A stretch of DNA of 61,791 nt, the filler included, from Globobulimina sp. (taxonomy: Eukaryota): assembly GCA_003354225.1 (NCBI GenBank). It is 21 parts of 21 records of this genome, joined end to end, with 100 filler letters (N's around TTAATTAATTAA, not from the genome) between each part and the next. Parts side by side here need not be neighbours in the genome. Positions count along the whole stretch, not along the records: positions 14,746 to 17,593 come from PIVH01004633.1; 20 more parts are not named here. One strand, 5' to 3'. The notes beneath the pieces were generated by a model that was not told the origin of the DNA, searched no databases, and was given only the letters and a program-made list of their open reading frames with translations. Both the position numbers and the translations under genes were made by a program. The number at the start of each line of letters is the position of its first letter. Position 1 is the stretch's first letter. This document shows positions 1 through 61,791 of this stretch, one piece after another.

Positions 1-1
1 T

Positions 2-1768
2 TTGTACTTTAACAGTATTTATCTGCGGTATTTTGCACTGATTTTCCTGATTTATGGCTCCTTCTATGGGGTGGCATTTTTTATTGAGAGCCACATGGAA
101 GTGGTCTATGTGCGATTATTCATCGATTTCGTCATCGTTTCGGCTTATTTTCTTTTAATATATGGGCAATATTATTATTTACAGTTGCAAAGTTTGAAGA
201 AAATGGATATGTATTGGCGGGATCCACAGTTTCTAAAAATTGTGAATGAATCTGATAACTCCCTTCATTTTACTCTCAATGGATATTGTCAATATATACA
301 ACATACAATGTGTAAATATTATATTTGCTGTTTATTATATGGCCTAAAAATGCATAATGCAAAGAGTTTGATAGCATTGATATCCTTCAACAGTATCGAC
401 ACAATCACGCAATACTTATGCGATGATGAAGACTTTGAGCTTTCCAATGACTGCGAAGATCTACAGGTCATTGCTGAAAACATTCAAAATACACAAACGA
501 AAATTGTGCAACAATTGCAACGCATAAACAACACCTTGGCAACAGATCATTTTGTGATTGTATATACTGAGAGTGATGAAGCTAAGGCCAATTCGGAAGG
601 GATTATGTCAGCGACGCATACAGCCGCAGGTAAGGAGAAGGTGCATATTATCATAAAAAAGGAAGACTTGAAAGAAGAGGATGCAGCTCCCACATTACAT
701 TCAGCCGTACCAACAATAACACATTTTCAAAGAGCAGCATTCAACATCAACCGTTTTAATTTTAATCCCAATGTTGATCCAAAAGCAGTGTTCAAAACCC
801 TGCAACAAATTATCTACACAGCACAGGGCAAACCACTCATTTTAGAGCTCAATGATGCTTTTCTCAAAGAGAAGTTATTTTGTTTTGAAGGCACGATGGA
901 ATTTCTGCGTTTGTTGGGATTCGATTTGGTCCATTTGGAGTGTGAAGATTTCGGTATGTATTGTGAAGCAGCAATATCTGTGCAAATGGCAACGAATGCA
1001 ATTTATGGATTAAATGGTTTTGTCGAACCGCCACTGGTTTTTGGTTTAGAACCGGACATTGAAATTGATCAAGAAACGCAGACAAAACGTCTTTTGTTTC
1101 GATGGGAGTTTGCTTCGCCAGATACCAAAGTACACACTGTGTCATTGCGTCATGTACAGCACGCAAATAACATTAAGAGACAGATTGTGAATGTAGATGG
1201 CTGCGAATATTATAACGAGCAATCTCCAGTCTCTTCCTTTAACATTGAGATTGGGAGAATTATGGTTAACATTGCAATGGAAAAGTTGGATCCAATGTGG
1301 TCGAGTCAACAATATAAATATAAATTCGGTCTGGATCAACAGCGTTATATGGAAGTATTTGCATTGTGGAAGTCGCAGTTATTTGCGTCAATGGTGGACA
1401 GTATGCCGTCCATAGAGCGAGTCCGAGAGTTTCATGCCAAATTAATATTTCATAGGGAGGAGTATAATAAAATGGTTGGCCTGAATATATCTCCAGACAC
1501 AGATGAAACTATGAAGCATCATTTGGAAGAATATAAGCAAGCGAGATGTGAGTATTTGGATAAGGTCCGGTTGATGCGGTATGTGGATAAACCGGAATGT
1601 GATTTTAGAGAAACTGCATTGACGGTGTACGGATTTGTAAGGATATATGGAGGGATTGTTCCGCTCAAAGCGCAAAATATTGGTATCATTATAATGTATG
1701 TAGCTCCACAGTATCAAGTTACATTTACTCCGTCAATCTGTTCCGTTCTCAATGATTTACAAATATAA
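2..1768 (+). CDS. 5'-partial eukaryotic multidomain protein: TM helices, PUB/PUG-like domain, FAIM-like beta domain
   Basis: 588-aa open frame with N-terminal hydrophobic helices. KTLQQII...EGTMEFLRLLGF resembles a PUB domain. RWEF...VHTVSLRH...RQIVNVDG resembles a FAIM1-like segment. Internal introns are possible. Confidence 0.45.
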   Translation: MYFNSIYLRYFALIFLIYGSFYGVAFFIESHMEVVYVRLFIDFVIVSAYFLLIYGQYYYLQLQSLKKMDMYWRDPQFLKIVNESDNSLHFTLNGYCQYIQHTMCKYYICCLLYGLKMHNAKSLIALISFNSIDTITQYLCDDEDFELSNDCEDLQVIAENIQNTQTKIVQQLQRINNTLATDHFVIVYTESDEAKANSEGIMSATHTAAGKEKVHIIIKKEDLKEEDAAPTLHSAVPTITHFQRAAFNINRFNFNPNVDPKAVFKTLQQIIYTAQGKPLILELNDAFLKEKLFCFEGTMEFLRLLGFDLVHLECEDFGMYCEAAISVQMATNAIYGLNGFVEPPLVFGLEPDIEIDQETQTKRLLFRWEFASPDTKVHTVSLRHVQHANNIKRQIVNVDGCEYYNEQSPVSSFNIEIGRIMVNIAMEKLDPMWSSQQYKYKFGLDQQRYMEVFALWKSQLFASMVDSMPSIERVREFHAKLIFHREEYNKMVGLNISPDTDETMKHHLEEYKQARCEYLDKVRLMRYVDKPECDFRETALTVYGFVRIYGGIVPLKAQNIGIIIMYVAPQYQVTFTPSICSVLNDLQI

Positions 1769-2203
1769 TAAGAAGTTATGGCAAGTTATGTTAATTAGTT
1801 AATTGTTTTACAATACTACTAATATTATATAGATTGGTATTATTGTTGTTTGTGGTTTAAGTGTATCATTCAGTGGCTTTTTCATAAATAGCTATTTTTG
1901 TTTGTTTCTTGTGATTTTATTGTTGTTTGAATATTTTTCCGTTATTGCGACTGCCATATAATAATTTCTATAAATTTATGATGATAAGTTCTAAACAGGA
2001 AAACTCTCTTTTTTAAGTATGACAGCGTCTGTAGCAACTAGCAAGCACCGAAATTGCATCAACATTTATCATTTATTTAACTTTTACAACTTTTTGAGAA
2101 ATAGAAAAGGGTGCATCATTTCGAAAACCACAATATCCATTCATTATCGATATGACTGTTTATGGAAGCAATATCATATCACTTTTAATGTTTAATTTAG
2201 AGT

Positions 2204-2815
2204 TTAATATATAAATGGCAGCAATTTATATTTTACTCTCTGTTTATAATTTTCATATTTATCACCAAAATGAGTGAGTAACATTTCTTCTTCGTACATT
2301 ATTCTATCAACTAATGCTTTAATAGTAAACATTGAGGTAAATAACCAAATAATATTTTTCATCCATAATCCTTGTCCAATATACGACATAATGGATCCTG
2401 TATATCCCGGATGTCTCAGTACTGAATACGGTCCATAATCAATTAATTGATGACCACTTTGAATACTTACATTATATGTAAAATGCCGACCTAATATATA
2501 TTTCGAATATATTCTGAATGGAATACCACATAAAACCAACCCATATCCAATTTTCTCCATTGTATCAAGTGGTTGGTATTTTAATTTCGGATATTTATAT
2601 TTAAGATAATAACTGTAAAAAATACCAGTAAAGGATACTGTAAATATGATTTTTTTTATTGATAAGCCAGAATAAACATCATTTTTTTTATTCACAATTT
2701 TATCATCTTTTCCTTGTCCGGCATAATATATTAATTCACTCGTAAACAATGCATAAGTAGTTGCTATTAACCTCAATCTCGGAGTCCATTCTAACGAATA
2801 TAAACTTTGTTTCAT
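2204..2815 (-). CDS. Isoprenylcysteine carboxyl methyltransferase (ICMT/PEMT family) membrane protein
   Basis: Motifs LGRHFTYNV..QSGHQLIDYGPYSVLRHPGYTG and RIMYEEEMLLTHFGDKYENYKQRV..KLLPFIY. Confidence 0.85.
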   Translation of the reverse strand: MKQSLYSLEWTPRLRLIATTYALFTSELIYYAGQGKDDKIVNKKNDVYSGLSIKKIIFTVSFTGIFYSYYLKYKYPKLKYQPLDTMEKIGYGLVLCGIPFRIYSKYILGRHFTYNVSIQSGHQLIDYGPYSVLRHPGYTGSIMSYIGQGLWMKNIIWLFTSMFTIKALVDRIMYEEEMLLTHFGDKYENYKQRVKYKLLPFIY

Positions 2816-2850
2816 TAATGCATTTGCTTCAGTCTTTAGTCAAAGGTTTT

Positions 2851-2950
2851 NNNNNNNNNNNNNNNNNNNNNNNNNNNNNNNNNNNNNNNNNNNNTTAATT
2901 AATTAANNNNNNNNNNNNNNNNNNNNNNNNNNNNNNNNNNNNNNNNNNNN
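2851..2950. other. Artificial contig spacer (N44-TTAATTAATTAA-N44), first of 20
   Basis: The same 100-nt linker, with stops in all six frames, starts at 2851, 5800, 8749, 11698, 14646, 17594, 20542, 23489, 26436, 29383, 32330, 35277, 38224, 41171, 44117, 47063, 50009, 52955, 55901 and 58847. Contig lengths fall monotonically, so adjacency carries no biological meaning. Confidence 0.99.
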
Positions 2951-4182
2951 CTATTATGAAAACACACCTCAAATCAGTGAAATGGAAAATCTTTGGCAGT
3001 TTGTAACATGACAATACACGTGTGACCCTGTTAAACACACAATCAGGATCAAAACGATTACTTCCTGTCTTCAATGTAACTTTGTAACTGCTGCCCACCA
3101 GACACAAATATCTATAAATAATAATCCATTTATCACTGCATATAATCGGTAAATCAAATGACTCTACTCTAGTTATTCTCACCATCAAAATGAAAAAGAC
3201 TAGTACTCACCCTAATAATATGAAATTGAATAACATCATCATCATCATAATCTGAAACAAAGTAGAATATGTACACCTATATTTTTAGTATCCAGGCCAT
3301 TTACACACACTACAGTAAGCAACCAACAGAAAATGACATGAAATGAAATGATGGTCAAAATTCTCAGATCAGGGTAAAAATATGGTACAAAAAAATCAGA
3401 ATTGAACAAAACAGACGTCGCCATGGTTTCGAGGGTGACAAAAAATATCAGGAAACCGATTTTTAGGCTGATCTGAGAATTTTTGATTTAAGGGTACCAG
3501 GAGGTGTCCATAGAGGACCCCGCAGGAGATAAAAAAGTGAGAATGGAGAAAAACGGATGTTGCCATGCCATTGAGGGCAACAAAAAACTCCTGGAAACCA
3601 AATTTTATCTGATTTGTCAATTTTTGATTTGAGGGGTACCACTTTGAATACAAGGTGTACCCTTAGAGGGCCATGCATCAAGTAAAACTGGTATTTGGGG
3701 TGAGGAAAAACACCTGAATAACAGTTTTAGACTGATCAGACAATTATTTCTCAAGTTTAGAATGTTTGGCAATATAGGGTACCAAAGTGGGGGGTACCTC
3801 TGGCATTTTTTCATCACTATATTTCTCAGAAGAATAGGACATATTTTTTACATTTTCAATGTCAATCATTATCAGCTATTGGAGAAAATAAAATTTCACT
3901 CTTATTATTCTTTATTGTCTCTTATTATTATTATGTCTCTTATTGTATTACGTGTGAATTGTCCGACGACGACGACGACGTTGGAATCGAAAGCATGATA
4001 AGAATCTCATTCACAAATATGTTAAACATCAACAGAAGGTTACAAAGTGTTGCAAGTTTAAACTACAAACTGGCCAGATAAACAAATGACGACCGACTTT
4101 AAATATTTATTTAGAACAAAAAATACATTGATAACACTATTTTACAGAACAAAATAACACTATATATACACAATATAATAAA

Positions 4183-5428
4183 CTAAATCAATTCCAATTC
4201 ATTGTCCGGTACCAGCTCACCGAAACAGTTATGCTCAATCTTGTTTAACAACTTAGGACCTAGCTTATCTGGAAAATAAAACCAGACCGCGGCAGAAACG
4301 GCAAGAACACTTAAACAATCTTCTGCAAGATAGTTAAGCATTCTTCTCCCTTCTGACAAGTTGTTAAACAAGCCTGATGCCCTGTTCCAGCCTTGTCCAC
4401 TGCCCTGAAACTTTTTGTTGAGGCTCCTCTGGAAAAATAAATCCATACCAAATTTCAGCCCAAACCTGAGACCATTGTTGATAGTGCTGTCAATGGCCAG
4501 TTCCTGGAGGTCTTTTATGGAACTGTTCAGCTGGTAACCCACGGTGTTTGACATGGCCTGGTCATCACCTCTTTTGTCCCAGACAAGTTTTGTCACTGCC
4601 TTATTGTCCAGCAACTCTCTCAAACATAATGGGAAACCTAAAAAAATGTATCATTATTACCATAGATGAGTCTGGGGAAAATTTTTCAAAGAGGGGCAAT
4701 TTGAAAATTTTGGCAAATATGCAAATTTCAGCCAAAAACCATTATCTTGTTCAAAAATGACATTTTCCAATTTTTGGCTACAAAATGGTAGTTTTTTCAC
4801 CAAAAATTCAACCTGGTTGGAGTTAACCCCTGTTAATGATCTAAGGTATGATCTGGTAGTTTAAAAAAAGTCCAGTTATCACAAAAGTTTTGCCCCAAAT
4901 TAATATTTTTGTATAGTATCAAAAATCAAACATACCAGCCCTGAGATCAAATATGAAAACAGTTCCTGAACAAGTGACCAAACCCAACAACACTGCAAAG
5001 GGTCCATTGACATGGGGGTTGGCTGGGGTGTAATTATAGTGCTCCCGCAGGTGTTGTGGCCACCTTGTGAATCCTCCCACCATACTGGACATTTTCCCTT
5101 GGTAAATGTCCCATGCTGAAAACCGGCCACCATTGCAAAACCTGAAAAAATATATTTCAATCAAAAAAAATGTACTATTTCAAAAAAATAAAAAACTATA
5201 CTCCAAATCCATTCCCAACAGTTCTTCGGACTGGAGAATTGCACATGGTCCTTCCATTTTTTGAACACTGTCCAAATAGACCATTTGCTTGGACTGAAAT
5301 GGTACCTTCATCAAAAATACCAAATACTCAACCATTTCCAAAAATTGGTCAACACTTGAGACAAAAGACCTTAAACATTTATTTGTGTATACATATGGGG
5401 TTTTTGGTCCATTTTTTGGATAAACCAT
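4183..5428 (-). CDS. DEDDy 3'-5' exonuclease (EXD1/WRN-exo-like), 3 exons
   Basis: Exon 1 ends LLGMDLE (ExoI). Exon 2 (about 5143-4936) has VLLGLVTCSGTVFIFDL. Exon 3 has RELLDNKAVTKLVWDKRGD (ExoII) and MLNYLAED (ExoIII). GT-AG junctions join all three in frame (GA|G and G|GT). Confidence 0.7.
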
Positions 5429-5899
5429 GATTTTGAACAATAATTTATTGTTACAAATGACAAATATTATAATATTTATCACTATATGCCACTAATCTAC
5501 CCAAATCAGCTGATGTATCAGCAGATCTTTCCTCTGGTTCTACATAAATACCACTAGGAATTCTAGGAAGAGGAATAGTGGGAGCGGGGGGTAGACTTGA
5601 TGTTTGAGTAGATTTGTCAGAGAACATTTTGACACTCTGCAAAACAGACATTTCAATGTCATGCAATTGCCTGACAGAAGGAGGTGGTATTCTTACTAAA
5701 ATATCACAATTCACTGTCTAATTCGTAGGTTTCATTTTCAGCAAAGGAAAGCTCACCACGTCTGCTATTTGCAACACGCTTTCTCCAAATCATAAAAGAN
5801 NNNNNNNNNNNNNNNNNNNNNNNNNNNNNNNNNNNNNNNNNNNTTAATTAATTAANNNNNNNNNNNNNNNNNNNNNNNNNNNNNNNNNNNNNNNNNNNN

Positions 5900-6093
5900 A
5901 TAAATACACATATTTGGACCATTGAAATGACGAAAATGAAAGATTTTAGACTGAAATTAGGAGCTAATATGTCACGCCAATTGTTATTTACAGCAGACTG
6001 CGATGTGTTGATGGTTCCAGCATTCGGTCGAGGCATTTGTGGCAACGGTCTGCTTTCTGGCTGCAAGTCCTCCATTGTGTGGATATTCGCCAT
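5900..6093 (-). CDS. Rhomboid protease (ROM1-like) N-terminus, 3'-partial
   Basis: MANIHTMEDL start and APNFSLKSFIFVISMVQICVF first TM helix match the N-terminus of protist ROM1-type rhomboids. Truncated by the contig edge. Confidence 0.6.
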
Positions 6094-6184
6094 GCGGTCA
6101 TATGTTGGCCATAAATGATGTGTTTCTACACTTTGAGATATATGCTTCACATAAAAAACGTCACTATCAAAAAACTTTGCAACC

Positions 6185-8748
6185 ATGTTCGCGTCGTTAT
6201 TTTTCTTGTTCTCTGCTGTGGCGCCAAGCAATGGATGGGGTCCCACAGATATTAAATATGTGCATGTAGTGGCAAGCAACCATTTCGATGCAGGCTACAC
6301 AGATTCGCTCGTAAATGTTGTGAATAAATATTTCGACCAATATCTTCCTCAAATGTAGGCGGTATTTGACTGTTTAATTTGTATTTCAATTTACAACTAA
6401 CATTTGCATCTTGCCTTAAAACTACAGTCCTATAATCGGTGAACATTTATCGCGTCAAAATATATCGTGGAAATTCATGGAACATGCTTGGATTTTATCG
6501 TTGTACATGGAATGCCCTCCCAATGCCGGACTGCATTGTCCATCGGAAGCGGCCAAAAAGACATTTATTGATTCTGTGAATGCGCAGGAAATCACATGGT
6601 ATGCTTTCCCTTTTAATTCAGAATTGTCGTTATATGGTCCCTCCATGGCTCAATTTGGAAATTATTTAACAATGAAACAGCTTCCATCCTTATTCAAAAC
6701 AGCTCATATTCCCACTGTGGTGTCGCAGAGAGATGTTCCGGGCGTCACTCGTTCGATGATTCCACTGTTTAAGAAATCCAACGTGACGGCAATATCGATT
6801 GGCGCCAATGGCCGGGCCGCAACGTTGGGCCTTCCCCAAGTATTTAGGTGGTGGGATCAACAAAGCAATGAGCAAATTGTTGGCATTTATCATCCCGGCG
6901 GCTATGGCGGGACTGACTTAAAAAGTGTTGCCATAGTCGACAATTTGACGCATGCACTCGCCACATATTGGAATGGTACAAATGTACAATGCACACCTTC
7001 TCTGTGAGGACAATGCCATTCTGTCTCTGCTAATAAATAGGCGATAACAGCGGACCGCCCTCGGCAGCCAATGTGGTGAAGACAGTGAAACAAATTCAAG
7101 CAGATTTCCCCAACGCCATTGTCGAGATTGACACTTTTGAATCGTTTGTCAATGCATTGTTGGCTGAGCCGGACATTTATGCCAATTTACCAGTTTACTC
7201 ACAAGAATTGGGCGACATTTGGTGTGTATTGAATATTGATATAAATGTTGCAACGTCTCTCCTTTTTTATTTTTGTTTTTTTGGTAGGATTTATGGGCCA
7301 CCTTCGGACCCATTGAAATTGGCAAAATTTAGAGCAGCTTCTAGGTTGAGAGCAGATTGTTTATTAAATGGGAAATGCAATTTGGAATCGTATCCGTTTT
7401 TTAATTGTTAAGTAACAATGCATTGTTTGGCACTGTAACTGTTTGAGTTTGCTGCATTCGCTGCTTTACCTATTCAGTCAGCAGATTTTTATTGAAAAAT
7501 GGCGAACATACATTGTTAAGAAATGTGTCTAACTTTGCGAGTCTGCCACAGATACAATGCCTGCAATGGATATATAGCGGAGGTAGTTATACCTTTATTG
7601 GCGCCAATTATTCGCAGACCATTTGGACGAACCAGCGATTAAATATGGCATTGAGCCAAGAACCGTATAAAAGTAAGTTCGATGCCTTCAAAGCAACGTG
7701 GACTGAACAGAGACGGTTTGGCATCGAGTATGCGATGGATGCGTTGGCCCAATCTGCAGACCCTTCGGACACCGCATTACACCGAGACATAATGAGTGAA
7801 TTAACGTATTTGCAGAAGGCAGCCATGCCCGATGTCGCAGATACTGAGCAATGGCAAAAAATAACAGATTTGCGGCAATCCTTTGACATCAAAATCAATG
7901 ACAAAGCGTATTCTGTTACGTTTGATGGCAAAACCGGCGCAATAACAGCACTGCAAAACAAACAAAGTGGGATTAATTATGTCAACGCAACGACAAATTC
8001 GAATGATGGCTTAGGAATATTTATGTATCAAACGTACACCGCAGCCAATTTCAGTGATTTCTGGTATGAATATAGCACCGTTCCCGACGCCGGCTGCAAT
8101 TTGGAATATTGTAAGAATGGAATGGCGCAACAAGCAAACTTCAGCAATACGCAGTACAATGTCTATGCGTCTTTGCTTGATTTGTACCAAAATGCGCAGG
8201 ACGGCAATGTGTTTTTATTGGAGTCTGATTTGGGTACTTTTGCAAGAATGTTGTCGGAGCAATTTGGAGGTCCAACTAAAATTTATGTGAGATATAATTT
8301 CAGCGCAGCATTTGATGTGAGACAGTCGGATGTAATCGGTGATGGATTTGGCATCGAAGTCTTGATCGAAAATAAAACGTACACTCGGTTGCCGGAAACA
8401 ATGTGGTTTGCTTTTAAAACAAATCTGAATTTCGACAGTGTCTCTGCATATAAATCGGGAGAGTATGTGGACCCAAATGACGTGGCAACAAATGGCACAT
8501 TTCATCTACAAAGTGTATCGCCGGATGGTTGCGTAAAATGTGCATTCAATTCGCAGCGGAACAATGTGGAAATATATTCATTGGATGCTGCGGTATCTGC
8601 TTTTGTGCCAAATGGATGGAAGGAATTTACAGATATTGTGACACCATTTATTCATTCCGATTTGAATAAAGGTGTTTCCTTTGCTTTGCTGAATAATTTC
8701 TGGGGAACAAGTATGCATATAATTGAATGCAATGACATTTATATAAAT
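6185..8748 (+). CDS. Secreted GH38-N-like / DUF5054-family glycoside hydrolase, multi-exon, 3'-partial
   Basis: Signal peptide MFASLFFLFSAVA. Motifs HVVASNHFDAGY, ITWYAFPFNSEL, SQRDVPGVTRSMIPL, GGYGG, ELGDIW, DPLKLAKFRAASR, KTYTRLPETMW and LLNNFWGT are spread over ORFs 6477, 7073 and 7492, separated by short GT-AG introns. Confidence 0.7.
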
Positions 8749-8848
8749 NNNNNNNNNNNNNNNNNNNNNNNNNNNNNNNNNNNNNNNNNNNNTTAATTAA
8801 TTAANNNNNNNNNNNNNNNNNNNNNNNNNNNNNNNNNNNNNNNNNNNN

Positions 8849-10781
8849 TGGTTCAACAAAATGTTGTATATTAATTTCTAAGTCAAAATCGTTGAGAATA
8901 AATTCTCGAACAGTGTCATAATCGATCAATAATGAATATTTTGATGCTAATTTTGTTCCAATTGAATCAATTTTAACACCCGATTTTAATAACAGTTGAT
9001 ATTTTGACCAATGTTTCTCGAATATCTGCCGCAAATAATATTCTCTAAATTTTGCTACTTCCACTAAAAATAATATATTCTCAACGCTAAATCTGTGTAA
9101 AATATATTTTATAATTGATATGAAAAGCAATATGTTGGCAACGTAGAGCGTCTGCTCTTTTGTGTGGGGTGGGTTCTGTCTGCTTTTGTTTGTGGTGTGG
9201 GTTCTGTCTGCTTTTGTTTGTGGTGTGGGTTCTGTCTGCTCTTTTCTGTGTGTGGGTTCTGGCTTGTTTTGTATGTGTATGGTCTAACCTAAACTCTAAA
9301 AATAATTTTTTTCTGATTGGTTGACTCGAACATATGTGTAATCACTTTTTGACGCCAGAACACACCCCACACGACAGACAAAAAAGCAGACAGAGCCCAC
9401 CCCACACAAAAGAGCAGACAGAACACACACCCACACAAAAGCATATACAGTGATGCATCCGTTTTGTTGTATCAATTGTATGGACAATATACAGTTATAC
9501 ATATGGCAAAGTAGAGCGTCTGTCTTTGTACCAATTGTGCTGTGAATACCATTAATTTACAAACACAATATGGACAAATAGAATAGAAACAATATACAGT
9601 CATATGACAACGCTATACTGTCAGATAGAAACAATATAATGTCAAATGGAAACAGTATTTGTAGACTCGCGAATATGTGCAGTATATTGTTTCAGTTGTA
9701 CATTCAACCTTGTTTTATATTTATTGCATGACTCTTGCCATATACAGCTAGTTAACAATATATTAAAAGCGAGTTAATAGACTCTGAAAATTTTTGCAGA
9801 TTAAAAAATATAAAAATTATATGTGAATTAACTCTGATTCCAAGTGTTCAACGAATAATAATAAAGCAGCACGTGAACCTAATACATCCTCAAAACAAAC
9901 GGTATGTTTAGAATTACCAACTTGCATTAATTTTATTGTGCGTTGATGTCGTTCATTCGTCTGAAAACTCATTGGTATAAACGTTTTAATTAAAATAGTT
10001 GTAGCCAATATAAACAACATCATAAATGAGTATAAATAAAATGTATTACATTTATTTAATGGGATTATTAAAAATATTAAATAATAAATTAATGCGCTAA
10101 GCCCAGGACATAAAGATATAAATAATATTTCTTTTTTTATACCAAATTTGTCATCAATTCCATTGATTTTAAAATAAAATATCAACAATAATATGGTTTC
10201 AATTGAAAATAAAATAATACGAGTTAAAGTTGTCTGAAATAAGCTGATTTTTATATAATTTGTAATTAAATATGGTAAGAATAATATTAATAAACAAATG
10301 AAACAAAACACGACGGTAAATTTAATAATAAAAGAAGGCTTTCCAAATGTTTGTCGATATTTTAAATAAAAATTTTCATCATTATCGCGATGCCATAACA
10401 TGTTTACACATTCTTTGTGATACAAATGATCAAAATGTAGCAGCCACATTCGAGAAACAAAAAAAAACCAAAAACGATAAATCTGATATCTGTCAATATT
10501 GTCATAATTATCAAATTGCGAGATTCATTTTTATGTAATTCAAATACATTTATGAGAAATAATAAACAATATATTGGTTGAATTATAGCAATATCAAATA
10601 AATTAAAACATAATAAGCTAAATGAGAATTTTGGTTTTCTTGCCATCATAAATGCAACTGATGTAATTATAGATCGATAGATTCTATGCATGCCCCACGC
10701 ACATATTTGAATAACAACAATAAATGAAAATATTAATGCGACGCATAGAGTTATTTGCGAAACTTGAACAACACATTCCAT
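8849..10781 (-). CDS. 7TM-RGS protein (transmembrane region + RGS domain), 3'-partial
   Basis: Multiple TM helices and DDKFGIKKEI. The RGS box FEDVL...FVEHLESE is spliced via intron 9832-9093 to FSVENILFLVEVAKFR. A one-base frameshift lies in the homopolymer run near 10459-10467. Confidence 0.75.
9150..9445. repeat. Foldback-like inverted/tandem repeat inside the RGS intron
   Basis: About 29-nt tandem units (ttttgtttgtggtgtgggttctgtctgc) at 9150-9260. The reverse-complement arm at about 9358-9445 includes a ~38-nt stretch matching the left arm with 1 mismatch. Confidence 0.8.
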
Positions 10782-10873
10782 TTAATGTGAAGTTGAATTT
10801 TGCGTTTTTGGGAGTTTACGTTCTGTGAAAACCTTTCAAAAATGGTAATACGTACATCATTGCCTTTTGCAAA

Positions 10874-11551
10874 TTAGGGAATCATCAAGTTTGCTATTTC
10901 AATGATTATTCTCACCCTATGCTGTAACAGCGTTATTCCCATCGCTTGTAAGTCGTTGTCAGTTATACATTTAATGATTGATACAGCAGTAACACCATGA
11001 TTAACAAAGTGAATATAATATTGTTCCAATCCGACATCATCTCTCAGCCATAAAAATAAAGCATCGATATCTGCATATTTTATCGTGTTCAAAGATTTAT
11101 TTTTATTTCCAATATGCTTCGTTTCCCCAACTCCGTGGGCCCTATTTATTAATTTCAATTTTTTTGTCAACGTTTCCAAATTTTCAATATTCTTTTTAAT
11201 TTGATACAATGTACGATCTTCATAATAGTCCATTGGAGCAACTCTTTTTGTGATATTAATACCATTCTCATAAATATCAATCAAATCCATTCGGAATTCA
11301 ACGGTCATTTTATCCAATTCTTTGAATCTATCCGTAGATATTCTTTCGTGTCCCCATGTTTCAACCAATTTATCCGCACAAAACGTAGTTGCCGCACAAT
11401 ACCGAGTGTCTGTCTCCTTTACGAATATCATATATCTCAAACATACAATGGCATTCTTGCTGGGTAATTGTATAATATCTATACATATCTCTACATTCCC
11501 TTCATTACTTTTACTTTTTCCGTTTGCATATAACGACAAATAAAATTGCAT
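10874..11551 (-). CDS. MATH-like + SAM domain protein
   Basis: N-terminal FYLSLYANG (MATH-like strand). C-terminal WLRDDVGLEQYYIHFVNHGV...ITDNDLQAMGITLLQHRVRII is a SAM domain. Confidence 0.65.
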   Translation of the reverse strand: MQFYLSLYANGKSKSNEGNVEICIDIIQLPSKNAIVCLRYMIFVKETDTRYCAATTFCADKLVETWGHERISTDRFKELDKMTVEFRMDLIDIYENGINITKRVAPMDYYEDRTLYQIKKNIENLETLTKKLKLINRAHGVGETKHIGNKNKSLNTIKYADIDALFLWLRDDVGLEQYYIHFVNHGVTAVSIIKCITDNDLQAMGITLLQHRVRIIIEIANLMIP

Positions 11552-12447
11552 GTCTACTTCAAAATCATAAATCTAGAAGGCTACTACACTGTTAAAATGT
11601 TTTTGTAACTTTACATAATATTTTATGAAATCGATTCTTCCAATAAATTACATGTAATCTTACATGATTATTAATGTAAAGTGACAAAAACTTCTAANNN
11701 NNNNNNNNNNNNNNNNNNNNNNNNNNNNNNNNNNNNNNNNNTTAATTAATTAANNNNNNNNNNNNNNNNNNNNNNNNNNNNNNNNNNNNNNNNNNNNCGT
11801 ATCCAGTGCGCAAACAATTGAGATCACCAAAAAAAATGAGAAATAAATTGAAAAATATATTAATGTTAATTTTAATGAAGTATCCATTTTAATGAGGATA
11901 GTATCAGTATTAGTATTAGTATAGGAAGTAGTACAGGTTCACGAGTTAGACTTGAAAAACTAACCTGTTTTTGTGTTTATGAAATGTTTTCAGGATTGGA
12001 AAGGAAATTTCAAGGCCGAGAAAAAAAGTTCACAATAATAAATACATTGAACCAAATACTAAAAACAATTCAAATGTTTTTGATACAAACTTTGATCCGT
12101 ATGATAACATTGAACCATATTTTGTTTCATATAAAAATGTTAAAAGGTATAATAACATCATCATATTTGAAATAATAATATTGATTATGATGGCATGACT
12201 TTTGAATATAAATTTTGAATATCCCCAAAGGCGTTGTCCCAACTTGTAGAATTATACAACTTTTCATGTACAAGTTGAAGACTAGTGTTCATGATTTGTA
12301 GCTTGTTCATGACTTGTAGACTGTGCATGACTTGTAGACTTTAAATGTGTATTGTTGCATATTGTTGTCTATTCACATAACGTCTTTCTATACAGAGAAA
12401 TCTACATCTTTCTACATACAACAGCAAAGAATAAATCCCATCCGGAT

Positions 12448-14529
12448 ATGAATTCATATTTTCGTAATCACAAAATTAAAATTCCAGCAAATGACATTCA
12501 AAATTGCATATTATGCGATGAATACATTCCATTTAATTTGAAACGTCAGAAAACTGGACATTTCATAAACGTTACTGAGATTTGGAGGCTTTATATTGAG
12601 TGTAATATTATGGTCGCATCAAATCATCAATACTGTAATAAATCACATACTCAAACATTGGATAATATGGATACTGTTTTGTTTGTTGATATGCAAAAAA
12701 AAACAAACCATTCCATTAAATCATATCATAGAACATTACAAATAATATCATATTATTTATTCAAATCAAAAACAGTTTATTCCGGCAATAACGCCCCAAA
12801 TAATTCGAATATGCCGGTATCAAAAACAAAAACAGTTCCTAATAATTCCAACCATAACGAGAATGAATTGGATCCATTGCTTAAGATATCCCTATTAATT
12901 AAACCTATAATACATAATTTAAATGTATACGACATAGAATCATTTGGATCTGTTGGGCGTTCAACAAATAATCCAACAAAACATCCTGCAAATAATTCAG
13001 CAACAATCCATCCGACACTTCAAACAAATTATACTTCGAATAATATTAATATTATTACAAATAATTCCGCAGATAATAGCTTGCACTCAACGGATAGATT
13101 TGAGGCAGGAACATTTGGGTCAGATACATTTGAGCCAGATACATTTGCTTATAATACATTGGATAATACATCAGATAATACAGATATTTATATTTCTTAT
13201 CAAAACTCCAAAGATGACCGCATTAAAAGCTTTACCAGATTGGAGCGCAAAAACATCATAGCCTTAAATAAAATTTCTGGCGTTTCATATAATGAGTTAT
13301 TTGCGTTTTACAGTCGCATGTATAGACATCCATCATATAGCTGGGGACAACATATATTTGGTTTAAGCCATAGTAAAATTGGCAGAGTAATCGGTTGGAA
13401 TTCGGCTGCAGTTAATATGCTGTATCAAAAATTCGTTCCAAAACAATTATTTATGTCTTGGAATAGGGATAAAATTATCAATAAAAATACACCAAAGCAT
13501 GTTAAACAAATGTTAGGTGCTGGCGATGATCAGGTTATTTTAGTAACGGATGGCTCCAAGTTTGCAGTGCAAAAATCCACGGATCATACTATACAAAGAA
13601 AAGATTATTTTTGTGATAAAAAACGTAAAGCAGGTAATTATATTAATTTTATGCCTTTTTTGACTACGAGCGGAAAATATGTGTTTGATATTGGGGCATT
13701 TCATGGTAACGGGCACAATAATGATGAAACTATATATTCATTAATGACAGATATTGAGTATTTGCGTGATTGTTTATGGGATCAACTCCGAAATCCGAAT
13801 TATAATAAAGATCTCCACGTTTTTAATTTGGCCCAATTGAATTTATTGATATGGTTTAATACTGAAATATTTTTAGAAGATGATATTTTGATTGCAGACA
13901 GAGGATATAATCGTAATCGAGCCAATGATAATAGAATCATAACGCCCTCAGGCGTTATGAAATTGACTAAAAAGCAGAAAAAAGCGGGATGTGTACAGAT
14001 AAAACAATTGAGTACATCTGTGGCCAATGAAAGTCGTATCACAACATTTCTTAGATACTTAATTGAAGCTGCATTTGGTCGATTGAAACAATGGGCAATA
14101 ATGCATAGTGTGATTGATCATAATGACCGTAAAGCGTTTTCAAAATATCTCCATATATTGATGGCAACCGAAAATAAATTTTTTAAACCATTATGTATTG
14201 ATACTCTCAAACGATTAGAGAATACGCAGCGAATATTGGATCATCAAAATGATGAAGAAAATAAGTACAAAGCCTTCATCTTGCCTTACGCAAATAAAAA
14301 CTCGTTAAAAAGAAGCGTTGACTGGCAACCTGCAGCAAATATTAAACATATTAATTACAGAACGAATATTCAGCACTGGATTTTAAAGAATCCATATATA
14401 CCAGATTTTGACGAACAAGATATTATAGAATTAGGTATGTCCAACAGTTCATTAATGAAAGCATATGCATATGTGGCTGACTCTAAGTCAGTGGAAATAA
14501 TTCATTTTTATTTTATTTCCAAAAAGTGA
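12448..14529 (+). mobile_element. PIF/Harbinger (ISL2EU-like) DDE transposase
   Basis: DDE_Tnp_4 motifs ILVTDGS..VQKS....QRKDY, TTSGK, NDETI, ILIADRGY and QLST..ANESR..T.LRYLIEAAFGRLKQW. Confidence 0.85.
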
Positions 14530-14749
14530 GATCGCGATATAGAACTAAAGTGTTTCGTGAATGTGTGGTTGATTTTACTCCCCCTTGTAATCAAAATATT
14601 AATAATATCAATAATTTGCCGAGTGGGAAACGATTGCTTTATATANNNNNNNNNNNNNNNNNNNNNNNNNNNNNNNNNNNNNNNNNNNNTTAATTAATTA
14701 ANNNNNNNNNNNNNNNNNNNNNNNNNNNNNNNNNNNNNNNNNNNNTGAG

Positions 14750-14822
14750 GAGCCCTGTGCGGGAAAACCGCACGCAGGGATCTGTGAGAGGGCGGTCGGG
14801 TAACTGGCCGGTCTATCTCGAT
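14750..14822 (+). mobile_element. 3' end of a bacterial group II intron (domains V and VI)
   Basis: DV is GAGCCCTGTGCGG-GAAAA-CCGCACGCAGGGATC, with the AGC catalytic triad and a 2-nt bulge. DVI is GAGAGGGCGGTCGG-GTAA-CTGGCCGGTCT-A-TCTC, with a bulged branch A and a terminal AT. The AGC triad and long DV point to a IIB-type rather than IIC-type intron. Confidence 0.9.
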
Positions 14823-14838
14823 GCTCAAGGATTAAGAT

Positions 14839-15564
14839 ATGTTACCTATCGAAAGCGTAAGCCAATTTCTTGATGAAGTTAGAGCTGTAAAACAAGACAG
14901 TCTTGAGCGGGGAGAAAAAAGCGATTTAATTTTCAGAGGTCAAAAAGCAAAGTATAAACTCCTGCCCAGTCTTTTAAGATACAATGAAAAAGAGAAGAAT
15001 GAATTAGAACAATTAGAGCAACTATCACTTGTCGAACTCAAGCGAGTAAGTCCACCACTGGTTGATATTATACCAGATGATGATTTTGATTGGGTTGTAA
15101 TAGCTCAGCATTTTGGTTTGCCGACTCGCTTACTTGATTGGACATACAATCCTTTAGCTGCTTTATGGTTTGCAGTATCCGAGTTTAAAAATAGACAAAG
15201 TGAGGATCAAGATGAAGCTTCCGTTTGGATATTCAACCCATCTTTAGAAGATTATAAAAAACAACAAAATATTAGTAGCACAATTTTCAATATTCAAGAA
15301 AACATAATTTATCGACCAAGAAACTTAATATCCAGAGTTTCAAATCAATCAAGTGTTTCCACACTTCATGCTCTATATATTGATAACCATTTGGAAAACG
15401 ACCCCAATTTTATAAAAAACCTTTATTGGCATAAAATTAAAGTAGGATGCGAAGAGACTATTCTTGAAGAACTTCACTATTTAAATGTTAATGAAGCTAC
15501 AATTTTTCCGGATTTAGGTGGTTTGTGTAACCATTTAAAGTGGCGATATTTTGAAAAAAAATAG
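14839..15564 (+). CDS. FRG-domain protein (integron gene cassette 1)
   Basis: Motifs IFRGQ...LLPSLLR, AQHFGLPTRLLDWTYNPLAALWFAV and TIFPDLGGLC. AAGGA RBS, no introns, and the stop codon abuts an attC site. Confidence 0.9.
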   Translation: MLPIESVSQFLDEVRAVKQDSLERGEKSDLIFRGQKAKYKLLPSLLRYNEKEKNELEQLEQLSLVELKRVSPPLVDIIPDDDFDWVVIAQHFGLPTRLLDWTYNPLAALWFAVSEFKNRQSEDQDEASVWIFNPSLEDYKKQQNISSTIFNIQENIIYRPRNLISRVSNQSSVSTLHALYIDNHLENDPNFIKNLYWHKIKVGCEETILEELHYLNVNEATIFPDLGGLCNHLKWRYFEKK

Positions 15565-15624
15565 AGCTAACAAGGCTAATTCAGCCGACGCCAAAAACCG
15601 CGCGGCTGATTAGCGGCATTATGC
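15565..15624 (+). other. attC: Integron attC site 1 (60 bp)
   Basis: R'' AGCTAAC directly follows the stop codon. The stem GCTAAT(T)CAGCCG(A)CGC pairs with GCG-CGGCTGATTAGC, leaving two extrahelical bases. R' reads ATTATGC, with the conserved G of GTT replaced by A. Confidence 0.85.
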
Positions 15625-15660
15625 ACAAGAGAAGAAAACCATAGACTAAGGAATGTTACA

Positions 15661-16350
15661 ATGAAATTTGACAAATATAATCGAACAGCAAGAATTTATC
15701 CTTCAATAATAATTTTGTTACCATTTTTGATATTTACAATTTATTGTGACATCGGAAGTCTAAAGGAAGTATTTGATGATTTGCTTAAAGTTAAAATAAT
15801 AGGAAATATTACAATTTCTGTAGTATTGATATATTTTCTAACTCAAGTAAATAGATTCTTAGGGAAATTTCTATTTGAAAAAAATATGTTCAATAATGAA
15901 TTAGAAATGCCCACAACAAATTTTTTACTATGTAGCAACTCAGAATTTTCTAAAGAATATAAAAAACAAATGCGTAAACAAATTAATAAGGACTTTCAAA
16001 TTGACTTACCTGATGAACATGAAGAAATTTCAGATTTAAAAAATGCAAGAAAAAGAATTGTTGAAGCAGTTGGATTAATTCGACAAAAAGTAAAAAATGG
16101 AAGGCTTTTATTACAGCATAATATTGAATATGGCTTTGCGAGAAACTTAATTGGTGGAGCAATAATTGGATTAATAATGTCTGCATTTGATATAGCTTAT
16201 TTTTTCAATCATGGAAACAATTTAATTGGAGGTATAAGTATCGCTTTGACAATAGGATTTGGACTTCTTCTACTTATTCATAAGCCAATTATTAAGCATT
16301 TAGGTAACCAATACGCAAAACGTTTATTTCAGGAGTATTTACAAAAATGA
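15661..16350 (+). CDS. Four-TM membrane protein of unknown function (cassette 2, gene 1)
   Basis: 229 aa with four hydrophobic segments around a soluble loop. Conserved-looking ARIYP and LLLQHNIEYGFARNL motifs. AAGGA RBS. Its stop overlaps the next start (ATGA). Confidence 0.75.
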   Translation: MKFDKYNRTARIYPSIIILLPFLIFTIYCDIGSLKEVFDDLLKVKIIGNITISVVLIYFLTQVNRFLGKFLFEKNMFNNELEMPTTNFLLCSNSEFSKEYKKQMRKQINKDFQIDLPDEHEEISDLKNARKRIVEAVGLIRQKVKNGRLLLQHNIEYGFARNLIGGAIIGLIMSAFDIAYFFNHGNNLIGGISIALTIGFGLLLLIHKPIIKHLGNQYAKRLFQEYLQK

Positions 16351-17291
16351 TACGAATACACTTTATTAATGTAGGTCATGGAGATTGTATAGTTGTCGAA
16401 TTTAAGGATTCTGGCAGAGTTGCAGTTGTAGATATTAATATGACAGAAGACATGGATGAAACTACTAAATCCGAATTATTATTAGAGGCGTTAAGTAAAA
16501 TACCAGCAATTAATAAACAATACTTTGATGCTGGCATGATGACTGCGGAAGAAATATTAATCAAAGCGGGGTATGATATAAAACTGCAAAACCCTGTGAA
16601 CTATATGACTGATAATAATATAAATAGTATTTTTAGGTTTATATCTACTCATCCCCACATGGACCATTTGTCTGGAATTAAGCAGTTACACGATAGTAAA
16701 ACCATTGGAACTTTATGGATTTCAAAAAATACACACACACAAGATGAATCAGAACTTTCTGACTCTCAAAAGGCTGATTGGAAGTTTTATAAAAAATACC
16801 GAGACACAAATGAATATCTTTTAGATGATGTTTATACTATTAGACCAAAAGACGGAGATTCAAATAATTATTGGAAAGAAGATAAAATTACGATTTTAGC
16901 ACCACATACTGAATTACTTAAAAATGCCAATTCCAATATATTAAGTTATGTATTACTAATTGAGTACGCAGGTAAAAAAATTATTCTTGGTGGAGACGGA
17001 GAAGAAGCAACATGGGAATATATAATGGAAAATTACAGTGACCTAATAAAGGATGTTTCTATTCTAAAAGCATCCCATCATGGTCGGGATAGTGGATATC
17101 ATCAAAAGGCAGTCAAGCATATGAATCCAATGTATACAATTGTTTCTGTGGGGAAGAAACCTTCAACTGATGCTTCGAATAAATACAGACAATATTGCGA
17201 TAATGTCTGGTCTACAAGGTGGAAAGGGAATATTGTTTTTGAAATAAATTCGGATGGCAGTTGGACATATAAAACACAATATGACAGATAA
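16347..17291 (+). CDS. ComEC/Rec2-like metallo-beta-lactamase-fold hydrolase, stand-alone (cassette 2, gene 2)
   Basis: Motifs IHFINVGHGDC, THPHMDHLSG (HxHxDH), LGGDGE, LKASHHG and IVSVG. No competence channel domain. Confidence 0.9.
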   Translation: MIRIHFINVGHGDCIVVEFKDSGRVAVVDINMTEDMDETTKSELLLEALSKIPAINKQYFDAGMMTAEEILIKAGYDIKLQNPVNYMTDNNINSIFRFISTHPHMDHLSGIKQLHDSKTIGTLWISKNTHTQDESELSDSQKADWKFYKKYRDTNEYLLDDVYTIRPKDGDSNNYWKEDKITILAPHTELLKNANSNILSYVLLIEYAGKKIILGGDGEEATWEYIMENYSDLIKDVSILKASHHGRDSGYHQKAVKHMNPMYTIVSVGKKPSTDASNKYRQYCDNVWSTRWKGNIVFEINSDGSWTYKTQYDR

Positions 17292-17298
17292 CCCCAGT

Positions 17299-17428
17299 GC
17301 ATAACAATGTATATAAAAAATTGCCTAAATAGTAGTAAAGTTAAGTGTCATAGCCCGATTGAACTTTGCAGTGAATTGAAAAATGAGCGCTTCGAAATCG
17401 ACAATTTTTCATATGCTCACCGTTGAGA
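17299..17428 (+). other. attC: Integron attC site 2 (130 bp, long type)
   Basis: R'' (GT)GCATAAC is complementary to the cassette start TTATGCAC at 15619. GTATATAAAAAATTGCC pairs with GACAATTTTTCATATGC. R' is GTTGAGA. Confidence 0.8.
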
Positions 17429-17445
17429 AAAAGAATGAAAGAAAT

Positions 17446-17518
17446 GCATAACAAATCACTCCACTGGATTTTTACTCCGCTGGCGCTCCACAAAAACAAC
17501 TGATGCCAGACGAACCCT
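17446..17518 (+). other. attC: Degenerate attC site 3
   Basis: GCATAACAAATCACTCCACTGGATTTTTACTCCGCT...CTCCACAAAAACAACTGA shows an attC-like left half and a partial stem, but no GTT at the expected R'. Confidence 0.55.
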
Positions 17519-17693
17519 GAGATCACCAAATCAAATACCAATAATTTTCCAAAAACTCACACCTGCAAATTATCATCTAATCACAGGCCGATGNNNNNNN
17601 NNNNNNNNNNNNNNNNNNNNNNNNNNNNNNNNNNNNNTTAATTAATTAANNNNNNNNNNNNNNNNNNNNNNNNNNNNNNNNNNNNNNNNNNNN

Positions 17694-18335
17694 AGTTTAT
17701 TTTATTATCAGCAGTCACTTTATTTTGCAAAACAAGCGGAAACGTTACTGGAACGATTGCGGAACATGGTACAGTTGGAAACGCATAGGAACGCAATGCA
17801 GAAATCGCATTCAATGTCTTTTATTGACGAAGAATCCGTAAAAAAAAGCAAAACAAATATCAAAGACATTGAAAAGGAATTTTGCAGACATTATCACAAA
17901 GATAGACTGAATCAATGTGATACAGAACGTATACCGCAATCAGCGGCATTATCAGATGCAACATTGGATGCAAAAAGAGAGAAAAAGCAGTTACAAAAGT
18001 TATTTAGAATAACATATCATGCAATTATTCACAAACTCAGTTCGTATCGGTTATTGAATGTAACTGCCATCCACAAAATATGCAAGAAACATGATAAAAA
18101 TTCCCATTTCAAACACTTACAGACTGAGATAGATTCACTGCTGGATTCAGTGTCAAATTTTGGTGACGGCCATTTCGAACAATATCTCATTCAACGCTTA
18201 GAGAGTGCATACGGTCAATTTCTATCCTCGCCCAATCACAAAAAAAAATGTCAAGCCATACAGCAATTGCGCGCATTGGGCAGCATTCCGCGCACTCAAT
18301 GCATTAAACCAATTATCAAAAGACTCCGTCACTGA
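17694..18335 (+). CDS. SPX domain fragment (XPR1/SYG1-like N-terminus)
   Basis: LSSYRLLNVTAIHKICKKHDK is the SPX phosphate/InsP-binding motif. ...KKKCQAIQQLR resembles the SPX C-terminal end. Confidence 0.7.
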   Translation, partial: SLFYYQQSLYFAKQAETLLERLRNMVQLETHRNAMQKSHSMSFIDEESVKKSKTNIKDIEKEFCRHYHKDRLNQCDTERIPQSAALSDATLDAKREKKQLQKLFRITYHAIIHKLSSYRLLNVTAIHKICKKHDKNSHFKHLQTEIDSLLDSVSNFGDGHFEQYLIQRLESAYGQFLSSPNHKKKCQAIQQLRALGSIPRTQCIKPIIKRLRH

Positions 18336-20541
18336 AATCAAATCATACGCGAAACCGCCGCCCATTGTTATCTCTGTGATGTCTGCAGTTATGATATTAT
18401 TAAAGCAAGAAACGTCGTGGGCCGCCGCTAAAAAAGCCTTATCCGACGCGAATTTTTTATTAAAATTGAAAGAATATGACAAGGACAGTATATCTGCCTC
18501 GATATTAAAGAAAATTAAAAAATATACGAAGTCTCCAGATTTCTGCTACGAACAAGTCAAATCAAAGAGTATTGCGGCCGCAGCAATGTGTAATTGGGTG
18601 TGTGCCATGGAGATATATGCCAATGTTAACAAACAGGTTGAGCCTAAAAGGCAGAGTCTACGCAAAGCAGAGAAGATATTGACCGAAAAGCAAGGCTCGC
18701 TCAGGATTATTATGGCTGAATTGGCGGAGGTTGAGAAGATTGTAAATAATTTGCAAACGCAATTCGATTCGAACGAGTGTGAGAAGAAAGAGTTGGAAGA
18801 AAATTCAGAATTGTTAGAAACCAAATTATTGCGCGCAGGACAATTAGTGGAGGGACTGAGTGGAGAGAGGAGTCGGTGGGAAACGTCGATCAAACAATAC
18901 AAGCAATCCATAAAAAATCTAATTGGAGATTGTATTATTGCTTCTTCGTTTGTTTCCTATTTTGGTGCATTTGACAGTGAGTATCGCATCGAGTTAATGT
19001 GTCTGATAACCAATAAAATAAATTGTCAGGAAAAGACCAGCATTGTCAATTTATCGGAAGATTTCAATTTTAGTGCGTTTCTATCCAATCCAATTGATTT
19101 GCGGCAATGGAGAATATGCGGCTTACCGTCGGATGATTTTTCATGCGATAATGGTGTATTGGTAACGAAGGGAAATAGATTTTCGTTAATGATTGACCCG
19201 CAGTCTCAGGCAAATAAGTGGATAAAAAATTTATTTGGTGGTAATTTGCAAATTGTTGATTTGAAAATTGATTTTATGCGAGTTATTGAAGGTGCTTTGC
19301 AGTTTGGCACAGCCGTTTTATTACAAGATATCGAACAAGAATTAGATGCATCGTTAGACTCAATATTATTAAAAAAATTCATAGTTTCAGGCAATCGGAA
19401 ATATCTGAATATAAATGGCAAACTAATTGAATACAATCCAGATTTCCGGCTATTTATAACCACACGATTAGCGAATCCACACTATTCACCTGAAATATGT
19501 ACGAAAACATTGATTGTGAATTTTGCAGTGAAGCCAAAAGGTTTACAGGATCAGTTGTTGTCAATTATTGTGCAAGCAGAGGAACCAAAGTTGGAATCGG
19601 ATAAAAGCAAATTAGTAATCGCAGTGGCTGAAAATAAGAAAAAATTGATTGATTTGGAAAATAGTATATTGAATATGTTGTCGTCCGCCAAAGGCTCATT
19701 GTTGGACGATACCTCTCTGATTGATACGTTGCAACAAAGCAAAATTACATCCGAAACCGTCAAGGAATCACTTAAAATCTCGCAAGAGACTGAAAAAAAT
19801 ATTGATGCGGCCAGAGAGAACTATCGACCATCGGCGATACGCTCTTCTATTTTATATTTTGTATTGACGGATTTATCGAAAATCGATCCAATGTACCAAT
19901 TCTCATTGGAATCTTACATCTCATTGTTCAAAAAATCAATTCTCAATTCAGCCAAAAGCGGAAATGATGAAAGTGAAGATTTGGAGGAAAGAATTGAAAT
20001 TTTAAATGATTATCACACGAAAGCTGTGTATGATAATACCTGTCGTGGTTTATTCGAGAAACATAAATTATTATTTTCATTTAAAATTTGTATAAAGAAA
20101 TTGATTGAGGAAGAATGTAAAATTGATATCAATGAATATTTGTTTTTCTTAAAAGGTGGCGTTATTATCAACCGACCGCCAAATTTCCCACCAAATGTAA
20201 ACAGCGAATGGTTGGATAATAAAGCATGGGATAACATATTTTCACTCAGTATACAGTTTCCGAAGGTTTTCGGCGTTGAGTTGCTTGACTCAATGAACCA
20301 AAATGGACGTGCCTGGAAACAGTGGTATACCGATTCCCAGCCAGAGATAGCGCGTTTTCCTGGCGATTGGGACAATAAATTGTCAGAATTCCAACGTATG
20401 ATAATACTGCGATGTTTGCGTCCGGATCGCATTGTATTTGCAGCCAAACAATTCATTTCAAACAACTTAGGTCAAGAATTTATAGAACCGCCTTCGTTGA
20501 ACTTAGAAAATGTTTTATTAGATTCGACGCCAACTACACCA
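18290..20541 (+). CDS. Axonemal dynein heavy chain fragment (stalk/MTBD, AAA5)
   Basis: Motifs EIKSYAKPP, KSIAAAAMCNWVCAM, GLSGERSRW, GLPSDDFSCDNG, LMIDPQSQANKWIK, FRLFITTRLANPHYSPE, YQFSL, CRGLFEKHKLLFSF and RCLRPDR. Confidence 0.95.
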
Positions 20542-21105
20542 NNNNNNNNNNNNNNNNNNNNNNNNNNNNNNNNNNNNNNNNNNNNTTAATTAATTAANNN
20601 NNNNNNNNNNNNNNNNNNNNNNNNNNNNNNNNNNNNNNNNNGACTTTTTGTTGGGGACTGATGTGTCGCAGCTATCAATTGGGCTGTCAGTGCAGAGAAC
20701 GATTGGATATTGGAAGAAGGAAACTAAATCCTTTTCGAATAAGAAATTTGCGATGGATCTGGATATTCAGGGTGTTGTTTATTTATATGATGGAGAATCA
20801 AAAGGGGCGTGGCCCACAAAAACATTGCATGCTGGAACATTGACAATTGATTCAAGCCACTATGAATCATCGCAAATTGACAATTCAATTGAAGTATGTT
20901 TCAATCAAATTGGAATTTGTGATGATGACTTGCAATGCGTGACTGCGTATATGGTAGCAACGTTTAATATTGATACGGAATGTTGATTGTTTTTTTGTTT
21001 TTGTTAACAGTTATTTTTTGCGGCTTTGTATATAAAACAATTGAAAAGTCAAAAGAGATGTTTCTTTGGTGAGATAGATTTGGGAACAATATCCAGTGAT
21101 AAATT

Positions 21106-22353
21106 CTATATCTTTCTTGATAAAAGGTGGCAAAGCGAATAACAACAATCATGACATAAGCAGCAAGTGCTCCAAAACCATACATTATTAAATTCATACT
21201 GCAAGCAAATGCATACAGCATTGATCAAACAATCCAATGATAAGAAACCAAAATATACACTAAAACTAACAAGATACACTAGACGTCCTTCCAATGCTGC
21301 ACTAAATGATAAAGCATCGATTGCTGCAGACACTAAGAATATTTGTGTCGAGATAATAGCAATTGATGATAATATCGCATATTTCGAGGCCACATACAAT
21401 ATATAATCCTGTCTACGATAAAATTTTGCTTCTCCAGACGACAGCGACATTGCAGTTGATTCTGTGTCTGTATTTCCAGACATTTCCTCCTCAGATTCCT
21501 TTGTTTCTCCATCTTTTGTTGCATTTATCAATAGATCCACTTCAACAGAATTTGACACATCTTTTGTTTCAATTTGTCGCATAGTTGCAGATTGTCGCGT
21601 AGTTGCAGATATTTGTTTGTTTGTTTCAACAGAATTTGTTTGTCGCGTAGTTGCAGATTGTACTGACTGTTGAATCAAATAATTAGTATGTTCACTATGT
21701 TGATTATCGTCATCATAATATTTTGTATTGTATTTGTTATGAGGTAGAATAGAAACCAATTTAAACAATCTATGAACAAATAGGTATACCAAGATAATGG
21801 ATACAATTAAATCAACAAACTCTGTGCAACAAACACTGATCGCCAAGGAATATTCAGCTTGTTTTGTTGTTATGATGGCATTATAATATAATGCATATAA
21901 TGTAATATAAGCAATGCGACATACACAAAAGATAATGATTGATGTTGTTAAGAACAGTAAAGAGGTCTCGGATAATCTAAACATTGTATGTTTAAATGAA
22001 AAGTGTAGGTTTGCTATGAATAATAAATAAATGAATAACTGTCCAAATGTCCAGGATATCAAGCCCGTCAATTGGAAAAATTGTTGGAATATACTTGATG
22101 GCACTTGGCCACCTATGTCCAGGTCAAGTATCACAAATAGTTGCGTTGTGCAACAGGTTGCAAATGATAATAAACTTAATAAGGATAACCATTGGACAGA
22201 TTTAGTGGGGATTTGTGATATATTTATGTTTGTGAAACATACATCAAATCCGGATAGATTTAAGATTGTAATGATAAATATCGTCCCACATCCAATTACA
22301 CATACTACAACCAATGCTAGTAACCACCACCAATCATAGAGATCTGGGTCCAT
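21106..22353 (-). CDS. 7TM (GPCR-like) membrane protein
   Basis: About seven hydrophobic helices, a long Ser/Thr-rich loop between TM5 and TM6, and DCLINAVCICLQY at TM7 followed by a Cys-rich tail. Confidence 0.65.
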   Translation of the reverse strand: MDPDLYDWWWLLALVVVCVIGCGTIFIITILNLSGFDVCFTNINISQIPTKSVQWLSLLSLLSFATCCTTQLFVILDLDIGGQVPSSIFQQFFQLTGLISWTFGQLFIYLLFIANLHFSFKHTMFRLSETSLLFLTTSIIIFCVCRIAYITLYALYYNAIITTKQAEYSLAISVCCTEFVDLIVSIILVYLFVHRLFKLVSILPHNKYNTKYYDDDNQHSEHTNYLIQQSVQSATTRQTNSVETNKQISATTRQSATMRQIETKDVSNSVEVDLLINATKDGETKESEEEMSGNTDTESTAMSLSSGEAKFYRRQDYILYVASKYAILSSIAIISTQIFLVSAAIDALSFSAALEGRLVYLVSFSVYFGFLSLDCLINAVCICLQYEFNNVWFWSTCCLCHDCCYSLCHLLSRKI

Positions 22354-22413
22354 GATCAAACAGTTTTTTTGCACGGAGAGTAAAGATTTTCGAGCATATT
22401 TTTTCTGACCATA

Positions 22414-23488
22414 CACTCGGAACTTATTTTGAGATTTGTGAAATAGGATTGTGAAATGCAGGAAAATTAATATTGGATTATCTTCAAGAATATTGACTTT
22501 TATGTAAAATCGTCTTTGCAGTTATTCTTAGAATATTTTTTTGCATACTTGTATATTTTTTATTTTTGCGGGGGAGCAAACCTGCTCTTTTTAAAATCAT
22601 CCTCAATCATCCTCAAATTCACTGTTTTTTTGAAAATTGCTATTTCGACTCAAGCACCACCATAATTTCGTAACTTTGAGTCAACAGTCGACAATCAACA
22701 CAAGCAAACAATCAACACAATCAACTCAATCAACACAAGCAAACAACACAATCACACAATCTATACTAAGACATAAATTCTTTTTCTTGCTCTTGATTCA
22801 ATTTCTTTCCATCGCATTCAATTTTATATCATCATCATACAATGCTGCTTTGTTTATATAATTATTACTATTCTTACCATATAACTCTTGTTTTCTATCA
22901 ACAATGAAATAATAATACACACAGTTTAATACACCATTATTAAATTAACAACAGATTCAACTAATTCACATATAATCTACAATCATTCGTTTATTCTATA
23001 TTCTTTTATTGAACAATTAATCATATTTTTAATACACCCAGTTTAATACACAAATGACAAATCTGTTCCAACATCCAATACAACATTTGGTTGGGGTAAA
23101 ATATCATTTGGTTGGGATACAATCATACAATATCGTTTAACTCATTCCATTAAACGCTTGCCTTTGATTTCTTCGTGCAACATATGGTGCAGAAGGTCGA
23201 CTATTGTTGGCACGTGCACGGAGGTTGTAAACATGACTGTAAGCCATGATTTGACTGAAAAAAAAAAGCTAGAAAAATGAGGATGATTGAGGATGATCGA
23301 TTTTCTAAATTTCATACACGTGCTCAACCTGCAAGCTCAAACCAAAAAAAAAGGCAGGAAGTAATAGTAGATGATATTATTAGATCATGTGCCAAATATT
23401 AACTCGATAGCGCAAAGTTATGGTATAGCTGATAATTATGGTAAATTACACAATCCTATTTCACAAATCTCAAAACAAGTTCCTAGTG
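22414..23488. mobile_element. Non-autonomous DNA transposon (MITE-like) with 40-bp terminal inverted repeats
   Basis: 22414-22453 (CACTCGGAACTTATTTTGAGATTTGTGAAATAGGATTGTG) matches the reverse complement of 23449-23488 (CACTAGGAACTTGTTTTGAG...) with 2 mismatches. Internal inverted ATCATCCTCAATCATCCTCA at about 22595 and 23278. No long ORF. Confidence 0.75.
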
Positions 23489-23588
23489 NNNNNNNNNNNN
23501 NNNNNNNNNNNNNNNNNNNNNNNNNNNNNNNNTTAATTAATTAANNNNNNNNNNNNNNNNNNNNNNNNNNNNNNNNNNNNNNNNNNNN

Positions 23589-26031
23589 TCACATTTTATG
23601 CATTTAGCCGGCTAACCAAAGGTTTACCCAATTCATTTTTTGTGAGGATTAAAGCATTGAAAGATACGTTTATGTACAGTGTAATATTTACAATCTATTT
23701 TTTTATCGTTGGTCTTTGTTATTTTATAACTTGGGAACGGCGCATTGATCCGCAGCATGATACATTATGGTACAGATTCTATGCGATCTCATCCTCGTTA
23801 TTAGGAGCTATGGATTGTATTGTTTGGGTATCGAGGAAATGCAACTCCATAAATAAAGTATATTTCAATGAGTTTGAGTTCTTGTCTTCCAAACATGACC
23901 AAACTGCCATCGATATAAAACACCCGAATAAATCGCAAGGACTATCTGTCAAACATCAGCATCAAAGATCAGATTCCAGCGCCAGTTCGCATACATTAGA
24001 GCTATTACAAAATAGCGAGATAAATGACACTAAATCAGTGAAAATGCGGGAATCAAAGTCGCAATTCGAGCCGCCGACGCATAGCAAAAGCAGGAGTCGA
24101 TTTTCTTCGAATAAGACCAAATCCTCTCTTCAACCGGCATTGCCACACACAGTGTTCAACGAATTGGCCACAGAAACTGACAACGAGTCTGACGATGATG
24201 CTGCGTCTAAAATAAAAAAACAAAGTGTTTCTAGAATGCAGTGCTGCAAACGACTATTTTCGAGGTTTGGTGTGAAACAACAAAGTAACTCAGCTATGAT
24301 TAATAAAGCATTGAGGAGGGAGGTTGTGGCATATACTACGGATGGAATTGCCCAGTCTGTGGGTAAAGCAGCAAAGCTACCAACGAAAATTGACAGATTT
24401 GAAGATATCAAAGAGTTTTATTACCCGCTGCATATGCATGACCATAATGTTATGGCCATCAAACAGTTTAAAATCGGTATAAGACACAATATTACATTGC
24501 TAAATACAGCGAATAACTATGGCGATAAGATTAATATGCGATTTTGTTGCTGTTTTCGTATGGATAATAATGAAATAAGTATCAGTTTATCGCATCCGAG
24601 GGCTGATTCAATCATTCATGATTCGAACATTGTCACTGAAAATTCAAACTTGTTGTCATCGACATACAAATCGCGTGGCAATAGAAAAAAAGCGCGGCTC
24701 TTTACTGATTATGCACCCTTAATATTTGCTTATATTCGACAGAAAATATTGTGTATAAGTTATGACATTTGTATTTGGATTGTTTTTTTTGTAATGGACT
24801 TGCGGTCCTTTTTGACGTACACTATACAGGCGACGATGATTATATTTCCTCCATAATTCCAACAAACGAAGAGGACCAATTAAAAGTATTGGATGTGAAA
24901 TACGGCGAAGGTAAATCCGGTGCCTTCTTTTATTTTACGTGGGATTCCCGCTTCATTGTCAAAACTGTGTCGAAGAAAGAGGTTAAATACTTATTATCTT
25001 TCCTACCAAGTTATGTCTCGCATTTGCAACATAATCGAAACACCACAATCTCGCGTATTGTGGGCATCCATTCGTGCAAATTCTACAACATTGTCAAGCA
25101 TTTTATTGTGATGGAGAATGTGTTTATTGGTGAATTGAAACCAAATGAGATCTATGACCTGAAGGGGAGCTGGGAAGGGAGGTACACAAAACATGGCGTA
25201 CATTCCGGCAAAGTGATGAAAGATTTGGATTTGAAAAGATATATAATTTTGAATAAAAAAGAAAGGATGAAAATAATAAAACAACTTGAGATTGATACGC
25301 AGTTTCTGTGCGAGAATAATATTATGGATTACTCCATGTTGCTGGGAATATATTATATGAAGATCACTTATAAAGATCGCTATAATAAAAGCTATGATGA
25401 CAATGACGAAGATGAGTTAAAATATGGTCAGTATTTGGAGCATGAAGGTGATATATACGGCGGTGTTCGGGCATCGTTGATTGAAGGCCCCGGGATTTAT
25501 TACTTTGGAATTATTGATGCTCTGCAAAAATATACCTTTCGTAAAAGATTAGAAACGTGTTTTAGACGATGGATTCAAAGGAAAAGCGTGAAGGGGATCA
25601 GTTGTGTCGATGCAGTGTTGTATAAGAAACGTTTTATGAAATATATGAAATCTATTATAATCAGTGACGATAAGTATTATAGACAGTTAAATTTAAGTAC
25701 CAATAGGTTTGGTGACGAAAATGTGTTGATATATCCACCACGAAAATTGTTGTATCATAATATGCAAATAATGAGACAGAAGAGGACAATGTCAATGGCT
25801 CCGGTTGTATGCGCGCATAATGAACATAATGACAGGATTGTGAGAATAAGCGCGTTTGATCAAACCGTAATGGATAATACAATATATAGTGAAAATGAAG
25901 AAGATGGGATGGATGAAGAACATGTGGCAATTACAAAGGTGGAGGAACAGATTTTAAATGATATAATTGATATTCGGTTATCAAAATCAAAAAGTCAAGT
26001 TGCGAAACAAAATAAATATAAAACAAAATAA
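23589..26031 (+). CDS. GPCR-PIPK: transmembrane region fused to a phosphatidylinositol-phosphate kinase, 5'-partial, 2 exons visible
   Basis: Two TM helices, then the LR-x9-GI linker (LRREVVAYTTDGI). After an intron at about 24759-24828 following FTDYAPLIF come GKSGAFFYFT.DSRFIVKT, MENVF, YDLKGS, KDLDL, IMDYSMLLGI and GIIDALQKY. Confidence 0.85.
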
Positions 26032-26535
26032 TTATATTTAATTATTATAAGCTTATTGTGCACGCACTTAATTATTATATTGTACTAGCATTATTTTTCT
26101 GATTTTAATTAAATTATACGTTAAGGTAATACTGTATAAACAAACCATGAATGTCAATGACATATATCGTTTTAACGAATCCGATCAATAACTTGCTGTC
26201 GGACTTAGTAAGACTCCTATCATGTTTCAGTGATGACGTTGAAAACATGATGCTATTTGTATTAGCGTATTTTAGTAGTTGTTTATAATTGTAGTTGTTT
26301 ATAATTGTAGTAGTATACAACTGTGAAAAACAGTATATTTTCAGGTTTATATTTGAACATACTAACAAGGCGTTAAATGGGAAAAATCAAGGAAATATCA
26401 AATATTATATTATATATCTGTTTAACATAAGTATTNNNNNNNNNNNNNNNNNNNNNNNNNNNNNNNNNNNNNNNNNNNNTTAATTAATTAANNNNNNNNN
26501 NNNNNNNNNNNNNNNNNNNNNNNNNNNNNNNNNNN

Positions 26536-28462
26536 AGAGAGAGAGACCGCAGTGAGGTAGGGATCGGTGGACATCGTTGCGTGGCAAAAACAATTAGCAG
26601 AATTAGGCGATGTCGATGCTGACAACGTAAGGGATGACTCCACACAAACTGTCCTCCAACGACTCAATAACAAGAAAATAAGACAAGAATTGGAAGCAAA
26701 GATACGTGCGCAGAAAAAAGCAGATTACGAATCGAATGTAGACAAAGCGGCAGAATTACACTCTCTCACTTTAGTTAAGAATGTGGGTAACATTGAGAGA
26801 GAGGTCAGGAATGCGGTGGATTCATCAAATAAAGCCGCATTGGCACCGGGTTTAGACTTTTTTCATCCGGGTATTGATGATAAAACTGATCAAATTTATT
26901 CAGAAGAGATAGTCAAGAAATACAGTGGCGGCAAAGTGATGGACAAAGATATCCAAAAATATGTAATGAACAGTATGTAATGTGTTTTGTGTGTGTTATG
27001 TCTCCTTTTTGTATTCTTTTCAGTCATCGTTTGACTGTTTCACTGGTGTGTACGTACTAGAATTTTCTAGAAATTATCGTTTTTAATTAGTCAGCAAATT
27101 TTATGTATCATTGTTTACATTTTTTATCCATTATAACAATTTATCATTAATCATTATTCGTATTCAGATATGATTTTGTATGAGAAATATAAGAAAGAAA
27201 TGGCAGAGTTAGACAAAGAAGCGACGGGAAACGTATCCAACGCCAAGAAGATATTTGCAAGAATTGCATTTTTTGATCTATGTACGGAAGGAGGCGCCGA
27301 CATAATGAGTTTATTGAGATATTTTGCATTATGCGGTGAGCTGAATTGGAGTAAATCACATTTTAATATTGATGCATGCATTAAATCATTCTTAAAATTA
27401 GAAGACGCGCCATATAAATTCATCCGAATGGTAGGCGATGCCATCAACACTCTCTCCGATGAACATAAGAAACGAGGCACATCCACCAAATCCATCAAAA
27501 TTAGTATTTATTTATACATTCAGGCAATTCAATGGAAGGAATTCGGTCGTTTTATTGACAACAATCTACGACAACACTTACGTGGCGAGAATGGAATGAA
27601 AGCGCTCAATTATTTATTATTACAACGCAGGAAAGCATTTCGAGCGAACGGCAGCTCGGTTTTAGAAGCAGTAAACAGCAAATTATTTTACAACACGTGG
27701 AAAATGGAAGTAATGGCGAAAGAGCATGAAAATACCGTAGAAACTCGCACTTTCAACAACTCGATAGGCAAAATAAGCAAATCCAACGCCCCAAACAAGA
27801 AAAATCACAATGATGACAACTCCAACTCCCACACAGATAACAATGGATACGCTCCGCACAGAACAAGCTATGGTAATCGCCGGAGGTATCCACGGAGATT
27901 CAATTCCTTTCGTGGTGATTTCGGAGGAGGAAGACAGCGAGGAACGCGCTCTCGAAACAACACCCAACAAAATTACAACAACAACCGCAATTATGGAGCA
28001 CGACAAATGAACGGCTATCAAAATATGGGATTTACTCAAAGTCCGCAACAAACACAACAACCACATTTGAGCCATTATTCGCACACAACACAACCACCAA
28101 TTCATCCAAAACCACAAATGCCACAAAGAAGAGATACATATCGTCGCGACTTCAGATCCACTCCTTTGCCAAAAAGAGGTAAAAGCAATGATTCGCACAT
28201 TCCATTAGGTCTTCGTGGACGACCTACGAATGCAAAGAAATTGGCGGTGTACAAGAATGAGAATGGGCGCTTATTTGGTGGACCTGAGCTAAGTCTACAT
28301 ATTTGTAGACATAATGAGAGAGGTAATTGTTATTTTGCTAATGACCATGCAAAATGCGATTATCATCACATGTGTAGACATTGTTACGTTGTCAATGAAC
28401 ACACAAGTGACAATTGCAAGAGTTTGAGTCGTGGGAACATCCATGGATATGGTGGCAGATAG
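26536..28462 (+). mobile_element. Gag-like ORF1 of a DIRS/Ngaro-type retrotransposon with one intron (26973-27167), 5'-partial
   Basis: C-terminal Cys/His knuckle ICRHNERGNC...CDYHHMCRHC....HTSDNC follows an R/G/N-rich region. A GTATGT...TTCAG intron joins ORFs 26567 and 27170 in frame. Confidence 0.65.
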
Positions 28463-29257
28463 GAACGATTCAGAACAAACTTATTCTATTCACAATTATT
28501 TACATTTATTTTAATATCCCTTATGTTTATATCCTATATTTTAATTTGATAAATCATTGCATGATTTTGATTGATCAATACATTATTATATAATGCATTG
28601 AATATATTTGTATATCTCTGTCACATATCTCCGTATTAGAAATTAATGTACTTTATCTTGTGTATTATATTAGTTGAATTAGTTTAAATTTTATATTTCT
28701 TATTTTATCGTTCAAACTTTACGGCAAAAACAAGTTTTTCAAGTCACTTCAACATTTTTGAGTGTGCACCTTACTTTTATCAGGAGAACGACAATTGGAG
28801 AAAGTGGTAAATCAATATAGCACACTAACATTGATTTGATTTATAACACTCGTTCTCGCATCACAGGACAATTTATGGTATCATTGTCACAAACATATTT
28901 ATTGCAAATATATTTCAACAGTCGTATAAAAGTACACATGTGTTTCCGAATACATATGCTGTATAATGAATTATTGTCATTCATATTATAGCATTATTAC
29001 AGTTATAATTAAACAGATTTGGTATTATCTGTATACTATTTAATACTTGGGGTATGATTCCTGCTCCATTGTTATTACAATAATCGTTTTATTATAATAA
29101 TAAATCATCATGAATTTGGGTATTTGTTCTTTATCCATCAATGAAACCAGTGACATTGAGAAAACAAGAACAATTTTGTGCACATCGAACGTGTTTCTGT
29201 ATAACCTTTCTATAATTTGCATATCTATTAATTTTTATACATTTACAACTGATATAA

Positions 29258-29382
29258 CTTACATGTGATTGCAAAGAATTGAATACAAATCCGACAATTT
29301 GGAATTTATTTTTATGGGATGTTGTACGCAAACGCTTGCAATTAGCTTTAGATCAATTTCGATATCAACTACCAAAATATCT
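29258..29382 (+). mobile_element. Start of retrotransposon pol ORF (paralogue of 38932-40812), 3'-partial
   Basis: Translates to LNTNPTIWNLFLWDVVRKRLQLALDQFRYQLPKY, which aligns with LYTNPTIWNNFLWDLVQHRVNNALSSFKYIKPKY at the start of the RT ORF on contig 14. Confidence 0.75.
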
Positions 29383-29482
29383 NNNNNNNNNNNNNNNNNN
29401 NNNNNNNNNNNNNNNNNNNNNNNNNNTTAATTAATTAANNNNNNNNNNNNNNNNNNNNNNNNNNNNNNNNNNNNNNNNNNNN

Positions 29483-31422
29483 ATCGTACACCATACCATT
29501 TACCAAATCATTAGGTTGAATAAACAGATTACAAATATTAATTTAACGGATATTATTATGTTGTATGAAGCGCCGAGATGGAGTTTGTTAGCGAGAGCAG
29601 AAAGGAACATATTCGAAGTTCCGGTTGGCTTTCAAATTGGCACTAATTTTGATATCAAAGACAAAGTTAATAATAAATGGTATCATGGCCAGATTGTGCA
29701 ACTTTGTCATGTTTCACAATGGAAAGAGAAGGAAATGCGGAATCGAATATATATTTTCTATGAGGAAAAATCCGCGAAAAAAGTGGGGAAAAAAGTGGAA
29801 AGTCAAAGTGATTTGCGATGTTTATGGAAAATGAAGATACATTTTGTTGGATGGAAGTCGATTTGGGACGAATGGATCGATTGTAATGACGATGTACGTA
29901 TAAATAAAGTAGGTACACATTGTAAAGATGTTGCGTCAGAAATAAAATACCCACGAATATATCCAGCCATTCCCTATCATGTAATTAGCATAAAATGCTT
30001 ACACCGCCGAATTGTGGCCACAAAGGCAACGTTTTGGGATGGCCGCGGATATCAATTACGCATCTTTGGCACACCGTTGTTACTATTTTTGCCCCGCGAT
30101 GGCTTCAATGCGTCTGAATTGTATCACTATATTTGGAATTTTATACAATTGCGATATTTAAATCAACATAACACATTTTTTACATCCAACACAAAGCAGA
30201 ACAATGGCCATGGCGAATACGATATGTTTAATGCGATTACAAATGCATATATTCACATATTTGGTGGTAATATATTTAACGATAAAAATCTAAATAATAT
30301 ATGTCCGCCGTTTGTGTTGCGGAGAGTGGACAAATTTGGCGCAAAATGTTCACAAAGCAGTTGGGATCAATATAGCATTGGCACTGTGATTGAATTAAAT
30401 AATAAAACTTTGGAGTTAACTGACGAGGAATATGTTGCTATCGATTGGAATGAAGAGTTTTTTAAAACGTTTTTCATAAATATTGAGCAGAAAGAAAGTG
30501 CGAAGAAACTGGCAGAGAATAAAAGTACTTCGTTTTTAAACAGTCAGTCCTTACTTTTTGATGAATTTTTGGACGACGAGACCGTGATTAAACATTTCGC
30601 GCAATTTAGCAAACCCATATCAATCGGTGACTGCATCCGTGAGTTTCAAAAAGAAGAAAAACTGAGCGAATATTTTTGCGAGAAATGTCAGAAAAAAATC
30701 GATGCCACAAAATCGTTGCGATCTGGTCCACGCCCCCGATCTTAATATTTCATTTTAAACGGACTGGCAATTTCCGACGAAAAATTTCTACGAATGTCGA
30801 ATATTTATTGAATAATTTCGATGTGTCTCCGTTTTTAGTCTCGCGAACTATAAAAGATGCGGAGGAAAAAGAGGAGGATGCCACAGTCACAGAAGAAGAG
30901 GAAAAAAGAGAATTAAATGAAGAATGGCCGAGGTTTCCGGTGGCTTCCTCTAAACAGACACATTATAATTTATTCAGTGCCATTAACCATTATGGGGCTG
31001 CCGGTGCTGGCCATTACATTGCAAATTGTTTGTGTAAAGATATCAAATCGAAGGAGAATGAGGAGAATAAGAATGAAGATGAAAATGGAATACATTCGGC
31101 ATTGAAATGGTATCTATTTGATGACCATCGAGTGACCACAGTGTCTCCATTGGACGTGAAATCTAAAAATGCGTATTTATTATTTTATATTCGATCAGAT
31201 ATTCAAGAATTATTTGTGCAGCATTTAGTGGATAAATCAGCAAATCATAGTGATAAAGAGAAACTATTTGATATTCATCATATTGATCCGGATAAACATT
31301 TTCAATTTTTACCGCAGAATGTTCGCCAATTAATTGGTCAGACATTAAGCACACAACAAGTCAAATTATTAAATTCTGAGGGAGTCGAAACCAGAACAAT
31401 CAACCACTGCATTCTTTTATGA
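29483..31422 (+). CDS. Ubiquitin-specific protease (USP, C19 family) C-terminal part, with a frameshift near 30718
   Basis: ISIGDCIREFQKEEKL...CEKC...ATKSL switches frame to IWSTPPILIFHFKR. His box YNLFSAINHYG..GAGHYIA, WYLFDD and NAYLLFY. KIHFVGW..IWDEWI is a chromo/agenet-like insert. Confidence 0.85.
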
Positions 31423-31703
31423 CATGATTTCTCTTTTTTTTGATCGATTGTTTGTAAATTATTAATACAAGACTTGTCTTTAATGTGTTCGTTTTTTGCA
31501 TGTGCCCTATTTTTGTGTTGAAACTCAGCTTAAAAAAAACTTGTGCTCAAAATAACAGGCTCAATAATCTGAAAATGAAAGTGATTTATGATGTGTAAGG
31601 ATTATGGAAGCTGATAACATGAATTTCATAATCCATTAAAGAAACAATCGAAAATTACGTCAGTTACACAATAATTTGAACAGATAAAAAAAACAAAACA
31701 ATA

Positions 31704-32329
31704 ATGTCCGACATGGATATTCTAGCAAACAACCAAGAAAATATTGAAAATAAAGAATTAAATGAAGATGTATTGGGTGAAAATGAATGGTTCGAATCCT
31801 CGCATCCATTGTTATCGCGAATGCAAATTGCATTGAACAAACGTTTAAATCGACAATTGTCCCGCTTAAATATATCAAGTTTAGAGAAAGAACGCGATTT
31901 ACATTTATTAAATGAAGAACGTGAGAATGTCGGCGTAGAATTATACCACAAACAAAAAGAATTAGTTTCCGAACAAATTGCTTTAGAAAAAATAAATAAT
32001 AAATATGACGAAGTCCGCACTGAAAGAATTGGATCAGATTCGGGTTTGGATGAATTACGAAACAAATATAAGAAATTAAATATTGATAAAACATTGCAAA
32101 ATAAAAAATATCTGTCATCGCGACAAGAATTCGATTCATTAAATTCTTCGTTGAAACATATTATTGACTACGAGTCGTCGATGAAAAAAGAAATATTAAA
32201 TCAACGACGATCAGCCTATGCGAGTGAGGAAATTATGCAAGAATTAGAATCTTCCAAAATCAAACAAGACTTATTAATCAATCATTTATCATCGAAAATA
32301 CATTCATTTAAATCGCAAATTGAAATGTA
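31704..32329 (+). CDS. CCDC40: CCDC40-like axonemal coiled-coil protein, 3'-partial
   Basis: HPLLSRMQIAL...ERENVGVELY..QKEL and KQDLLINHL match the CCDC40/FAP172 N-terminal coiled-coil pattern. Confidence 0.65.
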
Positions 32330-32429
32330 NNNNNNNNNNNNNNNNNNNNNNNNNNNNNNNNNNNNNNNNNNNNTTAATTAATTAANNNNNNNNNNNNNNN
32401 NNNNNNNNNNNNNNNNNNNNNNNNNNNNN

Positions 32430-33376
32430 ATTGCAATTCTTCTCGTAGTCCAACACGGTTCGGTGGTAAAACCATATTGCGATTCTTCATTTAATTCGCC
32501 AAAGTGTTTCGACATCCAAATCGACTCTGAATGTTTCCATATTTGTTCCTTTGTTTTGGGCTCACATTTTGTGATTAAATCCAATTTGACAGTCAATAGC
32601 TGCCCAATGCAATAAATTAATGATAATGATAACAACAAGAAACACAAAATTAACATTACAATTCTACTCCAAAACATTCCACTCGTCAATAATTTGTACC
32701 ATTTATGTTTGAAATAGTTATTTTGAGCGGTGCTTTGATATAAATTAAGGTTGTAATCATTCATTGCATCAATTTGCTTTGACGCTACATTTGGACGAGA
32801 AATATAATCAGCACTGTCATTATCAGCGCAGTCATCATTCTCTGCGGCAACTTTTACGTTTGATGTTGCATTTTTTGTATCGATATCAGTGATGGCATCG
32901 CTATCCATCTGTAAATTTGTTGGTATTTTACGTAATTTTAAATTCGAAGCATTTATCATTTCCTGATTTGGATCCGTATCACTTGAACCATCGCTAGAAT
33001 CAGAACCAGAATCTCCAATTGCTACACCTGCTGTATTTGAATGAGAATAAAAGGATTGATGTGAAGCTTGTGCTGCACTCGATTTATTTGAATTTTGTAC
33101 ACTTTGATTTGGTGAAAGTGAATTTAATGAGGACGTAGCATGGAGTTTGAGTTTAAGTGAATCAACGGCGGAATTTGTGAGTGTAGATGGCTGTAATTTT
33201 AATGAATGTGTTGTTGTAACTTGCGAAGTTATTAGTTCGTCTGTGCCAATTGTTTGTAATTTTATTTCATTGTAATTAATTTTTGATTTATCATCGTTAT
33301 CACCAATAATTTCAGCTAATTGTAATTGTGCGTCATTTGATTCTCCAGCTGGCTGACATTGTTTAAATTGTTCCAT
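32430..33376 (-). CDS. Hypothetical membrane protein, 3'-partial
   Basis: Ser-rich N-terminus followed by one TM helix (IVMLILCFLLLSLSLIYCIG). No family recognised. Confidence 0.5.
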
Positions 33377-33555
33377 TTGCGTTGGATGCTGATTCTGATT
33401 TATTTCACTGAAAGTTTTGTCAATTCGAAGAATTGGAGTCTTTCCTTTTAGGACCTATCTGATTGATACAATACACACACACACACACAATACAACAACT
33501 CAAAAGGCAAGCAAAATGACGAAAGAGTCAGTGTGGTCATCCCTAGTATGACATA

Positions 33556-34511
33556 ATGGGAAATGAAACCACAGTGCAGTTCGGAAACGACCACTTTGTT
33601 ATGAAATATGTATGTTTGGTGCTGGATCAGTGGGTAAATCCACTATCCTCAAAACTATAGAATCTGTGAAACAATGCACTGAAGATCGTGTTGGTAATAT
33701 GCCCATTAAATGGCGTTCAGCCTCAGAAGAAACCGCCATTATTCGTGCTAATTGCGTTGAAAATATGTACATGTTGTTATTATATGCGAGGAGGCAGAGT
33801 GACATATCTCTTCCTGAATTGCCACAATTATCTGATTATAAAAACGCAGTGCAAATAATTGAGGAATATATTACCGGACCGTCATGGTCTTTTGAGTCAA
33901 TGCAATTGGACTATGTTGGATTGCAATCACTAGGAAATGCAATAAATATGTTATGGAAAATGGATAAAATGCAAGACTTATTTAAGTTGCATATGTTGGG
34001 TAAATATTATATTCCATCAAATATGGATCATTTTTTCAATAAAATCCAACGTATAATGTCTAAATATTATATTCCATCAAAAGAGGATTACTTCAAATTA
34101 AGAGAGCGTACAACAGGCATTATACAGAGATATTATGCTGACGATAAAAACAACAGATTCTGTATTTCTGATTGCGGCGGACTGCGCGGAGAAAGAGCAA
34201 AATGGATCCATGTATTGAACAAATGTCGATGTATCATATTTGTGGTTGGCTTGGATCAGTTTTGTAAATGTTTATTTGAGGACGATGCCACTAATGCATT
34301 GTTGGAAAATATGCAAATATTTAAAGAGTTTTTGGAGTATAGATTTACCAGACATATGCAATTTGTTTTGTTTTTTAGCAAAATAGATTTGTTTAAGGAG
34401 TGTTTGAAAGCGACAGATTTAAGTATTTTGTATGGAGATAGGTGTGGAAGAATTAATTTTAACACAACCAGCTATCACATTGCGTTGAGAGACGGTATTG
34501 GAGCGACGTGA
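33556..34511 (+). CDS. Heterotrimeric G-protein alpha subunit, divergent or possibly a pseudogene
   Basis: MG start at 33556 with a one-base frameshift near 33604. G1 GAGSVGKST, G2 RERTTGI, G3 DCGGLRGER, KWIH, LFEDDATNAL, G4 FFSKIDLF. No G5 region is visible. Confidence 0.85.
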
Positions 34512-34839
34512 GATTGAAATTTTTGTGTTTCGTCTGTTAATTTCATATTGCTGGATTTTGACTTTTGAAATGTGTTTTGCGTTCTTTAATACCATTTGTT
34601 TGACCTTCCAAACGTTCAGCTATTATCGCAGGAAATTCCATGACATAGATGCGTTTGAATTTTGTATATAAATCCAAAATGCCATCGCAAATGCCATCGT
34701 GATGTGGATTTTTAAAAAGCTAATTGTTTTTACTTACTAACTCAAGCTGAATCCAGCTGCAATGTATTGCAAAGTTGAGATTGTTTGGTAGAAATGCATA
34801 ATGATACGAATATGAAGATCGATTGCAATATTTATTAAA

Positions 34840-35155
34840 GGAATATGGAAAAATAAGTAGAAGGACAAGTGGTCGTTGGTACCGGTGACGTGAAGGTGTT
34901 TGTTTAATTTATTTAAATATAATTTATCGTATTTTTATTTAATTTATCGTATTTGCGCAAAAATGCCGCAATTTTCTTTTGATATTATTGAATTGTCAAC
35001 AGTTTCTTAATTACTAAGGTGCAAGGATGCGCAAATACGATAAATTAAATAAATTATTTTTGTAAACGATCCTTGCAATTAACAAGACAACTTTCTTGAC
35101 CAATCATCTTTCAACACCTTGTCCCTTTCTATACATATTTCTTCCATATTCCCAT
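34840..35155. repeat. Nested inverted repeat (hairpin/MITE-like)
   Basis: TTTATTTAATTTATCGTATTTGCGCA (about 34934-34959) and its exact reverse complement (about 35028-35053), with looser outer arms GGAATATGGAA...AGGACAAG and CTTGTCC...TTCCATATTCC. Confidence 0.7.
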
Positions 35156-35376
35156 CACAAATTCCTTATATATATCCCAATTTCGCTGGGTTCGAACCAG
35201 ACAGAATGAATCTGTAATCCCTTGGGCCATTGATTGCAAAATATTTATGCGGATATGCGTATGATATGCGTATGATNNNNNNNNNNNNNNNNNNNNNNNN
35301 NNNNNNNNNNNNNNNNNNNNTTAATTAATTAANNNNNNNNNNNNNNNNNNNNNNNNNNNNNNNNNNNNNNNNNNNN

Positions 35377-36336
35377 AAAACACAAGAGATCGAAGTTAAT
35401 AAAGCTGTTCTTGTATTAACATTATTTTGTTTGTCAGTCCATTTGTTACAAAATTTGACGTCGCCAATATTATATTATTATATGTGGATTTCGTTTGATG
35501 TGAAAGCCTATAAAGTGTTGATGGTATGGGATATGTGGTGGTGTGCCACGCGAATAAGTATTTATGCACTCTTTGTATATCGTTTTTTTTTGATATTTCG
35601 CGCTCAAGAAATAATATATTCCATTTCCAATTGCTACAAACGAACATTATTTGCTCTTTTTGCGTTGATTATGAGCGTACAATGCAGCTTCTATATATTT
35701 TATATGATTGTATTTTACAGCGAAGAGATGGGCAATGTCTACACCGATTCGACATTCTCGAGAAGCTGGAAAAATGTCTATTGGGCCTTCTTAGCACTTG
35801 ATATTTGTTTTATTGCTTTAATGGGATTTTTAGTGAGCAAATCTATTTTAACTATGATTGTTGATATGAATAATTTAAAAATATCCAAAAAAACTACCAT
35901 AATTACATCCGGCACATCAGGTTCGAACAAAATAGAATGTGAATTAGCAGATTATGTGGGAAATACAGCTGATGGCTCATCTGATATAGAACTCGAAGTA
36001 TCAGCGAGTTCTGCAGATAATGATACAATGCGAATTCGAACAGAGGTAGGAAGTGATTTGGTTATGGTGGCTACGAAAATTGCATTATTAATATGTGTAT
36101 CAATGATATCTTCGTTTCTGTATCAATTTATTTGGATGCTTTCCTATGAGTTTGGCAACTTCCATTTGTTGTTGTTCTCTTATACGTGGAGTTTAGATGG
36201 CGTCACAAATATGATTTGTATATATTTATCAATGGGTTTAGCTACAAAACATTATGACAAATTTTGCATTGGTTTTTGTAAGTGTCATCAATGCGCATTA
36301 AGATGTATTAAAAAGGTGTCCAATGTTCAAAATTAA
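35377..36336 (+). CDS. 7TM (GPCR-like) membrane protein, 5'-partial
   Basis: Multiple TM helices, and DGVTNMICIYLSM plus a Cys-rich tail, the same architecture as 21106-22353. Confidence 0.65.
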   Translation, partial: KTQEIEVNKAVLVLTLFCLSVHLLQNLTSPILYYYMWISFDVKAYKVLMVWDMWWCATRISIYALFVYRFFLIFRAQEIIYSISNCYKRTLFALFALIMSVQCSFYIFYMIVFYSEEMGNVYTDSTFSRSWKNVYWAFLALDICFIALMGFLVSKSILTMIVDMNNLKISKKTTIITSGTSGSNKIECELADYVGNTADGSSDIELEVSASSADNDTMRIRTEVGSDLVMVATKIALLICVSMISSFLYQFIWMLSYEFGNFHLLLFSYTWSLDGVTNMICIYLSMGLATKHYDKFCIGFCKCHQCALRCIKKVSNVQN

Positions 36337-36636
36337 ACGCATAAACTGTAGTTTTTGTTTTTTTGTTTTTTTGTTAGCAGTTTAATTTTAAACTAGTTTA
36401 TGTTTGTATATGTTTAATGCAACAAATAATTTGTAAAAAAATATTTATTTTCTCTTTGTTGTTTGTTATTATACATTTGTACATATACTGTTGTTTGTTG
36501 TTAAATTCTCATTCTTCGCAAAACTGAGTTAATAAAGTTCAAGTTCCCGAGAAATAGTAGCCTCTGAAAGTTGACTTCGTTATCGGTATAAATCTAAGCA
36601 AACGCAATCAATCAATAAATGAATGTTTTAATCTTT

Positions 36637-38017
36637 TTAGCAATCATTTTGTGTCAAACTTTGCTGAAAATCATCTCTTACATTATACACTTTATCACAC
36701 AAACTCAGATATTGCGCACATTGTTTCTTTTGTTGGTGTTTATTGAGATTATGATAGGGATTAATAGCCGGTCTGTTCAGTTGCGAGTTGTGTTGCAATG
36801 CAATTTCAAATGATTGGCGAAACTCTGTTCTTTGTTCATAGATCAAACCATGAATTACACGCGAAATCTCTTGCAATTTGTTTACGGATTTACTGATATT
36901 GCATTCTAACACAAATCCGTCATACAATGCATTCTCACGCAATGCCACACATTCTCCGTGTCGAGATTTAAAAAGTTGCCATCTTTCTTGTGCTAAGGAC
37001 GCGCAAATCTGATTAAATTTAATTTTGTCTTTGTTGCTCGGATTATGCTCATTTAATATCTTCTCAACCTCAAAATGTTTATTATTTGTTAGCAATGGAT
37101 CGTTCAACACGTCTTTGGCAATATGGCGCCGCTTATTTCTTCTCCGAATAACATTCCATTTGCTTCGTCCATCGGTGATTATGCCATACACATATTTCAT
37201 ATTTATTCCATCGCCACATAAATCAATGTCTAATTCCTCCAATTTCACCAATAAGCGACTGACGCAGTTTTGTGTATCGTTTACAACAAAAATGAGCATT
37301 ATGCAATAGCCAGAAGCCATATTTCCAATCTTTATCTCATTGCAAATAATGCCATTCAATGCATCATTGCTATTAATTCCATTTATTCCTGGTTTCAATG
37401 CCAAATATTCGACATTCAAATTGCATTTCCCGCCATGAAGAATTAGTATCGACTCCAAAAATGAGTGAATGTGGCCGTAGCGAGTCAATAATGAACCGAT
37501 CCGCTTATCGAACACCAATCCGCTGCCAACCATCTTCTTTCTGATCTAAATATTATTAATTCCAATCCCTACAAACATATATATCAAATATAATAAATTT
37601 AATATGCTTAACATGCAGCAAAGCGCCGTCCGGGAGCTGTTTGGCTGTGATTATAGCATCGGTCAAATGTTTTATTTGTGGGTTTAAGCAATATCTCGCA
37701 AATACTAATAAGCGATGCGATGTCCATGGAATGCAATGAATATGTGCCAAATCATAGGAATCCCTCATTTTTGGTGCTGTTCTCAGAATATTGCTATCAT
37801 TCTCATTTCGTGCTCGTTTGGCTGATGGTTGATATCGCAAATTTGTCTCTGGAATGTAATCTGTTGACCGTTGTTTTCGTTTCCTTGCATTTGGAGTGTC
37901 ATATATTTGCTGCGTTGCTGTTATACTTTGTAATGGCGGCGATTGTGAGGCTGCAATGTGGTGGTTATGATTATCAGTATTTCTTCTCCGATTAATTGGT
38001 AAATGTGATATCATCAA
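36637..38017 (-). CDS. Hypothetical protein, probably multi-exon
   Basis: Two consecutive minus-strand ORFs (153 and 298 aa) separated by a short AT-rich intron-like gap. No family recognised. Confidence 0.4.
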
Positions 38018-38323
38018 ACCATTATCTATTAGAAATATAAAAAAAAAAGAGATTTTTGAGTGAAAGTAATCAGTACAAACTTAACCATTTTGTGTTAAGT
38101 CAATGTAATCCGTCGAATAATTTAAGCGATGGTTGAAGTGTGATTTTTTAATTGGTGGCGAATGATGTCTGTGACGATAAGATATGCGTTGTTGGCATGG
38201 ACGAGGCGGAGGCGGTGCTGCTGNNNNNNNNNNNNNNNNNNNNNNNNNNNNNNNNNNNNNNNNNNNNTTAATTAATTAANNNNNNNNNNNNNNNNNNNNN
38301 NNNNNNNNNNNNNNNNNNNNNNN

Positions 38324-38935
38324 AAGCTAAAAAATACTATTTCTTCTTTCACAATCAAGTAATAAAATGATTTCTGTTTAAAAATATAATTATTTGGTTT
38401 GGATTTGGCGTATAATAATTTTGAGGTAATCGTTTTATTTAATCTATTTAAATGATTTTTGGTGAATGGGAGAGCTTAATTGCATGGATCTGATTTATTT
38501 CGCCGTTTACAAAAATCAATAATGCTCATTAAAGCTGGGTTATCTGACCATGACGTTGGAGTCATAGCCATTTTATTATAATGATCAACAGCAGTTAGTT
38601 TGTAACGAATTGTGCTGTAACAATTTGGTTTCGGTTGAACTAAAGCCCAATGAATAATACATACAACTAAGTTGATATTTGGTGTTGGGAAACGTAATAT
38701 TTCTTCTTTGGAGAATCCACATTTGGTCAATGTATTGCAATAAACGAAGAAATTTGACTTGTAAGTGCCTCCCGTTGAGTCTTTGACCCCTCGATCTAAC
38801 ATACGTTCCAATCCTGAGGCGTGTAATGGTAATCTCTCCCAAACATTGTGATTATAGATATTATTGGTAAAGCGACCTGAAAATAGTAAACAGAAATGAA
38901 TATATGGTAATTGATAACAATGTACATGCAATCAT
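38324..38935 (-). mobile_element. Tyrosine recombinase N-terminal region of a DIRS/Ngaro-type element, with an in-frame TAA, 3'-partial
   Basis: GVKDSTGGTYKS and YSTIRYKLTAVDHY resemble the YR core-binding domain. After one TAA (38476-38478) the frame continues ALPFTKNHLNRL... open to the contig edge. It lies directly downstream of RT-RNaseH. Confidence 0.6.
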
Positions 38936-40812
38936 AGAAATGATAAGTCCGGATAGGACAACTTCGTTGGTCTGTGATCAATTTGTATATTATGAATATG
39001 ACAATATGTGATAAAATCATGTATTCCAAAGCGAGATAAAGCATCTGCTAAAATATTATCCTTTGTGTTGATATAATGAATTTTTGCTTTGATACGATTT
39101 TCAAAACAAAACCAGCAAACCCAACGTATGCAATCCATTAAAAATACATCATTCGTGTTTTTGCTGATAAAAATTCCCTCACAATGTTTGTTATCACAAC
39201 GCAAAATCAAATGGGAATGTGGTTTAAAATGATGTTTGAATGAATGTAAGGCAGCAACAATAGCCAACGCCTCAAAATGTGCGATTCTTTGTTCTTGTGA
39301 GTGAATAATGCATTTATTATCACTTAGAAATTTATGATAAAATTCTAAATATGCTCCAGGGACTTTGTCAAAACCCCAATGACCTTCAAAGAATGCGCCA
39401 ATCCCTGGGTTCCAATTAGGATTCTCACCATTTGTGGCACCATCAGTATATAGGATGTATTCACATTTTTGTGATCTGCCAATCACATCATACACGCTTA
39501 CGCGGTCACATTTGTATGCGTACAAAATCCAGAAACGCGCATCTTTTACATCGTGATCTAAAAAATGTATAGGAGCTACTTCTTCGCCATGGATTTGTTT
39601 ATGATTTGTTAATTTTAATCTGAATCGACGTAGGAATGCAGTTCCTGGCCACATGAGAGCTGCCATCCATGTTAAAGAGCCTAATAATGATTCAAATACA
39701 TCACTCATAATCATTTTGTAACATATGATGATGATTAGAGTCAATAATACTTTCTTTTTCTTCTTCGGGCCAGGTCCTACAGTCATTTCTGCTGAGTCAT
39801 AGATTAAACCACAAATTTCCATGACCCACGAGATAAGACAGCGTTTTTCAGGTTGTTCAATATAACCACATTGATGTAGATAATTAAAAAATAAATTCAT
39901 TAAATCAGATTCTCGGATTCGATTTGATAGAGGATTGGATTTGATGAAACCAACATGGTCATCAATGTAAACCAAGTTGGAAATATCTTCTCCTTTCAAT
40001 AGAAATTGTTGTACCCAATGTTTAAATGATTTGATTAATACATTGCCAAAATCTTGAGTGTGTTTTGAGGCAGATTTAGTTCCATAAATATCACGAGTAT
40101 CACAGAATGATTTATTCATGAATTTGTACCCCATGTATTTCCAATCTAATTTGGACATTCCTAATTGTCGAAAGGCGTCGCTTCCGTCAGTTTTGAACAT
40201 TAGGCACCATCGACCTGATTTAATTAACTGTAAACAGAAAGCTTTGCAGAGTGGTACTTGCATTTTATAATTAATCGGTGGAATAAGTTCGTTAATGTTA
40301 TATGTCCAATATGAGGAGAATGAGGCATGACGACAAATGCGTGCTTTTCCATATAATTGTGTCCACAAAGTGAGTCTCCCACCGGTTTTCTTGTCAACTG
40401 CTACAATTTCAATGTAGTTTTCAATTGCTACGTCACCTAAAAGTACTTTGGTGAGACCGATTTTTCCCACTTCAATTTGTTCTGCAAAGTTCTTTCCTAT
40501 TTCAATTTTTTCTAAAATATCTAAATCTTGCATGGAGCGGATTGTCTGATTCATCGGAAGGCCGTTCTGAACGAGACCTAAGTTCCAACCATGACGTAAA
40601 TGATTGATAGTATGATAAATTAAAGTGCGTAGTGTGTGATTTGATGGATGCGTTGCATTGTATAAGTTGTTGAATCTGCTTATTATGAAATCTTTGTGTG
40701 GGGATTGTGCGTATTTCGGTTTGATGTATTTGAATGATGATAATGCATTATTTACTCTGTGTTGAACTAAATCCCATAAGAAGTTGTTCCAAATCGTGGG
40801 ATTGGTATACAA
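38932..40812 (-). mobile_element. Reverse transcriptase-RNase H (pol) of a DIRS/Ngaro-type retrotransposon
   Basis: RT motifs KARICRHASF..NINELI, KTDGSDAFRQL, YGTKSA, VYIDDH and ICGLIYDS. RNase H motifs YTDGA, GIGAF, IAHFEALAI, RCDN and NILADALSR. No protease or DDE integrase. Confidence 0.9.
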
Positions 40813-41270
40813 TTCTATTAAAATTACATGTACATTGAATGTGTAAAATAGGATAGTATTTGATACGAATAAATTGTTTAAATTTACTATTTGACTGAAC
40901 CGACAAATGACATTTATTTTCCTTTCTCACTGCAAAAAGTGGATAAAATGCCATACCCAAATTATTGTTTGTTTATCATGATAAATATGACGGATATTTA
41001 TTAGATAATGGAGCAAAATCAGACCCCAAGTATTGAACAAATCAGATCAATACCAAATCTGTGGTAATGATACATGTGAATGATAGATGACGTGGGGATT
41101 ATAACCATAATCCGTTGAAATATATACTACGGAATGTACTCGGTGACATTTGTGTATCTTAAACCTGTTTNNNNNNNNNNNNNNNNNNNNNNNNNNNNNN
41201 NNNNNNNNNNNNNNTTAATTAATTAANNNNNNNNNNNNNNNNNNNNNNNNNNNNNNNNNNNNNNNNNNNN

Positions 41271-42490
41271 ATGGATACACTCCTTTCTCTAAACATCTCC
41301 AATATTTTTCAAATGTGTCCTGTTGAGCTCTATCCACACCACACGGATCCATTGCATTTGCATTTTGTAGCGGCAATGCATCAAAATCACCCAACAAACA
41401 GTCTTCAATATATTTTGGAACACTCCACATATTCCCAGTTCCAGTGACCAAATAATCACCAATTATACTCGCAATATGCCACATTGATACACCTCGATAA
41501 ATATATGGATGCGATACATTAATATTCTTTTCATCAAAGCCAAATTTGCCATTATCAATAGAATACCATTTATGTATTATAGCTCCAGTGCTTGTATCCA
41601 ACTTAAACATTTTACCTCTTGTAACTGCCACCATATCGGTGCTATGACTGTGATTTCTGGCGGAACTGACAGCCATTCCACCATAAGCATAGCCACCATC
41701 CACCACAAAACCGTTCATTTTGCATCTATAACTTTCAATGCCTTCGCCCAAAATTGTTTTCCATAATAAACTGCCGTCCCTTGAATGCAATGCAATGGCA
41801 AAGCACGGATCGAATGCTCGACGCGAATCTAAATGATACGTTGGAGCACCAAATATAATGCCTTTTTGGCCACGAGAGTTTTTAAATAATGTTGCAACAT
41901 GTCTGTGTTATATTATTTGTATATAATTGTGGCAGTATAAAAGAGGGAAGATAGGACCTGAAAAGTATATTATTTTTTGAGCTGTCATGACCAATTAGTT
42001 CGGCAATGTTTACACTCCAAATGTTGCTACAATCACTTAAATTAATTTTCAACGCATTTTCTCCATTGGTAATATATGCATTATTTTCATCGTCAACTGT
42101 TATATATCCTACATTTTCCACACCGTTTTCAATAATTTGTGTACACACTACCGAGAGATTGCCGACATTTTCTTCATTGATTAACACATTGGCTTCATCC
42201 GGAGCAGTTTGCTGATTTTTGGCGCCACCACCATATGATGACCATTTCCCAAACGTGCCTGGTTTGTCATGTTTCGACTTATTTTCAAATGGATTCGTAA
42301 TAATGCCAGTTGCGATTAATACGGATATAAAGACAATTACAACAATTATCACGATTAAAAGTGATATTAAAACCATGTGTTTTTGACGACATTTATTTAT
42401 TTTATTTAACTTTATAGTTCCATTACCGGCATAGTGCTCATTTGGTGACTTTTCAAAAAGTGCAGTTTTATCTGTTTCCAACGATGCCAT
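41271..42490 (-). CDS. Membrane-anchored PQQ-type beta-propeller protein (PVA-dehydrogenase-like), 3'-partial
   Basis: N-terminal TM helix, then WSSYGGGAKNQ...INEENVGNL, RDGSLLWKT, GKMFKLDTSTGAI..KW and GVSMW...VTGTGN. A short intron lies near 41900-41960. Confidence 0.6.
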
Positions 42491-42847
42491 AGCAAATTGA
42501 CTAGTGCTAACTAACTTTTTTCTAAGTACTAATACTTAAAACTTCGAAAAGCATTAGAAATTTTTTGAAAATATTGAATTAAACATTTTGAATCTTGCAA
42601 ATTAACAGTCTAAATGATAATAATTGAACTAAATTGATATTGAAATTAATTGTTGAAATTACGCATTTACAATTTTCAAATTATCACAGCGTTACTTATC
42701 CAGGGTAGACGTCACTAGACGAGAATATACATTTGTTTCAATGACCAAAACACAGTGACACTGACACTAACTTTATAATTCTGTGCGCTTGAAATAAATA
42801 AATAAATTTGAAATTTATTGGAAACCAAAAAAAAAAGCATAATCATA

Positions 42848-44116
42848 TTATTTGAATAATGTCTGTCTATGTTGCATATGTAACTGAGACATAGCTTTCA
42901 ATCCCCCCATTTCTCTTATTTTATCTCTTAAATCCTCATCAAATGTGGCCAATTGAGCCATACATGTAACACTATTCTGTATGATTGAAACATGTTCGTT
43001 GGTAAACAACGCCATTAAATCTTTTAATTTCTTTTTTGAATGTTTTTTGATTATTTTTTTTAAAAACGGTTTGTTTTTCTCATTTAACTTTGCATAAATT
43101 ATGAACTGTTTTAATAATAATGGCGCATTTGCCAAAACATGCGGATCCTCGCAATATTTGATGTATTTGAATATATTATTATACTGTTTCTGTAATAAAA
43201 CATCAATAATTCGATTCTCTGCATACGTTCCACAGTTTGAATAGTTTCCATTATTTCGATCATTATTTTTTTTTAGCTCATGTCCAACAATATCAATTTT
43301 CCCATCATCTTCACCCTCATCATCCGACTTATTCTCATTGTGTTTATTAATATTTTTTCTTTTCTTATCGTCCGGCAATCTTCGTCTTATCCATCGTGTT
43401 ATGATTCGAATGCATCCGCTTTGGGCATCTACCTCCATATAATCCCAATTATCATCATTTATATTTTTATTTTGGTTATTTTTGTTATTATACGTTACAT
43501 TGAAATTAGTTTTATGATCTTTGTCCCGTCGAAGCACCAATGCATTATTATTCTGATTCATTTTATTTATTTTGCTTTGTTTGTTGTGTTTATTGTGTTT
43601 TTTATGATTATTTCTATGTCTTCCACGCCGATTATTGTTCCTTTTTGTTCCTTTGTTGCTATGATTGCTATTCTTTGCCTCTTTTTGCTCTTTTTCTTGT
43701 TCAAAGGTCAAATCATTTCCATTATTTTTGATAAAGGATCGCCGATTAATAATATCGGTGATAAAGGTCCAAAATGCCGGCAACAATGGATTACTATTTG
43801 ACGACATGGAGGATAACAATGTGCCACTTTGTTGATTATATTTTTCAATGATTTTATCAAATTTTTTATTATTTGATATCTGGTCGAAATAATTAATAAT
43901 ATGGTCCCTCGCTAACGATAATATATGAGCGTACTGTATATTTTTATAGTCAATATATCGAACATAGGGCAACAAATCAAATAATATCTCATGGATCTCT
44001 AACTGCAACAGCAGCGGATGTAATATTGGATGATGCGACAACGACATAAAAACTGTGATTACTTTTCCAATTTGAGCGATATTCAATTGATGTTTCTCAC
44101 ACAATTTGGATAAAAC
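42848..44116 (-). CDS. ARM/HEAT-repeat protein C-terminal part, 5'-partial
   Basis: Helical repeats ending NSVTCMAQLAT...LRDKIREMGGLKAMSQL, with Asn/Lys-rich inserts. Confidence 0.55.
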   Translation of the reverse strand, partial: VLSKLCEKHQLNIAQIGKVITVFMSLSHHPILHPLLLQLEIHEILFDLLPYVRYIDYKNIQYAHILSLARDHIINYFDQISNNKKFDKIIEKYNQQSGTLLSSMSSNSNPLLPAFWTFITDIINRRSFIKNNGNDLTFEQEKEQKEAKNSNHSNKGTKRNNNRRGRHRNNHKKHNKHNKQSKINKMNQNNNALVLRRDKDHKTNFNVTYNNKNNQNKNINDDNWDYMEVDAQSGCIRIITRWIRRRLPDDKKRKNINKHNENKSDDEGEDDGKIDIVGHELKKNNDRNNGNYSNCGTYAENRIIDVLLQKQYNNIFKYIKYCEDPHVLANAPLLLKQFIIYAKLNEKNKPFLKKIIKKHSKKKLKDLMALFTNEHVSIIQNSVTCMAQLATFDEDLRDKIREMGGLKAMSQLHMQHRQTLFK

Positions 44117-44519
44117 NNNNNNNNNNNNNNNNNNNNNNNNNNNNNNNNNNNNNNNNNNNNTTAATTAATTAANNNNNNNNNNNNNNNNNNNNNNNNNNNN
44201 NNNNNNNNNNNNNNNNACAAACACAACATTCTTTATATAAATATATTTCCCTAAATCATTCATATCCCGATCTCCTTCATTCGAACTTGTATCATACTGC
44301 GCTTCGTATGCATCAATATAGCTTGCGCGACTTGAGCGAGTTTGCATTGTTTTTTAAAGTTGATGCTAAAGTATTTATAATCTTTTTTAAAGTTGATGCT
44401 AAAAATCTTTTTAAGAATTTATAATTATGACAATTAATCGATCGCGACTCTCCCCTAATATCTAAAGGAAGCGATCTATTGAGAAATTTAAAAATATGAA
44501 AAAAAATATGACTAAAGCA

Positions 44520-46075
44520 TTAATCATATTGTAATAAATAACAAAAAACACCCAAAAATACTGCGTATGCAGCGAATAATCCAGCACCAATCGTTTTATT
44601 TAAAACTAAGCCATAACAAAACATGGCAACCATAAATATTGCTAATAATACAAACAACGCAGCAATAAATAATTCAAATCCTTCATCTCTTTCGACAGCA
44701 ATTGAATTAAACCCTGACATCATTGATTTGAATAAGAAGGATAATCCAATACAAATATTTATGTCAAACACGTTTGATCCTAAAGCATTGGACACGGCCA
44801 TCTCGCCTTTGCCCTGTTTTGCTGCCAATACAGAGCTAAAACAATCGGGCAAAGAACTACCGATTGCGAGTAAAGTTAAACCCATCACATCTTCACTGAT
44901 TTTTAGACAATTTCCCATTTTCTCTGCGGCGTCGACACAAATAAATGTTAAGAAAGCTAACCATATTAACACCAAAATAAAGGATAATAATAACATTGGT
45001 GTGGCTGAATCGTGCTTTGTCCTCGGAATCGTATATTTAAATGCAAAGTGAAATGGAAATAAAAATTTATCAAAATATCCGCGACATTTTCCTTTCCTTT
45101 CGTCACTGTGATGGCTATGAATATGAATATGATGCTCTTCTTCCAATTCTTCCTCTTCCTCTTCTTTTGCATCGTGTTTGTATTCATCGTTTGGCGCTTT
45201 TTTAAATATTCGTAACTTATTTTGCTTTTTCTTAAATTCTTTATTTAATTCTTGAGTGTCAATCTCCTCAATCTCCATTGCTATAAACTTGTTATTAATG
45301 TTGTTGATATTATCGATTTGATTGTAGTTATTATCATCATTTTCATCATAATCCGAATAATCGGAAATATTTAATAAAGAAGAACTACTTCGCTTCTTTT
45401 CTTTTAATTGTTCGTATAAGATTTCTTCGGCATTATTTAATCCCATCTTCGTCATTAAATTTATGCATAATTTTACCACTTTGTTATTATAAATCAAAAC
45501 TATTATATATCCAAACCAACTTAAGACTAAAGTCAATGACTCGCCCCATTGAATTACACCTATATATATATATTAATTAATATCATATCATCGCATTTTC
45601 GCAGTACAGTACCTGGCGTTATTACCTCCCAAAATAGATACAACTGAATAACAGCAACCGCGTAAAAAAAGCAATCTCTCATAAATGGATATCCCCTGAT
45701 CGGTAATCCGAGATAACCACTGAAAAATATTGACGCTCCAATAATAACACACATATTAAAGGCAGCAGAGGCACAGTTTGTGGATGGTCCGGGATTCTCA
45801 GCGGCATAGAAAAACACACCAATCAATGCAGTAAATAATTCAGGCGCCGATGAGCCTGCCGCCATTAATGTTGCCCCGGCCACATCTTCGCTCATATTTA
45901 AACGTTGGGATATTGCTATTAATATCGGAACAAAATATATCTCGCACAACACATACAATCCGATGAACAAATATATTATTAGTAATGTCCACAATATTAA
46001 ACCCCAATATCCTAAATGTGAACTTGACGCACAGTCATCTGCACCGTCAATATACTCAATTAAAGAAAACGCCAT
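44520..46075 (-). CDS. K+-dependent Na+/Ca2+ exchanger (NCKX/SLC24-like), 2 exons
   Basis: Alpha-1 repeat SEDVAGATLMAAGSSAPELF and alpha-2 repeat GLTLLAIGSSLPDCFSS...GEMAVSNALGSNVFDI. Intron at about 45560-45612. Confidence 0.9.
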
Positions 46076-46253
46076 GGTCCAAACTAGTTGAGCTAGCTTT
46101 TACTAACGCAGTTTATTTTCTGTCACATAAAAATCTGAATGACTAGCTTGCACAAAAACAAGTAATTACAATTTATCAATTCCAAATACTTAATTAATAC
46201 TAGAACATTCCCTTAACAGTTGTAACTTATATATAACCATTTTTTTGATATTT

Positions 46254-46487
46254 CTAGAATTTTCGACCAAGTTTTTCAAAATGATCTCTCCATCGTTGTT
46301 CCAATAATTTATTGTCTAAATATTCAACAATTATTTTTTCACGATCTGTCAGCTGTTGATATTTGTTATTTAAAATCCAATCATTCTTTGCGTTCTTATA
46401 ATAATGATAGAGAACAAATGAAAATCCAATTCCACCAAATAACTGAGTGGCAAATTTCCAACCAGATAAGGGAAGTTGTGAAGGCAT
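46254..46487 (-). CDS. Small single-TM protein
   Basis: 77-aa ORF with one hydrophobic helix, on the same strand as both neighbours. Confidence 0.4.
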   Translation of the reverse strand: MPSQLPLSGWKFATQLFGGIGFSFVLYHYYKNAKNDWILNNKYQQLTDREKIIVEYLDNKLLEQRWRDHFEKLGRKF

Positions 46488-46553
46488 GTGATGTTTACAT
46501 TAAAAGTGCAGAAAAGGAAAACTCAAAGTGACGTACAAGTACAACAGTTAATT

Positions 46554-47024
46554 TTACAATATATCATCAATTAGCATCATTCTCTTAAATTCATTGAAAT
46601 TGATGCATCCGTCGCCACTTTGATCGGCTTCATATATCATATCTTTTACATCGTTATCAGTTAAGTTTTCCCCTAAGGATAGCATCACTTCTTTTAGTTC
46701 TTTTGCTGATATTTTTCCATCTTCATTTTTATCAAACAAATCAAATGCTTGCTTTATTTCGTCATCAGTCGAACGTTGTTCTAACTGCGCTTGCATCATT
46801 GTTTTAAAATCTTTATAATTTATAGCTCCCGAACCATTTTTATCAACCCGCGAAATCATTTTTTGTAGTTCTTTTTCTGATAATTTTTGCCCCAATTTCT
46901 CCATTACTTTCCCGAGTTCAGTAACTGTGATTTTCCCATCTTTATCATGATCAAACATTCCAAATGCCTCTTTCAATTCTTCTTCAATTTCAAATCTAAC
47001 GACTTCTTTCTCAGGCTGTGCCAT
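46554..47024 (-). CDS. Calmodulin-like protein (4 EF-hands)
   Basis: EF loops DHDKDGKITVTE, DKNGSGAINYKD, DKNEDGKISAKE and DQSGDGCINFNE. Confidence 0.92.
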   Translation of the reverse strand: MAQPEKEVVRFEIEEELKEAFGMFDHDKDGKITVTELGKVMEKLGQKLSEKELQKMISRVDKNGSGAINYKDFKTMMQAQLEQRSTDDEIKQAFDLFDKNEDGKISAKELKEVMLSLGENLTDNDVKDMIYEADQSGDGCINFNEFKRMMLIDDIL

Positions 47025-47374
47025 TCCTTTTTTTTACTTAATTTTATCTTTTATCTTTTTACNNNNNNNNNNNNNNNNNNNNNNNNNNNNNNNNNNNNNN
47101 NNNNNNTTAATTAATTAANNNNNNNNNNNNNNNNNNNNNNNNNNNNNNNNNNNNNNNNNNNNCCACCTAAATTACAAACAAATCAGACAAAAGAAACAAT
47201 CACTCGAGTAAAACTGACAACCCGACGCAAAAAAAAGAAAAACTCACACAAAGAAAACCCTCCAAAAAAAAATATCCGAAAAAACACAAAAAAAAAAAAA
47301 AATCCAAAAAAAAAAAAGGAAAAAATCAGTCAAAAAAAGGCAAAAATACAATCAAAAAAGCAAAAAAACGTTCA

Positions 47375-49719
47375 ATGACGAAACAAGAAATCGAATCCAG
47401 AAAGTCCGCTGCCGGCCATAACAACATAACACGTGATCAATTACAAAAGTATTTTTTTGTTATATTTATATTTTTGTTATATTTCTGTTATATTTTTGGA
47501 TTTTTTAATAAAAATATAGTGAGTTACCGACGCCTCATTATACATTTTGTTTATATGGAAAAGAGATGTTGTGGCCTGACGTGCTTCAATTTTTACGTTG
47601 GTGTTATCCTGCCTATATGAACCGCGACTTTGACGAGATCGTTGCGATTGTCAAACGTTGGCCATCCATAAAAGAAAGTAATCGAACCGCATATTATGAA
47701 TTTGATTTCACGGCAGAGACTAACAAAATGTTTGGTATTAGAACCCCAAAAGACACCGAATTATATAAGAAATTCAGGAATAAGACTTTCAACGCACTAC
47801 TTAAAGAGTGGCAATGTGCAAAGAAAATGACGAAGAAAGAATTCGACGCCATGTTTAATTCAATTAATATTGCTTGTTGTGAATTCTGTCCAGTTCCAAT
47901 GGGTTATCTTAAATCGGGCATGGTTCAGGACAAGGCAGGGGTTGGACGCAGCATTAAGAATGGTTTTGCAGTTAGTCATTCGAAGAATGCACATAAAGAT
48001 GTTGCGATATATTTAGCAGAGTATGTTTCTTATATATTTTTATTGTTTTTTTGTATAGTTAATTTCTTGTATATTTATAATATATTTTTGGATGTTTAAT
48101 TTTCGGTATATTTTTAATATATTTTAATACAAATATATATATATAGTAATACGAAACCACCGCCAGTCCAGCAAGCGCACAAATACCCAAGTTCAAGTGG
48201 ACAGCGCGATGGCTTGTTAATAGAAGTGACAGACATACAACAACGTGTGGTTTATGATTGTGCCAATATACTATTTGATCATTCTTCAGGAACTAGTCAT
48301 TTTGTAATTGCGGTTAAAATGTCGCCAATGATTATAGATTTATTAAAAAACTCTGGGGAGGAAGAAATTGAGTTTTTCTCAGAGAATGATGATTCTACCT
48401 CCAAATCAAAAAAAACGAAATCTAAAAAGGAAAAACTGAAAAAAGAAAAGAAATATGATCCGAATTTATCTTTTGGTACGAGTGTGACAACACGGTCACA
48501 ACACAAGAAAATAAACGCCAACAATCAGTTGAGATTTAAATCGCCGAGAAAAGTTTAGTAAAAAATACAGCCGAATATGTTTTTTTTTTAGTAAAAATTT
48601 AGTACAAATTTATTTGAACTATTCGTTCTTTTACATAGCCCCGCAAAAGAAATAAGAAACGGAATCATAATTCAAAGCATCAGCTGCCTCCACTCTTACC
48701 GGCACCAAGCCATCATCAAACCATAACGCATTTAAAAGCTGAGCAAATAAGAGAATGTGTAGAAAGTGACTTCCTTTCACATGAATGGATACTAACTCGG
48801 GACACCCCGCGAAAATTTGTCGAAGTTTGTCCAGATATTTTACAACAAATGTCATGTGTGCTTGATACAGAATGTCAGGGTGGAAAATCACCATTCAAGT
48901 TAGACGAAGCATTTTATCAATGTCTGAGATGTAAGAAATATAGAATGTGTATGAAGTGCGCGATATACAATGAGGTGGAGTCAAATAATATTGATACCTA
49001 TTTAGAAGAGGAAGAGGGGACTGAGAGTAAGAAAGAGGAGGAGGATGAATGGCATTCAAAACCGAATTTGAATTTACTGCCTAACTTAGAGAGTGGCATA
49101 GAGAGTTAATTTTTCTAATTTTTATATTTTTGGTATATTTTTAGTGTATTTTGACTAAATAGATAATACTGAAATGGCAGGCAATGATAAGGATGGCGCA
49201 GAGAGTGATGATGAAGATGATGATGAGGATAATGATGAGGATAATGATGAGGATAATGAGGATAATGATGATGAGGATAATGAAATGGATGTTGACGGCG
49301 AGAATGATGAGGATGATGAGGATAATGATGCGAATATAATGGGAGACAAGGAAGTTATTATTGCCCATGAAATGGACGTTGACAGCGAAGGGACTCTCGC
49401 AACAGACGAACAACCACAAAATGTAGCAATGGATGTTGAAGCAAATAGTGTTAGTACAGTGAATGAGAGGATTCCGGACGTTATTGGCAATACTGAACAG
49501 GTTGAGGAGAAGAAAAAGCACAAAAATGATGAAAAAGAGAATACAAACAAGGAAAAGGAAAAAGAGGAGAAAGAGAAGGAAGAGGAGGAAGAGGAGGAAG
49601 AGGAGGAAGCTGCGGTGACCACGGAGCAGGAGACAACGAATCTGGTGGGAAAATCTAATAATATTCAACAGCCACTGAAGCAGATGGATCTCGATAATAA
49701 TACAGATATTTTACAGTAA
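47375..49719 (+). CDS. Hypothetical multi-exon protein with a Cys cluster and an acidic tail
   Basis: Successive plus-strand ORFs separated by T-rich GT-AG introns. Contains YQCLRCKKYRMCMKC and a D/E/N-repeat region at 49174-49719. Confidence 0.4.
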
Positions 49720-50108
49720 ATTTGTACTTTTTTTTTTAAAAAACTCCTTTTGCATTTATGTTTTTGTGGTATACTTTTACCTAATTTCTTGTTTTTAGTC
49801 TTCTTTTGGTTAGAAATGAAATATTGGTTTGCATTTCCTTTTTTTTTTTTTTTCTTATATATTTTCAGGTTATTTTATACAAATTGTTGCATTTTTTTTG
49901 GATTTTTTTTCTTGTTTTTGGGTGTTTTTGTCACCGATTTGTTGTTTTTCTTCCTCTTTTGGGTAGAAATGAAAGAAGGGTTTAGGCTTGTTTTTTTTTG
50001 TTATTTCCNNNNNNNNNNNNNNNNNNNNNNNNNNNNNNNNNNNNNNNNNNNNTTAATTAATTAANNNNNNNNNNNNNNNNNNNNNNNNNNNNNNNNNNNN
50101 NNNNNNNN

Positions 50109-50227
50109 TGCGAATTGTCTTTGGGTGCCTTCACAGAGATACTGTAGGTTTGCTGTACCTGATATTTTGAAGAGAGATCCATTCCTTCTGTTTGTTTGGC
50201 GATCATCACATTTAAGGCATCCTGGCT
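50109..50227 (+). repeat. 119-bp terminal direct repeat (identical copy at 52836-52954)
   Basis: The first 119 nt of contig 18 are repeated exactly as its last 119 nt. Confidence 0.95.
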
Positions 50228-51440
50228 TAATATCAATTCTTTATTGTCATTGACGTATAATACTTTATTAAACAACAGGTGCGCTACGTCATTATCTTGG
50301 AATATTTGTTTGATATATTTGTTTACTGAGAATGCTAATTGGTACATTGTTGATAATTCATCCCATTTGTCGCATTTTCCGTCGACATTCAAATATTTAA
50401 TATACGCCAAAGCGTATGAACCTCAATACTTTGTCCATTACCGTCTTTGCTGTCTGGTTTTGGACCATGTCATACTTCTTATTTTGTTTGGCTTCACCCA
50501 AAATGACATCAAACCGCTCGAATTTACCCGGATTAGCACAGAAAATGGACGGACAATAATAGCAATTGGATGATTTATTAATGGACATCGCCGCACGTCT
50601 CCAAAAGATAACGACTGAATTACACGCTACTACTAAATTGGTGGCAGGTTTGGTGTCATCGGTCAGGTCCTCTAAAGGCACACCACAGTACACATAACGC
50701 GGCGTATTTTCTGATGTAAATTTGAACGAATGGTTGGTTGGTTGGAATGGATTTTATGATTTGTTGAGGTTTTCGGACTGTTTAATACTGACATGCTTTG
50801 ACAAAAAAATGCTTAAACTACAGAAACTGTCACTGTTTTATTTTGATGTAATACGGCATATTGAAGTGGTATGGCATCGAATGATGATTGATATCCAAAC
50901 AAATAAAATCTATGTTCCATTTCAATGTATCCACTGATACCTAAATATCCATTAATCATTGGTAGCAATGGACTTTCATTGCATTTCTCAATTTTATATG
51001 TTGCAGAATCAAAGGAATAAATAGAAACCGCAACATTGGGCATCACTGAGGCAGAGATAATAAATACAGTGTTGGAATTATCCAGTCACTTGCATTTATT
51101 CCATTGTATTTTTTCATTGTTTCAATTGTATTCCTTCCCAACATTTAATTCCTTCCCAATATTTGAAAAGTTTGCAGGCAAATGAATAATAGTATTATCA
51201 GTATAATAATATCAAAAGAACAAATTATTGCAACAAAATTGTAAGTGACTATGTGAGCATATATTTGTAAGGAAAAGTTCGTCCAGAATATTTTGATCAT
51301 GCTATGTATGATCATTGTAAATTTCGTTTGCAGCCAAAGGAATAATAGTATTACCAGTTACCAGTATACGAATCATGGTTTAAAGAAACAACAAAATTAA
51401 AATGAGAACTTGAATACAAACACATTAATTTGTATTCAAT

Positions 51441-51917
51441 TTATTTTTTTAAAAAAAGTACAACACAAACAATTACAACAACAGTTCCTAATGCAATGGC
51501 AACTCCGATTAATATCTGTTTACTTGATACTGGCGTTTTCCCGTCTGTGTCTGCTGCTCCTTCTCCTTCTTCTTGGTCTGCTGCTGCTCCTTCTCCTTTG
51601 TCTGGTGATACAGGTGCTTGGTCTGCTGCTCTTTCTTCTTGGGATGAATGCGTTGATGCAGGTAGTGGTACTGCTGCTGCTGTTGCGTAGGGATGAGTGC
51701 GTCGGTCTGCTGCTGTTGCTTCTACTGGTGGTGTTCCTGCTGTTGCTTCTACTGGTGGTGTTCCTGCTGTTGCTTCTACTGGTGGTGTTCCTGCTGTTGC
51801 TTCTACTGGTGGTGTTCCAGCTGGTCCACAGCTAAGTGGTCTGCTTTGTGGTGGCAGTGGATTCATACATAATGTAGTTGTAATGAATAATGTTGATGTG
51901 AATAATGTTGCTAACAT
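51441..51917 (-). CDS. Mucin-like surface protein: signal peptide, (TPPVEATAG)x4 repeat, C-terminal TM anchor
   Basis: MLATLFTSTLFITTTLC signal peptide, 27-nt tandem repeat at about 51708-51822, and C-terminal ILIGVAIALGTVVVIVCVVLFLKK. Confidence 0.65.
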   Translation of the reverse strand: MLATLFTSTLFITTTLCMNPLPPQSRPLSCGPAGTPPVEATAGTPPVEATAGTPPVEATAGTPPVEATAADRRTHPYATAAAVPLPASTHSSQEERAADQAPVSPDKGEGAAADQEEGEGAADTDGKTPVSSKQILIGVAIALGTVVVIVCVVLFLKK

Positions 51918-52499
51918 CTTGGAATTTATTTGTTGTGTTGGATTTGTTTGACTGTATTTAAACTGTCTAGAAAGGATCAATAGATGAGAAACAGGGAAAT
52001 GAAAAAACAGGGAAATGTCGGCGTTCAATCAATGCGAATCAGCGAATTTAAAAATTATGAATTAGAGAATGAGCAGCTGCTTTTCAAATGTATCCTTCCA
52101 TTTATTGTAGTTAATATTCGTGGCTTTTCGTTGACTTTTTAGGAACTTAAACTTTTTTAAGGCATCCAGGTTTTGGAATAAATAAAATGAACACAAAGTT
52201 TTTGATTGGTAGAACACTAAAACACACAAAATGAGATAAAATAAGTCAATTGAGGATCTGTCATTTGCTCCCAGCAGAGATTTGCTTTTTACCACGACCT
52301 GGCCAAAAAATAATAAATATCTAAAAATGTAGGTCTTAAAATTGCACGAACTAAAATGAATAAAAATAATGATTTATCTGTTTGGTTGCAATCTGGGATC
52401 TGTTGTGATTTTGTTTGGCTGTGAATTGTATGGTGACGCCGTGGATCTTACAAACTCGTTTTTGGTAACAATTCAGTCTGAATGCAAGCATATTGGATT

Positions 52500-52568
52500 T
52501 AAAATTAAATGGGGGGTGCATACTATCACTTTGCATAAAATTAAATGGGGGGTGCATACTATCACTTT
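52500..52568. repeat. 33-bp direct repeat, 2 copies, 36-nt period
   Basis: TAAAATTAAATGGGGGGTGCATACTATCACTTT occurs twice. Confidence 0.9.
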
Positions 52569-53211
52569 CGTTTATTTACCAAGTTATTAGTATAAAGAGC
52601 GATGGATAAAAACATTGCAAACAAACACAAATTAGCATGGTACGATAGAAAAATAATAAAAAAAGAAGGTGGATTAAACAACAAATAAACGATAGGAAAG
52701 ATTGTATAATAAAAAAGAAAGATAGATATTAGAAAGAAGGTTATTGTAAATGACGATTGGGCTATTCACATAGCCATTGTTATTGCGATTGAAAATCATT
52801 GAGAGTTGTTAGAGTTGCCATTATTATTCTTGTTATGCGAATTGTCTTTGGGTGCCTTCACAGAGATACTGTAGGTTTGCTGTACCTGATATTTTGAAGA
52901 GAGATCCATTCCTTCTGTTTGTTTGGCGATCATCACATTTAAGGCATCCTGGCTNNNNNNNNNNNNNNNNNNNNNNNNNNNNNNNNNNNNNNNNNNNNTT
53001 AATTAATTAANNNNNNNNNNNNNNNNNNNNNNNNNNNNNNNNNNNNNNNNNNNNTTGTTTTAAAGTATGAAAAGGTTGTGAGATTTTTCAGTCTTTTGAT
53101 GCTTGTGTATAAATAGTTTCTTAAGTTTGGCACTTTTGAAAATAATGGCACTTTAAAATTGTCCCGTTTCGAAAACAGTAATAGAATCTTGCACTGATCG
53201 ACTGCTTCATT

Positions 53212-55674
53212 ATGGGGAAGTCAGCAACATTGTCACTGCGTGATATGGACCCTAACAACGAATATATTCGAAACTTTCTTGAGATACAATTGTTGTTAAC
53301 AGATATTAATGATCATATTATCAAAGAATCGCTCAGAGAAATAATAGAAACGGTATTCGATAGCGACTTATGTATATTACAATTAATTATCAAACATATT
53401 GAAAAACATAAATTAAAAGTAATCCGACAAATTATCCGAAAACAAAAATTAGAATTTAAAAACAATAACGCATTCAACGAATCTAAAGAAGATGAAATCG
53501 ATGAAACGGAAGTTGACGAAGAAAAAAAAGATAATAAAAATTCATTTGATAAATTACCAAAAGAAATTATTCATGAAATTTGTGGCTGTTATTTAAATAA
53601 AAAAGATATAGAAAAATTTAAATTAACTTCGCGAAGAATGGCAATAATATGTTTGGAACAAATGAGTCGAATAAATGTTGGCATTTTTAATACAAATTAT
53701 ATGATTAATAATGAATTTAAAATTGATTTTTATAATTTAAATTTAATGGAAATACTCAGCAAATCACGGCATTCTCAGAATAAACAAATTTATTCATTGC
53801 AACAGGAATGGAATAACAAGTATAAAATTCCGGAAAAAAAACAATTACTCTTTAAAATTGCATATACGAAAATGTTTGGAAATTCTGAATATTTGTGTCG
53901 AAATCACATCAAATATCCAATGACAAACCCATCGGAAATCAGGGAAACTAAAGTCGGAAATGCATCATATTTATTATTTGACAGTAGAAATTTAGTGATA
54001 TTGAATGGTACAAAAGCATCAGTTTTTAATCATAAAATTGATTCATTAAAGAATTATAAATTAATGTTGTTGGAATATTTTGATTTAAAAAATCAATTAT
54101 TTAAAACTGTTCAATTTATTTTATGTTCTCCTCAATTAACTGTGGATAATTTGTTTGAATATATTGAATATAAATTTATTAAAATTGATGGTATTGAATA
54201 TAAATGGTATTCCGAATTAAAACATTATTTAAAACAAATGTGCTATGATACAAATCATAACAAATTATGTATTTATAGACATAAGCAGCTCCGAGGAAAT
54301 TATATCATTCGTTATAAGCAGCTTCAATCTGAGATGATGCGAATTAATGACACTGATACACCATTAATATTTGACCGCTATAGCTATAATAATAAGATAT
54401 TATTCACTTTTCAATTAAATAACAATCATCCGTGGTTTTTAAAGACAAATGCTTTTGAAGAAACGAAGAGAATTTGCAGCAACAAAGCGGAAGTGTTTGA
54501 GTGCGAAGCGGATAAAATATACACTCAAATAATATATATAAACATATATTTACAGGTGGCAAACATGCATATTTTAAGAGAATGTGTTGATAATTATTAT
54601 AAAACACAATTAAATGAAGACGAAAGAAGAATATTTCAAACTGATATCCAGTCAGTTATTAATAATATTACAATACCAATACATATGTCATTAGATATTG
54701 GCGCCTTAAAAATGAAAATATCCCAGTTTTTTGGTAATATTATTGCTCCGAAATATTTTGAATTGGGATTGACTATACATCAACGATTGAAATGGAACGA
54801 AAGAATAAATAATCGATTATCTATGTATTGTGATGTTGTTTTATATGATACAAAAACATTGGATGATAATGATAATGATCAATATTTATGTTATAATGTT
54901 CAAATAATAAAACCTTTGGAATATTGTCTCCCATTTCATTTCCCAACAAATATCGGAATAACAGTCAAATTTAGATATAAGAAACAATTTAAATGCAAAC
55001 AATTTATTCGTAGTTTATTTCAAATGATGTCCGAATCAAATGACCATATTTTACATCCTAAAGTGAGGCAATATGTTGATATTTATTATGATGATGATGA
55101 TGATGTGGATATGGATATGATTAATGACAACCAATCAGATAATGTTCAATGTATTTTACAACATAGTAAAGATCCAACAAATATGATTGAAACGGAATAT
55201 ATACATCGTGATGGAGTCATATGTAGCTATATTAACTTTAATTTGTTAATGGTTCATACAAAACAATATAAACCGTTAAATAAATTTAAATTAAAAATTA
55301 AATTTTTGATGCATACAAAGGCAAAAAAGTATAAAAACCAGAAATTAAATTCAAAGACAGATAGTAAAGATGTTGATAATTTGGATTTTATCGGATTTCC
55401 ATTAACTGTCTGGTTGTCTAAATATGAAACAATACAAAATATTATTGATAAATATTTAAATGAATCGGAAACAAAGGTTAATATTATGAGTTGTTACAGA
55501 ATTAATAAAACAGAGAATAAAATCATGGCAATTCCTCAATCCAAATGGAGTGAATATGGACCATATTGTGAATTTATTTGGAATCAAAGTGATGACTTTT
55601 TGGTCTTCAAATTGAAACTTAACAAGAGTAACATTCCAATATTTTATTCAAAACAAATACATGACAAATATTAA
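53212..55674 (+). CDS. F-box-like protein with possible USP7-type UBL-like C-terminal segments
   Basis: FDKLPKEIIHEICGCYLNKKDIEKFKLTSRR is F-box-like. LMLLEYFDLKNQ and FIGFPLTVWL..YET recall USP7 UBL repeats. 820-aa open frame. Confidence 0.5.
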   Translation: MGKSATLSLRDMDPNNEYIRNFLEIQLLLTDINDHIIKESLREIIETVFDSDLCILQLIIKHIEKHKLKVIRQIIRKQKLEFKNNNAFNESKEDEIDETEVDEEKKDNKNSFDKLPKEIIHEICGCYLNKKDIEKFKLTSRRMAIICLEQMSRINVGIFNTNYMINNEFKIDFYNLNLMEILSKSRHSQNKQIYSLQQEWNNKYKIPEKKQLLFKIAYTKMFGNSEYLCRNHIKYPMTNPSEIRETKVGNASYLLFDSRNLVILNGTKASVFNHKIDSLKNYKLMLLEYFDLKNQLFKTVQFILCSPQLTVDNLFEYIEYKFIKIDGIEYKWYSELKHYLKQMCYDTNHNKLCIYRHKQLRGNYIIRYKQLQSEMMRINDTDTPLIFDRYSYNNKILFTFQLNNNHPWFLKTNAFEETKRICSNKAEVFECEADKIYTQIIYINIYLQVANMHILRECVDNYYKTQLNEDERRIFQTDIQSVINNITIPIHMSLDIGALKMKISQFFGNIIAPKYFELGLTIHQRLKWNERINNRLSMYCDVVLYDTKTLDDNDNDQYLCYNVQIIKPLEYCLPFHFPTNIGITVKFRYKKQFKCKQFIRSLFQMMSESNDHILHPKVRQYVDIYYDDDDDVDMDMINDNQSDNVQCILQHSKDPTNMIETEYIHRDGVICSYINFNLLMVHTKQYKPLNKFKLKIKFLMHTKAKKYKNQKLNSKTDSKDVDNLDFIGFPLTVWLSKYETIQNIIDKYLNESETKVNIMSCYRINKTENKIMAIPQSKWSEYGPYCEFIWNQSDDFLVFKLKLNKSNIPIFYSKQIHDKY

Positions 55675-56022
55675 TACTGATTTACAATTTAATATTTTTT
55701 TACTTGCACGAAACAGATTTATTCGCTATCAAACAATTGTTGGTCATAAATCATGTGTTGCCTCCTTCCCACATCCAGCATTTCGATCATTTCGAGTCCA
55801 TCCATTTGAGATCATCCATTCTGAAAAGAAAATGCTTTACTTATTCCCCAGAATATTTGATCGGTTTTCTGCCGATTTACAGTCAATATTCGCCAACAAT
55901 NNNNNNNNNNNNNNNNNNNNNNNNNNNNNNNNNNNNNNNNNNNNTTAATTAATTAANNNNNNNNNNNNNNNNNNNNNNNNNNNNNNNNNNNNNNNNNNNN
56001 TATTCATGCATTAAATATATTT

Positions 56023-56976
56023 ATGCAATCAAAGTCATTTTTGATTAGCAATTTGTTCACGTTAAGCATTCCTGAATTAATCAATACATTGCGTCTATGT
56101 GATGACACTAATAATATCGCATCGGACTCCATCTTAAACCTATCTCATTTGTCATCGCTTGATCAGTCTTTGAACCATCTGGAGTCGGCATTATATTTTG
56201 ACAATTATCCTAACTCTGTTTTGGATGATTTACATTCTTTTTACAATTATGACATCTTCCAAGACGCTGGAAACCATGTCGTTGATCACCCGCCTTTCAA
56301 CAATTTCGACCCAGTGCCAAATCAACATATTCGCCCACGTTTCAATAACCACACTATGAAATTTACTGCCACAACAACTGATGACTCCAAACAAGACCCC
56401 ACTGCGTCCAATCAACACCATGTTAATCAACAACATATTATCTCCAACATTAAACCCAACAATGCACCCAACAATAACCTCTCTTTAATAGCCATTGATG
56501 AGAGATTTAATCCCTTTCATCAACCACAGCTCCTCAACACCAGAATCTTCAATGATTTGTCACTTTTCACACCATCTGTCTCTGATTTTGATAATGGTGC
56601 TTCTGTCGATCCAGACCGTCCGACCACGCTCAGCAATTTGCCGCCAGTTCATGAACTTCATCATATTAATGATGTCAATGATAATGCCTCGAATCTGGAT
56701 CATCCCATCATTTATCAATCTCCTCCATTCAATCAATCCATCCCTGCATCACAAATTAATGATTTCCAACAGTTCCAAAATGACATATTAAATTTCTCCG
56801 CTATCCCCAACGCTGTCCCTGCATTTGCTCCTGATTCTGATTCTGAGAACAATTTTAATTATGATCGTGCTGTCATTGATCCTATTTATGATTATGGCAA
56901 CAACACCCATTTTGATTCCGGCTCCGACCAACATGACAATGATGAGAAACTGAGTGAAATGGACATTGTCGATTGA
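56023..56976 (+). CDS. Low-complexity N/D/P/H-rich hypothetical protein
   Basis: 317-aa ORF with no recognisable domain. Confidence 0.35.
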   Translation: MQSKSFLISNLFTLSIPELINTLRLCDDTNNIASDSILNLSHLSSLDQSLNHLESALYFDNYPNSVLDDLHSFYNYDIFQDAGNHVVDHPPFNNFDPVPNQHIRPRFNNHTMKFTATTTDDSKQDPTASNQHHVNQQHIISNIKPNNAPNNNLSLIAIDERFNPFHQPQLLNTRIFNDLSLFTPSVSDFDNGASVDPDRPTTLSNLPPVHELHHINDVNDNASNLDHPIIYQSPPFNQSIPASQINDFQQFQNDILNFSAIPNAVPAFAPDSDSENNFNYDRAVIDPIYDYGNNTHFDSGSDQHDNDEKLSEMDIVD

Positions 56977-57780
56977 TATGTCTGCCATCCATTATTGCCA
57001 TCCATTATTGCCATCATTCAAAACCACTCTGCTGCTGCTTTCATATACATTTGTTTATATACATATATATATTTATAATTATGCGTTCATGTTTTTATGT
57101 TCATTTGTGTTGATTCTCATTCTCACATTCTCTCATTTTATTATATTATATTATTTGCTTTTGTTTTATATCGCATTTGTTTTATTTTATCTCATGTTTT
57201 TATTTTTGTTTTATATGATTTGTTGTATTATTATTACCATTGGTTTTGGCCCCGTTTGCTTGTACATTTAAGCATTTTTGTTTTTTATATATCTCTATAT
57301 TTCTTTCACCATTTATCCCCTTTCAAATATTCTGATTGGTTCCATTTAATTTTGCCGCATTTTATACTACATTTATTTCTAAATTTCTTTTTACTTTCCG
57401 TATTATATTTGCGTCAATATTTTATATAATTTTTTTCATTTATATTCTCTCCATTGGATTCCAATTATTTTCATTCTTTTAGTTTTTTTATGTTTTGTGC
57501 AAAGGATATACTTTTGAGTGTCTCGTTTTTGTGTTTTCATCAAACAAAAAACTTTTTACACTTTAATTTTAAACTTCTTGACAAAGGCATCATTTTGCCG
57601 AAACGTCGATTTAAACTCTTACATATACTGATTCGTAACTTAGCCATCTCTAGAAACCAACACCACAAACCTAAATATCTATATTCAATGGCTTTAAGCT
57701 GTTATATTTATCCTCAGACATCATTGCTTAAAGTTTTGTATTTTTATCTCCGCAGTATTTATTTTTATCTCCGACGAACA

Positions 57781-58846
57781 ATGTTACTCACAAGAACGAG
57801 TGTCGTTGTCATCTGTGTTCTCTTTGCATTTGTAATCCTATTGTACATAATTTACCTCTTCGAATTCAATATGGATACTTTGTATCACATTCCACAAATT
57901 ATTCTAATATCAAATCCATTAATATTCAATCAAACCAATAATACGATCCTTACACATTCCAGCCACTCTGATGAAAGACTCATAAATGTGCACATAAATC
58001 AAACAGCACACAAACACGACTCAGATAATTTCACCAAACTGTTTACAAATCCGCACCATTTCATCAATGGCAACCCATTGCAATTCAAACAATGTCGCAA
58101 TGCTATACTCGACAAAGAAAACATAAATATAAAAGATTTCATATCCAAACACATTCAACATTTAAGTAAAACAAATCAGCAGCAAATAGAAACACATTTT
58201 AATGATATAATATGGAGCAGAGAACTTCTCCACGCACTCTCTAAAAAGCTGTCATATGGACATTTAGTGCGCATTCGATTGTCGTATGATGCAAACAATA
58301 AAAACTGGCAAGGATCGCGAGCCCGACAAAGAGATGAATCATTGGATGCTTTTACAACTGAATACAGACTCAATCATGACATTGCTAAGCAACTGTTAGT
58401 ATATTATCATGTGTCTAAATGTGGCTCATCATCGATACACAATATGTTAAAAATGCATTATAACACAACCCGAATGTTTTGGCGTGATCTCTTAGATTTG
58501 AATGCATTTCCGGTGCTGCCAGACATTGACTGTGCATTTACTTTCGTTCGGCATCCAATTGATAGGATAATCAGTGGCTTTTATACAATTCTTACAATGT
58601 TGAACCGAGAGTTTGATAAACAGGCAAATGGCAACAAAGCTGAACGCGTTCGAATCATACAAAAATATGGTATTTCACATGCATGGTTTGTTTCTAATGG
58701 ATCTGCAAAGATAAGATTTAAACTGTTTGTCAAGGAAGTTATTGAGAGAGGATATGAATATGTGACCAGTGATCATTTAATGTTACAAGTTGTGTCACAG
58801 ATTGGTTCTTCGATTGGCGCTTTTCATTTGTGGCCAATTCATTTTA
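57781..58846 (+). CDS. Golgi type-II sulfotransferase (Sulfotransfer_2-like), 3'-partial
   Basis: N-terminal TM anchor, 5'-PSB motif YYHVSKCGSSSI and 3'-PB motif FTFVRHPIDRIISGF. Confidence 0.75.
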
Positions 58847-59259
58847 NNNNNNNNNNNNNNNNNNNNNNNNNNNNNNNNNNNNNNNNNNNNTTAATTAATT
58901 AANNNNNNNNNNNNNNNNNNNNNNNNNNNNNNNNNNNNNNNNNNNNTGGTCAAAAAGTTAAATTACCACAAAGTAAAGTTTTAAATGCTGAAAATGAATA
59001 ATGTTTTTTTGAAATGTTTGTTGTTCATTTTTTTGGGTCTCTTAAAAACACAACAAAAATGGTCAGGATAATAAATAAAATATAATAAAAGCGATGCTCC
59101 TTTAAATGGCTAATTCAATTTACATTGAAATTACTTTGTTCGATGAAAAAAATATGAAAACTGAATCAAAAACTGAACAATTGATAAAAGCGAACTTTCT
59201 TGTAAAAATCTGATAAAACAAAACAAAACAAAACAAAAAATGTGCACAACATAAAAAGT

Positions 59260-61760
59260 TTACAATCTTTGTGGCCTTCGAACAAGCGCAGTCAATTTCT
59301 GTTTCAAGGCATCCAAATCCGCCGCACACGAAAACAACTCGGCTTTCACCGCCGACAAATCGCTGCTGCTCATATCATTGTTACTCGTCAACTCCATCTT
59401 GATATCTCTCAATCGGTTATCCAAATCCTCCAATTTCAGCTTAACTTTGTCGAACTGCCCCGCATTGGCAATGGCCCGATAGTTTGTTTTGGTCATCACG
59501 AAATCCACACATTTCTGCAACTGCTGCTTGTGTTTGCTGTGCTGCTTCAACAGCGAAGTCGTAGTCGCCGACGAAGACTTACTGAACAAATTCAACACCG
59601 ACTGCTTCTGCAACTTATCAATCGATATGATGACAGAGCCGTGCTTCTTATGCGACGCTCTCGAATTCTTGCCACTGCCGCTGCCGTCCGCCGGCCGCGA
59701 CGGAATTTCATTTGTAGACAAAGTCCGTAAATGCTTCCCTTGCTTGGACGCATCCGACAATATTTTCAAGCCCTGCGCCCAGACAAAGGCTTCCTTCTCG
59801 TTCTTGGCCGTCACAGTCAGCGATTTCCACTGCTTCTCACTGCCCGCTTTGCCATAAAAAATCGTAAAAGAAGTTTCATGCAGATCTGTCTGCTTTGTTT
59901 TTTCTACAACTTTGCTGTCCGAACCAATGGCAATTTTCCTGATTTCCTTGATGCGGATCCGCGTCTCTTCGCTGCTCTTCTTCGGCGAAAACCAGACCAA
60001 ATACTTGTGATCCGGCGTCAAATGGAACATTTTATACTTCGGCTTGCCATACTTGCCATATTTTAACTGTATAAAACACAAAAACAGATACAAAACACCG
60101 CGCAAATTCGCACAAAGCACAGTACAAACCAACCAAAGTCGTGCCCTGTTCCAACGACTCAATCACATCCTCATCGCCGTCCACCTCCACCTCCTCCACC
60201 TCGACACTCTGCGCCTTCAGCTCCGAAATGCTCGCACTCCCAGAATTTTGGTACGAATGATACGAGTCCGTCGACGGGTAATTTTGTAAATGCTCCTCGT
60301 GCTGCCGGACCGGAGTGGTCCCAAACTCCGGCAAATTCAGCACAACGTCCACCTCATCCTCCAGGCTGTCCGTAAATAAGTCCTTCATCAACTTGGACGT
60401 CGACGGGGTCAGCGGCGCGATTTCATTCTGTTTCTGGTCGCCCACCAACTCCGACAAATACTTGAAGATCTCCGGGTCGTACTCCTCGTCCTCCTCCATC
60501 GTCTCCAAGTCGCTCACACTGAACTTGCGGTTGCCGTGCGACGTGATGGATTTCTTCAAATGGTGCCCCGCATCGCCGCCACTGTGCTGCGCGTCGGCCG
60601 TCACATCCAATAAGGTCTTGAGTGTGTTCTTGCGTTTGTGAGTCATGCCGTCGATCTCCGCCATGTTGCTGCTGCTGCTGTTCGCCGGCGCCGTGGCTGC
60701 GGTTTGCGGCGCGTTCACCTGTTGGTCGGTGTGCGCCACGGCGCCCATCATTAAGCGGCTCAGCTGCTTCAACATGGCGGCTTGCTCGTCCTCCAGCCGG
60801 TTATCGTCCCATTGGTCCAACTCGTGCGGCTTGAACAGCGACGCCGACACATCGTGCTTCTTCTTGCGCTTCTTGCTGTTGTGGCCGTGGCTGTTCTTGG
60901 CGGCTTGGTCTTTGCGCGAATAATGGTGCGCCACATGCGCCTCATCGTCGTCGCTGTCATAGCTCGATATGGTGTCACTGTCGCTCTCCTCCACGCTCTC
61001 CGCATCCTCTTCCTTTGTGTCGTCGTCTTCTTGCTGCCATTGCAGCCCTTTGGCGATTTTCTGCTTCCTTTTGTCCAATTTGCTGTTCTTTTTCTTGCTC
61101 TGTGCGTGTGTAGCGAGTGCAAGGATGGCTATATTTATATTTATATTTGTGTAGAATGTACGGTACCTCTTTGAATACGACATAAAAGGGAGTGGGTTGT
61201 TGCGCCATCAGTTTGAGGATGTCTTTGTGTTTCACATCATCGACGCGTTTGCCATTGATTTCGTAGATGCGAGAGGCGACTTTCATGCCTAAATCGTCGT
61301 TGGTCGAGTCTTGGATGGAAGAGACAATGGCATTTTTGCCGCGAGTGTCCATAATGACGGAGAAACCCAAAGGTCGCTGATTAAAAGTTATCTCATATAA
61401 TCCTTCTTTTTCGTAGTAAGCACTGTAGGCTTCGATTATTTTGCTCTCAGAGACGCCTTTTTTCTTTAGAAAAGTGATTATTTTGCGTTTAGCCACGCGT
61501 TTAGTTTCTGCTTTTTGTATTAACGACAATATACGACCTCCGGATTCTAATCGTTTGACTACCTCACGTTTGTCTTTTTTTCTTCTGGGCGCGGAGGAGC
61601 CTGACGTTGCGCTGACTTTTTTGTGTTTAGATGATCGTTTGGTGGATGAGGAGGAGGAGGTTTGTGGTGCGTTTGTGTCTGTTGTGGTAGAATGTGGCGT
61701 TTGTTGGTTGGCTTGTCCTTCCTCATGACTCTCATCAAGACCTTTAACACCACTGCTCAT
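59260..61760 (-). CDS. PDZ + PH + coiled-coil protein, 3 exons (introns 61166-61100 and 60133-60067)
   Basis: PDZ: ITFNQRPLGFSV...IYEINGKRV. PH: LKYGKYGKPKYKMFHL...LVWFS...EAFVWAQGLK. Both GT-AG introns join the ORFs in frame. Confidence 0.75.
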
Positions 61761-61791
61761 TGTTTAGCTAGATACTAAAACCTGTGGACAG

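Follow-up and report, generated by a model that had tools for sequence, protein, structure and literature searches.

Anti-phage activity of 6A-MBL is said to have been described by van den Berg in 2024. NCBIfam curates the system as two components, an MBL-fold hydrolase (NF058524) and the E2-E1-JAB protein cap2_3 (NF058523). In Iyer, Burroughs & Aravind 2006, 6A-MBL is row 6a of Table 1 and is described as "usually two genes"; Ye 2024 places "Type II CBASS/Pycsar/MBL" together, as pathways in which "their respective signaling enzymes" are conjugated. 6A-MBL has also been counted among the known jumbo-phage defences. No mechanism for the system was found in the literature accessible to us.

CBASS and Pycsar occur in type I and type II architectures, with TM or patatin proteins as effectors. 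The locus described here resembles these systems in that the enzyme of its wider family is optionally primed by E2-E1 and JAB via a C-terminal glycine, and in that a variable effector slot is membrane-directed, occupied in some loci by a small TM protein and in others by a patatin. In contrast, its enzyme is a hydrolase, there is neither a nucleotidyltransferase nor a cyclase, and no signal molecule is known. The C-terminal MBL nuclease domain of ComEC (PDB 9ic4 and full-length entries) is the closest solved fold and the closest sequence relative of this enzyme. The nuclease domain of ComEC is not known to be cytoplasmic, whereas the MBL of the locus is stand-alone, is read as cytoplasmic and has neither a competence channel nor an OB domain. 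The gene B models of PDC-M48 in PADLOC-DB v2, a system for which we found no paper naming it in the literature, match the MBL; PDC-M48A matched neither the membrane protein nor any neighbour scanned. Integron cassettes carrying phage-defence genes are known from the 2025 literature, and the present cassette is like them in being compact, promoterless and attC-bounded and in adjoining a defence-candidate FRG cassette (PDC-S15). A literature search returned no description of an MBL-plus-TM defence cassette.

The window, that is, the whole stretch of DNA analysed (61,791 nucleotides), joins 21 unrelated contigs of 2845–2850 bases each through linkers of the form N/TTAATTAATTAA/N. The genuine context of the cassette is limited to one 2848-base contig (14746–17593), and the remainder consists of non-neighbours. 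Our analysis points to a promoterless integron cassette with a two-gene anti-phage module of the wider 6A-MBL family without cap2_3 (Table 1), in which the MBL would act upstream and the four-segment (4TM) membrane protein would be the effector. We give this complete reading an even chance of being correct.

Table 1. Features of the cassette and its neighbour, in positions of the window.
Feature	Position	Strand	Basis
FRG-domain protein, neighbouring cassette gene, outside the pair	14839..15564	+	Pfam FRG PF08867 5.6e-24; PADLOC PDC-S15 1.1e-63
attC of the preceding FRG cassette	15565..15624	+	R'' AGCTAAC 15565-15571; R' ATTATGC 15618-15624
Two-gene integron cassette	15619..17422	+	starts with TT in the R' box before it, ends with G in its own R' box
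4TM membrane protein, 229 aa, unnamed family	15661..16350	+	ORF; four Kyte-Doolittle segments
Stand-alone ComEC-like MBL-fold metallo-hydrolase, 314 aa	16347..17291	+	ORF; HPHMDH at residues 102-107; C-terminus ..TQYDR
Cassette's own attC, 130 nt	17299..17428	+	R'' GCATAAC 17299-17305; L''/L' ATATAAAAAATTG / CAATTTTTCATAT; R' GTTGAGA 17422-17428

The ends of the cassette agree within two bases with the ends of its DNA homology to a Cloacimonadota contig (L001), where the blastn alignment covers 15619–17424 and stops at both ends. The interval combines a G|TTRRRY-type boundary with complementarity between the cassette start and its own R'', since TTATGCAC at 15619–15626 is the reverse complement of the final 8 bases of GTGCATAAC at 17297–17305. 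The two genes share the bases ATGA at 16347–16350, so that no attC can fit between them, and an AGGAG read from the sequence lies approximately 12 nt ahead of the gene 2 ATG. The original prediction had placed both ORFs in one cassette; the complementarity, the overlap and the ends of the L001 homology all agree with this, and the pair consists of two translationally coupled genes in a single cassette. No sigma-70-like site was found in the 42-nt cassette leader (15619–15660).

The cassette's own attC contains a 13-nt inverted repeat that is 92% complementary, and it is conserved with respect to the attC of L001, including changes on both stem arms; its fold alone is not significant (z -0.59, 52/200 shuffles as good). 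An attC heuristic with strict RYYYAAC/GTTRRRY boxes was too strict, giving zero matches anywhere, and the boxes were relaxed. The relaxed heuristic returned this attC as its sole match on the contig, against 0.1 expected from shuffles, while overlooking the attC of L001 (~1969–2096) and the upstream attC with its A-TT box. The upstream attC is non-canonical in that its R' box starts with A where G is usual, and its L''/L' stem has one bulged base; its bottom-strand fold reaches -15.3 kcal/mol (z -3.51, 0/200 shuffles as good). The integron reading is tempered by this non-canonical site, one of two, and by the absence of a visible integrase gene on the 2848-base contig. Among the contigs scanned, attC-like sites flank the pair only in the window contig and in L001; other relatives of the pair occupy ordinary chromosomal or plasmid settings, including conjugative plasmids. 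A second GCATAAC, at 17447–17453, falls within an ORF of 22 codons in the next cassette and was rejected as an attC box. The upstream boundary of the FRG cassette was not found within 14746–14838. A G+C-rich hairpin (z -1.8) is present in this segment upstream of the FRG gene.

The Kyte-Doolittle segments of the 4TM protein cover residues 16–34, 41–59, 163–181 and 188–206. Its N-terminus, its 103-residue loop (60–162) and its C-terminus are rich in K and R, and the protein is therefore predicted to be N-in/C-in. The AlphaFold2 model is all-helical with a pLDDT of 90.9. Two motifs conserved in the family, EMPTT and QHNIEYG..RN..GG, are located on the predicted cytoplasmic side. A profile search revealed 1861 clusters at 50% identity, and 278 homologues were word-indexed. 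Pfam at E up to 1 gave no family for the protein save a chance match to DUF4446, no NCBIfam model matched it, PHROGs held no family for it, and 0/26 members of the family matched PADLOC at E up to 10, save chance CARF_TM matches. The ESM Atlas returned "hypothetical protein" clusters only, and tblastn of the protein against 50,697 phage records gave no match. Structural comparison of the model was likewise negative: Foldseek against the PDB yielded nothing usable (best E 0.61, bacterial bestrophin, TM-score 0.25), the wide VIA-align search reached a best Z of 7.2 with designed helical bundles, which is in the generic range, and the best E against the BFVD viral structures was 0.64. The family profile gave 0 matches among PDB sequences at E up to 1. 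No fused 4TM forms were found among the longer homologues searched, which is weak evidence. The family profile search yielded one PNP-4TM fusion, P0222; the relatives of its PNP domain are the N-terminal parts of proteins of ~1020–1046 aa, and a P0222 query of 401 Bacteroidota genomes found no full-length PNP-4TM fusion.

The MBL has neither a TM segment nor a signal peptide, and for this reason we read it as cytoplasmic. Its Pfam matches, Lactamase_B_2 (20.1 bits) and Lactamase_B (18.9 bits), are both below gathering. The predicted model (pLDDT 91.2) matched the ComEC MBL domain 9ic4 with a Foldseek E of 1.1e-15 and a TM-score of 0.78 on the target, and the family profile matched the same entry at E 4.3e-36; the Pce esterase was also among the nearest relatives in the fold and profile searches. 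Against TIGR00361 (ComEC) the MBL scored 41.5 bits (cut-off 190), with the match confined to model positions 482–651, the MBL part only. No competence-domain or OB-domain match was obtained for the MBL, and no competence-domain match for the 4TM protein. The PDC-M48B model PDLC04675 matched the MBL at 8.7e-28 (95.4 bits) and a further model at 2.7e-17, matches for which PADLOC has no curated cut-off; partner MBLs in relatives matched PDC-M48B at up to 6e-103. The MBL matches in PADLOC and NCBIfam include Avs1a, LmuA and a DRT-associated MBL, and the score against NF058524 was 33.4 bits, below the cut-off of 220. The ORFs, the TM prediction and the fold match thus agree with the original view of a 4TM protein coupled to a stand-alone ComEC-like MBL hydrolase. 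Its statement that no cyclase or NTase is present also holds, since neither protein has a CD-NTase or pyrimidine cyclase match in Pfam, PADLOC or NCBIfam.

Conserved linkage of the two families in other genomes, by which the pair was to be judged, was found. In 75/80 genome loci surveyed, which span at least 10 phyla, the 4TM gene and an MBL gene share a strand and are either adjacent or have only E2-E1-JAB between them. Three of the five unlinked 4TM loci are at contig ends, and one has a truncated gene. At roughly one locus in four, the neighbour of the 4TM gene is the cap2_3 of 6A-MBL. Gene order varies (MBL-TM in 29 loci, TM-MBL in 21), and across many phyla the pair has a patchy distribution that does not follow taxonomy. 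On the 4TM tree, the presence of E2-E1-JAB requires at least 9–11 changes. The closest relative of the window 4TM protein, L090, shares 84% identity with it and is its sister at an SH-aLRT of 98; cap2_3 is found alongside both L090 and another close 4TM relative, L092, and L090 also has a 6A-type MBL. Despite the identity of the 4TM proteins, the MBL partners of the window and L090 show motif-level similarity only (BLASTP E 0.004). As judged from their sequences, 4TM proteins swap MBL partners.

Our study also connects the 4TM family directly with 6A-MBL. In locus L035, the MBL scored 343.8 bits against NF058524 and the next gene 540.4 bits against NF058523 (cut-off 320), and the 4TM gene follows directly. 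A third gene was present in all 14 bona fide 6A-MBL loci examined (4/5 from 401 genomes and 10/10 from another 401). It belongs to the 4TM family in six loci, one of which has a patatin as well, and encodes another small multi-TM protein in four, a patatin phospholipase in three further loci (once fused to cap2_3) and a second MBL in one; thus, 13/14 loci have a membrane-directed third gene. Since a patatin cannot be a sensor, the third-gene slot looks like an effector slot, and an effector role of the 4TM protein gains indirect support because patatins fill this slot in other 6A-MBL loci. A C-terminal glycine, whose standing as a defining feature of 6A-MBL is carried over from CBASS, was found in 14/16 MBLs directly followed by E2-E1-JAB versus 5/66 other MBLs. 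The window MBL ends in R.

These comparisons allow the pair, which the original prediction could not assign to a named system, to be placed beside 6A-MBL (NF058523/NF058524) as a relative without cap2_3. The cassette shares with 6A-MBL a ComEC-branch MBL hydrolase as core enzyme, a 4TM family that provides the third gene of bona fide loci, and a mobile, patchy distribution. Unlike 6A-MBL, it has only two ORFs and no E2-E1-JAB gene, its MBL scores below the NF058524 cut-off and lacks the C-terminal glycine, and its 4TM protein has no counterpart in the two-component NCBIfam curation. The tie to validated 6A-MBL therefore runs via the shared 4TM partner and not via enzyme orthology, because the MBL is far below the cut-off. 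A match to a described system, which the original prediction had set against its own proposal, is thus present as kinship through the 4TM protein, whereas the MBL score and the missing cap2_3 speak against identity. The pair is probably a stripped-down, cap2_3-less variant of the 6A-MBL defence family.

The PDC-M48B match, the occurrence of 4TM genes inside bona fide 6A-MBL loci and the adjoining PDC-S15 FRG cassette all support the defence role proposed originally. The data above demonstrate the cassette structure, the gene linkage and the family relationships, and we infer a defence function for the pair. In the reading we prefer, a cytoplasmic ComEC-like MBL phosphodiesterase or nuclease, whose translation is coupled to that of a 4TM protein of the inner membrane, would be the upstream, infection-responsive component in the position of the CD-NTase of CBASS. 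In fuller versions, cap2_3 would conjugate the MBL via its C-terminal glycine. The conserved basic cytoplasmic face of the 4TM protein would be the receiver, and the protein would stop the infected cell as a membrane effector, presumably by membrane disruption, as originally proposed; the hydrolase may make or remove a nucleotide ligand, as the original prediction also suggested. The direction of signalling from MBL to membrane is inferred in the same way, and the two proteins are more likely to be linked through a reaction product, or through contact of loose specificity, than through an interface shaped by co-evolution.

A more specific proposal makes the MBL-fold hydrolase the signal-generating enzyme of a CBASS-like pathway. 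On infection, it would release a small phosphorylated molecule such as a product of nucleic-acid cleavage. The 4TM proteins would be effectors gated by this ligand, which would bind their invariant basic pocket (R11, R65, K69, R141 and QHNxEYG..RN), and in other loci a patatin would take their place; E2-E1-JAB would be optional and the cassette the minimal "type I" form. We consider this proposal unlikely. Several points count against the preferred reading as well. A role of the MBL as signal maker is disfavoured because its nearest relatives (the ComEC nuclease domain, Pce, Avs1a, LmuA and the DRT-associated MBL) are end-point hydrolases, and the requirement of HamMAB for an active MBL also counts against a signal enzyme, as does the lack of a small-molecule ligand, cyclase or NTase. 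The MBL may suffice as effector, since row 6a is "usually two genes" in Iyer 2006 and NCBIfam models two. P0222 weighs against an effector role of the 4TM protein, because in this fusion the 4TM module follows an enzymatic effector domain, the usual place of a sensor or regulator.

Much of this evidence would suit a reversal of roles, in which the MBL is an effector nuclease and the 4TM protein a membrane sensor or anchor for phage entry or envelope stress that activates the MBL or positions it against incoming DNA. Kiwa and Zorya work in general like such a membrane-sensor-plus-nuclease scheme. The ComEC nuclease domain as best structural and sequence relative, the matches to effector-type MBLs, the HamMAB requirement, and the effector-type PNP domain of P0222 all favour reversed roles; the MBL can be the sole candidate effector where, as is usual according to Iyer 2006, 6A-MBL has two genes, and the tight spacing or overlap of the genes suits a complex. 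In contrast, the patatins of the third slot are lipases and hence effectors, not sensors, the combination of 84%-identical 4TM proteins with MBLs of motif-level similarity is hard to fit with a specific interface, and the MBLs linked to cap2_3 carry a conjugation-ready C-terminal glycine, as CD-NTases do. A reversal of roles is, on balance, somewhat unlikely.

Two further explanations dispense with dedicated immunity. In chromosomal integrons, two-gene cassettes are often toxin–antitoxin pairs, and two overlapping genes in a promoterless cassette could form an addiction module that stabilizes the cassette array, with the 4TM protein as toxin and the MBL restraining it, perhaps through hydrolysis of a metabolite that activates the toxin; the earlier suggestion that the hydrolase removes a ligand is compatible with this. 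We regard such a module as improbable, given that, of the contigs scanned, only two have attC-like sites flanking the pair, that gene order is variable and that the association with cap2_3, patatins and defence-type regulators points to immunity. The resemblance of the MBL to the ComEC and Pce phosphodiesterase domains, together with a membrane partner, would fit a housekeeping or uptake role unrelated to conflict, with a ComEC-like system for DNA uptake or membrane phosphodiesterase activity split between two proteins. The low TIGR00361 score, the lack of competence-domain and OB-domain matches, the taxonomically incongruent spread, the presence of the pair in an integron cassette and in conjugative plasmids, and the cytoplasmic placement of the MBL, in contrast to that of the ComEC nuclease domain, make this explanation highly improbable.

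With the anti-phage reading, this study provides insights into 6A-MBL, which is curated as two genes and to which a large unnamed membrane-protein family is now tied. The third gene and the cassette form without the ubiquitin-like module cap2_3 lead to a concrete effector hypothesis, and the pair offers a minimal two-gene construct for dissecting the role of the MBL hydrolase in immunity. It is also one more candidate defence module carried by integron cassettes. In keeping with a defence context, relatives of the pair have regulators resembling LexA/S24 and ImmA/M78, a type II methyltransferase and PDC-S39 beside them, and the Runella plasmid has a gene for a restriction endonuclease ~3 kb upstream. 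Cultured carriers of the pair include Algibacter and Maribacter.

Our analysis suggests that the pair of genes on the integron cassette, a 4TM membrane protein and a ComEC-like MBL, is probably a relative of the 6A-MBL anti-phage system that lacks cap2_3, the E2-E1-JAB triple fusion of that system. The 61,791-base window consists of 21 length-sorted contigs of 2845–2850 bases each, joined by linkers of the form N-run/TTAATTAATTAA/N-run. Gene adjacency across these linkers is artificial, and the real context of the cassette is 14746–17593 only. Eukaryotic-looking sequence is present elsewhere in the window, for example on the contigs with the dynein and DDE_Tnp_4 sequences, so the assembly is a mixture of bacterial and eukaryotic DNA. 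The cassette contig carries three genes on the same strand, and the ORFs of the pair share an ATGA overlap. Within 2.85 kb, two defence candidates follow in succession, an FRG/PDC-S15 cassette and then the 4TM-MBL cassette.

Genes and attC site on the cassette contig, with features of two other contigs (window positions)
Feature	Position	Strand	Remarks
725-aa ORF with DDE_Tnp_4 transposase domain	12352–14529		1.2e-06; another contig
FRG-domain protein, neighbouring cassette	14839–15564	+	PF08867 5.6e-24; PADLOC PDC-S15 1.1e-63; phrog_4962 1.9e-40
Upstream attC	15565–15624		folds well (z −3.51); one bulged base in hairpin
229-aa 4TM protein	15661–16350	+	ORF
314-aa MBL protein	16347–17291	+	ORF
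Dynein heavy-chain fragment	18205–20541		Pfam AAA_9 1.9e-81, MT stalk 5.1e-47; another contig

The original prediction placed both genes in a single cassette, and this logic was borne out by boundary complementarity and by the ends of homology with L001, a contig from a Cloacimonadota MAG. At the boundaries, TTATGCAC (15619) and GTGCATAAC (17297) are complementary, with GTTGAGA following at 17422. In blastn against 80 genome loci, L001 aligned with window 15619–17424 only (74.9%, 1823 columns), the sequences being unrelated as far as the G/A that precedes TTATGC, and again past the GTT of the 3' box. The homology limits at both boundaries therefore indicate that one two-gene unit, together with an attC of its own (130 nt), is present in two different arrays, cut in both exactly at the positions expected of integron recombination. 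Both arms of the attC stem have changed between the two copies. With a relaxed heuristic, the cassette's own attC was the sole match on the contig (0.1 expected), and a further site was found in L001; the fold of the own attC was no better than that of shuffles (z −0.59). In the upstream attC, the R' box (ATTATGC, 15618) has A-TT in place of G-TT, whose G is nearly invariant, and the site may be decayed or a variant. No integrase was visible on the cassette contig, and the leader at 15619–15660 contained no promoter-like site, as expected of an integron cassette.

The hydrophobic segments of the 4TM protein lie at residues 16–34, 41–59, 163–181 and 188–206, and an N-in/C-in topology is predicted because the N-terminus, the 103-residue central loop and the C-terminus are rich in K/R. 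Its AlphaFold2 model is all-helical (pLDDT 90.9) and showed no convincing likeness among solved or viral structures. Searches of Pfam, PADLOC and NCBIfam gave no family match, and 26 diverse members gave no PADLOC match besides chance CARF_TM hits. A word-indexed search found 278 homologues; none of the 120 listed had a Pfam domain, and the names given to some of them are "hypothetical". A profile search of 1.84 billion representatives yielded 1861 clusters at E ≤0.001, of which 934 remain at 1e-10 and 305 at 1e-30; almost all are 220–245 aa long. Residues that are invariant or nearly so among 82 members include R11, P14, P21, R65, K69, E80, P84-T85-T86, R141, Q152-H153-N154-I155-E156-Y157-G158, R161-N162, G165-G166, Y218 and E225, mostly on the predicted cytoplasmic side.

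The family is linked to MBL genes across genomes. In 185,579 species genomes scanned, 110 matching stretches were detected, 103 of which encode a relative; the 80 best loci were retained. ORFs were called and clustered, representatives were checked against Pfam, PADLOC and NCBIfam, and MBL and E2-E1-JAB genes were located by tblastn. In 75 of these 80 loci, an MBL gene on the same strand lay no more than 100 nt from the 4TM gene, or an E2-E1-JAB gene alone stood between the two. The arrangements were MBL-TM (29 loci), TM-MBL (21, including L017, though its adjacent MBL lies upstream of the 4TM gene and the direction label is wrong), MBL-E2E1JAB-TM (13), MBL-E2E1JAB-TM-MBL (5), MBL-TM with E2E1JAB nearby (4), MBL-TM-MBL (2) and E2E1JAB-TM-MBL (1); merged hits underlie the label of L003. 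The five remaining loci, which have no MBL, comprise three with the 4TM gene at a contig end (L007, L031, L075), one truncated gene (L076) and one orphan (L077).

The E2-E1-JAB gene at these loci encodes a 725–804-aa protein in which E2, E1(ThiF) and JAB modules are fused (Pfam Prok-E2_A, ThiF, Prok-JAB; PADLOC E1-E2, JAB), corresponding to the operon type in row 6a of Table 1 of Iyer et al. (2006), which reads "usually two genes", a triple-module protein and a specialised MBL. NCBIfam names both components "anti-phage 6A-MBL system" proteins. In the Algibacter locus L035, the MBL scored 343.8 bits against a cut-off of 220 and the fusion 540.4 bits against one of 320, with the 4TM gene directly after. 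A C-terminal glycine was present in 14 of 16 MBLs directly followed by the fusion, the other two ending in A and ..GSK, and in 5 of the 66 remaining MBLs; that of the window ends in ..TQYDR. The glycine pattern matches the view of Ye et al. (2024), put forward for "Type II CBASS/Pycsar/MBL", that the enzyme of the pathway is conjugated by the E2-E1 fusion.

The 6A-MBL loci also showed a regular third-gene slot. Searches with the 6A-MBL MBL model NF058524 gave 5 matches above cut-off in 401 genomes of the class of L035 and 10 in 401 genomes of the order of the L026 genome; 14 loci were surveyed, 4 of the 5 (without G183) and all 10, respectively. The third gene was a 4TM family member in six (L035, L088, L115, L118, L119 and, as a distant member, L089, for which hhalign gave 87% at E 4e-6 and blastp 2e-5 against L118). 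Four had another small multi-TM protein without detectable homology, assigned by hydropathy only (L113, L116 and L117 upstream, L114 downstream), and four had a patatin-like phospholipase after cap2_3 (L087 and L088, both with Pfam ~1e-19, L120 and L121), which in L121 is joined to the C-terminal end of cap2_3 (1176 aa). A second MBL occupied the slot in L112; the counts total 15 since L088 has both a patatin and a 4TM gene. The proteins just upstream of the 6A-type MBL in L113, L116 and L117 form a second family (207–223 aa; mutual blastp 1e-13 to 5e-62) with the layout of the window's family, two TM helices, a ~90-aa loop and two TM helices, and no detectable homology to it (hhalign to A3, probability <1%). 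NCBIfam has no model for the TM third-gene proteins. 6A-MBL and PDC-M48B are already known; the 4TM family, the two-gene form without cap2_3 and the third-gene slot were absent from the libraries and literature searched, the primary 6A-MBL activity paper aside, whose supplements may bear on this.

Close relatives of the 4TM protein have exchanged partners. On JGI metagenome contigs with 4TM proteins 64–94% identical to that of the window (best aligned segment), the 314-aa-type MBL occurs in L091, L094, L095, L096 and L098, and a 6A-type MBL with the cap2_3 fusion in L090 (TM-MBL-cap2_3) and L092/L093 (MBL-cap2_3-TM). A tree built from 83 4TM proteins places L090 as the sister of the window protein (SH-aLRT 98), and the MBLs of these two loci resemble each other at motif level only (BLASTP E 0.004). 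The presence of E2-E1-JAB requires 11 changes on the tree, at least 9 of these forced by well-supported branches (shuffled mean 21.1), with L075 scored as "none" despite a partial fusion at the contig edge.

The 314-aa MBL has HPHMDH at residues 102–107, no hydrophobic segment and weak Pfam MBL matches. Among solved structures, its model (pLDDT 91.2) comes closest to 9ic4, the MBL domain of ComEC (Foldseek E 1.1e-15, TM-score on the target 0.78; family profile 4.3e-36), and next to Pce, a pneumococcal phosphorylcholine esterase. In the defence libraries, PADLOC PDC-M48B is the top match of the protein (8.7e-28), and the MBL scored only 33.4 bits with the 6A-MBL model (cut-off 220). Among PHROGs, it matched phrog_14556 (3.7e-19, function unknown) and the MBL-like region of phrog_7043 (2.6e-14), a phage "tail protein" family of 1077 positions.

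The cassette, the linkage and the family relations are established by the sequence comparisons, and a defence function of the pair is suggested by its ties to 6A-MBL and PDC-M48B, by a distribution that is mobile and incongruent with taxonomy, and by neighbouring genes, among them PDC-S15, PDC-S39, a type II methyltransferase, and LexA/S24-like and ImmA/M78-like regulators. More tentatively, the MBL would be the upstream enzyme of the pathway and the 4TM protein a membrane effector downstream of it. A serious rival reverses these roles, with the MBL as a nuclease effector and the 4TM protein as a sensor or anchor. The relatives of the window MBL are end-point hydrolases, MBLs of other defence systems are effectors, judging from published work and from their PADLOC and NCBIfam names, and two-gene 6A-MBL operons contain an MBL without any alternative effector. 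A PNP-4TM fusion also fits the reversed roles: the 500-aa metagenome protein P0222 joins a PNP_UDP_1 phosphorylase domain (PF01048, 4.9e-18, residues 5–242), which resembles the N-termini of ~1020–1046-aa Bacteroidota proteins, to the 4TM family (270–496); 7 contigs carry it, and 3 carry a 537-aa variant. We favor the MBL as upstream enzyme and the 4TM protein as effector, since the third gene of other 6A-MBL loci can be a patatin, 4TM proteins that are almost identical pair with very different MBLs, and cap2_3-linked MBLs, like CD-NTases, look like conjugation substrates.

The 4TM gene, annotated "hypothetical protein", was also found linked to MBL-type genes on two conjugative plasmids. The order is metallohydrolase, 773-aa ThiF-family protein, TM on Sagittula p6, and MBL, SEC-C protein, TM, MBL on pRUNSL03 of Runella slithyformis (L100). 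The cluster at 33.7–43.1 kb of pRUNSL03 comprises three MBL-fold genes and those for the SEC-C-domain protein, the 4TM protein and a large serine protease; some 3 kb upstream of its first MBL is a gene for an MvaI/BcnI restriction endonuclease.
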